Assembly: GCF_004010195.1 (NCBI RefSeq)
Contig: NC_057719.1
Location: forward strand, 10,141,529 to 10,192,182
DNA length: 50,654 nt
Reading direction: 5' to 3'
Source of the DNA: Chiloscyllium plagiosum
Lineage: Eukaryota
In this document: one piece after another, positions 1-50,654 of the stretch
Numbering within the stretch: the first letter of the stretch is position 1
How the letters are laid out: each line of letters starts with the position of its first letter
Notes under the pieces: model-generated
Database searches by the model: none
What the model was told of the DNA's origin: nothing
Seen by the model: only the letters and a program-made list of their open reading frames with translations
Made by a program: the position numbers and the translations under genes

Positions 1-270
1 CTGCACCCTCTCCAAAGCATCCACATCTTTTTGATAATGTGGCGCCCAGAACTGTACACTGTATTCTAAATGCGGCCGAACCAATGTCTTGTACAATTTT
101 AACATGACTTGCCAGCTCTTATACTCAATACCCCGTCCAATGAAGGCAAGCATACTACATGCCTTCTTGACCACTCTATCCACCTGTGCAGCAACCTTAT
201 GGGTACAATGGACCTGCACTCCCAGATCTCTCTGCCCCTCAACTTTTCCCAAGGCTCATCCATTCCTTGT
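1..270 (-). mobile_element. CR1-type LINE fragment (3' part of RT)
   Basis: Reverse strand resembles the C-terminal RT region of the CR1 copies at 37160-38142 (LYKTLVRPHLEYSVQFW-like). Confidence 0.75.
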
Positions 271-1444
271 CTAATTCTCACTGACAAAAGGCGCGTTACA
301 GAAGAACGACGTGTAATGTTGCCACGCATGGTGCCATCTTAGGTACCCAGGTACCTAGGTCCAAAAGAAAACCCTAAGTGCAAAGTAGTAAGAGAAATAA
401 GAGTTAAAAAGTTAAGCAATACTGCGCAGAATAATACACAAATAAATAAATGGGTAATAGTTTGCATTAAGGTCTCTCATAGTTTAAACTTAGAAATCTT
501 GTATGCTGTATCCCTCAATATTCTAAACTCCAGAAAATATAAACTCGATTTACTCGGCCGTTTCAATGTAGGAGAGGTACCTCATTCCATTGACCAAGGC
601 AATCGCTCAAATCTGAAATAAAACAAACACCTGCAGATGCTGGAAATCAGAAACAAAGACAGAAACGCTCAGCAGGTCTCTCCAGCCAATTCTGTTTTAG
701 CTCAAAATTGATTCCTGCTTTTGCACATTTTGAGAACATATTAAACAATATGAGAACGAATGCTCTGATTAACAATAGCGCGGCCCTCAGTAAAACCACA
801 TATCTCTTGCTACAACCTGAACCTGTCTTTTCAAATAAACATTTCTGTATTTCCCACATTATATGGCATTGATTATCATCCAATAAACCTGCAGTGATAA
901 TATCACATCATCAATCTTCGGGACATTGACATACAGCATCCTGTCATGACATGAGTCAGAAAAACAAATGGCTGAAAAATTAAATAAAAATGACTTTGCA
1001 GTATCAATCATAAGCAATAATAGATAGATGGGAATGATTACCAGGCTGCAATCTAATCCAGAGCTCTAAATTTTTCTAGTTCGAACAACAGATTGTTGAA
1101 ATTGATGAAAAAGATGAAATCTCATAATCATCTGAACCCTCCAAAATATGTGAAATCCCCAATCAGATTGTAACCTGTGACAAGTTCTCAATTATCTCTT
1201 ACTGTCCTGAGGAAAGAAAAACTGTAATATAAAGTGAACACAAGTGACTGATGACTCGGAGTGCTCATGTCAAATGGAGGTATGGTCAGCGGGTCCCTTG
1301 GTTTTCAGTGTGAGACATTGTCATTACCTACAATGGCAGACCTGTATTCGCTGCTTACACAAAGTTGGGAGAGAGAGCGACAGCAGTGAAAGCAGGGGGA
1401 GCAAAGTGAGAGACAGAAAATCCTAGCCAGCTGTTAAAATAAAA

Positions 1445-1725
1445 ACATAGAAAACAGGAACAGGAGGAGGCCATTCAGCCCTTCGAGCCTACCCAACTAT
1501 TCAATATGATCATGGCTGATCATCCAACTCAGCTTTCTGCTTCCGCTTTCACCCCAGATCTTTTGATGCCTTCAGCCCTCAGAACTATATCTAACTCCTC
1601 GAGAACATTCAATATTTTGGCTTCAACCACTTACTATGACAGAGAATTCCACAGGCCCACCACTCTCTGGATGAAGAAATTTCTAAATGGCCTACACTCT
1701 ACCCTGAGAGTAACTCCACTGATTG
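1445..1725 (-). mobile_element. CR1-like LINE 3' end (older family)
   Basis: catagaaa..ggaggaggccattcagcccttcgagcct tail, recurring at 18510, 28840, 29740, 32505 and 38258. Confidence 0.6.
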
Positions 1726-1942
1726 TTATAGTCATATAAAGTGGGATGCTGCACCTGAGAATAAAGCTACAGGATCAGCAAGTGTTATCCATACAGGGCT
1801 GTGAAGGTGAGCTGGGAGAAATAATGGAGATATGTTTAAGAAAACATCGATCAGCAACTTTACCTCTAGCTTCGATGAATGTTGAATGTTTGAATATCTT
1901 AAGAGTCGCTGTTTAAGATTAATGAATAGATGAAACTCCAAC

Positions 1943-2780
1943 TTTGAGTACTGTGTCCAGTTCTAGTCTCCCTGTTATAGGAAGGATATTATTAAACTGG
2001 AGAGAGTTCAGAAGAGATTGACCACAATGTTACTGGGAATGAAGGGTTTGAATTTTAAGGAGAGGCTGGGACTTTTTTCACGGCAAAAATGCTGGAGATG
2101 CTGGAGATCAGAGTCTAGATTAGAGTGTTGCTGGAAAACCACAGCAGGTCAGGCAGCATCCGAGGGGCAGGAAAATCGACGATTCGGGCAAAAGTCCTTC
2201 ATCAGGAATGAAGGCAGGGAGCCTCCAGGGTAGAGAGCCCTCCTATTTATCTCTCCACCCCGGAGGGTCCCTGCTTTCATTCCTGATGAAGGGTTTTTGT
2301 CTGAAATGTCGGTTTTCCTGCTCCTCGGATGCTGCCTGACCTGCTGTGCTTTTGAAGCACCACTCTGATCTTGACTGGGATTTTTTTCACTGGAGTTAGG
2401 AGGCTGAGGGGTGACCTTTAGAGGTTTCTTAAATCATGAGGGGTCAGAAAAGGTGAATGGCAGATGCCTTTTCCCCAGGGTAGGGGTGTTCAAAACTAGG
2501 GGGTATATTTTTAAGGTGATAGGAGAAACATTTAAAAAAAGACATGAGGGGTAACTTTTATTGCACAGACTGTGTGGAATAAACTTCCAGTGGAAGTAGT
2601 GGGTGCGAGTACAGTTTAAATATGTAAAAGACATTTGGATAAGTACATGAATAAGAAATGTTTGGAGGGATATGGGCTAAGCACAGGTAGGTGGGACTAG
2701 TTTAGTTTGGGATTATGGTCGGCATGGACTGGTTGGACCGAAGGATGTGTTTCCTTGCTGTATAACTCTCTGACTCTATA
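1943..2780 (+). mobile_element. CR1/HER1 LINE 3' fragment, interrupted by a PLE-derived insertion
   Basis: LEYCVQF..LERVQ..RF motif; 3' UTR ggttggaccgaagg and (ctctatga)-type tail. Confidence 0.8.
2082..2374. mobile_element. Non-autonomous PLE-derived inverted-pair element with two hammerhead-like motifs
   Basis: The two arms are reverse complements and match the terminus of the PLE at 43776. TSD ctggga(c/t)ttttttcac at 2066-2081 and 2375-2390. Confidence 0.8.
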
Positions 2781-3094
2781 ACAAATGCAAATTTTATAAC
2801 ACTGGCCATTTCTGGAAAAGTAAAACTACATATCTCCTGATTCTGAAAGAGAGATGTAATCTGCCAAATAGGTGAACACAAACAACAGATGGACCAAGCA
2901 GTTCACAACAGGATTATGCTCTTGAAATCATCAGGCTCCTGAACACCACTAGCAAATGCAATCATCGGCAAGCACCACTCTTATCAATTGAAATGTTCAA
3001 ATGCCAATGCACAACATTACATTATTGAGGAATGGTTTGGAAAACAGAATTAAAGATGCCACTGGGTCTTGGTCTTAACTTTTGTATTACACAG

Positions 3095-3325
3095 CAACAT
3101 TAAGTAAAATCTGAAAATGCACAGCAGCTCTGGCAACATCTGTTGCAGAGAGGATTTACCCGGTTAAGTTTTCGGATGTACAATCTATTGTTTGGCTCTG
3201 ATTTGACCTGAAACCTGAACTGTTCTTTTCCCCCATCTCTCCACTGGTGCTGCCAGACCTGATGAGAGTTTCCAGCATTTGCTGATTCTATTTCAGACAT
3301 CCAGTCCCTGCAGTATTTTGGTTTT
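3095..3325. mobile_element. Older PLE-derived inverted-repeat element
   Basis: Arms cagcagctctggcaacatctg / gctgccagacctgatgag; same family at 11745, 15350, 26910, 29480, 30440, 32045, 43225 and 46315. Confidence 0.6.
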
Positions 3326-4120
3326 GAACACCATTAAATAACTTAGCTGTATTAGTGACACAAGAAATCAATACTCTCGCCTTAAAGTTTAGTGCAACCT
3401 CACTACACATGAGCTCAAACGGCCATTCATATTACTGGGCTGTATGTCAATTTTGCAACAACATGATAAACCTGTCGAGTGATCCTGCATCATATCTTTG
3501 ATTGGGGCTCGTGGGATATTGCAGTACAGAGATTCCAGAATAGGAAAATACAATATTGTAAATGTCAGACTTCCTATCTGACAATAAATCATAAACCATC
3601 CAACATTTCCTTCAACTCAACACCGGAGGATTGAAGTCAACTTAATTAGTATTTGTCAGAAGCTCTGTACTGTTCCCAGAGACTACCTTCTTAACTGGCT
3701 GCATTTCTTGGCCAAATTAGCTGAGACATAACTTTATTGCCCAGTTCAGTCGAAAGCTCATCTTCCAACCCGATTTCATACTCACTTCTCTCTACTTTAA
3801 TCACACTGCTGTCTTAGCCATAGTTTTATGCCTTGCTACGATGTCTACAGTCTTTCCCTTACTGTTGAACCAGGTTGCTGGATCCAGAAACTTTATTTTT
3901 ATTTCAAAAATATACTTTATTCATAAAGTATTTTGATGGGCTGTACAGTTGGTCATGCCATACATACAGAAACATTCCATTTCTTTGCATACAGAGATCA
4001 GAATTTATCATTAGTATATACCGGTCTGTATGTTTGTCAATCATATGTCCATATATTTAGCTGAGGCGTCAGCAAAGCCCAAATGACTGGGTGGGCCCCC
4101 TGTTCTTAGGCAGGCAGATG

Positions 4121-7100
4121 TTACACGGTGGTCTTTCCCCACCGCACCTTGGCGGCAGCTGCCCCAAGCTTCAACGCGTCCCTCAACACGTAGTCCTGGA
4201 CCTTGGAATGTGCCAGTCTGCAACACTCAGTCGGGGTCAACTCCTTCAGCTGGAAGATCAACAGGTTTCAGACCGTCCAGAGAGCATCTTTCACCGAGTT
4301 GATGGTCCTCCAGGCACAGTTATGTTCGTCTCGGTGTGCGTCCCAGGGAACAGGCCGTAGAGCACGGAATCCTGCGTCACGGCGCTGCTCGGGACGAACC
4401 TCGACAAACACCACTGCATTCCTCTTCAGACTTCTTCTGCATAGGCACATTCCAGAAGGTGATGTGTGACAGTCTCGCCCCCCGCAGCCGCTTCGAGGGC
4501 AGCGTGCAGTGCGGTGCGGCAGAGAGTCCGGGCATGCATAAAAGATCTCACAGGCAGAGCCTTTCTCACCACCAGCCAAGCCATGTCTTGGTGCTTGTTG
4601 GAAAATTCTGGCGATGAGGCATTCTGCCAAATGGCTTTGACAATCTGCTCAGGGAACAGCTCGATAGGATCCGCCCTCTCCTTTTCCCAAAGGGTCTCAA
4701 GGACACTACGTGCTGATCACTTCCTGATGGAGTTGTGGTGAAAGGTGTTTTTCTCCATAAACTTCTCCACGAAGGACAGGTGATACGAAACGGTCCAACT
4801 ACTCGGAGCGTTCCGCGGCAGTGAGGCCAGGTCTATCCTTCGCAACACCGGGGACACGTAGAACCTCAGTACGTAGTGTCACTTGGTGTTTGCGTACCGG
4901 GGATCCACGCACAGCTTGATGCAGCCACACACAAAGGTGGCCATCAGGGTGAGAGTGGCATTGGGTGTATCTTTTCCCCCATTTCCCAGATCTTTATACA
5001 TCGAGTCCCTTCGGACCCAGCCCATCTTTGACCTCCATATAAATTGGAAGATGGCCCGGGTGACTGCAGCGGCACAGGTTCTGGGAATAGGCCAGACCTG
5101 TGCCACATATAACAACAATGACAGTGCCTCACACCTGATGACCAGGTTTTAAACCGCGATGGAGAGCAACCGTAGCTTCCATCTGCCCAGTTTCTGCCTC
5201 ACTTTGCTTATACGCTCCCCCGAGACTTGGCGCACACCCCAGCCCCCTCGAACCAAATACCCAGCACCTTCAGGTGGTCGCCTGACTCCAGATCTGACTG
5301 GGAAGCTATCTGATTCCCACCCGTTGATTGAGACTGCACTGACAATGTTGGTGTAGAGCAGTCTGATCCAATTGCAGATTCCCTCCCCAAAGCCCATTTT
5401 GGAGAGAACATCTCTCATATACCTGTGTGATAACCTGTCACAGGCTTTCTCCTGGTCCAGGCTGATCAGGCAGGTGTCCAACCCCCTGTCCTGCACGTAG
5501 GTGATCATATCCCTGAGGAGCGTGAGACTCTCAGCGATCTTCCTGCCCGGTACAGCACAGGTTTGGTCAGGGTGAATCACCGACCCCAGAGCAGACCTGA
5601 CCTGGTTGGCGATAACTTTTGACAGAATTTTGTGATCCGCATTCAACAGTGAGATTGGTCTCCAATTTCTGAGTTCCTCCCTCTCCCCCTTCCGCTTGTA
5701 GATGAGGGTGATGATGCCTTTTCTCATGGATTCACTCATGGTACCTGCCCGAAGCATACTGACATACACCTCCAGCAGGTCCTGGCCAATCAAGTCCCAC
5801 AGAGCAGAATAGAGCTCGACCGGTAAGCCGTCGCTTCTGGGAGTTTTATTCTTTTCGAAGGACTCGAGGGCCTTGGTCAGCTCGTCCAGAGATAGCGGCT
5901 GGTCCAACCTCTCTCGTGTTCCGTCGGCTACGACCTCCGTGATAGAGGACAGGAACGATTGGGAGGCCGCGCTGTCGGTCGGCTTCGCGTCATACGGACT
6001 GGCATAGAAGGATTTACTGATCCTCATGACGTCAGCCTGAGATGACGTTATCGAGCCATCTTCTTCCTTCAGGCTGCTGAGCACGGAGCTCTCTTTGTGC
6101 ACCTTCTGGAAGAAGAAACATGAGCACGTCTCGTCCTGCTCCACCGAGCGGACCCTGGACTGGAAGAATTTCTAGGAGGCCTCCGCGTCAAAGACCGAGG
6201 CTTGCTGGCCCTTCACCTCCTTGAGGTCCTCTGTGATATCGACCCCCATCATCTGCAGCAGGAGCAGGTTCTGCATACTTTCCTGGAGCTGGGACAGTTT
6301 TCCCCGCCTCTCTCTGATCTCCTGAACACCTTTGAGGATGAAGAACCTTGTGATGTTCCCTTTTACTGTTTCCCACCAGTCCACTGGGGACTCAAAGAGG
6401 GGCTTCATGGTTCTCCAATCTATGTAATCCCTCTTGAGCTCCTCAATGTTACCCAGGGTCAACAGCTTTGTGTTCAGCGTTCCCTTACCAGCCCGCTGCT
6501 CGTCCTGTAGGTGACAGTCAGCCAGCAGGAGGCAGTGGTGAGAGAAGAACACCATCTTGACGTCGGTGGATCTGACCGAGAGCGTTCGGGACACAAACAG
6601 GTAATCTATCCTTGAGCAGATAGACCAGTCTGCCCGTGACCAGGTGTATCTACGCTGTGCTCCATCTGCAGGGGTGCTGAAGACATCGTGCAGCTTGGCA
6701 TCTTTTACCATGTCCATCAGGGCTCTGGACATGGTGTCCAGTTTACTGTCCCCCCCGTCAGATCGTTCATCTGCATCAATGATACAGCTGGAGTCTCCGG
6801 CCAGAATGACCGGCCTGGACGTAGCCAGCAACAGTGGAAGCTGCTGCAGGACGGCCAACCGTTCACTCTTACCCACTGGGGCGTACACATTAATCAGTCT
6901 CAGGGGAGCATTCCTGTACATGACGTCGGCGACGAGGAGGCACCCGCCCACCGCCTCCTTAACCTCGGAGATGGTGAAGTTGCCTCCTTGCAACAGGATA
7001 CCCAGGCCGGAGGCGCGGCTATCGTTGCCCCCCCCGACCAAACTGACGGCCCATGGGTCCACAAGCTCAACCATTTCCTGTAGCTGCTGAGGTGCGGTAT

Positions 7101-7204
7101 CCCACACTCCTGCAGAAACAGGACGTCGGCTTTAACATTGTAGAAACACATTGCGTAGCCGATTTGATGCTACGCACATTGATGCTGGCAACTCTTATCC
7201 CCAT
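4121..7204 (-). pseudogene. Tx1 ORF2: apurinic endonuclease, reverse transcriptase and C-terminal Cys motif; frameshifted and internally deleted
   Basis: MGIRVASINVRS start; LQE, INVYAP, LAGD, RIDY endonuclease motifs; RT motifs NWRPISLLNAD.KIL, HPDQT, LDQEKA.D; C-terminal CPRSGCGG..HL..EC; ends WGKTTV*. Confidence 0.9.
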
Positions 7205-8541
7205 TTTAACAGTTTACAAGGTTAACAGTGTCCATTTACTGCTGGTCTTGCCCCACTGGGGTAGCTGTGTGCATCCCCGTGGTGATGGCAAAATGCTGGA
7301 CCCTCCCAGGGCTGAGGTAGCTGTCCGGCTCCACGCTGGGGCCATTTCCCCGCTCTGGTGTCTTTGGGTCGGGCCCAGGGTCCGCACAGTCCAGTTCTCC
7401 ATCTGACAGCGGGGCTGTCACAGGACCGCTGCCCTCAGTTACCTGGAGCTGTGGGCCGGTGGGTACCTCTTGGTTCTCACCGGGTAGGGGGTGATCTTTA
7501 CCCATCCCCTCAGAGGGATCGTCTTTCCCTGTTTAGGCAGTGCTGCCCTCCTTTCTCCTCGCGGTGCTCTGTCTCTTCCCCTGGTGATGACCCTCCTTGC
7601 GCCAGTCCTCACCATCGGAAGAGCTGCCTGTATCCTCGTCAAGTAGGTAGCGCTCCCCCCTTTAATGGGTGGCTTTGGGGGCCTGGTGAGGTTTCCTCTT
7701 CCTGCTTTTGACAGTAATCCAATCCTCTGCCTCCTTTGTTCCCTCCTCTTCCATTTCCTCTGCCTGTCTTGAAGGAGCTTGGATCGGCTGCTGCACCTCC
7801 CCTCTGTCTGCCGTCTGCTCCACTCCAGCCTGCCCTTCCTTCTGGGTGCCTCCAGGCACCGTTCCCATCCTGTTTTGTGGTACCTTGCTGGTCTTAGGTG
7901 GTCCATGGCTCGTGTTGCCACCTCCAGCCATCTGTGCATAGGTGGCGGCCCCTCATCTTGGGCAGGCCTTGTACATGTGGCCCGCCTCTCCGTGGCCCGC
8001 CTCTCCGCACAGATTACAGTTCTTGGCCTCCTTACATTCCTTGGTTGGGTGGCCTTTCTGCTTGCAGTTTCAACAGACGGTCACCTTACAATCCGCTGCC
8101 ATGTGGCCTGACCTCCCACAGGTTCGGCACACTTTTGGCGGCTCTGCGTATGTCAGGTAACCTCTGCTTCCTCTGATGGCAAAGCTGGAGGGTGGGTGGA
8201 GGATGTTCCCATTGGCATTGACCCTCAGGGTTACCCTGACCTGTCGTGTGTTGGTCCAGATCCCAAAAGGATCGACCACATCGGTGCTTTCTCCCTCAAC
8301 TTGGACGTATCTTCTCAGGAAGGTGAGGACATCTGCTGCTGGGACGTGGGAGTTGTACACATGGATTGTAACACCCTGACTTCTCTTCGCAGGAAGAACA
8401 CATAACGGGACCGTCGACAAGATGGAGAACAGAGGTTCCCCTTCCTTGTCCTTGAAGACCTTCAGGAGCTGCTCACATTTCTTCATGCTCCTGAAGGTCA
8501 CGTCGAAATAGCCTGCCCCTGGGAAATCCTGCACGCAGTAC

Positions 8542-8787
8542 TTTTTTTTAAATTTCAGAAATATACTTTATTCATAAAATAATTTGATGGTCTGTACAGT
8601 TGGTCATGCCATACATACGTAAACGTTTGCATACAGAGATCAGAATTTATCATTTGCATATACAGGTCTGTACGTTTATCAATCATATATCCATATATTT
8701 AGCTGAGGCGTGGGCCCCCTGTTCTTCTTAGGCAGGCAGATGTTACATGGTGGTCTTTCCCCACTGCGCCTTGGCAGTAGCTGCCCC
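8542..8787 (-). mobile_element. 5'-truncated Tx1 3' end (last ORF2 codons, 3' UTR, polyA) nested in host ORF1
   Basis: Highly similar to 3891-4170. TSD aaatcctgca(c/g)gcagtac at 8524-8541 and 8788-8805. Confidence 0.88.
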
Positions 8788-8811
8788 AAATCCTGCAGGC
8801 AGTACACATCC

Positions 8812-9731
8812 TTTTTTTAATTTCAAAATATACTTTATTCTTAGAAATAAATCTTTGGTACTTGTACAATTTGTCATGTCGTTCATAGATATATACATTG
8901 CGTGTCTTAACATTACAAAGAACAGATTGAATTACTCGAATTTATAGTTATCCTGTTTACAGTTCCCTTTATTAACCATCCAGTCTCTTAGTATTTAGCT
9001 GTGGCTTCAGCGGAACCCACCTACTGAGTGGGTGCCCTGTTATACTATAGCAAATGCACCTTTTTTAATCCCAGTGCATGGGGTTACCGTTGTCCATTTG
9101 ACTGTCCTGTCTCTGGGGAAGCTGTCTGCATCCCCATGGTGAGCACGAACTGCTGGACCCTCGCTGGGCTGAGGTAGCTATCCAGGCTCTCATTGGGGTC
9201 ATTTACCTGCTCTGGAGTCATTGAGCCAAGGCAAGGGTCCGCACCGTCCAGTTCTGTGTCTGACAATGGGACTGTCAGAGGATCACAGCTCTCAGTTGTC
9301 TGTACTTGTGGGGCAGTGGGTATCCCCCGGTTCTCACTGGGTGGAGGGTGGACTTCGGGGGGTCTGTTGTTTCCTGGTTGGGAGGAAATGCCCTTCTCTT
9401 TATCTACGGTGCTGATTTTCTCTTCCTGTTTTTAACAGGTATCCACTCCTCTGTCTGCTCGATTACCTTCTCCTCCATTGCTTCCATCTGCCCAGCGAGA
9501 GCTAGGATCAGCTGCTGTGTCTCTCCACTGGTTGCCACCTCTTCCACTCCAGCCTGTTCTTCTTTCTGGGTGCCACCAGACTCTGTTTCCTTGCTGTCTG
9601 GGTGCACATTACTGGTCTTTGGGGGTCCACGGCTCGCATTGCCACCTCCAGCCATCTGTGCATAAGTGGGGTCCCCCCGTCTTGGGCAGGTCTTGTACAT
9701 GTGGCCCGCCTCTCCGCACAGGTTGCAGCTT
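8812..9731 (-). mobile_element. 5'-truncated ORF1-only (HAL1-like) Tx1 derivative nested in host ORF1
   Basis: ORF1 C-terminal half (CNLCGEAGHMYKTCPR...SYLSPARVQQF..MGM, stop at 9084) followed directly by a Tx1-type 3' UTR and polyA. TSD agtacacatcc at 8801-8811 and 9732-9742. Confidence 0.8.
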
Positions 9732-10759
9732 AGTACACATCCGCTGTTTCAAACCTGCAGCACTCCAACAAAATCTTCTTGACAAACACTGTCCGATCGA
9801 CCGGTGTGTGCTCCTCCACCTTCTTCACAGTCACCCTGACTATGTTGCGAATGCCCTGGCCAGGGCTGCGAGCGGCTGCTGAGGCCATAGCTCTGAGGTT
9901 GGCTGGTACCTGAATTGGCGTTAGGCCGAAGCCAGCATAAAGATCCACCAAGAGCAGGTCAGGTCACCACAACCAAACGAACCTTCAATGTCCAATCACG
10001 ATCCAACGATGATCTCCAGCAGCTCTGACGACTCACAACACAAGCCCTGTGGTATCTCCCCCGCCAGCACACGTCCGCTGCGTCGAACCTGCAGCACTCA
10101 AGCAGAATCTCTTCCTCTAGTCCTCAGGAACTACACATATTCCAGGTTGCTGGATCCAGAAATAGCCCCACCAACATTCTGCCTCCAGCCCCTCCACTGT
10201 TACATTCCATGCAAATCCAGTATTGTCATATCATGTGCATACACCTTTAAAGAGGTGCATCTTAAACTCGTATCAATCACTGCATACAACAGCAGGATGG
10301 GATGATTTCTTCCAGGACTCATTAGTCAGTTTGAATCACGAGTGATAGAGATTAGATGTACAATGGTGAGATCCCAGAAAACCTTATCTGTATGTCGTCT
10401 AATTTTAAAATGAATAACTCAATTATCGCTTCACTTATTCTGCTGTGTGATTGGTACTTTTACACTCAATAGATGAATATAACAAGCTCCTTTCATTCCT
10501 TCACACCAAAGTAACAAATCCACAATCTACATTTTAATTTCCTCTCCCTCAATTAAAGATGCAGTCTTTCTCAACATTAAGGGAATCAAGGGGCTAAGTC
10601 AGGAAGGTGAAGTTGAAGAGACTCGCTCTAATTTTTTTGAATGATAGAACAGGCCTTTAAGACACTTCCGTCTCTTCCTGTTCTATAACATTACCCAATG
10701 CTAGCTCAGAAATGTTATCCATCCTCAAGTTCCTCTGCATACCCTCCAACATTGGTTTT

Positions 10760-11010
10760 CTTGTATGTATACCTCATCTTCCTCCCAGTTCACAATCAGC
10801 AGCAAAACCTGCAGCTATTGTAACCTGCCTCTGTGGAACTTGAGTAACTTATTATTTCTCCATTTTGATTCCAAAAGCCTCTACAAAAACCTTGCTATTC
10901 AACCATGCTTTTAGTTACCACTCTAAACACCATCTGGATCAATGTCTGAAACTCTTCAGTAAAGTGGTGCAAAATATTTTTGACATTAAATCTGCTGCAT
11001 CAAGGTTAGT
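10760..11010 (+). mobile_element. Old L2-type LINE 3' remnant
   Basis: Degenerate similarity to the 13030-13440 fragment (ctgtggaac..aaaacc..ttcaaccatgctttt). Confidence 0.4.
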
Positions 11011-11817
11011 TCTTTTTTATACTGTAACACAACAGCCAAGAAATGACAAAGTCTTATAATGAGTGACACAGAATGCTTGACCTTCTTGTAACTTAACCTG
11101 GTAAATCTTCTTTGCTCTGGTGAAGTACCATTCTTCATTCAATTAGTCACATATTTGGCCACAATGTTTTTAAGATTGTTAACAACTCAGAACAAAAGAA
11201 TGTTGGAAATATAAAAAAGAAAAAATTGTGAAAAAAAGACAAAAACATAGATTATTTTACTTAGAGACACAGGGATGGATCTTGACTTTGAATGATGTCA
11301 CAGCTTAGCTACGGGACCCCCACTTTTGGATTTTTATTTTCTATTAGTTTTCATCATTTGAGAAAAGTATCCAATGATCAGTGACATTGTTGAGAGGGAG
11401 CCTGGCCACTAACCACTGCCTAATAGAGAGCAGGGGGAAAGATGATGAACAGAAAAGGGGCAAGTCCAACACTTGATAGTCTGGGAAAAGGCAACTTCTG
11501 GCTTGCTAGGTATCTGCTAGACAATAAATCAGCATGGAGCATTCTGCACAAACCAACTAACACAGCTAGCTCTCATTTGGCGGTTTAAAATTATGCAAAT
11601 CATAAGATAAGAGATTCCACACAAAATTAACAAATCTTACAGATCTCTGTCTTTGCAATAACTGCATGAAGTTTGCAAATTAACAGAACAGATAGGAAGT
11701 CCTGTGCTAACGTCCTCCCTCTGAGCCCTAATTCTACACCAGCACTTCTGAAGGAGGGTCAAATTGTTCTCTAAAGGTTAAACTCTGTTTTTCTCTCCAC
11801 AGATGCTACAACACCTT

Positions 11818-12697
11818 GATTAGGGATAGTCAACATGCTCTTGTGCATTGAAAATCATGTCTCACTAACTTGATTGAGTTTTTTGCAGAAGTAACACAAA
11901 GGATTGATGAGGGTATAGCGGTAGACATGATCTATATGGACCTCAGTAAGGCGTTTGACAAGCTTCCTCATGGTAGACTGGTGAGCAAGGTTAGATCACA
12001 TAGAATATAGGGAGAACTAACCAATTGGATACAAAAGGTGGTGGTGGAGGGTTGCTTTTCAGGCTGGAGGCCTGTGACCAGTGGAATGCCACAAGGATCA
12101 GTGCTGGGTCCACTACTTTTCGTCATTTAGAGAAATGATTTGGATGTGAACATAGGAGGTATACTTAGTAAATTTGCAGATGACACCAAAATTGGAGGTG
12201 TTTATTGGACAGTGAAGAAAGTTACCTCAGAGTACAATGGCGTCTTGATCAGATGGGCCAATGGGCTGAGGAGTGGCAAATGGAGTTTAATTTAGATAAA
12301 TGTGAGGCGTTGCATTTTGGAAAGGCAAATCAGGGCAGGACTTATACACTTAATGATAAGATCCTGAGGAGTGTTGCTGAACAAAGGGACCTTGGAGTGC
12401 AGGTTCATAACTCCTTTAAAGTGGAGTCACAGGTAGTTAGAATAGTGAAGAAGGCATTTGGTAGGGGACAAGTTTTTCATGCAAAAGTTGGTGCATCTAT
12501 GGAATGAGTTGCTGGGGAAGTGGTGGAGGCTGATACAATGACAACATTTAAAAGGCATCTGGATGGGGATATGAATTGGGGATATGGGCCAAGTGCTGGC
12601 AAATGGAACTAGATTAGGGAAGAATATCTGATCGGCATGGACAAATTAGGCTGAAGGGACTGTTTCCTTGCTGTCCATCTCAATGACTGTATGACCT
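11818..12697 (+). mobile_element. CR1/HER1 LINE RT fragment with internal deletion
   Basis: [44 protein letters not shown]; jumps to the 3' end near 12462. Confidence 0.9.
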
Positions 12698-13029
12698 CCT
12701 GAGTTTCTCCAACACTTGCTGTTTTTAATCCATTCCAGCACTTCATGATCAAGGGAGGTGGGTTAATAACACAGCCAAACATTACATGAGAGTGAAAGGA
12801 AATTGGAGCCTCTGCCAACACTATCCTTAGCTTCAGACTACAACAAACATGTATGGGAGCATTTTGCCATGGCAACTCAGATGCCTTTCAGAGAGGGTGG
12901 TGTTTTGATATTGGTTGGATGGTCTAACTGTGTAGGCATCACAGTTTTCAGGCAGAGAGCTCAGGAAGACAAACAGTCATCCCTTGAAATCTTGCAAAAC
13001 CTGGTCATGTTCAAGTCTTGTCACTCAAT

Positions 13030-13440
13030 GCTGGTCAATATTGCCCTCTCGGTCCTGAAATGTCCCAGTTTAAAATTCCAATCTTTTACTGTCCAAATGA
13101 TTTCATGGTTTTATCCAACCTACATCTCTGTCACCTCCTCCAGCCCCACAGACATCTGAAATCTTAATGTATCTCCGTTTCTGGCCACTCGCTCCTCTCT
13201 CACTTCCAGTGCTCCATCGTTGATCACCGTGTCTTCAGCTGTCTCGACCCAAGCTCTAGAATTTGCTTTCTTAACATCTCTACCTCTTCCTCTTCCATTA
13301 GGCCATTCTTTAAAACTTACCCATTTGATCAAATGTTTCGATAGCTCCTTATGTGGTTGAAAATCAAACATTGTTTGATAGTGCTTCTCTGATGCACCTT
13401 AAATCATTTGATACATTAAATGCATCATATAAATGCCAAT
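13030..13440 (+). mobile_element. L2-type LINE 3' end
   Basis: Degenerate FKI..HGL.P.YL..LLQP..FS..P.LWN pattern and tataaatgc tail. Confidence 0.6.
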
Positions 13441-14414
13441 TAATATTCTCCAAAGCAAACCATCAGGGAAGTCGCAATTAAAAATGTTGTTAATTAATTC
13501 TCCCATTAACACTAAAGCTTATGTATATGTCCATTACTCATGAAGGGCAATACTTTACAAAACGTATACATTGCCAATTGAAATGTTAACAACAAGAATT
13601 TTTGCAATATGCAAATCACAAAATGTTGCTGCAAAACATGTGACTTCAATATATGTATGACTCAGTCAATCCTGTGCTTCTTCAAGTCAGCTGGTATACC
13701 ATTAATCATGAGGTGTTACCGTGACCTGCTTTAAGATTGCTCCATTAAGATGTTAAATATAGAGAGTACTTTCAATGTAAAGTACTCCCCGCCATCTGGT
13801 TCTGAAAGAATACAGTGCACAGTGGCATCCATCTGATGCTGAATATTTCAATGCTGGATGCCTTTTCATGACTTCCACCCAGAACAAAGCAGGATTCCAA
13901 TCACAGTTGGATCCAACAAAGCTGTTCACTAATCGCACTTGCAGCTGAAATCGGCTCTGACAAAAGTTACAGACTCAAATGGCTCGTTTCCAAAATCTGC
14001 AAGAGGGGGATTAAAATTATAAATATCCCTTACTTTACAAGAAGAACTGAAACAACTCTCACACCCTAATTAGATAGAGGGATTTACTTGCTTTGAAAGT
14101 ATTCCCATATGCTCTTACCTTAAATATAACTGATTTTTTTTACCTTGGCTACAATACTAGGCATAACTTACATTAGCTGCCAACATATTTTGTCTACTGC
14201 CACCATATGGGCCATTTGTCTCCAGTTAAAGCCGAGCTTATAATTTTAAAATGGATACACTGTAAAATTTGATGCACTTTCATTTTAAGTGAAACTACAT
14301 TTTTTCAGAAGTGCCACTGTTGACATTTGCATATACTCTTCTACAAACCACAATAGCACTATACTTACAGGAACTGGCAGCGTCCGAGTGAGAGTAATTT
14401 ATCCCGATTCTTAA

Positions 14415-14775
14415 CTCTGAGGGCAGCAGTCACCCCCAGTGCAGTACTGAGGGATCAAAATTACTATCACAATGACCATCTTTATGTGTCAGAGATTAAA
14501 CAGGAACACTCAACAGTAAAAGATCTATGACAGCAATTTAAAGAAGACCAGGAGGACTATCACTTATATTCTTGTTAATATTATTCCCACAATCAATATC
14601 ACCATAGTGGATGACCTACACATTATTGTGTTGCTGGCTGTGGGGAGTTTACTGTGTGTAAATTGGCTGTTGTTTTTCCAACACTGCAGTCAGTGCAATA
14701 TTTTAATAAGCATTTCATTGGCTGTTAAGTGTTTTGAGCATGTTAACATTGTGAAAAGTAATATGTAAATGCATT
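14415..14775 (+). mobile_element. DeuSINE (SacSINE1/AmnSINE-like)
   Basis: Deu-domain-like taaaagatc.atg.ca..tt.aagaaga.cagg...aaattggctg...cattggctgt...taaatgca. Confidence 0.7.
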
Positions 14776-15826
14776 CCCTACTTTAAAAAATCATTATTAG
14801 TTCTTCGAGAAGTACACGTGCAACAAAAATGGCTCCAAATAAAATTGTTGTCAAGGATACCACCATCAAAGTTCTTTTTGTAAGTGTCGAAGGCGAAAGA
14901 ATGAAAAGATTTTTTTTTTATCACATTTTTCATCACCATGTTTATGCTAGCTTCGTAAGATGTGCCATGCAAAAATCCTTCCCGAATCTTCCCTACCTCT
15001 TCAATCTAATTCCCGTTCATGTTCCCAATGCACACCCTTCAGCTTCACAATTTCAGCCCACTGTGAATGCCCCTGCATCATCAATGGGAGATCCTACATC
15101 AACACTGAGAAACTCATATTCCAAACCATTCCATCTCCCAAGACCTCTGGCCAAGCTCAAAAAACACAGAAACAGGCCAATCCCTTTAACCTCAACTACT
15201 TCAATCACCTTTTTAACTCTTCTGGTCCTGCTGTTGTCCATTTCCCCAATCCATGAATTTGCTTTGCACTCTCTGGGATTCACAACTGTTAAACTATGCC
15301 ATAGAGCAAATTATTACGGTAAACTCAACCAAAGGATTCCCACCTCCATAAATGAACAAGTGAAATTGCTGGAGAAACTCAGCAGCTCTGGAGAGAGAAA
15401 CCCAGTTAATGTTTTGAGTCTGGTATAACTCTTCCTCAGAATTTTAGAAACTCTTCACAAAGAGAGGCATGAGAATCCTCATCAGAACATAGCAGAATCA
15501 TCTCAACAGCTAACCCACACACAGAAGATTAGAGAGGTTTCCCTGTGAAGGCTCCAATATGCTACCTCCCTGGGTATCCCAGATGAACACAGACCCTCGA
15601 GCTGTGCAGAAAAAGGGCTGGAGAGACTCTGAGTGCAGGAGATCTGCTGACAAACTGAGGCATTGGCATCAGAGATATGCCCCTTCACTGGCTCACAAAA
15701 TAAAAAGGGACATAAATAAAACTCTCCCCTGCCTGATAATGATGCAGGCAGTGCCTGGGTTGGGAATGGGTTCCATTCTTGAATCCTCTCGCAAGTCAAT
15801 TTGTACGAATGTCAGAACACAATGCA

Positions 15827-16058
15827 GAGTGGAAAAGTGTGGCACTGGAAAAGCACAGCAGGTCAGGCAGCCTCTGAGGAGCAGGAGAGTTGACGTTTTG
15901 GGCATAAGCCCTTCACCAGGAAGGTCTTCATTCTGATGAAGGGCTTTTGCCCAAAATGTCGATTTTCCTGCTCCTCAGATGCTGCCCGACACGCTGAGCT
16001 TTTCCAAGGCCACACTTTTCCATTCTGACTCTCCAGCATCTGCAGTCCTCACTTTCTC
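15827..16058. mobile_element. PLE-derived inverted-pair element
   Basis: Head-to-head arms with decayed hammerhead cores; perfect 15-bp TSD tcagaacacaatgca at 15812-15826 and 16059-16073. Confidence 0.85.
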
Positions 16059-16677
16059 TCAGAACACAATGCAAGACAATATAAAGGAGCTGTTCCTAAG
16101 TATTTAGGAAATGTTCAATGTAGGATCTTTAAAATTACAGTCCTGTATGAGATTGCATTTGTAACTCAGACAATCATAAATTATATGATAAATAAGACCC
16201 TTGTAGACAGAGTGGATCTGCACTTGATGTAGACACAGCTACATTTGCTGGGGCGGACCTTGGAAATACTGTGTAGTCCAATAAGAGGAGAAACCTGACA
16301 TCACCCTTTGCAAAGGTCTTTACCTGTTTTGTCACTGTTCGGAGGAAGACAAATTCACAGGCATGAGTCACAGGAGCATTCTCCCCTTGTGAAGGAAATA
16401 CTGACTTCTCATCACTGGCTGCCTGATTTTGTCAGACATAAATGGAGGCCCCATCCAAACATGTTTATGAAGCCAATACATTGCTGAGTTTTGGCTGTTG
16501 CTTGTGAGAGTTGCACTTGTTTCTCCCATCCCCAGGTACGCTCAAGATTGTGCCAGTTGATGTAAGTGCACTGAAACCAGGTGTGCACATCATCACGGGT
16601 TAGGTTTGCTGACACCACCTGCTCTACATTCAGGGATCTCCAGGGTCTGCTTGGTCTAGTACAGCAAACAAAGACCT

Positions 16678-16800
16678 GATTCCTGATGAAGGGCTCTGGC
16701 CCCAAACGTCAATTCTCCTGCTCCTTGGATGCTGTCTGACTGACTGTGTTTTTCCAGCAGCACACTCTCAACTCTGATCTCCAGCATCTGCAGACCTCCC
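16678..16800 (+). mobile_element. PLE terminal fragment with hammerhead-like motif
   Basis: attcctgatgaagggctctggccccaaacgtc; imperfect ~12-bp flanking repeat (acaaa.acct). Confidence 0.75.
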
Positions 16801-17869
16801 AGACAAAAACCTCTCCCTGGTCTAACTGGAACATGCTTTTATATTGAACAAGAAGCATTTTGGCAACTGATTTGCGACTAGTTCCAGGTTACATTGGTGA
16901 GACAGGTATTGTTAAGGAAACTATAAAGACGGAAGGGTCGCTGTATCTCCCCACAAGGTATCAACATGGTGGGCATTACGGATGTCTCTCCTCGGTATTA
17001 ACCCTTTTAAGCCCATACAAAAACAATAATGTGTCTACTTCGGAAACACATGTGGTGAAGGGGCTCCCACGGTGCAGTCAGATCAGAATCTTGTGGGCCA
17101 CAGTCCGACAGCAATTAATGAGAGCATAAACACACCAGGTTCTAGTCAATGGCAGCTGGATCGTGCTGGATAGTTATTCATGTTAAATCTGGGACAGATA
17201 CATTTTTTTTATTAAGTAAAGGTGTTAAGGGATATGGACCAAAGTCAGGTAAATGGAGTTGGGTCACATGTCAGCCATGATCTCGTTAAATGGCAGAACA
17301 GGCTGAATGGTCTATCCCTGCTCCTAACTTCCTGTATCGCATCTAAATGTAAACCTATCTTTCTCCACCAGGTGGCAACTGGCATATTATGCATTTCCAG
17401 AATGTTCTGCTTTAATTTAGTACATGCAAACCTGGCAAATGTGGTCTAATGCAAATTCTTTGTCTATAAGAGTTGATGACAGCTGAAGCTCTGAATCTTA
17501 TGAATCATCAATAGGCATTGCACTGAGGGAGGCTGATAGTGATAACATTGGCCTTCTGCTTCAAAACTACATTGCAACTTCAGTATTGCACAAATCCACC
17601 AAATCCGCGGATCAGAAGAAATCAGAGTTAAGTCTCAGTTGAGGAAACAACATTACTTCACTAGAAAAACCCCAATCCGATTAACTGGAATTCAACTTTG
17701 CTATTACACTGACCCATTCTGAAGACACTTAGGACATCAGCAGTGGCTTCTGGTCAATGTATTAACTGGAGAAAGTAACCATATTCACAGCAAGCTCTTT
17801 CTTTCCCCTAACTGTACACTAAATAAACACTGATATCTCAGATTTCTGTTGAAAACCTCACTGACAAAC

Positions 17870-18270
17870 AGGGTGGGACTTTGTTCACTGAGAGGTGACC
17901 TTATGGAGGTTTATCAAATCATGAAGGTACAGATGGAATTAATGAAAAGTGCCTATTCCTTGGGATGGGGGATTTCAAGACCAGGGGTATATTTTTAAGG
18001 TGAGAAGAGAGAGATTTAAAAAAGACACGAGGGGCAATTTTTTTTTTTACGCAGAGAAGTTGGTTGGTGTGTGAATGAACTTCCTTAGAAAGTGATGGAT
18101 GTGGACTCAGTTATGATGTTTAAAATACACTTAGATAAGTACATAAATAAGAAATGTTTGGAGGAATAATGGCCAGGAGCAGGCAAGTGAGACTGGTTTA
18201 GTTTGGGAACACGGCTAGCATGGACTGGTTGGACCGAAGGGTCTGTTTCCGTACTGTACGACTCTATGTA
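17870..18270 (+). mobile_element. CR1/HER1 LINE 3' end
   Basis: gaggtgaccttat.gaggtttat..; ggttggaccgaagggtctgtttcc; actctatg tail. Confidence 0.8.
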
Positions 18271-19409
18271 TTCCGACAGTCACTGAATGATATAGAGCTT
18301 GTTTCTTGCTCAGGAGAAAGACATGATGCTGAAAATTTTCCTGCTGCACTGATCAGGACAAATGCAAGAATGCCAAATTTCAAACAATCCCAATTTACAC
18401 TACAGGAAAGAAGAGTTCCTGATAGATAGCCAAGTCATTTCTTGGTGGATCGAGGCTTTTCCACAGAGAAAATAACAAGAAATAGTTTCAAGTATTCATT
18501 CATCAGCATTAGGAGCACAGGCATCGGAGGAAGAGGCCATTCAGCCCTCAAACCTGTTCTGTTATTGGAATTAAATCATGACCGATCTGTGTTTTAACAC
18601 CATTTACACACCCAATTCCATTATCTTTAAGATACACTCAACTAACCAAAGTCTATAAATCAAGTCTTCAAAAGCTTGAGAAAAAAAGCAAAAACAGAAA
18701 TTGCTGGCCAAACTCTGCTGGTCTAGCAGCATCAGTGAGAAACATCCCTCGAAAGCCACTCAGTTCAAGGGAATTAGGGACGGGCAATAAATGTTGGCCT
18801 CACCATGACACCCATATCCCATGGAAGAACGAGAAAAATAACCAAATTTTGTCTTGAAAATCATGACTGAATCTGCCTCCATTGCACACTCAGGAACCCA
18901 ATGAGACAATTGTGAATGACTGTTGAAACAATGTTAGAGATCTCAAAAAATTATTCAGAATGACTTGAGATTTGTGTAGGGGCTTGGCTTTACACTTATG
19001 AAGCAGACCCTCAAAATACATTAAGGAATTGAGAATGAAAATGTCTTTTCCCCGACAGAGATGAGAACGTGTCATTCGCTCCCACATGGAACGATGGATG
19101 TGATTGATATGGCAGTATATAAATGTCAGTTAGCGGAACAATGAGAAAGAAAAGAAAGAGTATTGATGGAGTGAGATAAATTTTAAAATGGGAGAAGGTT
19201 AACATGGAGCATTAATACAAACTTACTTTAAATTCTATGAATCTGGTTCAAAACTCCCTTCCTTGGTCTTCTATCTATTGGAAGATGGTTTCTGACTGCT
19301 TTATTTAACAGTTCATTGTTATCTCTGGATCACTTCACGCCATCACTTCTCATTGTTATGTCCTCCAATTGTTTAATTGTAATTTATTTTGCAAATATGA
19401 GGCAGGGGT

Positions 19410-19680
19410 CACAGCCTGAGAATATGGCATAGGCCATTCGGGACTGAGAGGAGGAGAAATATCTTTACCCAGGAGCCTGTAGAACACTTGGCTACAGAAA
19501 GCCAAAACATTGAATGTTTTCAAGAAAGCGTTAAATATAGTTCTTAGAGGTGAAGGGATCAAAGAGTATGGGGAGCAAGTGGGGAACAGGGGACTGATCT
19601 GGATGATCAGCCACTATCATAACTGAAGTGTGGAGCAGGCTCGAAGGGCCGAATGGCCCACTCCTGCTCCTGATTTCCTG
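19410..19680 (+). mobile_element. CR1-like LINE 3' end
   Basis: gagcaggctcgaagggccgaatggcc.actcctgctcct terminal hairpin motif. Confidence 0.65.
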
Positions 19681-20559
19681 GTTGGAATTGTAATATTGAA
19701 ATCCACATGCTAAAGAGAAACAGTTGAATGGTGCTTGGATTCTGTGCACTCTGGGTACAAGACTGACATAACTCGTCAAAAATAAAATACAAGAAAAATG
19801 ATTTGTGTTTACCTCTGATGAATTTCCCTAGCTCCACTACCCCAATCAAATACTGCAATTTCAGAGCTGTGCAATGACTACACCACACATTCAACCCATT
19901 CCATCGTGTGGTATATTTCTGTATCTCACAAACATAGATGAAGCAATTCCCTCAAATAGAAATTAGCTGGAGAAAAATGGAATATTAGAGAAGCAATTTT
20001 CTTTTGAAACAAAATTGACCCTTACAAAATTGGAAAAAGCTAGTGCAGATATCCATCTAGACTCAAGTTATCTCTACAAAAGCTTAGTTGAGCATCTTCC
20101 ATCTGCTGTGTTATCAGAAGCCACAGGAAGGTCATTAGAATGCTGCACAGCACACTGTTAGGTGGCGTATACACTGAACAATAATAAATCTTCCTAAACT
20201 ATATGATATAGTTGACGTTGTGGATGTTTCCAGTCGGTTACAGGTATATGTCAGCGAGAGGCAATGATTAGGCATGGTGGGGGGATGCCTGCAAGCATGT
20301 CAGATCTCTTTCACGACAAAATACTCTCTGCAGAGATGCATATTCCAAGGTCCACAGCAGGCTCTCTATGAAATTCGTCGGTGCTGTTCCCTTCAAGCAC
20401 CTGGGAGTATAGAAAAAGAAAATGTTGTTGGTCCAAATACTTGCCAACACTGGTGAGGGATGGCGAGGTAGAGGGCTAAGGCATGGCAGGGAAGAATCTT
20501 TGAGAAAATAGTGAGGGATAAAGTAAACTTCACAAGGGGCATTTTAAAACATGGCATCA

Positions 20560-20920
20560 TGGGATTTGGGTGCCATTAAAATGGCCAGGATTTGTTGCCT
20601 AATCATTATTGCTAAAAATACATAATTGACTTGGCCACTTCTAACAGCAGTCAAAGTCAACTGTATTATGTTGGGATCTGGAGTCACAGACTGGGCAAGG
20701 ACAGCAGATTTCCACCCCTAAAAGCATTCAATACATTTTCATGACAATCCACAATTGTTGCATGCTCATCATTTGATTTTGTTTGAAGCACAGCTTTTGT
20801 TGAGTTCAACTTCACTTCTGACAAGGGATGGATTTGAACCCATGCACCCTTCCCCACCTCCCAGAATATTAGTCTGAAGCTCTCAATTATTAGCCCAGTG
20901 ATGATAACACTGCTGTCCAA
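20560..20920 (-). mobile_element. tRNA-derived SINE (second family)
   Basis: ctggagtcaca..ggg.aagga.agcagattt core; B-box-like gggttcaaatcc on the minus strand; homologous to 49410-49750. Confidence 0.6.
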
Positions 20921-21074
20921 GTAATTAGGAAATACTGGACCAAACGTGGTTCCCCTCAAACCAAAGAAAGCTCAGGAACATGATGCTGGGGAGCTTGCAA
21001 AATTTTGAAGGTCCTGGTTAAGAATAAACAGGGAGGAATGATTTCCACTGCTTGAGGGTCACAGACGAGAATGC

Positions 21075-21325
21075 AGAGTCATAGGGTCATAGAGATATAC
21101 AGCATGGAAACAGACTCTTCGGTCCAACTCATCTATGCCAGATATCCCAATCCAATCTAGTCCCACTTTCCAGCACCTGGCCCATATCCCTCCAAACCCT
21201 TTTTAAACGTTGCAATTGTACCAGCCTCCACCACTTCCACTGGGAGTTCATTCCATACACGCACCACCCTCTGCGTGAAAAAGTTGTCACTTAGGTCTCT
21301 TTTACATCTTTCCCCCCTCACCCTA
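21075..21325 (-). mobile_element. CR1/HER1 3' fragment nested in an older CR1 remnant (about 20990-21530)
   Basis: agagtcatag tail and cttcggtccaac on the plus strand; flanks read as a plus-strand older CR1 tail. Confidence 0.7.
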
Positions 21326-21590
21326 ATTGAGAAAAAAATTCCAGGACTACCTTAGGCAATCATAAAGATGTGGAACATATCGCCCCAGTAATGATACAAG
21401 CAGCTCAAAGGCCATTTTCAAACTGGAACTGGATACATATTTTAAGGGATTTGAGTGGATTAGTTGGAGAACTCTTTTCAAAGATCCAGCACTGATATGA
21501 TGGGCTGAATGGCCTCCTCTTGTGCTGAGTAAATCAGTGAAAACTGTGAATGCCGAAAGGCTGTAAAGAGACCAGTACAATACTGTCAAA

Positions 21591-21724
21591 TACTACTCTA
21601 GCTTATCTCTCCACGCTTCAGGCTCTCTGCCTTTATTCCTGATGAAGGGCTTTTGCCCGAAACGTCAATTTTGCTGCTCCTCGGATGCTGCCTGAACTGC
21701 TGTGCTCTTCCAGCACCACTAATC
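21591..21724 (+). mobile_element. Short PLE-derived insertion carrying a minimal hammerhead ribozyme
   Basis: Perfect 13-bp TSD caatactgtcaaa at 21578-21590 and 21725-21737; nearly identical to the reverse complement of 50421-50550. Confidence 0.85.
21635..21670 (+). ncRNA. Minimal type I hammerhead ribozyme motif
   Basis: CTGATGA (21639-45), stem II GGGC-TTTT-GCCC, GAAAC-GTC with palindromic ACGT; stem I weak. Confidence 0.7.
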
Positions 21725-21829
21725 CAATACTGTCAAAGCAGAGCAGGTCAACTGGCATTCAAAGGTGAACACCATCTCATGTTCTGGACAACAAGATATC
21801 CTGCTTAAGATATCAATACACCCAGATGC

Positions 21830-22140
21830 ATGGAGTCATAGAGATGTACGGCACAGAAACAAACCCTTCTGTCCAACTTGTCCATGTCGACCAGATATCC
21901 AACGTTAATTCATCTCATTTAACTGGAATTTGGCCCATCCTCTTCATGCACCCATCCAGATGTCTTTTAAATGTTGTAATTGTATCAGCTTCTACCATTT
22001 CCTCTGGCAACTCATTCCAAACATGCATCACCCACTGTGTGAAAAAGTTGCCCCTCAGGTCCCTTTTACATCCTTCTGCTCTCACCTCAAACCTGTGCCC
22101 TCTAGTTCTGGATTCCCCAAGCCTGGTAAAAAGACCTTGA
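21830..22140 (-). mobile_element. CR1/HER1 LINE 3' end
   Basis: ORF 21915-22232: ESRTRGHRF..RGNFFTQ..WNELPEE..FKRHLD. Confidence 0.85.
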
Positions 22141-23705
22141 TTATTCTGTTTCTTTCTTTCAGATGTTAATGAACGTGCCTGCAAAATTAACCTAATTTCC
22201 GGAAATATCACGCGACTCGGGGTCATTGCCAAGTGATCAGGAGGTCAGGACGGGGTGAATAGGCTTCTGTTATTTTCTCTTGAAAAGAGTAGGTTGGGGG
22301 GGTGGCTTGATCTTGAAGGTCATGAAGGGTGATAGCTGCTACTTGGTCTCCTTATAGAGCAGGAGCTGTGCCCAGGAGATCTTCCCATTTTTGGGAGAGA
22401 CTAAACCGAGGGCTATAATACAGAGTTGTCACTGAGAAGGACTTCAGGAGAAGCTTCTTTTCCCAATGAATTATTAGAAGGTGGCACTGAGAAAGAACAG
22501 CCATGGCGAGTAGCATTTTCGGGGGAGCTTTATAAATACATACAGGAGAAAGTAATAAGTGGCTCCTTGCATAGTTTTGTGTAAAGGGGTGAAAAGAAAC
22601 ACATGTGGTCTATAAATAATAGCATGGATCAAATGGACTGATGGACCTGCTCCTGTCTTATCATTTCAATAGCGAGTCAGGGCCACAAACTAATGTAAGT
22701 ACCTGTTCAATTTACATGTGTACATTCCTGAAGTAGCTACAGCTAATACTCTTGGTTTTTTTGAAATAGATCAATAGGCCATTCCAAAGCCTCAGGACAA
22801 ATTTAAATAAGTTCGAGTGGAAAATCTCTGGCCTACGGTTTCCACTTGATCTCTGTGCAAGATGGGCAACATCCACTGAAATAGTACAAACCATCGCCAA
22901 GATCAAAATGTAAATGAGTTATGCCTGTAATCTCGCACGCACAAAGATGTTTCCACATTCAAGATACTGCTTCAAAGGACAAATTCACCCAAAGGCGTCA
23001 CTGTCCACAAATCTCATCACCAGCTCAAAATGGTGTGCTGCTGATGATAGTACTGCGCTTCATCAAATTGTAAACAGACATCAACAGCCATGGGATTTCT
23101 GTCTTCCTGCAGTGATGTGCTGCTGGAATGCATTAGAGTGTCTCCAAAAGCTAAATTCCTTTTTGCATTCAGATTTTAAAAACAGGTAAACATGTGTGTA
23201 TCTGGTCTGTGATCACGGCTTAGAAGCAAACCAAAACATCACAATGGATAATCTTGAGAACTGTCCATTCTTTCAGCCAGTGGTTGTCAATGGAGAAAGA
23301 AAGGGAAGCTCAAGGTTCCACATAAGTTCACACAACACTGGGGAGGCCACTGAGTAACAATTTCAAAGAGCCATTTAGTGAGATCCTTTTTAGCAACCCC
23401 TACATTGCAAACGGTTCTTCTGCCAATCAGCTTCAATCTGTGCCTCTCCAGTTATCGATCCAGACAGTTTATCCTTCCTTGCTTGATCTCAGCCCTTCAT
23501 TATTTCAAGTGTTTTTCTCCAACATCATTACACCCTTTAGCTACTTGAAGGTTCCTGTTCCTGAATGCGTAAATTAGGAGGTGAGAGACAACCTGCTATG
23601 CCAGAGTTTGAAGGTTAACTCCACTGTCCTTCTAAATTATTGCTTATTTTAGTTCCTTCCTTCAAGCATTCAAACTTGAACTCCTGTAATTCATTCAGAA
23701 CCAGA

Positions 23706-24310
23706 CATAGAGTCATAGAGTCATACATCACAGAAACTAGTCCATGCCAACTAAGTTCCCAAATTAAACTTGTCCCACCTGCCTGCTCCTGGCCCAAATC
23801 CCTCCAAACCTTTCCTATTCATGTATGTATCCATTTGATTTTTAATATCGTAACCGTGTCTGCATCCACCATTTCCTCTCACAGTTCATTCCACACATGA
23901 ACCACTCTCTGTGTAAAAAAGGTTGCTTCTCATGTTCTTTTTAGATCTTTCTCCTCTCACCTTCATAATTTGCCCCCTAGTCTTGAAATACCCCACCTTA
24001 GGGAAAAGACACCTGCCATTCACCTTGCCAATGCCTCTCATGATTTTATAAACCTCAATAACGTCATCCCTCAACCTCCTACATTCCAGTGAAAAAAGTC
24101 CCAGCCTTTCCAGTCTATTTTTATATCTGAAAGCTTTCATATCCTGTCAATGCTCTGGTAAATCATTTCCGAAACCTCTCCAACATAATAACAGGGCAAC
24201 CAGAACTGTTCCTATAACAGGGCAACCAGAACTGGACGCAGTACTCCAGAAGAGGCCTCACCAATATCCTGTACAACCTTAACATGACATTCCAACTCCT
24301 TAACATAACA
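23706..24310 (-). mobile_element. CR1/HER1 LINE 3' fragment
   Basis: LYRILVRPLLEYCVQFW, RLERLGLFSLE.RRLR; (catagagt)n tail; small internal duplication at about 24188-24233. Confidence 0.85.
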
Positions 24311-24703
24311 TTCATTTCAAGACTCGAGCCAACACTTCTTACACCCTTACCTTTTTGAAAATTCACCTTTTAAGGATGGTGTATGTCTGTACTGGCAGAA
24401 AACGTTTCGCTCAGGGAACTGGATAAATACTAGGAGGAAAGGAGAATGCAGGGGTACTGTGCGGAATTGCTGGAAGGGATCTTACTGGAATGCTCTGTGA
24501 AATGTGGTCCTTAAGAAAGGGTGGAAGAAAGGAGTGATTAAGAAATAGTGACTGAGGCTAGAAACACAGAAACATAGATCCTTCGACAATGACCTTTGGT
24601 TCTGGACTCCCTTGTCATCAGGAACATTTTTCCCACATTCATCCTGCAGTGCCCTGTTAGAAATTTACAGGTTGCTGTGGTGTAGATGGATTCTTCATTA
24701 GTG

Positions 24704-24990
24704 CAACAGTTTCTTCCCCCAAGCCATCAGGCTCCTTAACACTGTACGATCGGACTCTTTTTCATTTGAAATTCTTTGCACAACGTCGAGTTGGTGCTAG
24801 AACAATGTATATTATTCTTTATTACACTGTAATTTGAGTATTTTGCACTTCTTATGCACTTTATGCTGCCCTTGGCATGATCATGTAGTTTGCGCTGTCC
24901 ATGTAGCTACCTTGGTCCTGGAGGAACGCTGTCCTTTTTTTAACTCTACCAGTTGTATATGGTAGAAATGACAAATAAAAGCTACTCTAA
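24704..24990 (+). mobile_element. Rex1/Babar-type LINE 3' end
   Basis: aacagtttcttcccccaagccatcaggctccttaac = NSFFPQAIRLLN, typical Rex1 C-terminus; ends gacaaataaaagctactcta. Confidence 0.65.
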
Positions 24991-25129
24991 GGGTTACTGG
25001 GAGAAGGCATGAGAAACATATTGGAAAATTAATGGGCAAAATGGTCTAATCCTGTTCCTGTATCTTATAGAGATTCCACCTCATTTTTCTAACCTTCAAT
25101 TAATATAGCCCTAAATGATCCAGTTAGAT

Positions 25130-25275
25130 AATGAGAACTCTTAAACAGCATCAAAAGACAAATGGAGTTCTCTGGGCATGTGATCCGTGAAGAAGGATTG
25201 ATGTACCTAATCACTCCAAAGAGTAATGAATGGAGAGCAAGGGGCTGACACTGAAGAAAGTAGAGATACAGGATT
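25130..25275 (+). mobile_element. RTE-type LINE 3' remnant
   Basis: KRQMEFSGHVIREEGL...RARG resembles the RTE C-terminal GHV.R...GKRxRGR motif. Confidence 0.45.
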
Positions 25276-25283
25276 AAAGACTA

Positions 25284-25520
25284 GTGGGTGGCATGGTGGC
25301 ACAGTGGTTAGCACTGCTGCCTCACAGCGCCAGAGACCCGGGTTCAATTCCCACCTCAGGCGACTGACTGTGTGGAGTTTGCACGTTCTCCCCGTGTCNN
25401 NNNNNNNNNNNNNNNNNNNNNNNNNNNNNNNNNNNNNNNNNNNNNNNNNNNNNNNNNNNNNNNNNNNGTGTGGACTTGTTGGGCCGAAGGGCCTGTTTCC
25501 ACACTGTAAGTAACCTAATC
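25284..25520 (+). mobile_element. HE1-type V-SINE (spans assembly gap)
   Basis: A box tggcacagtgg, B box ggttcaattcc, V-domain tgtgtggagtttgcac, HER1-like tail; TSD taaagacta at 25275-25283 and 25521-25529. Confidence 0.9.
25399..25467. other. Assembly gap
   Basis: Run of N. Confidence 1.
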
Positions 25521-26034
25521 TAAAGACTAACTTAACCAGAACTTCAAATCATTAATTGTTGCTACGGTCTGTAAGTTTGGAAGATCACAGTCACCTCCAT
25601 ATTCTGCCTGGAACAAAGATGACTATGATTCTAAAAAGGCTGAGAGGTCATTGCAGACAGCTTTATCTTGCTCATCAGGCAGAATCTTGTCCACTTAGCT
25701 CTTCCAGAATGAATAGACCATGTTCAGTGCAGAGCAACCAAATTTTGTAGGATAGTTTGGAACTATGTTCCAAATCCCATTCCTTTCCCCAGGAAATTTC
25801 AATTTTTGACACTTTTCATGGTACATTTTGTTTTAACTACAACTTTAGTATCAACTAGAGTCTGCCTTTAAATGAAAGGAAATCTGAATTAATTTAAGAC
25901 TTTGTTTCATACCTTTACATCTTAAAACTTCTTTCATTTTCAAAAGAGATGCCTCTCAGCTGAGTAACTGAAAAGTTTGTTAGAGAGAAAATGATCAACT
26001 CATAAAGCCTTATATAATTTCAGGACATCTTAAT

Positions 26035-26850
26035 GTTCTCAGGTGGTTGCAAAAATATCCCATGGCACTATTTCCGAGAGGGTTAGCGAAGTTATCACTA
26101 ATGTCCTGGTCAATATTTACCCCTCAATCAACATCACGAGAGATTATTCAGTCATCATCACAATGCAGTTTGTAGGAGTTCCCTCTGCACAGATTGGCTG
26201 TACCAGACATTGGTAAGGCCACATTAGGAGTACTGCACACAATCTGGTCACCCTGCTATAGGAAGGATGTTATTTAACTGGAAAGCGTGCAAAACAGATT
26301 TAACAGGATGTTCCCAAGAATGGAAGGGTCAACTTGTACTCAGAGGCAGGATAAGCTGGGACTTCTTCTCCTGGAGCTGAGAGACAATCTCATAGAGGTT
26401 TATAATATCATAAGGGGCATAGATACGTTGAACAGCCATAGTGATTTTTCCCAGAGTATGGGAGTCCAAAACTGGAGGCCATAGGTTTAAGGTGAGAGGG
26501 GAAAGATTTAAAACGAACCTGAGGGGCAACCTTTTCACACAGAGGGTGGTGCGTGTATGGAACGAATTGCCAGAGGAAGTGTTAGAGATCAGTACAATTA
26601 CGACATTTGAAAGACATCTGGACAAGTACATGAATCGGAAAGGTTTAGAGGAAAAGGGGCCCAAACACAGGCAAAAGACTAGTTCAGTTTAGGAAACTGG
26701 GTTAGCATGGTTGAGATGGGCTGAAGGGTCTGTTTCCATGCTCGATGACTCTATGGCTGCACTGCTACTATTCTTCAAAAGGTTTTCATTGACTGCAAAG
26801 TGTTGGGAGTGTCTAGTGGTCCTGAGCAGCACCATGTAAATGCAAGTGGC
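26035..26850 (+). mobile_element. DeuSINE interrupted by a CR1 fragment
   Basis: ctcaggtgg...atcccatggcactatttc Deu core up to 26200; tail resumes at 26755 (ttcattgactgcaaagtg...taaatgcaag). Confidence 0.7.
26200..26755 (+). mobile_element. CR1/HER1 LINE 3' fragment
   Basis: LVRPH.EYC..; GHRFKVRGERF..RGNLFTQRVVRVWNELPEE; actctatg tail. Confidence 0.88.
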
Positions 26851-27039
26851 TAATGCTGCACACAATACGACAAAGACTACACATTGATTAATGGCAAATA
26901 GTGTGGCTGTTGGAAATATCTGAAATAAACACAGAGAACACTAGAGAAACTCAGCAGGTCTAGCAGCATCAGTGGAAAGAAAAACAGAATTAATGTCTCG
27001 AGTCCAGTATGACTATTTGTTAGAAAATCAGTACTATTC

Positions 27040-27400
27040 TGTCCTGACAGTTCCCTCCAACTTACCCAGATCCAACCTTCCAACTCAGCCCCACTCACTT
27101 GAACTGTCCTCCCTGTCCACTTCCATCCCACTTATCCAGTCCACCCTCCTCTCTGACCTTCACCCCCACTTTCATCTACCTATTGCATTCCTGGCTAGCT
27201 TTCCCCAGGCTCCCCCCCCCCAAACCACCCACCATTCATTTATCGCTCAGTCCCCTTAGACCACAAGCATCATTCCTGATGAAGGTCTTATGCTCGAAAC
27301 GTCGATTCTCCTGCTCCTCAGATACTGCCTGACTTGCTGTGCTTTTCCAGCACCACTCTCTTCATCTCTGATCACCAGTATCTGCAGTCCTCACTTTCTC
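27040..27400 (+). mobile_element. PLE 3' terminal region (pyrimidine-rich UTR plus hammerhead motif)
   Basis: Homologous to the reverse complement of 43780-44060; attcctgatgaaggtcttatgctcgaaacgtcgatt at about 27272-27307. Confidence 0.8.
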
Positions 27401-28269
27401 CACAGCACTAACACAATCAAGTTATCATCCCAATTAAGAGTGCCAACAGTTTATTTGTCAACAAATGTTAGAAAGTGAATTAATTCTGTAATTGCATCTC
27501 AGGTAAAGGCAAAGCCAGTAAACAAAAACTACAACCGACACCCACAAACAAATATTCGCTAATTATTTCTATGACAATTTGCCCAGCTCATGACAATATC
27601 ATGAAAACACAAGATGGTATTTTTTTTCATCAATATACCCAACTGATAAATTTGAACACATTTCTAGATTTATTTGACAAATCTCAAATGCTGATATCCA
27701 AAGTACTGAGCAATAATTTAACATATGATCAGAGCAAATTAGTCAAATAATAATGGACTAATTTGTTGCTGCACATTTCCATGTCAATACAACTTCCAAC
27801 ATGTGCGATAACACTGGACAGCAAAACACTGAGTAATAACTGCATGCAGACAGCAGATTGATCGAGACAAAATCTCCCAGCATGAATACTGTCTTCAATG
27901 TGTATCTGTTGGTGTTCCAAGGATTTATGCAAACAACAAATACATTTGTGCCTTTGATCACAGAGTTGGGCTAAATAATTGGATTTGTTGAAGCTGTTTC
28001 TAGACCCTGTAATGACCTCTGAACATCACCTATCACTTTTCATTTCTCACCAATCTCCTTTGAAGAAGTCTACTCACAAGTTACTGAGCCCACTTGCCTC
28101 AAATCTGCAGCATTTGCGATTTTCTTTATTGATATGGATCATGCATGTCATACTTAGCTCCAGAATGCAGACTGTGTGGTGTCTGCCTCAACAAGGTAGG
28201 AGATAACACAAACAAGGGCTGTGATTTAGTCCCCTGTGATTTAATGCTTCATGACACTATGTACTACAC

Positions 28270-28433
28270 TAAAAATCACACAACACTGGGTTATAATCCA
28301 AAATGTTTATTTGAAAGTACAAGCTTTCGGAGCACTGCTCCTTTCAAATAAACCTGTTGGACTATAACCTGATGTTGCGCAATTTTTTATTAACTTTGTT
28401 CACCCCTGTCCAACACCAGCACCTCCACGTCAT
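28270..28433. mobile_element. Inverted-repeat element of the second hammerhead-bearing family (centre deleted)
   Basis: aaaaatcacacaacac...gtttatttgaaagtacaagctttcggagcactgctcc / caaataaacctgttggactataacc; homologous to 36529-36731. Confidence 0.7.
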
Positions 28434-29014
28434 AACCATGCACTGTGACTGCTAACTTCACAAGACAGAAGGCTCACCAGATCAAGGACCAATCAGATCC
28501 CCTATGTCTGGAGAACATTTTGCCCAATCAACAACCTAGTCACAGAGGAGATCTCAGAGCCCCTCCCCCGCTTGCCAGCCTCAGAAACCTGAAGGATATC
28601 CCCTGGACACCCAGGCTGTTCAGCCATGGTAGAGCTGCACTGATGAAGAAGTGAGGTTTTTTTTGCGGGCGGGGGGTGGAAATCGCCTGGAGTGGGAGCT
28701 GGAGATAATGATCAGTGCTTCGCTTTCAGCAGTCACAGCCCCTGTACGCCTCAGCATCTCTGATCCAAGTGACACCAATGGAGGACCACCCTGACAAGCT
28801 GGGCAAGCAGCGAACCCTGGATTCCCCATTAGGAAAGAAACACAGGAATACAGAAAGTAGCAGCAGGTGTTGGCTATTCAATCTTTCGAGCCTGCTCCAC
28901 CATTCAGTATGATCATGGCTGGTCACCTTGCTCAGTAACCTGATCCTGCTATCTCTCCACACACTTTGATCACTGTACTTGACTGTTCCTTCAATAATTG
29001 GTGGTAGGTTGAGA

Positions 29015-29122
29015 AGATGAAGGGCTTCTGCTCCTCGGATGCTGCCTGACCTGCTGTGTATTTCCAGCACCATTCTAATCTTGACTCTAATCTCCAGCAT
29101 CTGTAGTACCTACTTTCGCCTT
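29015..29122 (+). mobile_element. PLE terminal fragment
   Basis: ctgctcctcggatgctgcctgacctgctgtg...ctccagcatctg. Confidence 0.75.
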
Positions 29123-29739
29123 GATGGGTTGAGAAGGTCAACCCGCCTGAGCTTCACGTCCAGTATCTCATTGCTGAGGAGGCAAGGGTTGGGGTCAAGT
29201 ACCTCTCTCAGCCCACATCAAAGTGGCATGATTGGAAAGGCCAGCGTATTTTGCTGATATCTAGTTCCCCTCAATCTCAATGGCTTGCTAGGGGAATTGA
29301 GAGAGCAGTTAAGAGTCAGCCACATTGCTGCTGGTTTGGAGTCATGTGTAGGCCAGATTGGGTAAGGACAGAGGATTTCCTTCCCTGAAAGGCATTTGCA
29401 AAAGTGGGAGGTGCTGGGTAAATAGTAGCACCATTTGATTAGGAACCTGAAAGCCAGGCTCATATTCTGTCGTTAAAAAAAATCCAAAGAACAGCAGATG
29501 CTTGAAATCAGAAACAAAAGCAGAAATTGCTGGAAAAACTCGGCAGGTCTGGCAGCATGTGTGGAGAGAAAACATGTGAAGATCTCGAGTACAAATGATC
29601 CTTCTTCAGACTGATTATAGCTAGGAAAAGCTTGGTATATACGTTGGTATGCTTCGCTCTACCTGTAAAAATGACCCTGAGCTTCCAGGTGCCTGCCTTT
29701 TCAATATGTCACCCTGTTGTCTAACCAACATCTCTGACT

Positions 29740-30150
29740 CCATAAGATCATAAGACCATAAGACATAGGAGCAGAAATGAGGCCATTCAGCCCATTGAGT
29801 CTGCTCCACCATTCAATCACGGCTGATAAGTGTGTCAACTCCCATTCTGCTGCTTTCTTCTTGTAACACTCGATCCCCTTCATACTCAAAAACCTATCTA
29901 TCACCATCTTAAGCATACTCAATGACCGAGCCTCCACAGCGGTCTGTGGTTTCAGACCTAGAGTCCTCAAACGTTTCTCATATGTTAATCTTTTCATTCC
30001 TGGGACCATTCTCGTGAACCTCCTCTGAACCCACACCAGGGCCAGTACATCCTTCCTCAAATATGGGGCCCAAAACTGTACACAATACTCTAAATGTAAT
30101 CTGACCAGAGCCTGAGAAGTACATCCCTGCTGTTATATTCAAGTCCTCTC
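29740..30150 (-). mobile_element. CR1-like LINE 3' fragment
   Basis: RKDVLAL..VQRRFTRMVPGMK.L.YE.RL; (ccataaga)n tail. Confidence 0.8.
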
Positions 30151-30932
30151 GGGCTTGCAGCAGTGCTCCAGGAAGCTCAGTGTCAGCTGGAAGGACAGCA
30201 CCTCATTTTCGATTATATTTGGGCCTTGAGCACCTTCTCCCATGTCCTTACCCCATCCCCACACACCAGGCCTTGTCATTGCATAGGCAACTCCCACAAT
30301 TATCCATTGTCAGCTACTAATGGTCGCCATTAGCAACTAATGATTCTCCCAGGCTGACCTTTGCCCAATTGCTGTTCTTCTCTGGATGCCATTTCCACCT
30401 CCTCTCTAGCATATATACCAACCATTTCTGGCTACAATCAGTCTGAAATAGGGTGACTGGACCTGAAACATTAACTCTGCTTTCTCTCCGTAGATGCCAC
30501 CAGATCTGCTGAGTTTTCCCAGCAACTTCAGTTTTTGTTTTGTATTCTGGACTGCTGGATCCACACCTGGACTGAAACTTAAGTTCAAAGGAAGATATGG
30601 AACAAAGAAAAGTCTAATGATCAATTATGATTTTTAAAAATAATCTGATCATTAATGTCTTTAAAGGAAGGATATCTGCTGTGCTTATGTGGTCTGGCCT
30701 ATACTTGACTCTCAACCCATACCAATGTGGTATGACGCTTAATTGCTCTGTGGGCACATTTGAGATAGGTAATGAGTGCTGGCCTAGCTAGTGATGCCCA
30801 ATTCCCATGAACGAATTAAAACAAAAACAGCCAGATAGATTTTTACAACAGGCAATGATAGCTTTATGATCACCATTACTGAGATTTGCTTTCTATTCCA
30901 AGCTAAGAGATTAAATTGAATTTATGTTCCAT

Positions 30933-31232
30933 CATTTAGAATCTCTACTATGTGGAAGCAAGCCATTTGGCCCATCAAGTCCACATCAACTCTCTGTAGA
31001 GCATCCTACCCACGCTATCCCTAGAACTCTACACTTTTGCCCATGGCTAATCCACCTAGCCTACATGTCCAATCCACCTTAACTGTCCATCTTTAAACTA
31101 TGAAAGGAAACTCACACAGACAGAGGGAGAACATGCAAACTCCACTTAGATGGTCACCCAATGCTGGAATCAAACCTGAGTTAGTGGCATTGTCAGGCTG
31201 CAGTGCTAACCACTCAGCCACCATGCTGCCCA
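30933..31232 (-). mobile_element. Decayed HE1-type SINE inserted in a second-family SINE (about 30830-31315)
   Basis: gcagtgctaaccactcagccaccatgctgccc is the reverse-complement head; flanks continue the family seen at 49410-49750. Confidence 0.7.
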
Positions 31233-32504
31233 CCTGCTGTCGTGGGATCTAAGCCCATTGTCCCCTGGATTTCTGGATTACTCACCCAGTGACATTACCA
31301 CTCAGCCACCAGCACACTTTCTGTTGACTACATTTCGGAATCAGTTTCACAAAATTGTTACAATTGATATAAGCATGATTTATTTTCTTTAAAATGACAG
31401 ACACTGCTGCGTGACTGAGGTTTGAAGCATTTTTTTACAACAAGATAGTCATAATACATCAATGTAACCTGATAATGATTGAAGGGAGGGAGAATACTAT
31501 GACCAAAGGTTAATTCATTATAGAATAAGCCATTAATTTACTTGGGGAATGAATCATTCTAATTTCTTTCCCCCCAGATATATTGTTATCCACACAGATC
31601 CTAACAGCATCAATAATTACAATTATGATGCTAACTATGTAAATACTACAGCCAAGAAAGTAATTTTAACTGTCATTTAATTTTATGTTAAATGGTAAGT
31701 AGGTCATACAGTCTATATTAAGATTCTCATTATATAAATTACTCTTAAGTCAGAGGCAAAGAACGTGAAATACAATTTACAGAACTATAATCTAGAGTGA
31801 TGGAATGCTTGAAGTGGAGTAGGAAGGGTATTTGGCATCATGTCCACACCAGCTCTCTGACAGGGCAACTCAGCAGTCCCACACCCCTGCTTTATCTCCG
31901 AAGCCCTACATACCCTTCTTGAGATAATTATCAAGTTCATTTGTTGAGGACCATGGCTTGAACCTCTCTCCTGCAATCTCAGGACGTATGTTGCAGACCC
32001 AAAACATTTGCTGGGGAGGAAAAGTAATTTTCTTTATGTTGAACCAACAGAAAAGTTGCTGGTGAAACTCAGCAGGTCTGGTAGCAACAGTGGAGAGAAA
32101 GCGAAGTTAACGTTTCGAGTTCAGTGACCCTTGTGCAGAACTGAATCCAAAACGATAAGTCTGCTTTCTCTCCACAGGCATTGCCATACCTACTGAGTTT
32201 CTCCAACAATTTCGGTTTTGGATTTGGATTTCCAGCATTTCTTTGTGTTTTGTTCACGTTGCCTTTGGTTCTTTCTCTGGTTATTTTAAATTGGGGCCCT
32301 CTCATTCAAAGGAAGTGAAAATTTCTCTTGTCTATTCCAACTGCAACATACTTTCCTCATTCATCGTCTCTCCCAAATACATGGGACAAACTCAGAACAA
32401 AGGTTATGAATTGGAACAGAAGAAACAATGGCAAAAATTCAAAACAAATTGTCTGGGGTGCTTAACTGAAAACACCAAGTCAAATGGTTATTTTAAACAT
32501 TGGA

Positions 32505-32850
32505 ACATATGAAATAGGAGTGGGAATAGGCCATTCAGCCCTCTGAGCCTGTTACAGCATTCATTGTGATCATGGCCGATCATCCAACTCATGATGTTGT
32601 TGTTCCTACTTTCCTCCATTTCTTTTGATCCTTTTAGCTCCAACTGCTATATCCAACTTCCACTTGAAATCATATAATGTTTTGGCTTCGACTGCTTTTT
32701 GTGGCAGAGAATTCCACTGGTTCACAACCCTCAAGGGGAAGAAATTTCTCCTTGACTCAGCCCTAAATGGCCCATCCTGCATCCTTACACTGTGACCCCT
32801 GGTTGTGGACACCCCTGTCATCAGGACCGTTCTTCTTGTATCTATCTAGC
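32505..32850 (-). mobile_element. CR1-like LINE 3' end
   Basis: TRGHS.R..RRNFF..RVVN.WNSLPQKAVEA. Confidence 0.8.
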
Positions 32851-33365
32851 CAGTGAACACACCCACGCAAAACAGACAGAATTCTTTCCTTCCATTTGGC
32901 TCCCAATAGTGGTACTGCGGCCTAGTGTGCTATTTTAACTGAATACCTGAGCAGCAAGCCTCAGCAGTATCATTGCTAGGTCACGACCAAGTGGGAAGAA
33001 GGTTAGGCCTAGAGGAGATCCACACATCAACTGGGGGCTAAGAAGGGCAAGGGTGCTCTACCAAGTCCTACAAGGATGATGTGGACCTCACCTGTAGCAT
33101 GCTCAGACCTCTCCAACTCGAGCCCTTGCTTGACCTAATGCAAGACCCCAATGAGCTATATAAAATTAAAACACTGCAGATACCAGAAATCTGAAATAAA
33201 AGAGAAACTCAGCAGGTCTGGTAGCAAAGAAAGGTAGAGAGTTAATGGTTCAAGTCCGCCGAGGGGGAGGTGCTATTGCAGTGCATTGATAATCCAGAAC
33301 CCCAGGGTAATGCTCTGAGGACATAGTTCGAATCCTACCAGGGATAATATAGTCATAGAGACTAT

Positions 33366-33687
33366 GTGGGCGGCATGGTGGCACAGTGGTTAGCACTGCT
33401 GCCTCACAGCACCGGAGACCCGGGTTCAATTCCCGCCTGAGGCGACTGACTGTGTGGAGTTTGCACATTCTTCCCGTGTCTGCGTGGATCTCCTCCGGGT
33501 GCTCCGGTTTCCTCCCACAGTCCAAAGATGTGCAGGTCTGGTGAATTGGCCATGCTAAATTGCCCATAGTGTTAGGTAAGGGGTAAAGGTAGGGGTATGG
33601 GTGGGTTGCGCTTCGGCGGGTCGGTGTGGACTTGTTGGGCCGAAGGGCCTGTTTCCACACTGTAATGTAATAAAAAATAAATAATAA
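33366..33687 (+). mobile_element. Full-length HE1-type V-SINE
   Basis: tRNA head with A and B boxes, complete V-domain, HER1-like tail, A-rich end; inserted in the tail of the adjacent CR1. Confidence 0.92.
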
Positions 33688-33990
33688 AGATGTACAGCAC
33701 GGAAACAGACCCTTCGGTCCAACTCGTCCATGCCAACCAGATATCCCAACCCAATCTAGTCCTACCTGGCCCATATCCCTCCAAAACCTTCCTATTCATG
33801 TACCCATCCAGATGCTTTTTAAATGTTGCAATTGTACCAGCCTCCACCACTTCTTCTGGCAGCTCATTCCATACACGTACCACCCTCCGTGTGAAAAAGT
33901 TGCCCCTTAGATCCCTTTTATATCTTTCCCCTCTCACCCTAAACCTATGCGCTTTAGTTCTGGACTCCCCCAACCCAGGGAAAAGACCTA
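33688..33990 (-). mobile_element. CR1/HER1 LINE 3' end
   Basis: GESRTK.HRFRVRGERYKRDLRGNFFT.RVVRVWNELPEEVVEAGTI. Confidence 0.9.
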
Positions 33991-34784
33991 ACCAATGGTT
34001 TACAATGTTCCAGTATCATCATCTTCTCATAAACTCTATGCCTCGGCTAATAAAGGGAAGTATCCCAGGGTTTGTGCTCGGCGTTTATGTGAGCCTTCTG
34101 TCCTATCCTTACTTGGGAAAAATTCAAAGCTACATCAATGATTTAAGAGATCTTCAAAATGGTGTTAAGGGCACTGACAAAAAAATACAATACTGCAAAT
34201 AACCTCGTAAAACATAACAGGCTCCATGAGGAAAGACAAAGGCTTGTTCAATATATGTCATACATCAGTCTGAGTTATTAGTATGGTTTGATCAATACAA
34301 TTCTTCTACAAAGTAAAGAGCTTTGACAGGGTCAACCTCGACTCACAGGAACATATCTGGTGAAACAATCCTCCATTTCGCTGCCCAAGCTGCCTTATAA
34401 TTTTTGTGCAATTGTTTCAACGTACGTTTCGCTCTGCGATTTTCTTCTCTAATGATGCTGCAGGCATGTCATTATTTACATAATGCATCAGTAAATTCTG
34501 AGGCACTGACCAAATCTGGGTAATTAAAAGCAATGATATTCCCTTTGGCTGGGAGAAGATGTGCGCAATAAAGCGTCGCAAATGGTATTTTGTCCATGAT
34601 TTGTTATTACGTTTGAAATAAGATTAAACCACACAGACTTCATGAGTGCATTATGTCATGTAGTGTTGAGCGAGAGAAGCAAAGGATATTAGGTTTGATA
34701 TTTTGTATGGGATGTGTCTGTGGTTAATTACCTTCAATAAGTCTATCCTTTGGTGGGGACATGGATCCAAACTCTGTATGCGCT

Positions 34785-35030
34785 TTCAGGTGGATGGAAA
34801 ACATCATTACTTTAAGGAAGAGTAGGAGAATTATGTGTCCAGTTATTTCTCAACCAGTATTTTAAACAAAACACTGTTAATCTTGTCATTATCACATTGC
34901 TAAGTGTGAGAGTTTGTGCAAATTTGTTGCCATTTTTCTTCCAGTACAACATTGCCAACATTTGTCAAGTATTTAACTGGCCGCAAAACACTTTGAGGGC
35001 CCTGAGGTTGTGCACAGTGTGTCATCAAAT
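34785..35030 (+). mobile_element. DeuSINE remnant
   Basis: tcaggtggatg.aaaa...gaagag.agg...gtcattatcacattgct... Confidence 0.6.
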
Positions 35031-35138
35031 ATTGATGCTTTGAGTGGTTAGGATGTGGAAGGTACTGCCACAGAAAAGGTTCAATCGCAATGTATTAAGG
35101 AGATTGGATAAGCACACAAAGGGGAAAAATTAAAATGA

Positions 35139-35312
35139 CAGAGGAACCTCAATTATCCGAAGTACAGAGGTGGGCAGTATTTTGTTTAGTTAATCAAATT
35201 CCGGAAAATTGAATGCCGGATAATATAGCTTAGCCGAGCATTGAGACCTTGCGATCTTGCTAGATAATCTGATATTCGGGTAATTGAATGCTGGATAATC
35301 AAGGTTCCTCTG
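35139..35312. mobile_element. pogo/Tigger-type MITE (174 bp)
   Basis: TIRs cagaggaacctcaattatcc / ggataatcaaggttcctctg; TA on the right flank, GA on the left. Confidence 0.75.
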
Positions 35313-35952
35313 TACTGGGTGGTGATGGGGAGGGATGAGTAGGATTACTCTTGCAGAGAGCCAGCAGAGGTTTCTGGGCTGATTGGCCTCCTCACCATTC
35401 TGCCATTCCACAGGCAGGACTTTTCCCATTGGCTTCAGGATCTCCCTAACTGTCCCATGAGCTCGCTCCCAATTCTGTCAGCAGCCGCACTGGGAAGGAT
35501 GCACACGTTGCTGATGGGTCAATGGGAGGAGCAGGGGCTTCACCTCAGCATGGAAGGATACAAATGAATAGTGATCCTTGTGGTGAGGAGGGTAATCAGC
35601 CCCTCAGTGTGGAGGGGAAACATCCATTAGCAGCTTTGTTTGGATCATTGGGGTCCTGGGGCTTTGCAAAACTGAGCCCCTGCTTTCAATGAACGCCTCA
35701 CACACTCCTTGGATCCCATTAGGGAGGATCCCATTAGGGAGGATGCCTCTGTGGTGTTGGCTGATTTCTGCTTACACTATGATCTAAACTGAGACCATGG
35801 TTTAGGTGAAGGGGTTAAGTGATCAACCTCTGACTTTCAGAAGTTCCAATAAAAGTTATTGTTTACAGACTATCATACAGAATTCCAAACTTTGTATGAT
35901 AGTTCTCAAGTACACTTCTTTCATTCCTCTCTTCTTAAATTACAACACCATC

Positions 35953-36786
35953 TGTTATGGACCAGACCAGGCCCCTCAAAATATTTGAAAAAAGTAACCT
36001 AGACTCTCACTTTTTCTTATTTTAAAAGCAAATGTGAAGAGCTGTGTTCCAGATGCAATGCGACTGGTCAAACTACTCAATTTTACACAAAACACAATTT
36101 ATTCATTCACTGTAATTAAAATACAAAAAAACCTTACAATAACTTAACAAAATAATGGATACATTAACTATTACTAATTAACTGTTCCAATATAGTAACA
36201 TCCCATTAGCACACCCTTTGGCAAAAAGGCAAATTCAGAAATCAGATTTTCTCCCATATGACGCCTGCAGTAGGAAGAGAAACCCTAGCTTCTAGCTGTA
36301 ACCAAGAGAGGGCACAAAGTGGCTTCTACTTTGTCAAGACTCTAAAAGCTTCTTCTGAATCTAAAAGCTGAAAACAAAACACTCAAAATCCTGGTCTGAG
36401 AGCTGGCCACACCCATCCAGACTGCTTCTATTGTACAAACCTAAACAAAAAAAAACCTGAGGCCTCACAAGCTGTTTGCATTCCCACAGATTTCCACCAC
36501 CTTTCCTTCAATCTTCTCTCTTGAAAGAGTTAAAAATCCCACAAAACAAGGTTACTGTCCAACAGGTTTATTTGAAAGTACTAGCTTTTGGAGCGCTGCT
36601 CCTTCAGCTACCTGATGAAGGAGCAGTGTTCTGAAAGCTAGTGCTTCCAAATAAACCTATTGGACTATAAGCTGGTGTTGTGTGATTTTTAACTTTGTCC
36701 AACCCAGTCCAACACCAGCTCCTTCACATCATCTCTTAAAAGAAATGGGGACAAAATACACCTCTTAAAGTCATAGCATCATCACA
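35953..36786 (-). mobile_element. Probable solo LTR with a nested PLE-type insertion
   Basis: Termini TGTTATG...CATCACA; AATAAA on the minus strand near 36098-36103; no clean TSD. Confidence 0.5.
36529..36731. mobile_element. Inverted-repeat element with hammerhead motif (second family)
   Basis: Imperfect palindrome of about 160 bp centred near 36608; CTGATGA..GAAAGCTA; TSD tctctt(g/a)aaaga at 36517-36528 and 36732-36743. Confidence 0.75.
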
Positions 36787-37159
36787 GATGTGACTTTTGA
36801 CATCAGGATCAGATCACCCTTTACATCTCTGTATTATTCATGTATGCATTCTCGTTATACTCCATGGGTTAACTCTGCATGTGGTACATTATAATGCTAG
36901 AAAAATGGAGCATGGCCCTCTAAATCACTTCTAATGCAGGACTTAATTATGTAAATTGATTTGTTGTCACTGATCCAGGTTCAAGCCTAGAAAAAGCTGG
37001 CAGAGCAGGGTGTGACTCCCCCACTATCTCCCTGGATTCCCACCACCAATTTCCAACCCAATGACTATGGACTCAGGACATCTCTGCCCCGTTGTTCCCA
37101 ACCAGGTGGAAATCTCTGCTACTTTTGGTGTTCCAATAATTTCCCAAAAATAACTCATT

Positions 37160-38142
37160 GATCGGTGCTGGGTCCTCTACTTTTTGTTATTTACATAAAT
37201 GGTTTGGATGTGAGCATAAGAGGTACAGTTAGTAAGTTTGCAGATGACACCAAAATTGGAGGTGTAGTGGACAACGAAGAGGGTTACCTCAGATTACAAC
37301 AGGATATGGACCAGATGGGTCAATGGGCTGAGAAGTGGCAGATGGAGTTGAATTCAGATAAATGCGAGGTGCTGCATTTTGGGAAAGCAAGTATTAGCAG
37401 GACTTGTACACTTAATGGTAAGGTCCTAGGGAGTGTTGCTGAACAAAGAGACCTTGGAGTGCAGGTTCATAGCAGATAGATAGGATAGTGAAGAAGGAGT
37501 TTGGTATGCATTCCTTTTTTGGTCAGAGTATTGAGTACAGGAGTTGGGAGGTCATATTGCAGCTGTACAGGACATTGGTTAGGCCACTGTTGGAATATTG
37601 CGCGCAATTCTGGTCTCCTTCCTATTGGAAAGATGTTCTGAAACTTGAAAGGGTTCAGAAAAGATTTACAAGGATGTTGCCAGGGTTGGAGGATTTGAGC
37701 TATAGGGAGAGGCTGAACAGGCTGGGGCTGTTTTCCCTGGAGCATCGGAGGCTGAGGGGTGACCTTGTAGAGGTTTACAAAATTATGAGGGGCATGGACA
37801 GGGTAAATAGGCAACGTCTTTTCCCTGGGGTCGGGGAGTCCAGAACTAAAGGGCATAGGTTTAGGGTGAGAGGGGAAAGATAAAGAAGAGACTTACGGGC
37901 AACTTTTTTACACAGAGGGTGATACGTGTATGGAATGAGCTGCCAGAGGAAGTGGTGGAGGCTGGTACAATTGCAATATTTAAGAGGCATTTAGATGGGT
38001 ATATGAATAGGAAGGGTTTGGAGGGATATGGGCCGGGTGCTGGCAGGTGGGACTAGATTGTGATGGGATATCTGGTTGGCATGGACGGGTTGGACCGAAG
38101 GGTCTATTTCCATGCTGTACATCTCTATGACTCTATGACTCT
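37160..38142 (+). mobile_element. CR1/HER1 LINE, 5'-truncated (about 1 kb)
   Basis: [48 protein letters not shown]; (ctctatga)n tail. Confidence 0.93.
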
Positions 38143-38469
38143 AAATCAATGAAACAGGTTTCTTCAAAAAAAAGAACTTTAATGGGCTAAATATTACTTT
38201 TTATTGGCTAAGTACTAGCTGTGTCAAGTCTTTTTGGAAAGCTTCTCATCATACAGGTAAGAACTAGGGGCTGGTGCAGACCATTCGGCCCTCGAGCCTG
38301 CTCCACCATTTGATACAATCCTGGCTGACTTTGTCGCAGCATCAACTCCACTTTCTTGCCCGCTCTCCCAGGTTCAACCCAGGTTCAAGTTCCACCCACT
38401 CCACAGGTGTGTCATAACATCTCTGAACAAGTTGCTTCAGACCGCATCCTTGAACACATTCATGGATTT

Positions 38470-38835
38470 CCGTTTTGAGGCTAGATTGAGGAGGTTGGGG
38501 CTGTTTTCCCTGGAGAGATGGGGACTGAGAAAAGATTTGATAGAGGTTTTCAAAATCATCAGCAGGGCTGAGGTGGGAGAGACTGGCACCACTCAGAAAA
38601 GAGAAAAGGACAAGAAAGTAATGTGCAGATGAAGCGAAGGTATGGTGAGAAAAATATTTTAACTCAGCAAGGCGACACTGTCTGGAAATGTGGTGGGGGC
38701 AGGTTCGATGGAGGCATTCTGAGACATTGGATAGTTGATTGGATTGAAATGGTAGGAGTTGGCACTAGGTAATAGTATATGATAAGCTGAATGGCCTCCT
38801 TCTACAACCATTAATAGTTCGGTGATTCTGTGAAT
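38470..38835 (+). mobile_element. Old CR1-like 3' fragment
   Basis: RLRRLGLFSLER.GLR.DLIEVFKI; gctgaatggcctcct tail. Confidence 0.7.
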
Positions 38836-41147
38836 ACTTGATAACTAGGGCCATTCTGTTCTATCCCAACTGCAACTGCATTCCATTTGTTCTCTGCAAT
38901 CTTGATTAACGTAGCGGATTAAAATCAACACAGTTTTCTTCAAGCAAGAGTCCAACACTCTCCGACTGTGGAAAAATACCAACCTTAGTCTTTGCTCACC
39001 CTTTGTATTCATGCTTGCCATACAATGAAAATGGTGAGGTGTCCATTTAGTTCTTCCTTCTCACTCTCTCTCTCTCCCTTTCTCTCACTGTCTATGTTTT
39101 GTTTTCCCTTTCTTAGGCACCGTCTCCTCTGACTGAGCCGCACTTATTGTGAGCAATTCCACTTCACAGCATGACTGGCAAAGGCAAGTAGCAAACTGTA
39201 AACTCATTATATTTTACAGCAAGCACACTCTGTTAGGATTGGTGCCATATCGACCCACGCCAACATCAGTGTGAAATACACAGCTAACAAGCTCTTTCCT
39301 TTTGGTGTGGTTTTGAAAGTGAACATAGTCATCATCCATCGCAGCTGCGAAACATCCATCCAGTACCCTCACCTCCCCCCCCTCCCGACCCAGTGCCGAT
39401 ACACATTAACAGAAATGAGCAGAGTAATGCAGGAAGAAGTTACTTGACTAAGGGTCAGATTTTCGCTCCCGGTTCGCAGGCCTAGAAGGATTCTCTGCTC
39501 CACGATCCTGACTTTCAAAATGTCCGTGGGTGTTTGCTGCGAAAATCGGGATCTTTTTGGAAGTCAGGGAAGACAGGCCCAGACCAACTGAGGAGGCTGT
39601 TGGGTGTGGAGGAGGGATGGGTGAAAGGCTGGCATCCAGCACTACGTCCAAAGATTAAAAATAAAGAATGAAACAGGAAATATCCCTTCGGCTCTCATCC
39701 CCTTCTCAACTCCCATACGTGTCTCACCATGCCACATCTAAGTCAACTCGAGATGCCTCGAGCCTTCCCACCTGCCTCCATGATCCCTAATACCAACCCC
39801 CAATACAACCCATGTCTACCAAAAAAAGCCTATTGCTCCTCATGACCCTCCACCACTTCCCATGGCCCTTTATCAGCATAGGCAACTTTGTAATTGGCTG
39901 GTTCTAACATTGATGGCAGCAGGAGGCACCACAGCCTCCACTGACCATGACAATAGCGGTCATGTTGGGGTGCCCGGCGTGGGCCATGGCAAAGATGAAT
40001 TGGCCCAGTAGCTGAAGATGGTGCCTGAGGATCGACAACTTTGATGATAGTTGGGTCTGGCAAGGGGCTGTGTTTCTGAGCTCAATCAGAGCTCATACAT
40101 CGATGGATTTCTATTTAAACTATATATTTTCATTTTCTCTTACTCTTAAACTTCAAAATGGTGCCGGATGATGGGGATAAGTGAAAGCTTTTCACTATTT
40201 TATTCTATTTCACTTTAAAATACACCCGACAATAAGTCATTTATTCTTTATTATAGCCCCTTATCAACATCGTATCAACTTACGTCAACTCACACTCCAT
40301 CCCACCCCTTCACCCTTACACCATCTCACCTTGTATCCACCACGGTTGTGATAATATAAACTTCTATCAGATTATGCTTTAAGTCTCTACTGCACACGAT
40401 GCTATAATGAGAAAACCACATTCCTCCAAATAAGTAATGCCTCATAACAATAAACATTTGTTTCATGTGTATAATCTCCTTTAACAAGTACTGGAATTCA
40501 TTGTCCAACATCAAAGTGTTCGTAACCACATTTACCTGCTCTTCAAACTGAGACATTGAGTGGCAGTGAAATTGATCATGCAGCAGAAATCCAGTAAAGG
40601 AAAAAGTTAAATGTATGCCAACAGAGTCAAGTAGCAAGTACATGTTCCCTTTAACAACCCAGACATTTTTATTTCACACATTTAAAAGGCAGGACTTTAA
40701 ATGCCTTGACAAGTCCCTCTGCCAGGTCCTTTTGTAAACTTTGACAGCTCACCTTGATAAATCCCTTTGAGAGGTTGTCTCGACATTGTTGAGATGTGTC
40801 TTTGACAAATGCTTGATAGTTGATTTTGACAGGCCTGTTGACAGTTCCAATGAGTTTGGTAGTAATGAGCTTATCCACTTCTTTTACTCAATGTGCCTAA
40901 CATTAAAACAAATTCCAAAGGGCACCTTGCCTCTCCCAAAGGATTGCTGGGGGCTAGGTTCAAAGGGTATCTCAACAAAGGTAGACCCTAGCTACATCCA
41001 AAGAAATGTACAGCATTCAGGATGGTTCATTCCATCTCTATTCTGCACACTGGAGGTTTCAAGATGCATTATTTGCACTATCCCATTTCAGTGGAGCCAG
41101 CTGTTCATTTAAATAGCCAGCTGCCCCGGTGAACAGGCCATGAGCAG

Positions 41148-42380
41148 CTTCGGAAGCTGAGGGGTGACTTTACGGGAGTTTATAATATCACGAGGGGCAT
41201 GGATACGGTAAATAGACAAGGTCTTTTCTCCGGGACAGGGGAGTCCAAAACGAGAGGGCATAGGTTTAGGGCGAGAGGGGAAAATGTAAAAAAGACCTAA
41301 GGGGCACCAGCTGTAGCTGGTACGTGTATGGAATGGGCTGCCAGAGGAAGTGATGGAGGCTAGTACAATTACAACATTTAAAAGGCATTCGGACGGCTAT
41401 CTGAATAGGAAGGGTTTAGAGGGATATGGGCCAAATGCTGGCAAATGGTACTCGAACCACGATGGCAGTCATGCATCAGTGCCTGTTTCTGGGAAGAGGC
41501 CTGAGGCTGTCTGTGGTGCGGCTTAAAACGCGGCACTGGAAAACTGGATAATTGTGAATCCTTCTTATTGGAATATTGTGCCGAACAATGGTCTCCACTT
41601 TAATCTTTACTTACCGCCGGGAGATGTAATATCAGAACGATGGTCAACGAGCCCCGGAGGTAAGTGCCGGGCCAGCATTGGCAGGGGAGAGTCCTGGAGC
41701 AGAGCCTACCGGGTTGGTGGGGGGGATGAGGTAACGGGTCCCCAAGCACAGGCCAATGTCGGGACGTTGGGGGAGCCCCGGAGCAGAGGCCAGCCCGGGT
41801 ATCGGTGCGTCCCGGGTGGAGCCTGGCAGGGATGGGAGTGCAGTGAGTCCTGGGGCACAGTCCAGCAAGTTGGGGGTGTGAGTGGGGAAGTGGCAAGTCC
41901 TACAGCAGACGGCAGCGCAGAGGGTCTCAGAGTGGAGGCCGGGGGAGTCAGTGACTCCTGAGGTGGAGGCCAGTGGGGGTTGGGAGTGTGGTGAGCTCTG
42001 GGGCAGAAGCAAGGCCTTGGGGACTGGAAGCAAGGCCTGGAGGTTTGAAACCCAGCTCGGTCTCGAGACTTGCCTGGGGCAATCTGAAGGTTTGGTGCTG
42101 GCACAGATTTGGTGAAAAGCCTAAAATTTGAGTGCTTTTTAAGCAGAAAACTTTTTTTATTCTTTATTCTTATGCTGAAAGTTTATTTATGATTCTTTCA
42201 AGTCTGTAACACATATTTAAGTATTCTGTACCTAAAATGGCCATTACAAACTTTTCGCTGCATTCATTCAAATGCACATAACAATAAAGGCCAATTCAGT
42301 TCAAGTTAGGGTATCTGGTTGCCATGGACAGTTGGACAGGAGGGTCCATTTCTCTGCTGTACAACTCTGTGACTCTATGA
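41148..42380 (+). mobile_element. CR1/HER1 3' end split by an insertion of about 850 bp
   Basis: CR1 sequence stops at about 41452 (ggcaaatggtact) and resumes at about 42304 (gttagggtatctgg...gactctatga). Confidence 0.8.
41453..42303 (+). mobile_element. Unclassified GC-rich non-coding retroposon-like insertion
   Basis: Cleanly interrupts the CR1; GC-rich body, T-rich segment, tail cctaaaatggc...cttttc.ctg...acaataaa; similar tails at about 40150-40250 (+) and 320-420 (-). Confidence 0.55.
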
Positions 42381-42879
42381 AATCCTGACTGGATCCCACT
42401 TCTGCTAAAGTGGGCAATGCCATATTTCAAGAATTGTCTACCACTTTCACCACAGACAGGTTCTCTATTATGGTGGAACTCTCAGACTTCACAAAAAATG
42501 GGAGATGTATGAGCAGCCGTTGGACTGATTCTCTTTTATATAACTCAGTGTCAAATTATGGCTGTGAAACATTTTTACACTCCACCAGGGGAAGTGTAAT
42601 GTCTTTAAAAGTGCTATATAAATATTAAAATTATAAATTATTAAATTAAAAATTATCACCAGGCTGGTGAAGACTTTTCATTAATCATTTTGTCCTCATA
42701 TAGTGCAGTTATAGAGTGGAATGTTTTATGATTATTTTGATATTAATGTGGCTCAACTTGCTAAATAACGGACTATGGTTTTAATATGGTCAGGTTTGGA
42801 GGGGCCACAGTTCCCCTACATTATATAACTACCCCCTACATCCTCAGTCCACCTCAAAACGTATATATCATTTATTATT

Positions 42880-42882
<3 letters not shown>

Positions 42883-42910
<28 letters not shown>
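42883..42910. repeat. (CA)n microsatellite
   Basis: About 14 CA units. Confidence 0.95.
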
Positions 42911-42913
<3 letters not shown>

Positions 42914-44288
42914 CATCCATATCTAAGCCTTCAAGCAGGAAGTCAGGTGCTATCGCTCTAATCTTATCCATACTGGGCTTATTTCTACTTGAGTTCTTAT
43001 CACCATCTTTGTCCAATCACAGTGTTGACAAAGGTTGGTAAGTAAAATCAACTTGAGGCTTCAGCAAGACTGAAACATATTTGCCCCACTCTGCAGCACT
43101 TATTTATCTTGAAGTACATGGACTTACTGGTGAGAGGTTGTTAATTTTTCACTATTCTACCTCCTTGTGCCAGGTTGCAACGGCACAGGCAACAGTCACT
43201 ATTTATTCAAGCGGTCCCAGTCCTGAAATGAAAGCAAAATACTGCAGATGCTAGTAATCTGCAACAAACACAGAGAATGCTGGAGAAACTCAGCACCTCT
43301 GGTAGCATTTGTGAAAAGAGAAACAGAGTTAATGCTTTGAGTCTGTTATGGCTTTTCTTTAGAATTCTATCTGCAGTATAAGCTTTCATTATCTATCTCG
43401 TCTTGTTTCAGTTCCTTTAAACTCATCTCTTGCATGCAAAGTGATTCCACTCCTCTCAGTGAGAACACTGCTTGTCGCATGCTGGACATGCTTCCTTTTC
43501 TTTTGTTTGATGTTCTCTCTAATTTTCCATTCTAGCTCTCTGACAACTCTTCTGCAAATATTCCTTCTTTTTTCCCTAATCTGTTGTTCTCATTTGGCCT
43601 GGAATGCCTCTCAGCATCATGCAATGCCTGGTCTATTCTTCCATTAATCCACAGATACACAGCATATGGACAATTGACAGTCTCCAAGGTTCTGCACATG
43701 TTGATAGTGTCAAGAAAGCTATGTTTCTCCTCACTCAGCTGATATGATCTCATGGCAGGATCTCTTATGAGATATTCGAGGAGAAAGTGAGGTCTGCAGA
43801 TGCTGGAGATCAAAGTTGAAACTTTATTGCTGGAACAGCACAGCAGGTCAGGCAGCATCCAGGGAACAGGAGATTCGACGTTTCGGGAATGAGCAGAAGT
43901 GTTCAGCAGGAGAAGATAAAAGGTAGGGAGGAGGGACTTGGAGGAGGGGCGTTGGAAATGTGATAGGTGGAAAGAGGTCAAGGTGAGGGTGATAGGTCGG
44001 AGTAGGATGGAGGCGGAGAGGTCAAGAAGAAGACTGCAAGTCAGGAAGGCGGTGCCGGGCTGGAGGAATCCGGCTGAGACAAGGTGGGGGGAGGGGGAAT
44101 GAAGAAACTGGTGAAGTCCAAGTTCATCCCCTGCGGTTGGAGGGTTCCCAGTCGGAAGATAAGACGCTCCTCCTCCGACCGTCGCGTTGTTGTGGTTTGG
44201 CGGTGGATGAGTCCAATGACCTGCATATCCTCGGTGGAGTGGGAGGGGGAGTTGAAATGCTGTGCCACAGGTTGGTGGGGTTGGTTCG

Positions 44289-44450
44289 NNNNNNNNNNNN
44301 NNNNNNNNNNNNNNNNNNNNNNNNNNNNNNNNNNNNNNNNNNNNNNNNNNNNNNNNNNNNNNNNNNNNNNNNNNNNNNNNNNNNNNNNNNNNNNNNNNNN
44401 NNNNNNNNNNNNNNNNNNNNNNNNNNNNNNNNNNNNNNNNNNNNNNNNNN
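44289..44450. other. Assembly gap
   Basis: Run of N. Confidence 1.
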
Positions 44451-44689
44451 GACTGTGTAATATCTTGCAGACTATACACGTCTCTTACCTCTTACTGATG
44501 TCACGCCTGATTGTCTGTGTAATATCTTGCAGACAATACATGTCTACTACCTCTTCCAGATGTCACTCCTGATAGTCTGTGAAATGTCTTGCAGCAGTTA
44601 CACATCTATTACCTCTTCCAGATGTCACTCCTCATGGATTGTGTAATATCTTGCAGACTATACACATCTATTACCTCTTCCAGATGTCA
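44451..44689. repeat. 62-bp tandem repeat (about 3.8 copies visible)
   Basis: Unit tgtgtaatatcttgcagactatacacatctattacctcttccagatgtcactcctgatagtc starts at 44454, 44516, 44578 and 44640. Confidence 0.9.
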
Positions 44690-44799
44690 TAGAACATAGA
44701 ACATAGAAGAATACAGCGCAGTACAGGCCCTTGGGCCCTCGATGTTGCGCCGATCCAAGCCCACCTAAACTACACTAACCCACTATCCTCCATATATCC
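44688..44799 (-). mobile_element. CR1-like LINE 3' tip
   Basis: (catagaa)n tail followed by tacagcgcagtacaggcccttgggccctcgatgttgcgccg. Confidence 0.7.
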
Positions 44800-46534
44800 T
44801 TGGTGCTGGGGTCTGTTTGGAGGTGGCGGAAGTGACGGCGGATGATGCGCTGTACATGGAGATTGGTGGGGTGGTAGGTGAGGACCAGTGGGGTTCTGTC
44901 CTGGTGGCGGTTGGAGGGGCGGGGCTCAAGGGCGGAGGAGCGGGAAGTGGAGGAGATGCGGTGGAGGGCACCGTCGACCACGTCGGGGGGGGTAATTGCG
45001 GTCCTTGAAGAAGGAGGCCATCTGTGTTGTACGTATTTTGAACTGGTCCTCCTGGGAGCAGATGCGGCGGAGACGAAGGAATTGGGAGAATGGGATGGCG
45101 TTTTTACAGGGGGCAGGATGGGAGGAGGTGTAGTCTAGGTAGCTGTGGGAGTCGGTTGGTTTGTAGTAGATGTCCGTGTTGATTCGGTCGCCTGAGATAG
45201 AAACGGAAAGGTCTAGGAAGGGGAGGGAGGAGTCCGAGACTGTCCAGGTGAATTTGAGGTCGGGGTGGAAGGTGTTAGTGTAGTGGATGAGCTGTTCAAC
45301 CTCCTCGTGGGAGCACGAGGTAGCGCCGATACAGTCATCAATGTAGCGGAGGAAAAGATGGGGGGTGGGGCCAGTGTAGTTGCGGAAGATGGATTGTTCC
45401 ACATACCCTACAAAGAGGCAGGCATAGCTGCGGCCTATGCGGGTGCCCATGGCTACTCCTTTTGTTTGGAGAAAGTGGGAGGATTGGAAAGGAAAGTTGT
45501 TCAGGGTGAGGACCAGTTCGGTCAGTCGAAGGAGGGTGTCGGTGGAAGGGTACTGGGTGGTACGGCGGGAAAGGCAGAAGCGGAGTGCTTTGAGTCCTTC
45601 GTGATGGGGGATGGAGGTGTACAGGGACTGGATGTCCATGGTGAAGATGAGGCGTTGGGGACCGGGGAAGCGGAAGTCCTGGAGGAGGTGGAGGGCGTGG
45701 GTGGTGTCACGAACGTAGGTGGGGAGTTCTTGGACTAATGGGGACAGGACCGTGTCGAGGTATGCCGAGATGTGTTCGGTTGGGCAGGAGCAGGCTGAGA
45801 CGATGGGTCGTGCGGGGGAGTCAGGTTTGTGGATTTTGGGCAGGAGGTAGAAGCGGGCGGTGCGGGGTTGTGGGACTATGAGGTTGGAGGCGGTGGATGG
45901 GAGGTCCCCTGAGGTGATGAGGTTATGGATGGTCTGGGAGATGATGGTTTGGTGGTGGGGGATGGGGTCATGGTCAAAGGGATGGTAGGAGGAGGTATCT
46001 GCGAGCTGGCGTTTGGCCTCAGCGGTGTAAAGGTCAGTGCGCCAGACTACTACTGCGCCTCCCTTGTCAGCTGGTTTGATGGTGAGGTTGGGGTTGGAAC
46101 GGAGGGAGTGGAGGGCTGCGCGTTCCGAGGGTGAGAGGTTGGAGTGGGTGGGAGGGGTGTGGGAGTTCAGGTAGCGGTTAATATCGCGGCGGCAGTTTGC
46201 TATGAAGAGGTCGAGGGCAGGTATGAGGGCAGGTAAGAGGTCTTATGAGATATCCCAATCCTTCAACTTATAGGCTGTCAACTCAGTACACTGTCGGCTA
46301 GCTCTGAGCAAGCAAATGAAAACTGCAAATGATGGAGGAAGGGTTCTGAGCAAGGATCACTCAACCTGAAACATTAACTCTGATTTCTCTCCACAGATGC
46401 TGCCAGACCTGATGAGCCTTTCCAGCAAATTCTGGTTTTGTTTCTGCAAATGAAAGATAGTTCTCCTAAGATTGTTGCTTAGTGGCAGCAGTGACTTAGA
46501 ACCTTCCTCTGACTGTGGGCTTCTTTCACCAGGA

Positions 46535-46830
46535 AGTGAGCTGGGCCAGCATTTACTGCCTGTCCCTAGGTATCCTTGAGAAGGTGGCAGGGAGCTGCCA
46601 TCTTGAACCGCTGCAGTCCATCTTGTGCATGTACCTCAGAGAACTGGTAGGAGGGAGTTTTAGTGTTTTGATCTAGCAACAGGATGGTGTGTGGTTTGGA
46701 GAGGAATTTGCAGATGTTGACGTTCTGCTACCCTTGGAGCTGAGAGAGGTGGAGGGTTTAGGAGATGCTGTCGAAAGGGCAGTTGCTGCTTGTATAGGTG
46801 AACAACAGAAAATATTAAAAAGGGGGCTGA
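46535..46830 (-). mobile_element. LINE 3' end whose tail is shared with the second SINE family
   Basis: Minus strand reads like GLQRFK.AA...LLK; second copy at 48735-48905. Confidence 0.55.
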
Positions 46831-46938
46831 GCACTCTGACTCCAGCACAGATTACAGCAATTTATTTTGAAATGTTGCCAGTTTATGAGGCTATAAGGAG
46901 GTTAAATATGTGTAATGACTGTCAAGGGAGGAGATCAT

Positions 46939-47397
46939 AGATCCCTACAGTGTGAAAGCAGGCCATTTGTCAAGATTAGAGTGGCAGGAATCCTGATGAA
47001 AGGCTCCTGCCCGAAACGTCGATTTTCCTTCTCCTCAGATGCTGCAGCACCACTCTAATCTTGACTCTGATCTCTAGCATCTGCAGCACCCACTTTCACC
47101 TAGCAGACCATTTGGCCCATTGAGTCCAAACTGACCCTCCTAAGAGCATGCCTCCTCCCTACTCTTGTCACCCTGCATTTCCCACGGCTAACCCACCTAG
47201 CCTGCACGTTCCTGAACACAATAGGCAACTTAGCATGGCCAACCCACCTACCTGCACATCTTTGGACTTGTGGGAGGAAACCAAAGCACCCAGAGGGGTA
47301 TCCACACAGATACAGGAGAATGTGCAAACTTCACACAGACAGTTGCACCAGACTGGAATCGTACTCAGGTCCCTGGCACTGTGAGCCACCATGCCAC
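46939..47397 (-). mobile_element. HE1-type SINE with a nested PLE mini-element (46970-47101)
   Basis: SINE head near 47397; insert flanked by agcag(g/a)ccatttg at 46957-46969 and 47102-47114; CTGATGA..GAAACGTC at about 46993-47020. Confidence 0.82.
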
Positions 47398-48269
47398 GCT
47401 AATGGAGTGGAATCAGTATTCCAGGGATTCCCTCCACAGAGCACCGCGATCTAAACTGTTAATTTAGAACTACCTTGCATGTGTAGTTCACACTAAATTT
47501 CCATGTGTAGACATCCACATTGTTAAAACTTAAAAAAAGAGCAAGCAACTTGCATCTTCGGAACAAAACTGGTACAAAAAGCTTCATTAAACTTGCGGCG
47601 AGATCTCAAGGTCAATGATTTTAATACTTTTGCCTAACCTCCTTCTGTTATTATTTACCACTTTTCAGTAGGTTTACCATGTTTGCTACATCTGTGCAGA
47701 TGGAATTAATTATAGTTGACCTTTGCTGTCATCTGGGCCGATCGAGGTCACATTTCAGCTGCACTTCGATTAAGAGGAATATAAAATCTGCATAAATAAA
47801 TACAGCTTCATCAAGATTCATTAACTGTATCTTATTGCCATGTTGTTGAGGTTTCAATGCCCCAGGAGCCTACAGCTGCTGTAATTCTCCAGGAAGGTGC
47901 ATGCCCTTTATCTTTTGAAATGCATCATTTGTTCAACAACATGCTGCAGTGCTATTTGTCTGTGCTTCACGCTTGCGATTCAGTGGAAATTGGTATTCAT
48001 CTTTTGTAGGCTTTGCTCTGAACACACCTCTTTAAGGCTACATCGAGCCCACTGCCAATTATCTTGCTGCGTAACCTTTTTAAAAAACGCACTGTTACTG
48101 TGCATGGCTGCACTATATTTAGCACCAGGTTATTTAAATATAAAATTACGTCTGAAACCTTTGAGGGCGATACCAAGGTTCAGAGTAAAGGTGCGACGGT
48201 ACAGTTGAATTAATACATAGTTTGGAAAAAAATATCTCACTTCCCTGTCTTTATAAGAACACCAATTGT

Positions 48270-48705
48270 TTTTTTTTTCCCTTTGGGATGTGGTCACTGG
48301 CAGAATCAGTCTTTGATGCCTAACTCTAAATGCGCTGAATCGAGTGGTTTTCCAGGGCAACCACATCAACCTGGAGTCAGATGTAGGCAAGACCAGGTAA
48401 AGACAGCAGATTCCCTTCCCTGAAGGTTTTTGGTGAACCACATGGATTTTGTTTTAAAGACAACAGACGATAGTTTCCTGGACACCAATAGATCATAACA
48501 TAGATTGTACCAATGGAATACAAATTTCATCATCTGCAATGTTGAGATCTAATCTCAAATAAACCACAGAATCCCTCCAGTGTGGAAACAGGCCATTCGG
48601 CCCAACAAGTCCACACTGACCCTCTGAAGAGCATCTATGCCCAGACAATTAGTCTGGGCTTTTGGGTTATAAGTCTAATAAGCATACAGATGCGACACTG
48701 CATCC
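48270..48705 (-). mobile_element. Second-family tRNA SINE with an HE1 tail fragment inside (about 48568-48640)
   Basis: ctggagtcagatgtaggcaagaccaggtaa..gcagattccc core; cagtgtggaaacaggccattcggcccaacaagtccacac is the HE1 tail. Confidence 0.6.
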
Positions 48706-49007
48706 CCTCAACATGATATTTAAATATTGCACTTTTTAAAATTCACTCATGGGCATGGGTATCACTGGCTGGACCAACATTTATTGTCCATCCCTAGTTG
48801 CCCTTGAGAAGGTAGTTGTAAGCTGCCTTCTGGAATCGCTGCAGGCCCTATACTGTGAGTAGATTCACAATGCTGGGAGAGAGGAAGTTCCAGGATTTTG
48901 ACCCATGCCACAATGATTGTAGCAGGCGGTCAGATATATAAAAAATGACAATGGCACTTGACTCCTGTCCAATTCATTTTATTGCATCTACATTTCGTAC
49001 ATTACAA

Positions 49008-49160
49008 AGTGGGTTTCCACTGGATGCTCCAGTTCCCTCTCACAGTCCAAAGACGTGCAGGTGAGGTAGATTGGCCATGGTAATTGCAGGGCTATGAGGA
49101 TAGGTTGGGATGCTCTTCAGAGGGTCAGCGCAGACTCAATAGGCTGAATGGCCTCTTTCC
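49008..49160 (+). mobile_element. Truncated HE1-type SINE
   Basis: gtgggtttcc...cacagtccaaagacgtgcagg...cacactgtagggattctatg. Confidence 0.75.
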
Positions 49161-49409
49161 ACACTGTAGGGATTCTATGACTTCATCAGCTGTGAAATGC
49201 TGCAAAATATCCCATGGTCTTGAATCATGCTGCTGTCTGGGTCATAGCACAGAAGGCCAATAGACCTGAGGGTGAATTGATTGGCACTGATATTGAAGGA
49301 GCTGAGCTGTTATACTGCACACTGCCCACAATCTGAATGTTCCTCGTTTACTCACTCAAAGCACCAAGTAAGGTTTTATACACACTCTACCCCTGCTAAG
49401 ACTTTTTCT

Positions 49410-49750
49410 CCAATTCATTCACAGAACACGGACATTGTTGGCTAGGCCTGGATTTATCACCCCAGGGAGCAGTTCGGAGTCAACCACACTGGTGTGGGTC
49501 TGGAGTCACATATAGGCCAGACCAAAAAGAATGAGCAGATTTCCTTCACTAAGAGATATCAGTGAGCCATATGGGATTTCCCCACAACAGTTAGCAAGAG
49601 TTTCATGGTCATTATTAGAGTCTTCATTCCAGATTTTTTATTGAATTCAAATTCCATTATTTGTCATGGCAGGATTTGAATCGGGGCGCCATGAATAATA
49701 CCTAGGTCACTCAGATTGACAGTCTAGCAATAATACCAATATATCATTAT
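49410..49750 (-). mobile_element. tRNA-derived SINE, second family (best copy)
   Basis: gagtcaaccacact..gtgggtctggagtcacat.taggccagacc...ttattgaattcaaattcc...ggatttgaa (B-box-like on the minus strand). Confidence 0.7.
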
Positions 49751-50239
49751 TGAAATGTTATTGCAGGGAAACAAAGACTCTATATAGAGCTTTGACTTTG
49801 TAGGATACACAGGATATCACAAATTTAAAGAAAAACGTTTTACGCATGAATTGTTAGAAGAAAAAACTTTTTTCGCAAAAATTGTTGAAGAAATGAAATT
49901 GAAAAATCATTCAATGAGCCCTGTCACCATTGAGTTCTTTGGGAGAGAGTTTGCACAATAATCTGAGAGAAAAATATTCCCCTCAGTCAGTGTTAACTGG
50001 GCAATCCCCAATTCTAAAACAGTGTCCTGTGGTTCTGGATTCACCCATAAGGCAATATCCTTCTGGAACCACTACAGTCCCTATGGTGGACAATCCACTG
50101 TGCTGTTCCTTAAGCAGTTTGATATGACTGAGTGGTTTGTTAAGTCACTTTCAAAGCGACAGTTAAGATACAAGCACATTGCTGTGGATTTGGAGTTGCA
50201 TGAAGGCCAGACTACATAAAGCTGGCAGACTTCCTTTGC

Positions 50240-50420
50240 TGGAGAGGGCTCAGAAGAGATTTACCAAGATGTTGTCAGGTATGGAAGGTTTGAGTTATAA
50301 TGAAGGGCTGGATAGGCTGGGACTCTTTTCGTACTGGAGCGTAGGAGATTGAGAGTTGACTTGTTAGAATTTTATAAAATAATGAGGGTTATAGATAGGG
50401 TTAATGGTCATTGTCTTTTT
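50240..50420 (+). mobile_element. CR1 3' fragment
   Basis: RAQKRFTKML.GMEGLSY.E.LDRLGLF. Confidence 0.75.
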
Positions 50421-50654
50421 TTGGATTAGTGGTGCTGGAAGGGCACAACAGTTCAGGCAGCATCCGAGGAGCAGTAAAATCGACGTTTCGGGCAAAAGCC
50501 CTTAGTCAGGAATAAAGGCAGAGAGCCTGAAGGGTGGAGAGATAAGCTAGAGGAGGGTGGGGTGGGTAGAAAGTAGCATAGAGTACAATAGGTGAGGGGG
50601 GGAGGGGATGAAGGCGATAGGCCAGGGAGGAGGGTGGAGTGGATAGGTGGAAAA
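50421..50654 (-). mobile_element. PLE terminal region running off the window
   Basis: Matches 21591-21724 and the purine-rich UTR at 43900-44000; hammerhead core reads CTGACTA instead of CTGATGA. Confidence 0.85.

Follow-up and report, generated by a model that had tools for sequence, protein, structure and literature searches.

Results

A LINE interrupted twice within its own ORF1

The window (the whole stretch of 50,654 nucleotides analysed here) contains, on the minus strand, a LINE whose ORF1 carries two further insertions. Target-site duplications are abbreviated TSD, and offsets are counted from the G of GTACTG in the ORF1 site. The features are as follows:

3870..3890, host TSD, copy at the 3' end (21 bp), 100% identical to 10142-10162
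3891..10141, minus strand, host LINE of subfamily A, near full length and dead, with the 21-bp TSD, a poly(A) tail and ORF1/ORF2 domains
4121..7204, minus strand, host ORF2 (APE endonuclease, reverse transcriptase; PF03372, PF00078), broken
7236..9888, minus strand, host ORF1 with two ZCCHC3-type RNA-binding domains and zinc knuckles (PF23057, PF23058, PF00098), interrupted by both inserts and with stops further down in the translation
8524..8541, TSD of insert 1, copy on the poly(A) side, with one mismatch
8542..8787, minus strand, insert 1, a 246-bp 3' end of the autonomous family, 80% identical to the host 3' end, junction offset 0
8788..8811, target remnant between the inserts, in which the second copy of TSD1 (8788-8805) overlaps one copy of TSD2 (8801-8811)
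8812..9731, minus strand, insert 2, a 5'-truncated subfamily B copy (ORF1 part and 3' UTR), junction offset -6
9732..9742, TSD of insert 2, upstream copy, 11/11
9928..9934, plus strand, position of an antisense hotspot in the 5' UTR (six loci, head positions 208-214), unoccupied in the window copy
10050..10067, minus strand, U1 snRNA remnant in the host head, 17/18 bases equal to nt 9-26 of U1 genes of the same genome
10066..10110, minus strand, relic of the upstream flank of the ORF1 target in the host head, 37/45 bases matching 9732-9776
10127..10141, minus strand, truncated remnant of the diverged U2 5' piece found at the start of subfamily A heads (longer A heads start with U2)
10142..10162, host TSD, copy at the 5' end, matching 3870-3890

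An earlier note on this DNA had described two TSD-bounded inserts in the ORF1 of a Tx1-type LINE, at 8542-8787 and 8812-9731, and we reproduced both the coordinates and the two duplications: the first (8524-8541 against 8788-8805) is identical in 17 of 18 bases and the second (8801-8811 against 9732-9742) in 11 of 11, and neither extends further. The other details it had given of the junctions also hold, in that the two TSDs have AGTAC in common (8801-8805), the 3' junctions lie 6 bp apart (offsets 0 and -6) and both inserts have the orientation of the host. The claim that ORF1 is restored by removing the inserts stands for the site itself, where the reading frame is continuous, and indeed open from the start codon across ..LECCRFETADVYCLQDFPGAGYFDV.. 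and both RNA-binding domains, but four premature stops follow further down and ORF1 is not intact overall. The host ORF2 lacks about 300 bp of the reverse transcriptase core near position 5280, a stretch that is present in relatives. Five protein homologues were found at E 1e-20 or better, three of them named from sharks, which makes the genome likely that of a shark; a DVYCLQDF-like motif is retained in four of the five, and the fifth begins after the motif position. Insert 1 shows 80-90% identity to 39 other copies among the matches listed. The ORF1 part of insert 2 is 76-78% identical to the host and is followed directly by the 3' UTR; we add to the earlier account that this insert is a 5'-truncated ORF1-only element and not a plain relative of the host.

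The host, from 3891 to 10141, contains no N, and its 5' flank junction is present on contigs of runs X1 and X2 (organism A) and X13 (organism B). The 5' junctions specific to the window are bridged by no listed contig of other sequencing runs, which neither confirms nor refutes the locus. A joint of 8538 to 9735 on run X9 represents the empty-site form and is not attributable to the window locus. In the raw RNA run X21, 78 reads fall on 8725-8885 and only one of them reaches at least 99% identity, so that the reads come from other copies of the family and are uninformative on the window locus. None of the sequencing runs listed includes an RNA run holding the window sequence, and metagenome contigs gave no match.

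The ORF1 site is a hotspot throughout the assembly

Junctions were collected as poly(A) runs no more than 8 nt ahead of an exact 18-mer of the ORF1 DVYCLQDF motif. The search gave 114 overlapping matches, 100 of which collapse to at least 54 distinct places, spread over 25 chromosome-scale and 12 small contigs. The exact 18-mer itself occurs 306 times in the assembly. For the control motif, situated 136 nt further downstream, 284 copies were counted, none of them with a tail within the preceding 30 nt (a 31-nt window); at least 54 of 306 against 0 of 284 corresponds to a Fisher p of 6e-17. A second control window (+40 to +69) returned a single match, which is a point change and not a tail. For fine mapping the anchor was placed at +12 and the 30 nt from -18 to +11 were searched; by our own tally, all 48 junctions fall within the nine nucleotides from -8 to 0 (15 at -8, two at -7, 18 at -6, three at -5, three at -3, four at -2, one at -1 and two at 0). 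Junctions in the opposite orientation were absent from the ORF1 site, although the anchor itself had turned up in 14 and in 11 of the 30 loci sampled. Of 30 loci chosen by a downstream motif, four carried a tail at the site; between site and anchor no tail was seen. Several hosts carry more than one junction, namely the window copy and those at L064, L066, L075, L076 and L100.

The preferred target that had been proposed inside the family's own ORF1 is thereby confirmed: the flanks clearly show a sharp peak at DVYCLQDF, and both the observation at the window and a genome-wide hotspot are established. Chance, or a collapsed misassembly of the window locus, has practically no probability left. 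The unbridged 5' junctions of the window and the many assembly gaps in these repeats speak for it; against it stand the dozens of loci whose inserts, offsets and hosts differ, the empty controls, and poly(A)-to-site junction pieces on contigs from runs of organisms A and B. For the family as a whole, this explanation is already refuted.

Evidence for separate insertions into DNA

Forty ten-kb stretches, selected for carrying a junction, were assigned to classes by our own classification. Twenty-two of them have a host 5' part that is disrupted at the site or close to it, and the start points of the inserts differ; another 13 contain gaps or are ambiguous, and the remaining five are without the host 5' part despite the lack of an assembly gap. 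The host 5' end is intact at L301 and L296, where the host's own TSD is found beyond it. TSDs at the ORF1 site measure 8-20 bp in most cases and 2-6 bp in five, those at other loci measure 11-25 bp (in a measurement that reports 11 bp or more only), and the TSDs at the ORF1 site are of the family's usual size. L299 and L300 were left out of the locus analysis.

It is highly probable that the junctions are ordinary target-primed insertions into genomic DNA, made by the family's own ORF2. They could instead have been made on RNA, either by a reverse transcriptase that halts at DVYCLQ and continues on a different poly(A) RNA or by amplification of a few composites as a whole. The family plainly switches templates to U1 and U2 (compare the heads described in PMC4494074), and the five stretches without a host 5' part would fit such an origin, but the target is duplicated on both sides at many loci, insert start points differ between loci, and plain 5' truncations show no concentration there (one of 30 lies near the site). 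Moreover, a TSD around the whole composite was found at none of 18 re-fetched loci, 11 of which simply have an N gap at the 5' end of the insert. We therefore regard an origin on RNA as very unlikely. A truncation hotspot combined with insertion behind tails was rejected on the same spread of plain truncations.

All types of 3' UTR are represented among 53 distinct junctions, which rules out a single subfamily as responsible for the targeting. At L097, an intronless copy of an LSm-domain mRNA, with UTR and tail, sits at -6 within an 11-bp TSD. Since all subfamilies and this retrocopy occupy the site, the target is likely chosen by protein and not by the template RNA; on the assumption that the family's ORF2 moved the LSm mRNA, the sequence of the template likely does not pick the site.

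A preference rather than a specificity

A 25-mer from the 3' end of the family has 2286 exact copies, 82 of them along C1 alone, and the first 90 in genome order served as an unselected sample. Two of the 90 lie at the ORF1 site (95% interval 0.3-7.8%), or two of 75 once 15 ends that share merely the last 32-44 nt, and probably belong to other families, are dropped. The flanks of 79 have no family match, and nine match the references elsewhere, one of these probably being a SINE. Of the 29 copies most closely related to insert 1, one (L016) is clearly at the ORF1 site and one (L013) possibly. The site thus takes far less than 20% of copies, the share of flanks in one target above which a LINE has been called target-specific (PMC4494074), and about 97% of family copies are scattered elsewhere. 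ORF1 is a preference and not a specificity, with about 2-3% of insertions going into some nine bases, far above chance. As a landing site for the family it is not the main one, because only two of the 90 unselected ends are there and 79 have flanks unrelated to the family. No shared motif was found in those 79 flanks; as a general flank motif, nothing emerged beyond G/T and then T after the tail, which is partly an artefact of tail trimming.

The earlier note had also seen in the site a means of inactivating full-length copies while offering new ones a safe landing. Damage to such copies is real, in that roughly every sixth ORF1 copy with the motif has been hit (17 of the 97 18-mer copies on C1-C11 carry a tail), and it would provide a built-in brake on copy number, though the hosts may or may not have been alive at the time. 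A purpose as a safe landing site stays a conjecture.

A second site in antisense orientation

Antisense insertions occur at head positions 208-214 (9928-9934 in the window), represented by four exact-anchor matches together with L207 and L310. The anchor was present in 5 of 30 sampled loci for this site against 16 of 30 for the main site; by this measure the site in the 5' UTR has about a quarter of the strength of that in ORF1. Both hotspots lie within the first 420 nt, likely the promoter region. The crocodilian Tx1-Mar elements likewise have one sense and one antisense target region, with no recognisable likeness (PMC4494074).

Heads, subfamilies and the relation to Keno

The ORF2 domains of the family (PF03372, PF14529 and PF00078) are those of an APE-type endonuclease and a reverse transcriptase, and the solved structures nearest to the endonuclease are L1 endonucleases. 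The heads sort the family into four groups, A to D. Those of B and C start with U2 nt 1-52 without five bases at the Keno site and score 35-40 bits in Rfam, below the gathering score of 46; those of D open with a stretch identical to the first ~25 bases of true U1 genes. In subfamily A, Rfam detected neither U1 nor U2 in the window copy's own short head, and it aligned the longer A head of L160 to U2 1-41 at E 0.02, under the gathering score. For L053 it gave U1 at only E 3.1. The U1 genes of the same genome used for comparison score 157 bits. Subfamily B, to which many copies 87-98% like insert 2 belong, is about 1.9 kb long, U2-headed and ORF1-only, and two whole copies of 1921 and 1947 bp are without an ORF2 match. 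HAL1 (half-L1) elements are ORF1-only non-autonomous LINEs derived from mammalian L1; subfamily B resembles them as an ORF1 with a 3' tail and no ORF2 that was amplified as a family, but it comes from a Tx1-type element with a U2 head and not from mammalian L1.

Keno elements are Tx1-clade LINEs specific for U2 snRNA genes, with a 3' flank that starts at U2 nt 39 (PMC4640811). A search for tails before U2 gave two pattern matches, both at nt 39: L281 is a family member (88% to the host) followed by U2 from nt 39, whereas L282 belongs to a more distant family, which leaves a single copy of the host's family found at U2. None of the 90 unselected 3' ends has a U2 3' flank, a count from which collapsed U2 arrays may hide some. 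Placement in the Tx1 clade would rest on the U2 target, the snRNA heads and an ORF1/ORF2 layout that we take to be that of the clade. As in Keno (PMC4640811, PMC4494074), there is an APE endonuclease, a copy with its 3' flank at U2 nt 39, and U2 5' pieces at the 5' end; in contrast to Keno, U2 specificity is largely lost, and far more copies are in the family's own ORF1 than in assembled U2 genes. The family appears to be related to Keno and to behave like a relaxed Keno, without the U2 specificity by which Keno is recognised. The Keno-type U2 target, the snRNA heads, the antisense hotspot and the signs of nested sources had all escaped the earlier note.

Nested copies as probable sources

The head of subfamily A is layered, a diverged U2 piece being followed by the 45-nt ORF1 flank, the U1 remnant and the shared UTR. 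The 45 nt are the ORF1 sequence just upstream of the hotspot, and the relic is common to other subfamily A heads. This is likely the layout of a U1-headed element nested in the ORF1 site of a sibling, and the 5' end of the host likely represents the fossil 5' junction of an earlier self-insertion. U1-headed nestings in the ORF1 site exist at the present day (L086, L078, L091, L147). L138 is a copy of B that lies at an unrelated locus; ahead of its B head, inside the 16-bp TSD, stand 27 nt of target flank of the A type. L154 resembles it and has no clear TSD. The fossil in the A head and the target sequence inside the TSD of L138 together suggest that nested copies act as sources. We think it probable that such copies are transcribed from the 5' end of their host and serve as sources, and that the A head arose in this way; nested copies likely founded new subfamilies. 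Read-through from the host accounts for the A head, L138 and L154 alike. Template switching, which Kojima invokes for snRNA heads in the portion of PMC4494074 concerned with them, is an alternative origin for these three heads with an ORF1 flank, but it would need the same landing place every time.

Conversely, the relic could be the cause of the targeting, if the ORF1 sequence in the A head paired with target DNA and directed the nick. The end of the relic does coincide with the nick window, an overlap that follows from the origin of the relic as a 5' junction; B elements and the LSm mRNA, which are without it, use the same offsets. Guidance by RNA is accordingly highly improbable.

Discussion

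Why the family inserts into its own ORF1

Our main reading, to which we give a probability of about 70%, is that a Keno-related LINE, inserting in the orientation of its host, returns repeatedly to the same nine bases of its own ORF1, and does so as a by-product of relaxed U2 targeting. The ORF2 protein complex of the family would prefer the ORF1 stretch whatever RNA it carries, and the hotspot would be a by-product of relaxed U2-targeting machinery. In our reading the hotspot endures since this stretch codes for a conserved motif of the protein; such a target, part of a conserved RNA-binding motif, is hard to mutate away.

Alternatively, the self-targeting may have been selected, with the family's own ORF1 substituting for scarce U2 genes and offering a harmless site, a ready promoter and rivals knocked out. 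Consistent with this are the enrichment over a random site, which we estimate at about 10^4 (some 500 site copies of 9 nt in 3.56 Gb, against two of 75 in-family 3' ends), the strict host orientation, which read-through requires, the derivation of subfamily A, L138 and L154 from nested sources, and snRNA heads that carry no promoter (PMC4494074). However, merely two of 90 unselected 3' ends are at the site, most inserts are short and 5'-truncated and gain nothing, a full-length insert carries the same 5' UTR as its host, and the antisense site is used too. Selection for self-targeting is in our view unlikely.

What may pick the site

The visible U2-like word at the ORF1 site is a GTGTA likeness. 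Mimicry of U2 (GTGTACTGCCTG like GTGTAGTATCTG) predicts junctions at +6, where none of the 48 falls, and was rejected; in the nick register, identity to U2 is 5/14 at -8, 3/14 at -6 and 4/14 at +6. The site has a predicted DNA fold with z -3.5. In A, B and C copies it is flanked by two predicted hairpins and precedes the second by nine bases; U2 nt 39 likewise precedes its next stem (IIa) by eight. Other ORF1 windows fold as well or better. The flanks of 65 unique sites are not more folded than downstream DNA, and if anything less so, and no compensatory change was seen in 20 aligned copies; hairpins as a general determinant were rejected on these two counts. Tentatively, and somewhat short of an even chance, what is recognised may be less a base sequence than promoter-proximal DNA of a certain local structure, a linker between two inverted repeats positioned as U2 nt 39 is before stem IIa. 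Between a base code and a choice made by protein that takes in structure or promoter context, we favour the second, and the final step of that reading would stand at under even odds. Rather unlikely as a whole is the fullest version, in which a LINE of the Keno lineage would recognise in DNA a hairpin-linker-hairpin shape like that of U2 and would thereby have exchanged the U2 gene for its own ORF1 as a working target, with subfamilies being born by nesting and taking over 5' ends, and leaving behind the layered head of U2, ORF1 target and U1.

Relation to known systems

Several elements of this picture are already in print: for Tx1-Mar, insertion into other repeats, heads taken from snRNAs and 5' extensions derived from the target, and for Zepp and Alu/L1, self-nesting. 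The Tx1-Mar LINEs and SINEU of crocodilians (PMC4494074) belong to a group that clusters with Keno. Like the shark family they have repeatedly added U1- or U2-derived heads, and they have progeny whose 5' extensions come from the target, as is probable for the shark family too. They target other elements (Mariner-N4_AMi, LTR elements), whereas the shark family targets its own ORF1 coding sequence, and the SINEU preference takes 13-90% of copies against about 2-3% at the shark ORF1 site (same source). Zepp and ZeppL of green algae (PMC8226300, PMC3446292) are L1-type elements that nest in their own copies and build arrays of 5'-truncated 3' ends. The shark family shares with them the repeated insertion into existing copies of itself, but Zepp forms one cluster per chromosome according to those sources, and the copies of the shark family are scattered, with a single narrow target in ORF1. 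The self-insertion hotspots of human Alu and L1 (bioRxiv 10.1101/2025.02.26.640385) are likewise fixed spots of pre-existing copies hit on the same strand; they are A-rich tracts with 8-10-fold enrichment, explained there by poly(A) pairing. In contrast, the shark ORF1 site is G+C-rich coding DNA, and its enrichment is orders of magnitude greater. Our literature search, outside of which lay most subscription papers, Repbase and figs S3-S6 of PMC4494074, turned up no Tx1 element described as having a fixed target within its own ORF1. Next to relatives known to aim at other repeats, the new twist is a LINE that aims at its own gene, no other single target in the assembly being hit as strongly as this coding sequence.

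Three targets that do not resemble one another, exactly U2 nt 39, nine nucleotides of sense ORF1 and seven of antisense 5' UTR, are likely served by one protein complex, and with three natural substrates the choice and switching of targets by APE-type LINEs become directly testable. The layered head, for its part, records how a LINE can replace its 5' end, by nesting in a sibling and carrying the flank along.

Non-family and composite inserts at the ORF1 site

The ORF1 site, the sense insertion hotspot before the DVYCLQDF motif, also holds sequence from outside the LINE family. At the genomic locus L097 (6980-7507, contig G000:C36) it carries a processed copy of an LSm-domain (LSm5-like) mRNA, with an 11-bp TSD; this copy suggests that cellular mRNAs are mobilised by the family. 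Another locus, L167, has a poly(A) insert of non-family origin at offset -8, counted from the G of GTACTG. L061 (570-1510) has, at the ORF1 site, a tandem of three U2-headed 5' ends linked through a recurring short ORF2 piece. Telomere-like repeats precede one copy (L116/L145) whose truncation point lies 22 nt before the site.

Insertions elsewhere in the family and near snRNA genes

A second, weaker and antisense hotspot lies in the 5' UTR (window 9928-9934; loci L324-L327, L207, L310 and L304). L069, L080 and L327 each have a portion of the host 5' region in inverted orientation, with a breakpoint near this hotspot, as if the ORF1 site and the antisense site had been cut jointly.

Nesting within the family or its relatives outside the ORF1 site is also common, being found at 7 of the 90 3' ends (L200, L216, L224, L227, L243, L246 and L277), whereas the family occupies about 0.1% of the genome by our own estimate. 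The nesting position is the same in L216 and L227.

On the minus strand of L281 (1400-1620), a family copy is followed by U2 sequence (nt 39 to about 100), behind which lies a second short 3' end; this arrangement would reflect either a second insertion or 3' transduction from a U2-inserted source. Family fragments also lie 350-1500 bp downstream of U1 at six of the U1 gene loci (L313, L314, L315, L319, L322 and L323), perhaps representing a single old insertion amplified along with the U1 array.

Other features of the window

8450-8500 region (+42..+84), 12-bp inverted repeat in ORF1
7977-8007, internal 15-bp tandem duplication in the third zinc knuckle of the host ORF1
2107-2381 and 15825-16027, SINE-like repeat present as two inverted pairs, the arms of each pair 13 nt apart
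43532-46242 and 44453-44689, unrelated minus-strand element that carries an RT, plus a 62-bp tandem repeat adjoining an assembly gap

No covariation was found in the ORF1 inverted repeat; it is kept in copies of subfamilies A, B and C, and forms the strongest predicted hairpin in ORF1 for two of the three copies scanned.

Follow-up and report, generated by a model that had tools for sequence, protein, structure and literature searches.

An ORF2-less LINE family of HAL1-like design and Tx1-type origin, recognized from a truncated copy in the shark Chiloscyllium plagiosum

Within a decayed Tx1-type LINE of Chiloscyllium plagiosum, the first open reading frame is interrupted by a short retrotransposed segment, here called insert A. 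Our preferred reading, to which we assign a probability of roughly 0.7, is that insert A is a truncated copy of a multi-copy Tx1 family that lacks ORF2, whose RNA is likely copied by the ORF2 of relatives and is probably coated by the protein of its own ORF1. The ORF1-only family is real, HAL1-like in its design and Tx1-type in its origin, and the individual copy described here, being truncated and frameshifted, is dead. All coordinates refer to the window, the whole stretch of 50,654 nucleotides that was analyzed (contig NC_057719.1, positions 10,141,529 to 10,192,182), and are collected in Table 1.

Insert A and the LINE that carries it

Table 1. Features of insert A, insert B and the surrounding host LINE. 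P0001-P0007 are related shark proteins and X1-X21 are public sequencing runs.
Feature	Positions	Strand	Remarks
Host LINE, near full-length, decayed, Tx1-type	3891..10141	minus	
ORF1-like fragment at host 5' end	10066..10110	minus	82% over 45 nt, E 8e-7
Host ORF1	7206..9888	minus	Carries two RNA-binding domains of the ZCCHC3 type plus zinc knuckles; split by inserts A and B
Host ORF2 (endonuclease, reverse transcriptase)	4121..7204	minus	With stops and frameshifts
Insert A (ORF1-only family, truncated at its 5' end), inside host ORF1	8812..9731 (reads 9731-8812)	minus	
Target duplication of insert A, 5' copy, 11 bp	9732..9742	minus	Identical to 8801-8811
Target duplication of insert A, 3' copy	8801..8811	minus	
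ORF1 upstream piece of insert A	9414..9731	minus	Last zinc knuckle and start of low-complexity tail
Deletion of ~124 nt and frameshift in insert A	9413..9414	minus	Relatives hold extra letters there
ORF1 downstream piece of insert A, stop at 9086-9084	9084..9413	minus	78-84% identical to P0001-P0005
Relic of ancestral ORF1 C-terminus and stop, out of frame	9065..9097	minus	Frame 1 resembles the ends of P0006/P0007 and host 7235-7206
Junction zone, ORF2 missing	9041..9064	minus	Covered in runs X1, X2, X4, X11, X17, X18, X21
3' UTR of insert A	8822..9045	minus	Contains two poly(A) signals (8973-8968, 8839-8834)
A7 tail of insert A	8812..8818	minus	Read from the sequence
Insert B, host-type ORF2 tail and 3' UTR	8542..8787	minus	215/234 bases (92%) identical to host 3' end

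A preliminary description of this DNA had placed insert A between target duplications and given it a poly(A) tail, and both marks are confirmed: the two flanking copies match at 11 of 11 bp, the 11-mer occurs only at these two sites within the window, and seven A residues precede the 3' copy. The same description took the insert to encode the C-terminal half of an ORF1. The three ORF1 motifs that it quoted and the stop codon are present, but the half is not contained in a single reading frame, as the deletion at 9413/9414 splits it in two. The upstream piece has a zf-CCHC_2 match at E = 0.0027, which is weaker than the curated cut-off, and is 81-88% identical to five proteins (P0001-P0005) of Chiloscyllium punctatum; past the shift, its frame stops at 9406-9404. 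The bases missing from insert A are found in its relatives: six contigs of run X1 have loose ends at 9413, one contig of run X11 has letters between the two pieces, and protein P0004 carries 41 extra residues at this point.

As had been proposed, insert A lacks ORF2. The DNA of host ORF2 and its three reading frames, when compared with the insert, gave a single 16-nt match (E = 0.002), located in the ORF1 part of the insert, and nothing else at E < 0.1. Because the relic of the ancestral ORF1 end is retained at 9097-9065, the missing part of ORF2 begins no further than about 24 nt from its start and extends through its end.

The 3' UTR of insert A had been said to share only islands with that of the host. 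This is not the case: similarity runs throughout from about 9045 (143 of 196 aligned bases match, or 73%; score of 114, versus a maximum of 49 in 500 shuffles). Given that the ORF1 of insert A has diverged from the host ORF1 to about the same degree (78% identity at the DNA level), divergence of the UTR cannot distinguish a family from a one-off event, and the same equality would be seen if an autonomous sister family had suffered just one deletion. The earlier conclusion that the family evolves separately stands on the multi-copy junction in the reads described below, but the argument from a diverged UTR does not. A putative 3' UTR structure shared by three sequences was weak, with an unfavourable covariation term (+0.79), and was rejected as evidence.

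The host LINE is itself flanked by an identical target duplication (21 of 21 bp; 10162-10142 and 3890-3870), and taking out inserts A and B reconstructs the pre-insertion site, at which the start of host ORF1 reads uninterrupted. A domain search of ORF2 assigned the endonuclease and the reverse transcriptase (RT) to the L1 group. The best solved relative of the RT is human L1 ORF2p (E = 1.6e-28), with R2 at 1.8e-7; the ESM Atlas named it as a generic RT only, and the endonuclease piece had no sequence match in the PDB. The combination of an ORF1 that has both RNA-binding domains and CCHC knuckles with an L1-group endonuclease and RT fits the Tx1 subgroup; the available part of PMC5203782 regards such ORF1s, where they occur outside mammals, as consistent with Tx1. 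A Tx1-type label fits both the host and insert A; it rests on the type of ORF1 and on the L1-group RT.

Host ORF1 stops early, at 7238-7236; the stop of family type lies at 7208-7206, directly before the ATG of ORF2 at 7204. The related proteins P0006 and P0007 read through the position of the early stop and continue to the stop that abuts ORF2. The gap of about 30 nt between ORF1 and ORF2, noted previously, is therefore genuine in this host copy, where it results from the early stop, but it does not represent the layout of the family. Two further peculiarities of the host were observed. At about 5280 on the minus strand, the SGVR motif of the RT runs directly into the post-RT region, and, therefore, the catalytic part of the host RT appears to be deleted; host ORF1 also contains a 15-nt duplication near 8005-7977.

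Insert B is bounded by an 18-bp duplication (8805-8788 and 8541-8524, 17 of 18 bp matching), and its first nick lies 6 nt from that of insert A in host ORF1. At the same site the 45-nt ORF1-like piece at the host 5' end loses its match to ORF1; beyond the joining site of insert A, similarity is no better than chance, 263 of 500 shuffles scoring as high. Three junctions thus meet in a stretch of host ORF1 some 20 bp long, a clustering that may reflect self-targeting or, alternatively, a nested donor from which transcription read through. Target-sequence preference is common, though not universal, in the Tx1 clade. Counter to a strict target, neither the target of the host itself nor the flank of the X17 copy is related to the ORF1 site, single contigs have nested 3' ends elsewhere in the element, and no fixed target motif was found among the few flanks read. 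We also considered that the host 5' UTR is wholly derived from ORF1, and rejected it, as the match covers only about 50 nt. A 17-nt stretch of the host 5' UTR (10050-10066) may resemble part of U1 snRNA; an Rfam search of 8400-10250 returned four chance-level matches and no snRNA, leaving this stretch uncalled.

ORF1 of the family and its relatives

The five C. punctatum proteins P0001-P0005, located on three contigs of 81, 105 and 75 Mb, form one clade with insert A (support 97/99). They are 78-88% identical to the insert A pieces, in contrast to 45-64% for the host-type proteins P0006 and P0007. All five are represented only as protein records, and in four of them the sequence begins with an internal Met that lies downstream of the RNA-binding domains. 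Their tails are open over 201-222 aa with mutual identities of 87-98%, and four of the C. punctatum proteins stop earlier than the ORF1 of insert A. Among longer proteins, searches with the insert A pieces retrieved hits from C. punctatum only (2 of 126 and 3 of 289 candidates), and a search with P0004 (19 of 1151 candidates) revealed no further member with the family tail and no full-length member.

In P0004, an RNA-binding domain and the knuckles are in frame with the tail, although this protein reaches into the second RNA-binding domain only. Its N-terminal half is 96% identical to that of P0007 and its tail 57%, while the corresponding values for the window host are 78% and 70%. P0004 is therefore a mosaic ORF1, at one locus and possibly as a chimeric gene model.

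Between insert A and the host, the dN/dS values are 0.41 (0.21-0.81) and 0.65 (0.38-1.20), the interval for the tail including 1. Because this comparison spans the time before the loss of ORF2, it leaves the selection undated. Among 20 listed sites, which are too few to decide, 5 of the 13 subfamily-split differences were synonymous, versus 1 of the 7 private ones.

These values bear on an alternative in which an ORF2-less family does move in trans, with an ORF1 that has lost its importance and is carried along as a passenger, the element being comparable to a long SINE. The tail interval that includes 1 would be expected under such relaxation, as would the predominance of protein-changing differences between subfamilies (8 of 13) and the variable position of the ORF1 end. 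However, five loci have retained long open tails of high mutual identity (with the caveat that open frames are more readily annotated), the tail of P0004 is still in frame with its knuckles and an RNA-binding domain, and the tail is of low complexity, where a high dN/dS is expected. We consider a passenger ORF1 unlikely, and favour a family whose ORF1 protein still probably coats its RNA.

One member of the P0006 cluster, P0008, is a 93-aa piece of shark ORF1 that is filed as a Proteus mirabilis protein; the record is probably due to contamination of the P. mirabilis assembly.

Copies and RNA of the ORF2-less junction

The evidence for copies comes from public sequencing runs and not from the assembly of the window, with reads placed from 8 of 24 listed runs. 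Part of insert A is present in 20 of the 24 (8 studies, three organism labels), the largest share being 0.43 of its words. Runs X1 and X2 are DNA-labelled and derive from one sample of organism A, and X17 is from organism B. The junction (9057-9077) is found on 9-14 contigs in X1, with a summed depth of 1,770-2,240, and on 8-13 contigs in X2, with a summed depth of 1,233-1,593; depth is 10-24 in seven of the eight listed X1 pieces and 4-14 in all eight listed X2 pieces. The junction thus has roughly 100 times the depth of a single contig, which suggests a hundred or more junction copies, in order of magnitude, in organism A, the summed depth being uncalibrated and not a copy number. Four alleles of the insert A copy are absent from X2, and, therefore, the runs come from relatives or other individuals and not from the window locus.

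Pieces that bridge the junction with at least 31 letters on each side are X1 record 1, X2 records 21 and 22, and X17 record 1, of which X2 record 22 and X1 record 1, being from a shared sample, may represent one locus. The bridging contigs differ from insert A by 4-13%. X17 record 1 is one 348-nt piece (8811-9158) with 13 differences and no gaps, followed by a different 3' flank; both it and X2 record 17 run on into other sequence at the tail. Pieces from organism C cross with fewer than 31 letters on one side and are suggestive only. The junction is thus not single-copy, and the X17 contig, with the UTR, a flank of its own and no ORF2, shows that copies with the UTR of insert A need not carry ORF2. 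Together with the duplication and tail of insert A, this other flank also marks independent insertions.

Transcripts across the junction were found in X21, a poly(A) RNA run of which about 2 in 100 was read. Between 74 and 86 reads, from 37-50 starts, span the junction, and first mates at insert A are nearly all of one strand (135 versus 2). T-runs occur at 8812 in 178 reads and at 8954 in 103 reads, the latter representing a second poly(A) site (8954-8973), 14 nt behind the second signal and within the family UTR. A second spacer variant, carried by 64 reads, represents a second subfamily. Depth declines beyond 9230, which is what a 3'-end library would give; the reads cover the 3' end of the family, its 5' end and promoter lying outside this coverage. 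Some of the RNA reads may be read-through from host genes, and this may apply to the X17 RNA because the X17 copy sits on a 3.4-kb contig that is mostly flank.

Could an autonomous parent with the same ORF1 and UTR survive, with the ORF2-less copies arising repeatedly by RNA processing (splicing or skipping)? The removal of ORF2 almost exactly from start to stop is what such a process would give, and an ORF2-bearing form could lie among the 620 and 84 rows of loose ends outside those listed. However, X2 depth is of one order over the UTR (1,797 at 8945), the junction and ORF1 (1,395 at 9193), and rises only at the last ~30 bases and at 9146-9175, stretches that are common to sister families. 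Given this flat depth, no large pool of the UTR of insert A on ORF2 is visible, and no ORF2-like loose end was found at 9040-9075 among those listed. Moreover, two spacer variants and the divergence of the bridging contigs indicate long evolution of the joined form. A recurrent origin by RNA processing is therefore improbable.

A one-off internal deletion or template jump, confined to the insert A copy, would be in keeping with deletions occurring locally (insert A has another large one at 9413/9414, and the host its own in the RT), but it is refuted by the recurrence of the junction: many contigs have it, a second organism has it next to a different flank, and it is present in RNA. We give this reading very little credence. 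Still less plausible is multiplication of one deleted element by DNA-level duplication without retrotransposition, since, although flanks are readable for few copies only, insert A is marked by a tail and a target duplication of its own, different sequence follows the tail in both X17 record 1 and X2 record 17, and 29 X2 contigs leave at 8812 (agreement of 0.39; some of them may belong to sister families, given the 80% likeness).

Proposed mobilization and relation to known elements

We propose that ORF2 was lost in a sister family of the host by one ancient deletion, which began no more than ~24 nt from the ORF2 start and ran through to the ORF2 end. Source copies would be about 2 kb long and would have their own 5' end. 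Their RNA is polyadenylated, as shown at the 3' end in a relative, and ORF1 protein would be made in cis from this RNA and probably coat it; by analogy to HAL1, ORF1 may be needed in cis. The RNA would then be reverse-transcribed by the ORF2 of a full-length relative, the host-type family being the candidate helper. We infer such mobilization in trans because ORF2 is missing and the 3' end is shared. Insert A itself would have arisen by target-primed reverse transcription into host ORF1, cut short at the last zinc knuckle. Given that the family appears to be transcribed and spread over several related species, its source copies and helpers should be findable.

The mosaic P0004, at one locus, and the three junctions within ~20 bp of host ORF1 lead us to a more tentative idea: a half-LINE that keeps its old tail and UTR, swaps in the 5' half (the RNA-binding domains, perhaps with the promoter) of a contemporary full-length family, and lands by preference at one site in the ORF1 of its helpers. 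We regard this as possible but doubtful. If true, such an element would remain compatible with its helpers while both borrowing from and disabling them.

In mammals, HAL1 (half-L1) elements keep ORF1 and have lost ORF2 by internal deletion (PMC5753468, PMC3627910, PMC5786205, PMC8535693), and ORF1 has been proposed to act in cis and the ORF2 of a full-length partner in trans (PMC3627910, PMC5786205). The shark family resembles HAL1 in that ORF1 is kept, ORF2 is lost, the 3' UTR and poly(A) are retained, the element is multi-copy, and ORF2 is presumably needed in trans. It differs in descent: HAL1 derives from mammalian L1 and has a Transposase_22-type ORF1 (PMC5203782), whereas the shark ORF1 has RNA-binding and CCHC domains and is Tx1-type. 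No Transposase_22 match was found in the seven pieces examined, which have ZCCHC3-type domains and zinc knuckles instead. The HAL1-like label of the preliminary description is thus apt for the design, ORF1 joined to a 3' UTR without ORF2, but not for the descent. Because the ORF1 is Tx1-type and occurs in a cartilaginous fish, the origin is independent of HAL1. Long-kept ORF1 coding is a feature reported for guinea-pig HAL1.

HeT-A (Jockey clade) and Ag-Sponge (CR1 clade) are likewise ORF1-coding, bipartite, non-autonomous LINEs (PMC5786205), but their clades and hosts differ from those of the shark family. The available part of the same source gives Jockey, L1 and CR1 as source clades and contains no occurrence of Tx1. 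Several features of such elements are seen here: ORF1 is present and ORF2 absent, the junction is multi-copy, and insertions are independent. Tx1L, Keno and Tx1-Mar resemble the host and the shark family in their L1-group RT, RRM/CCHC-type ORF1 and poly(A) tail. The crocodilian Tx1-Mar is reported to mobilize passengers in trans and to prefer sites inside other transposons (PMC4494074); its SINEU passengers are non-coding with snRNA heads, whereas the shark passenger codes for ORF1.

Our literature search, made without most subscription papers, supplements, Repbase and Dfam, found no description of an ORF1-only Tx1 or shark element, and none appears in the available parts of PMC5753468, PMC5786205, PMC4494074, PMC5203782, PMC4455052, PMC3414825, PMC8535693, PMC3627910 and PMC3747384. 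The strategy of keeping ORF1 and borrowing ORF2 is already known, and the Tx1-type case in cartilaginous fish is what is added. It extends the short list of LINE groups that yield ORF1-coding parasites (Jockey, L1 and CR1 in the available part of PMC5786205), and its independent origin with a different ORF1 fold offers a test of the claim of ORF1 in cis and ORF2 in trans, which is largely based on mammalian HAL1. The family also accounts for some shark gene models labelled as "uncharacterized" or ZCCHC3-like.

Elsewhere in the window, the minus strand at 44926-46242 contains a 438-aa open frame with RT-like motifs that is unlike the CR1-type fragments found in other parts of the window, and that looks Penelope-like. 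Inverted repeats of 200-270 nt with about 82% identity lie at 2112-2376 and 15825-16027; they appear to be copies, placed head to head, of a short repeat that is abundant.
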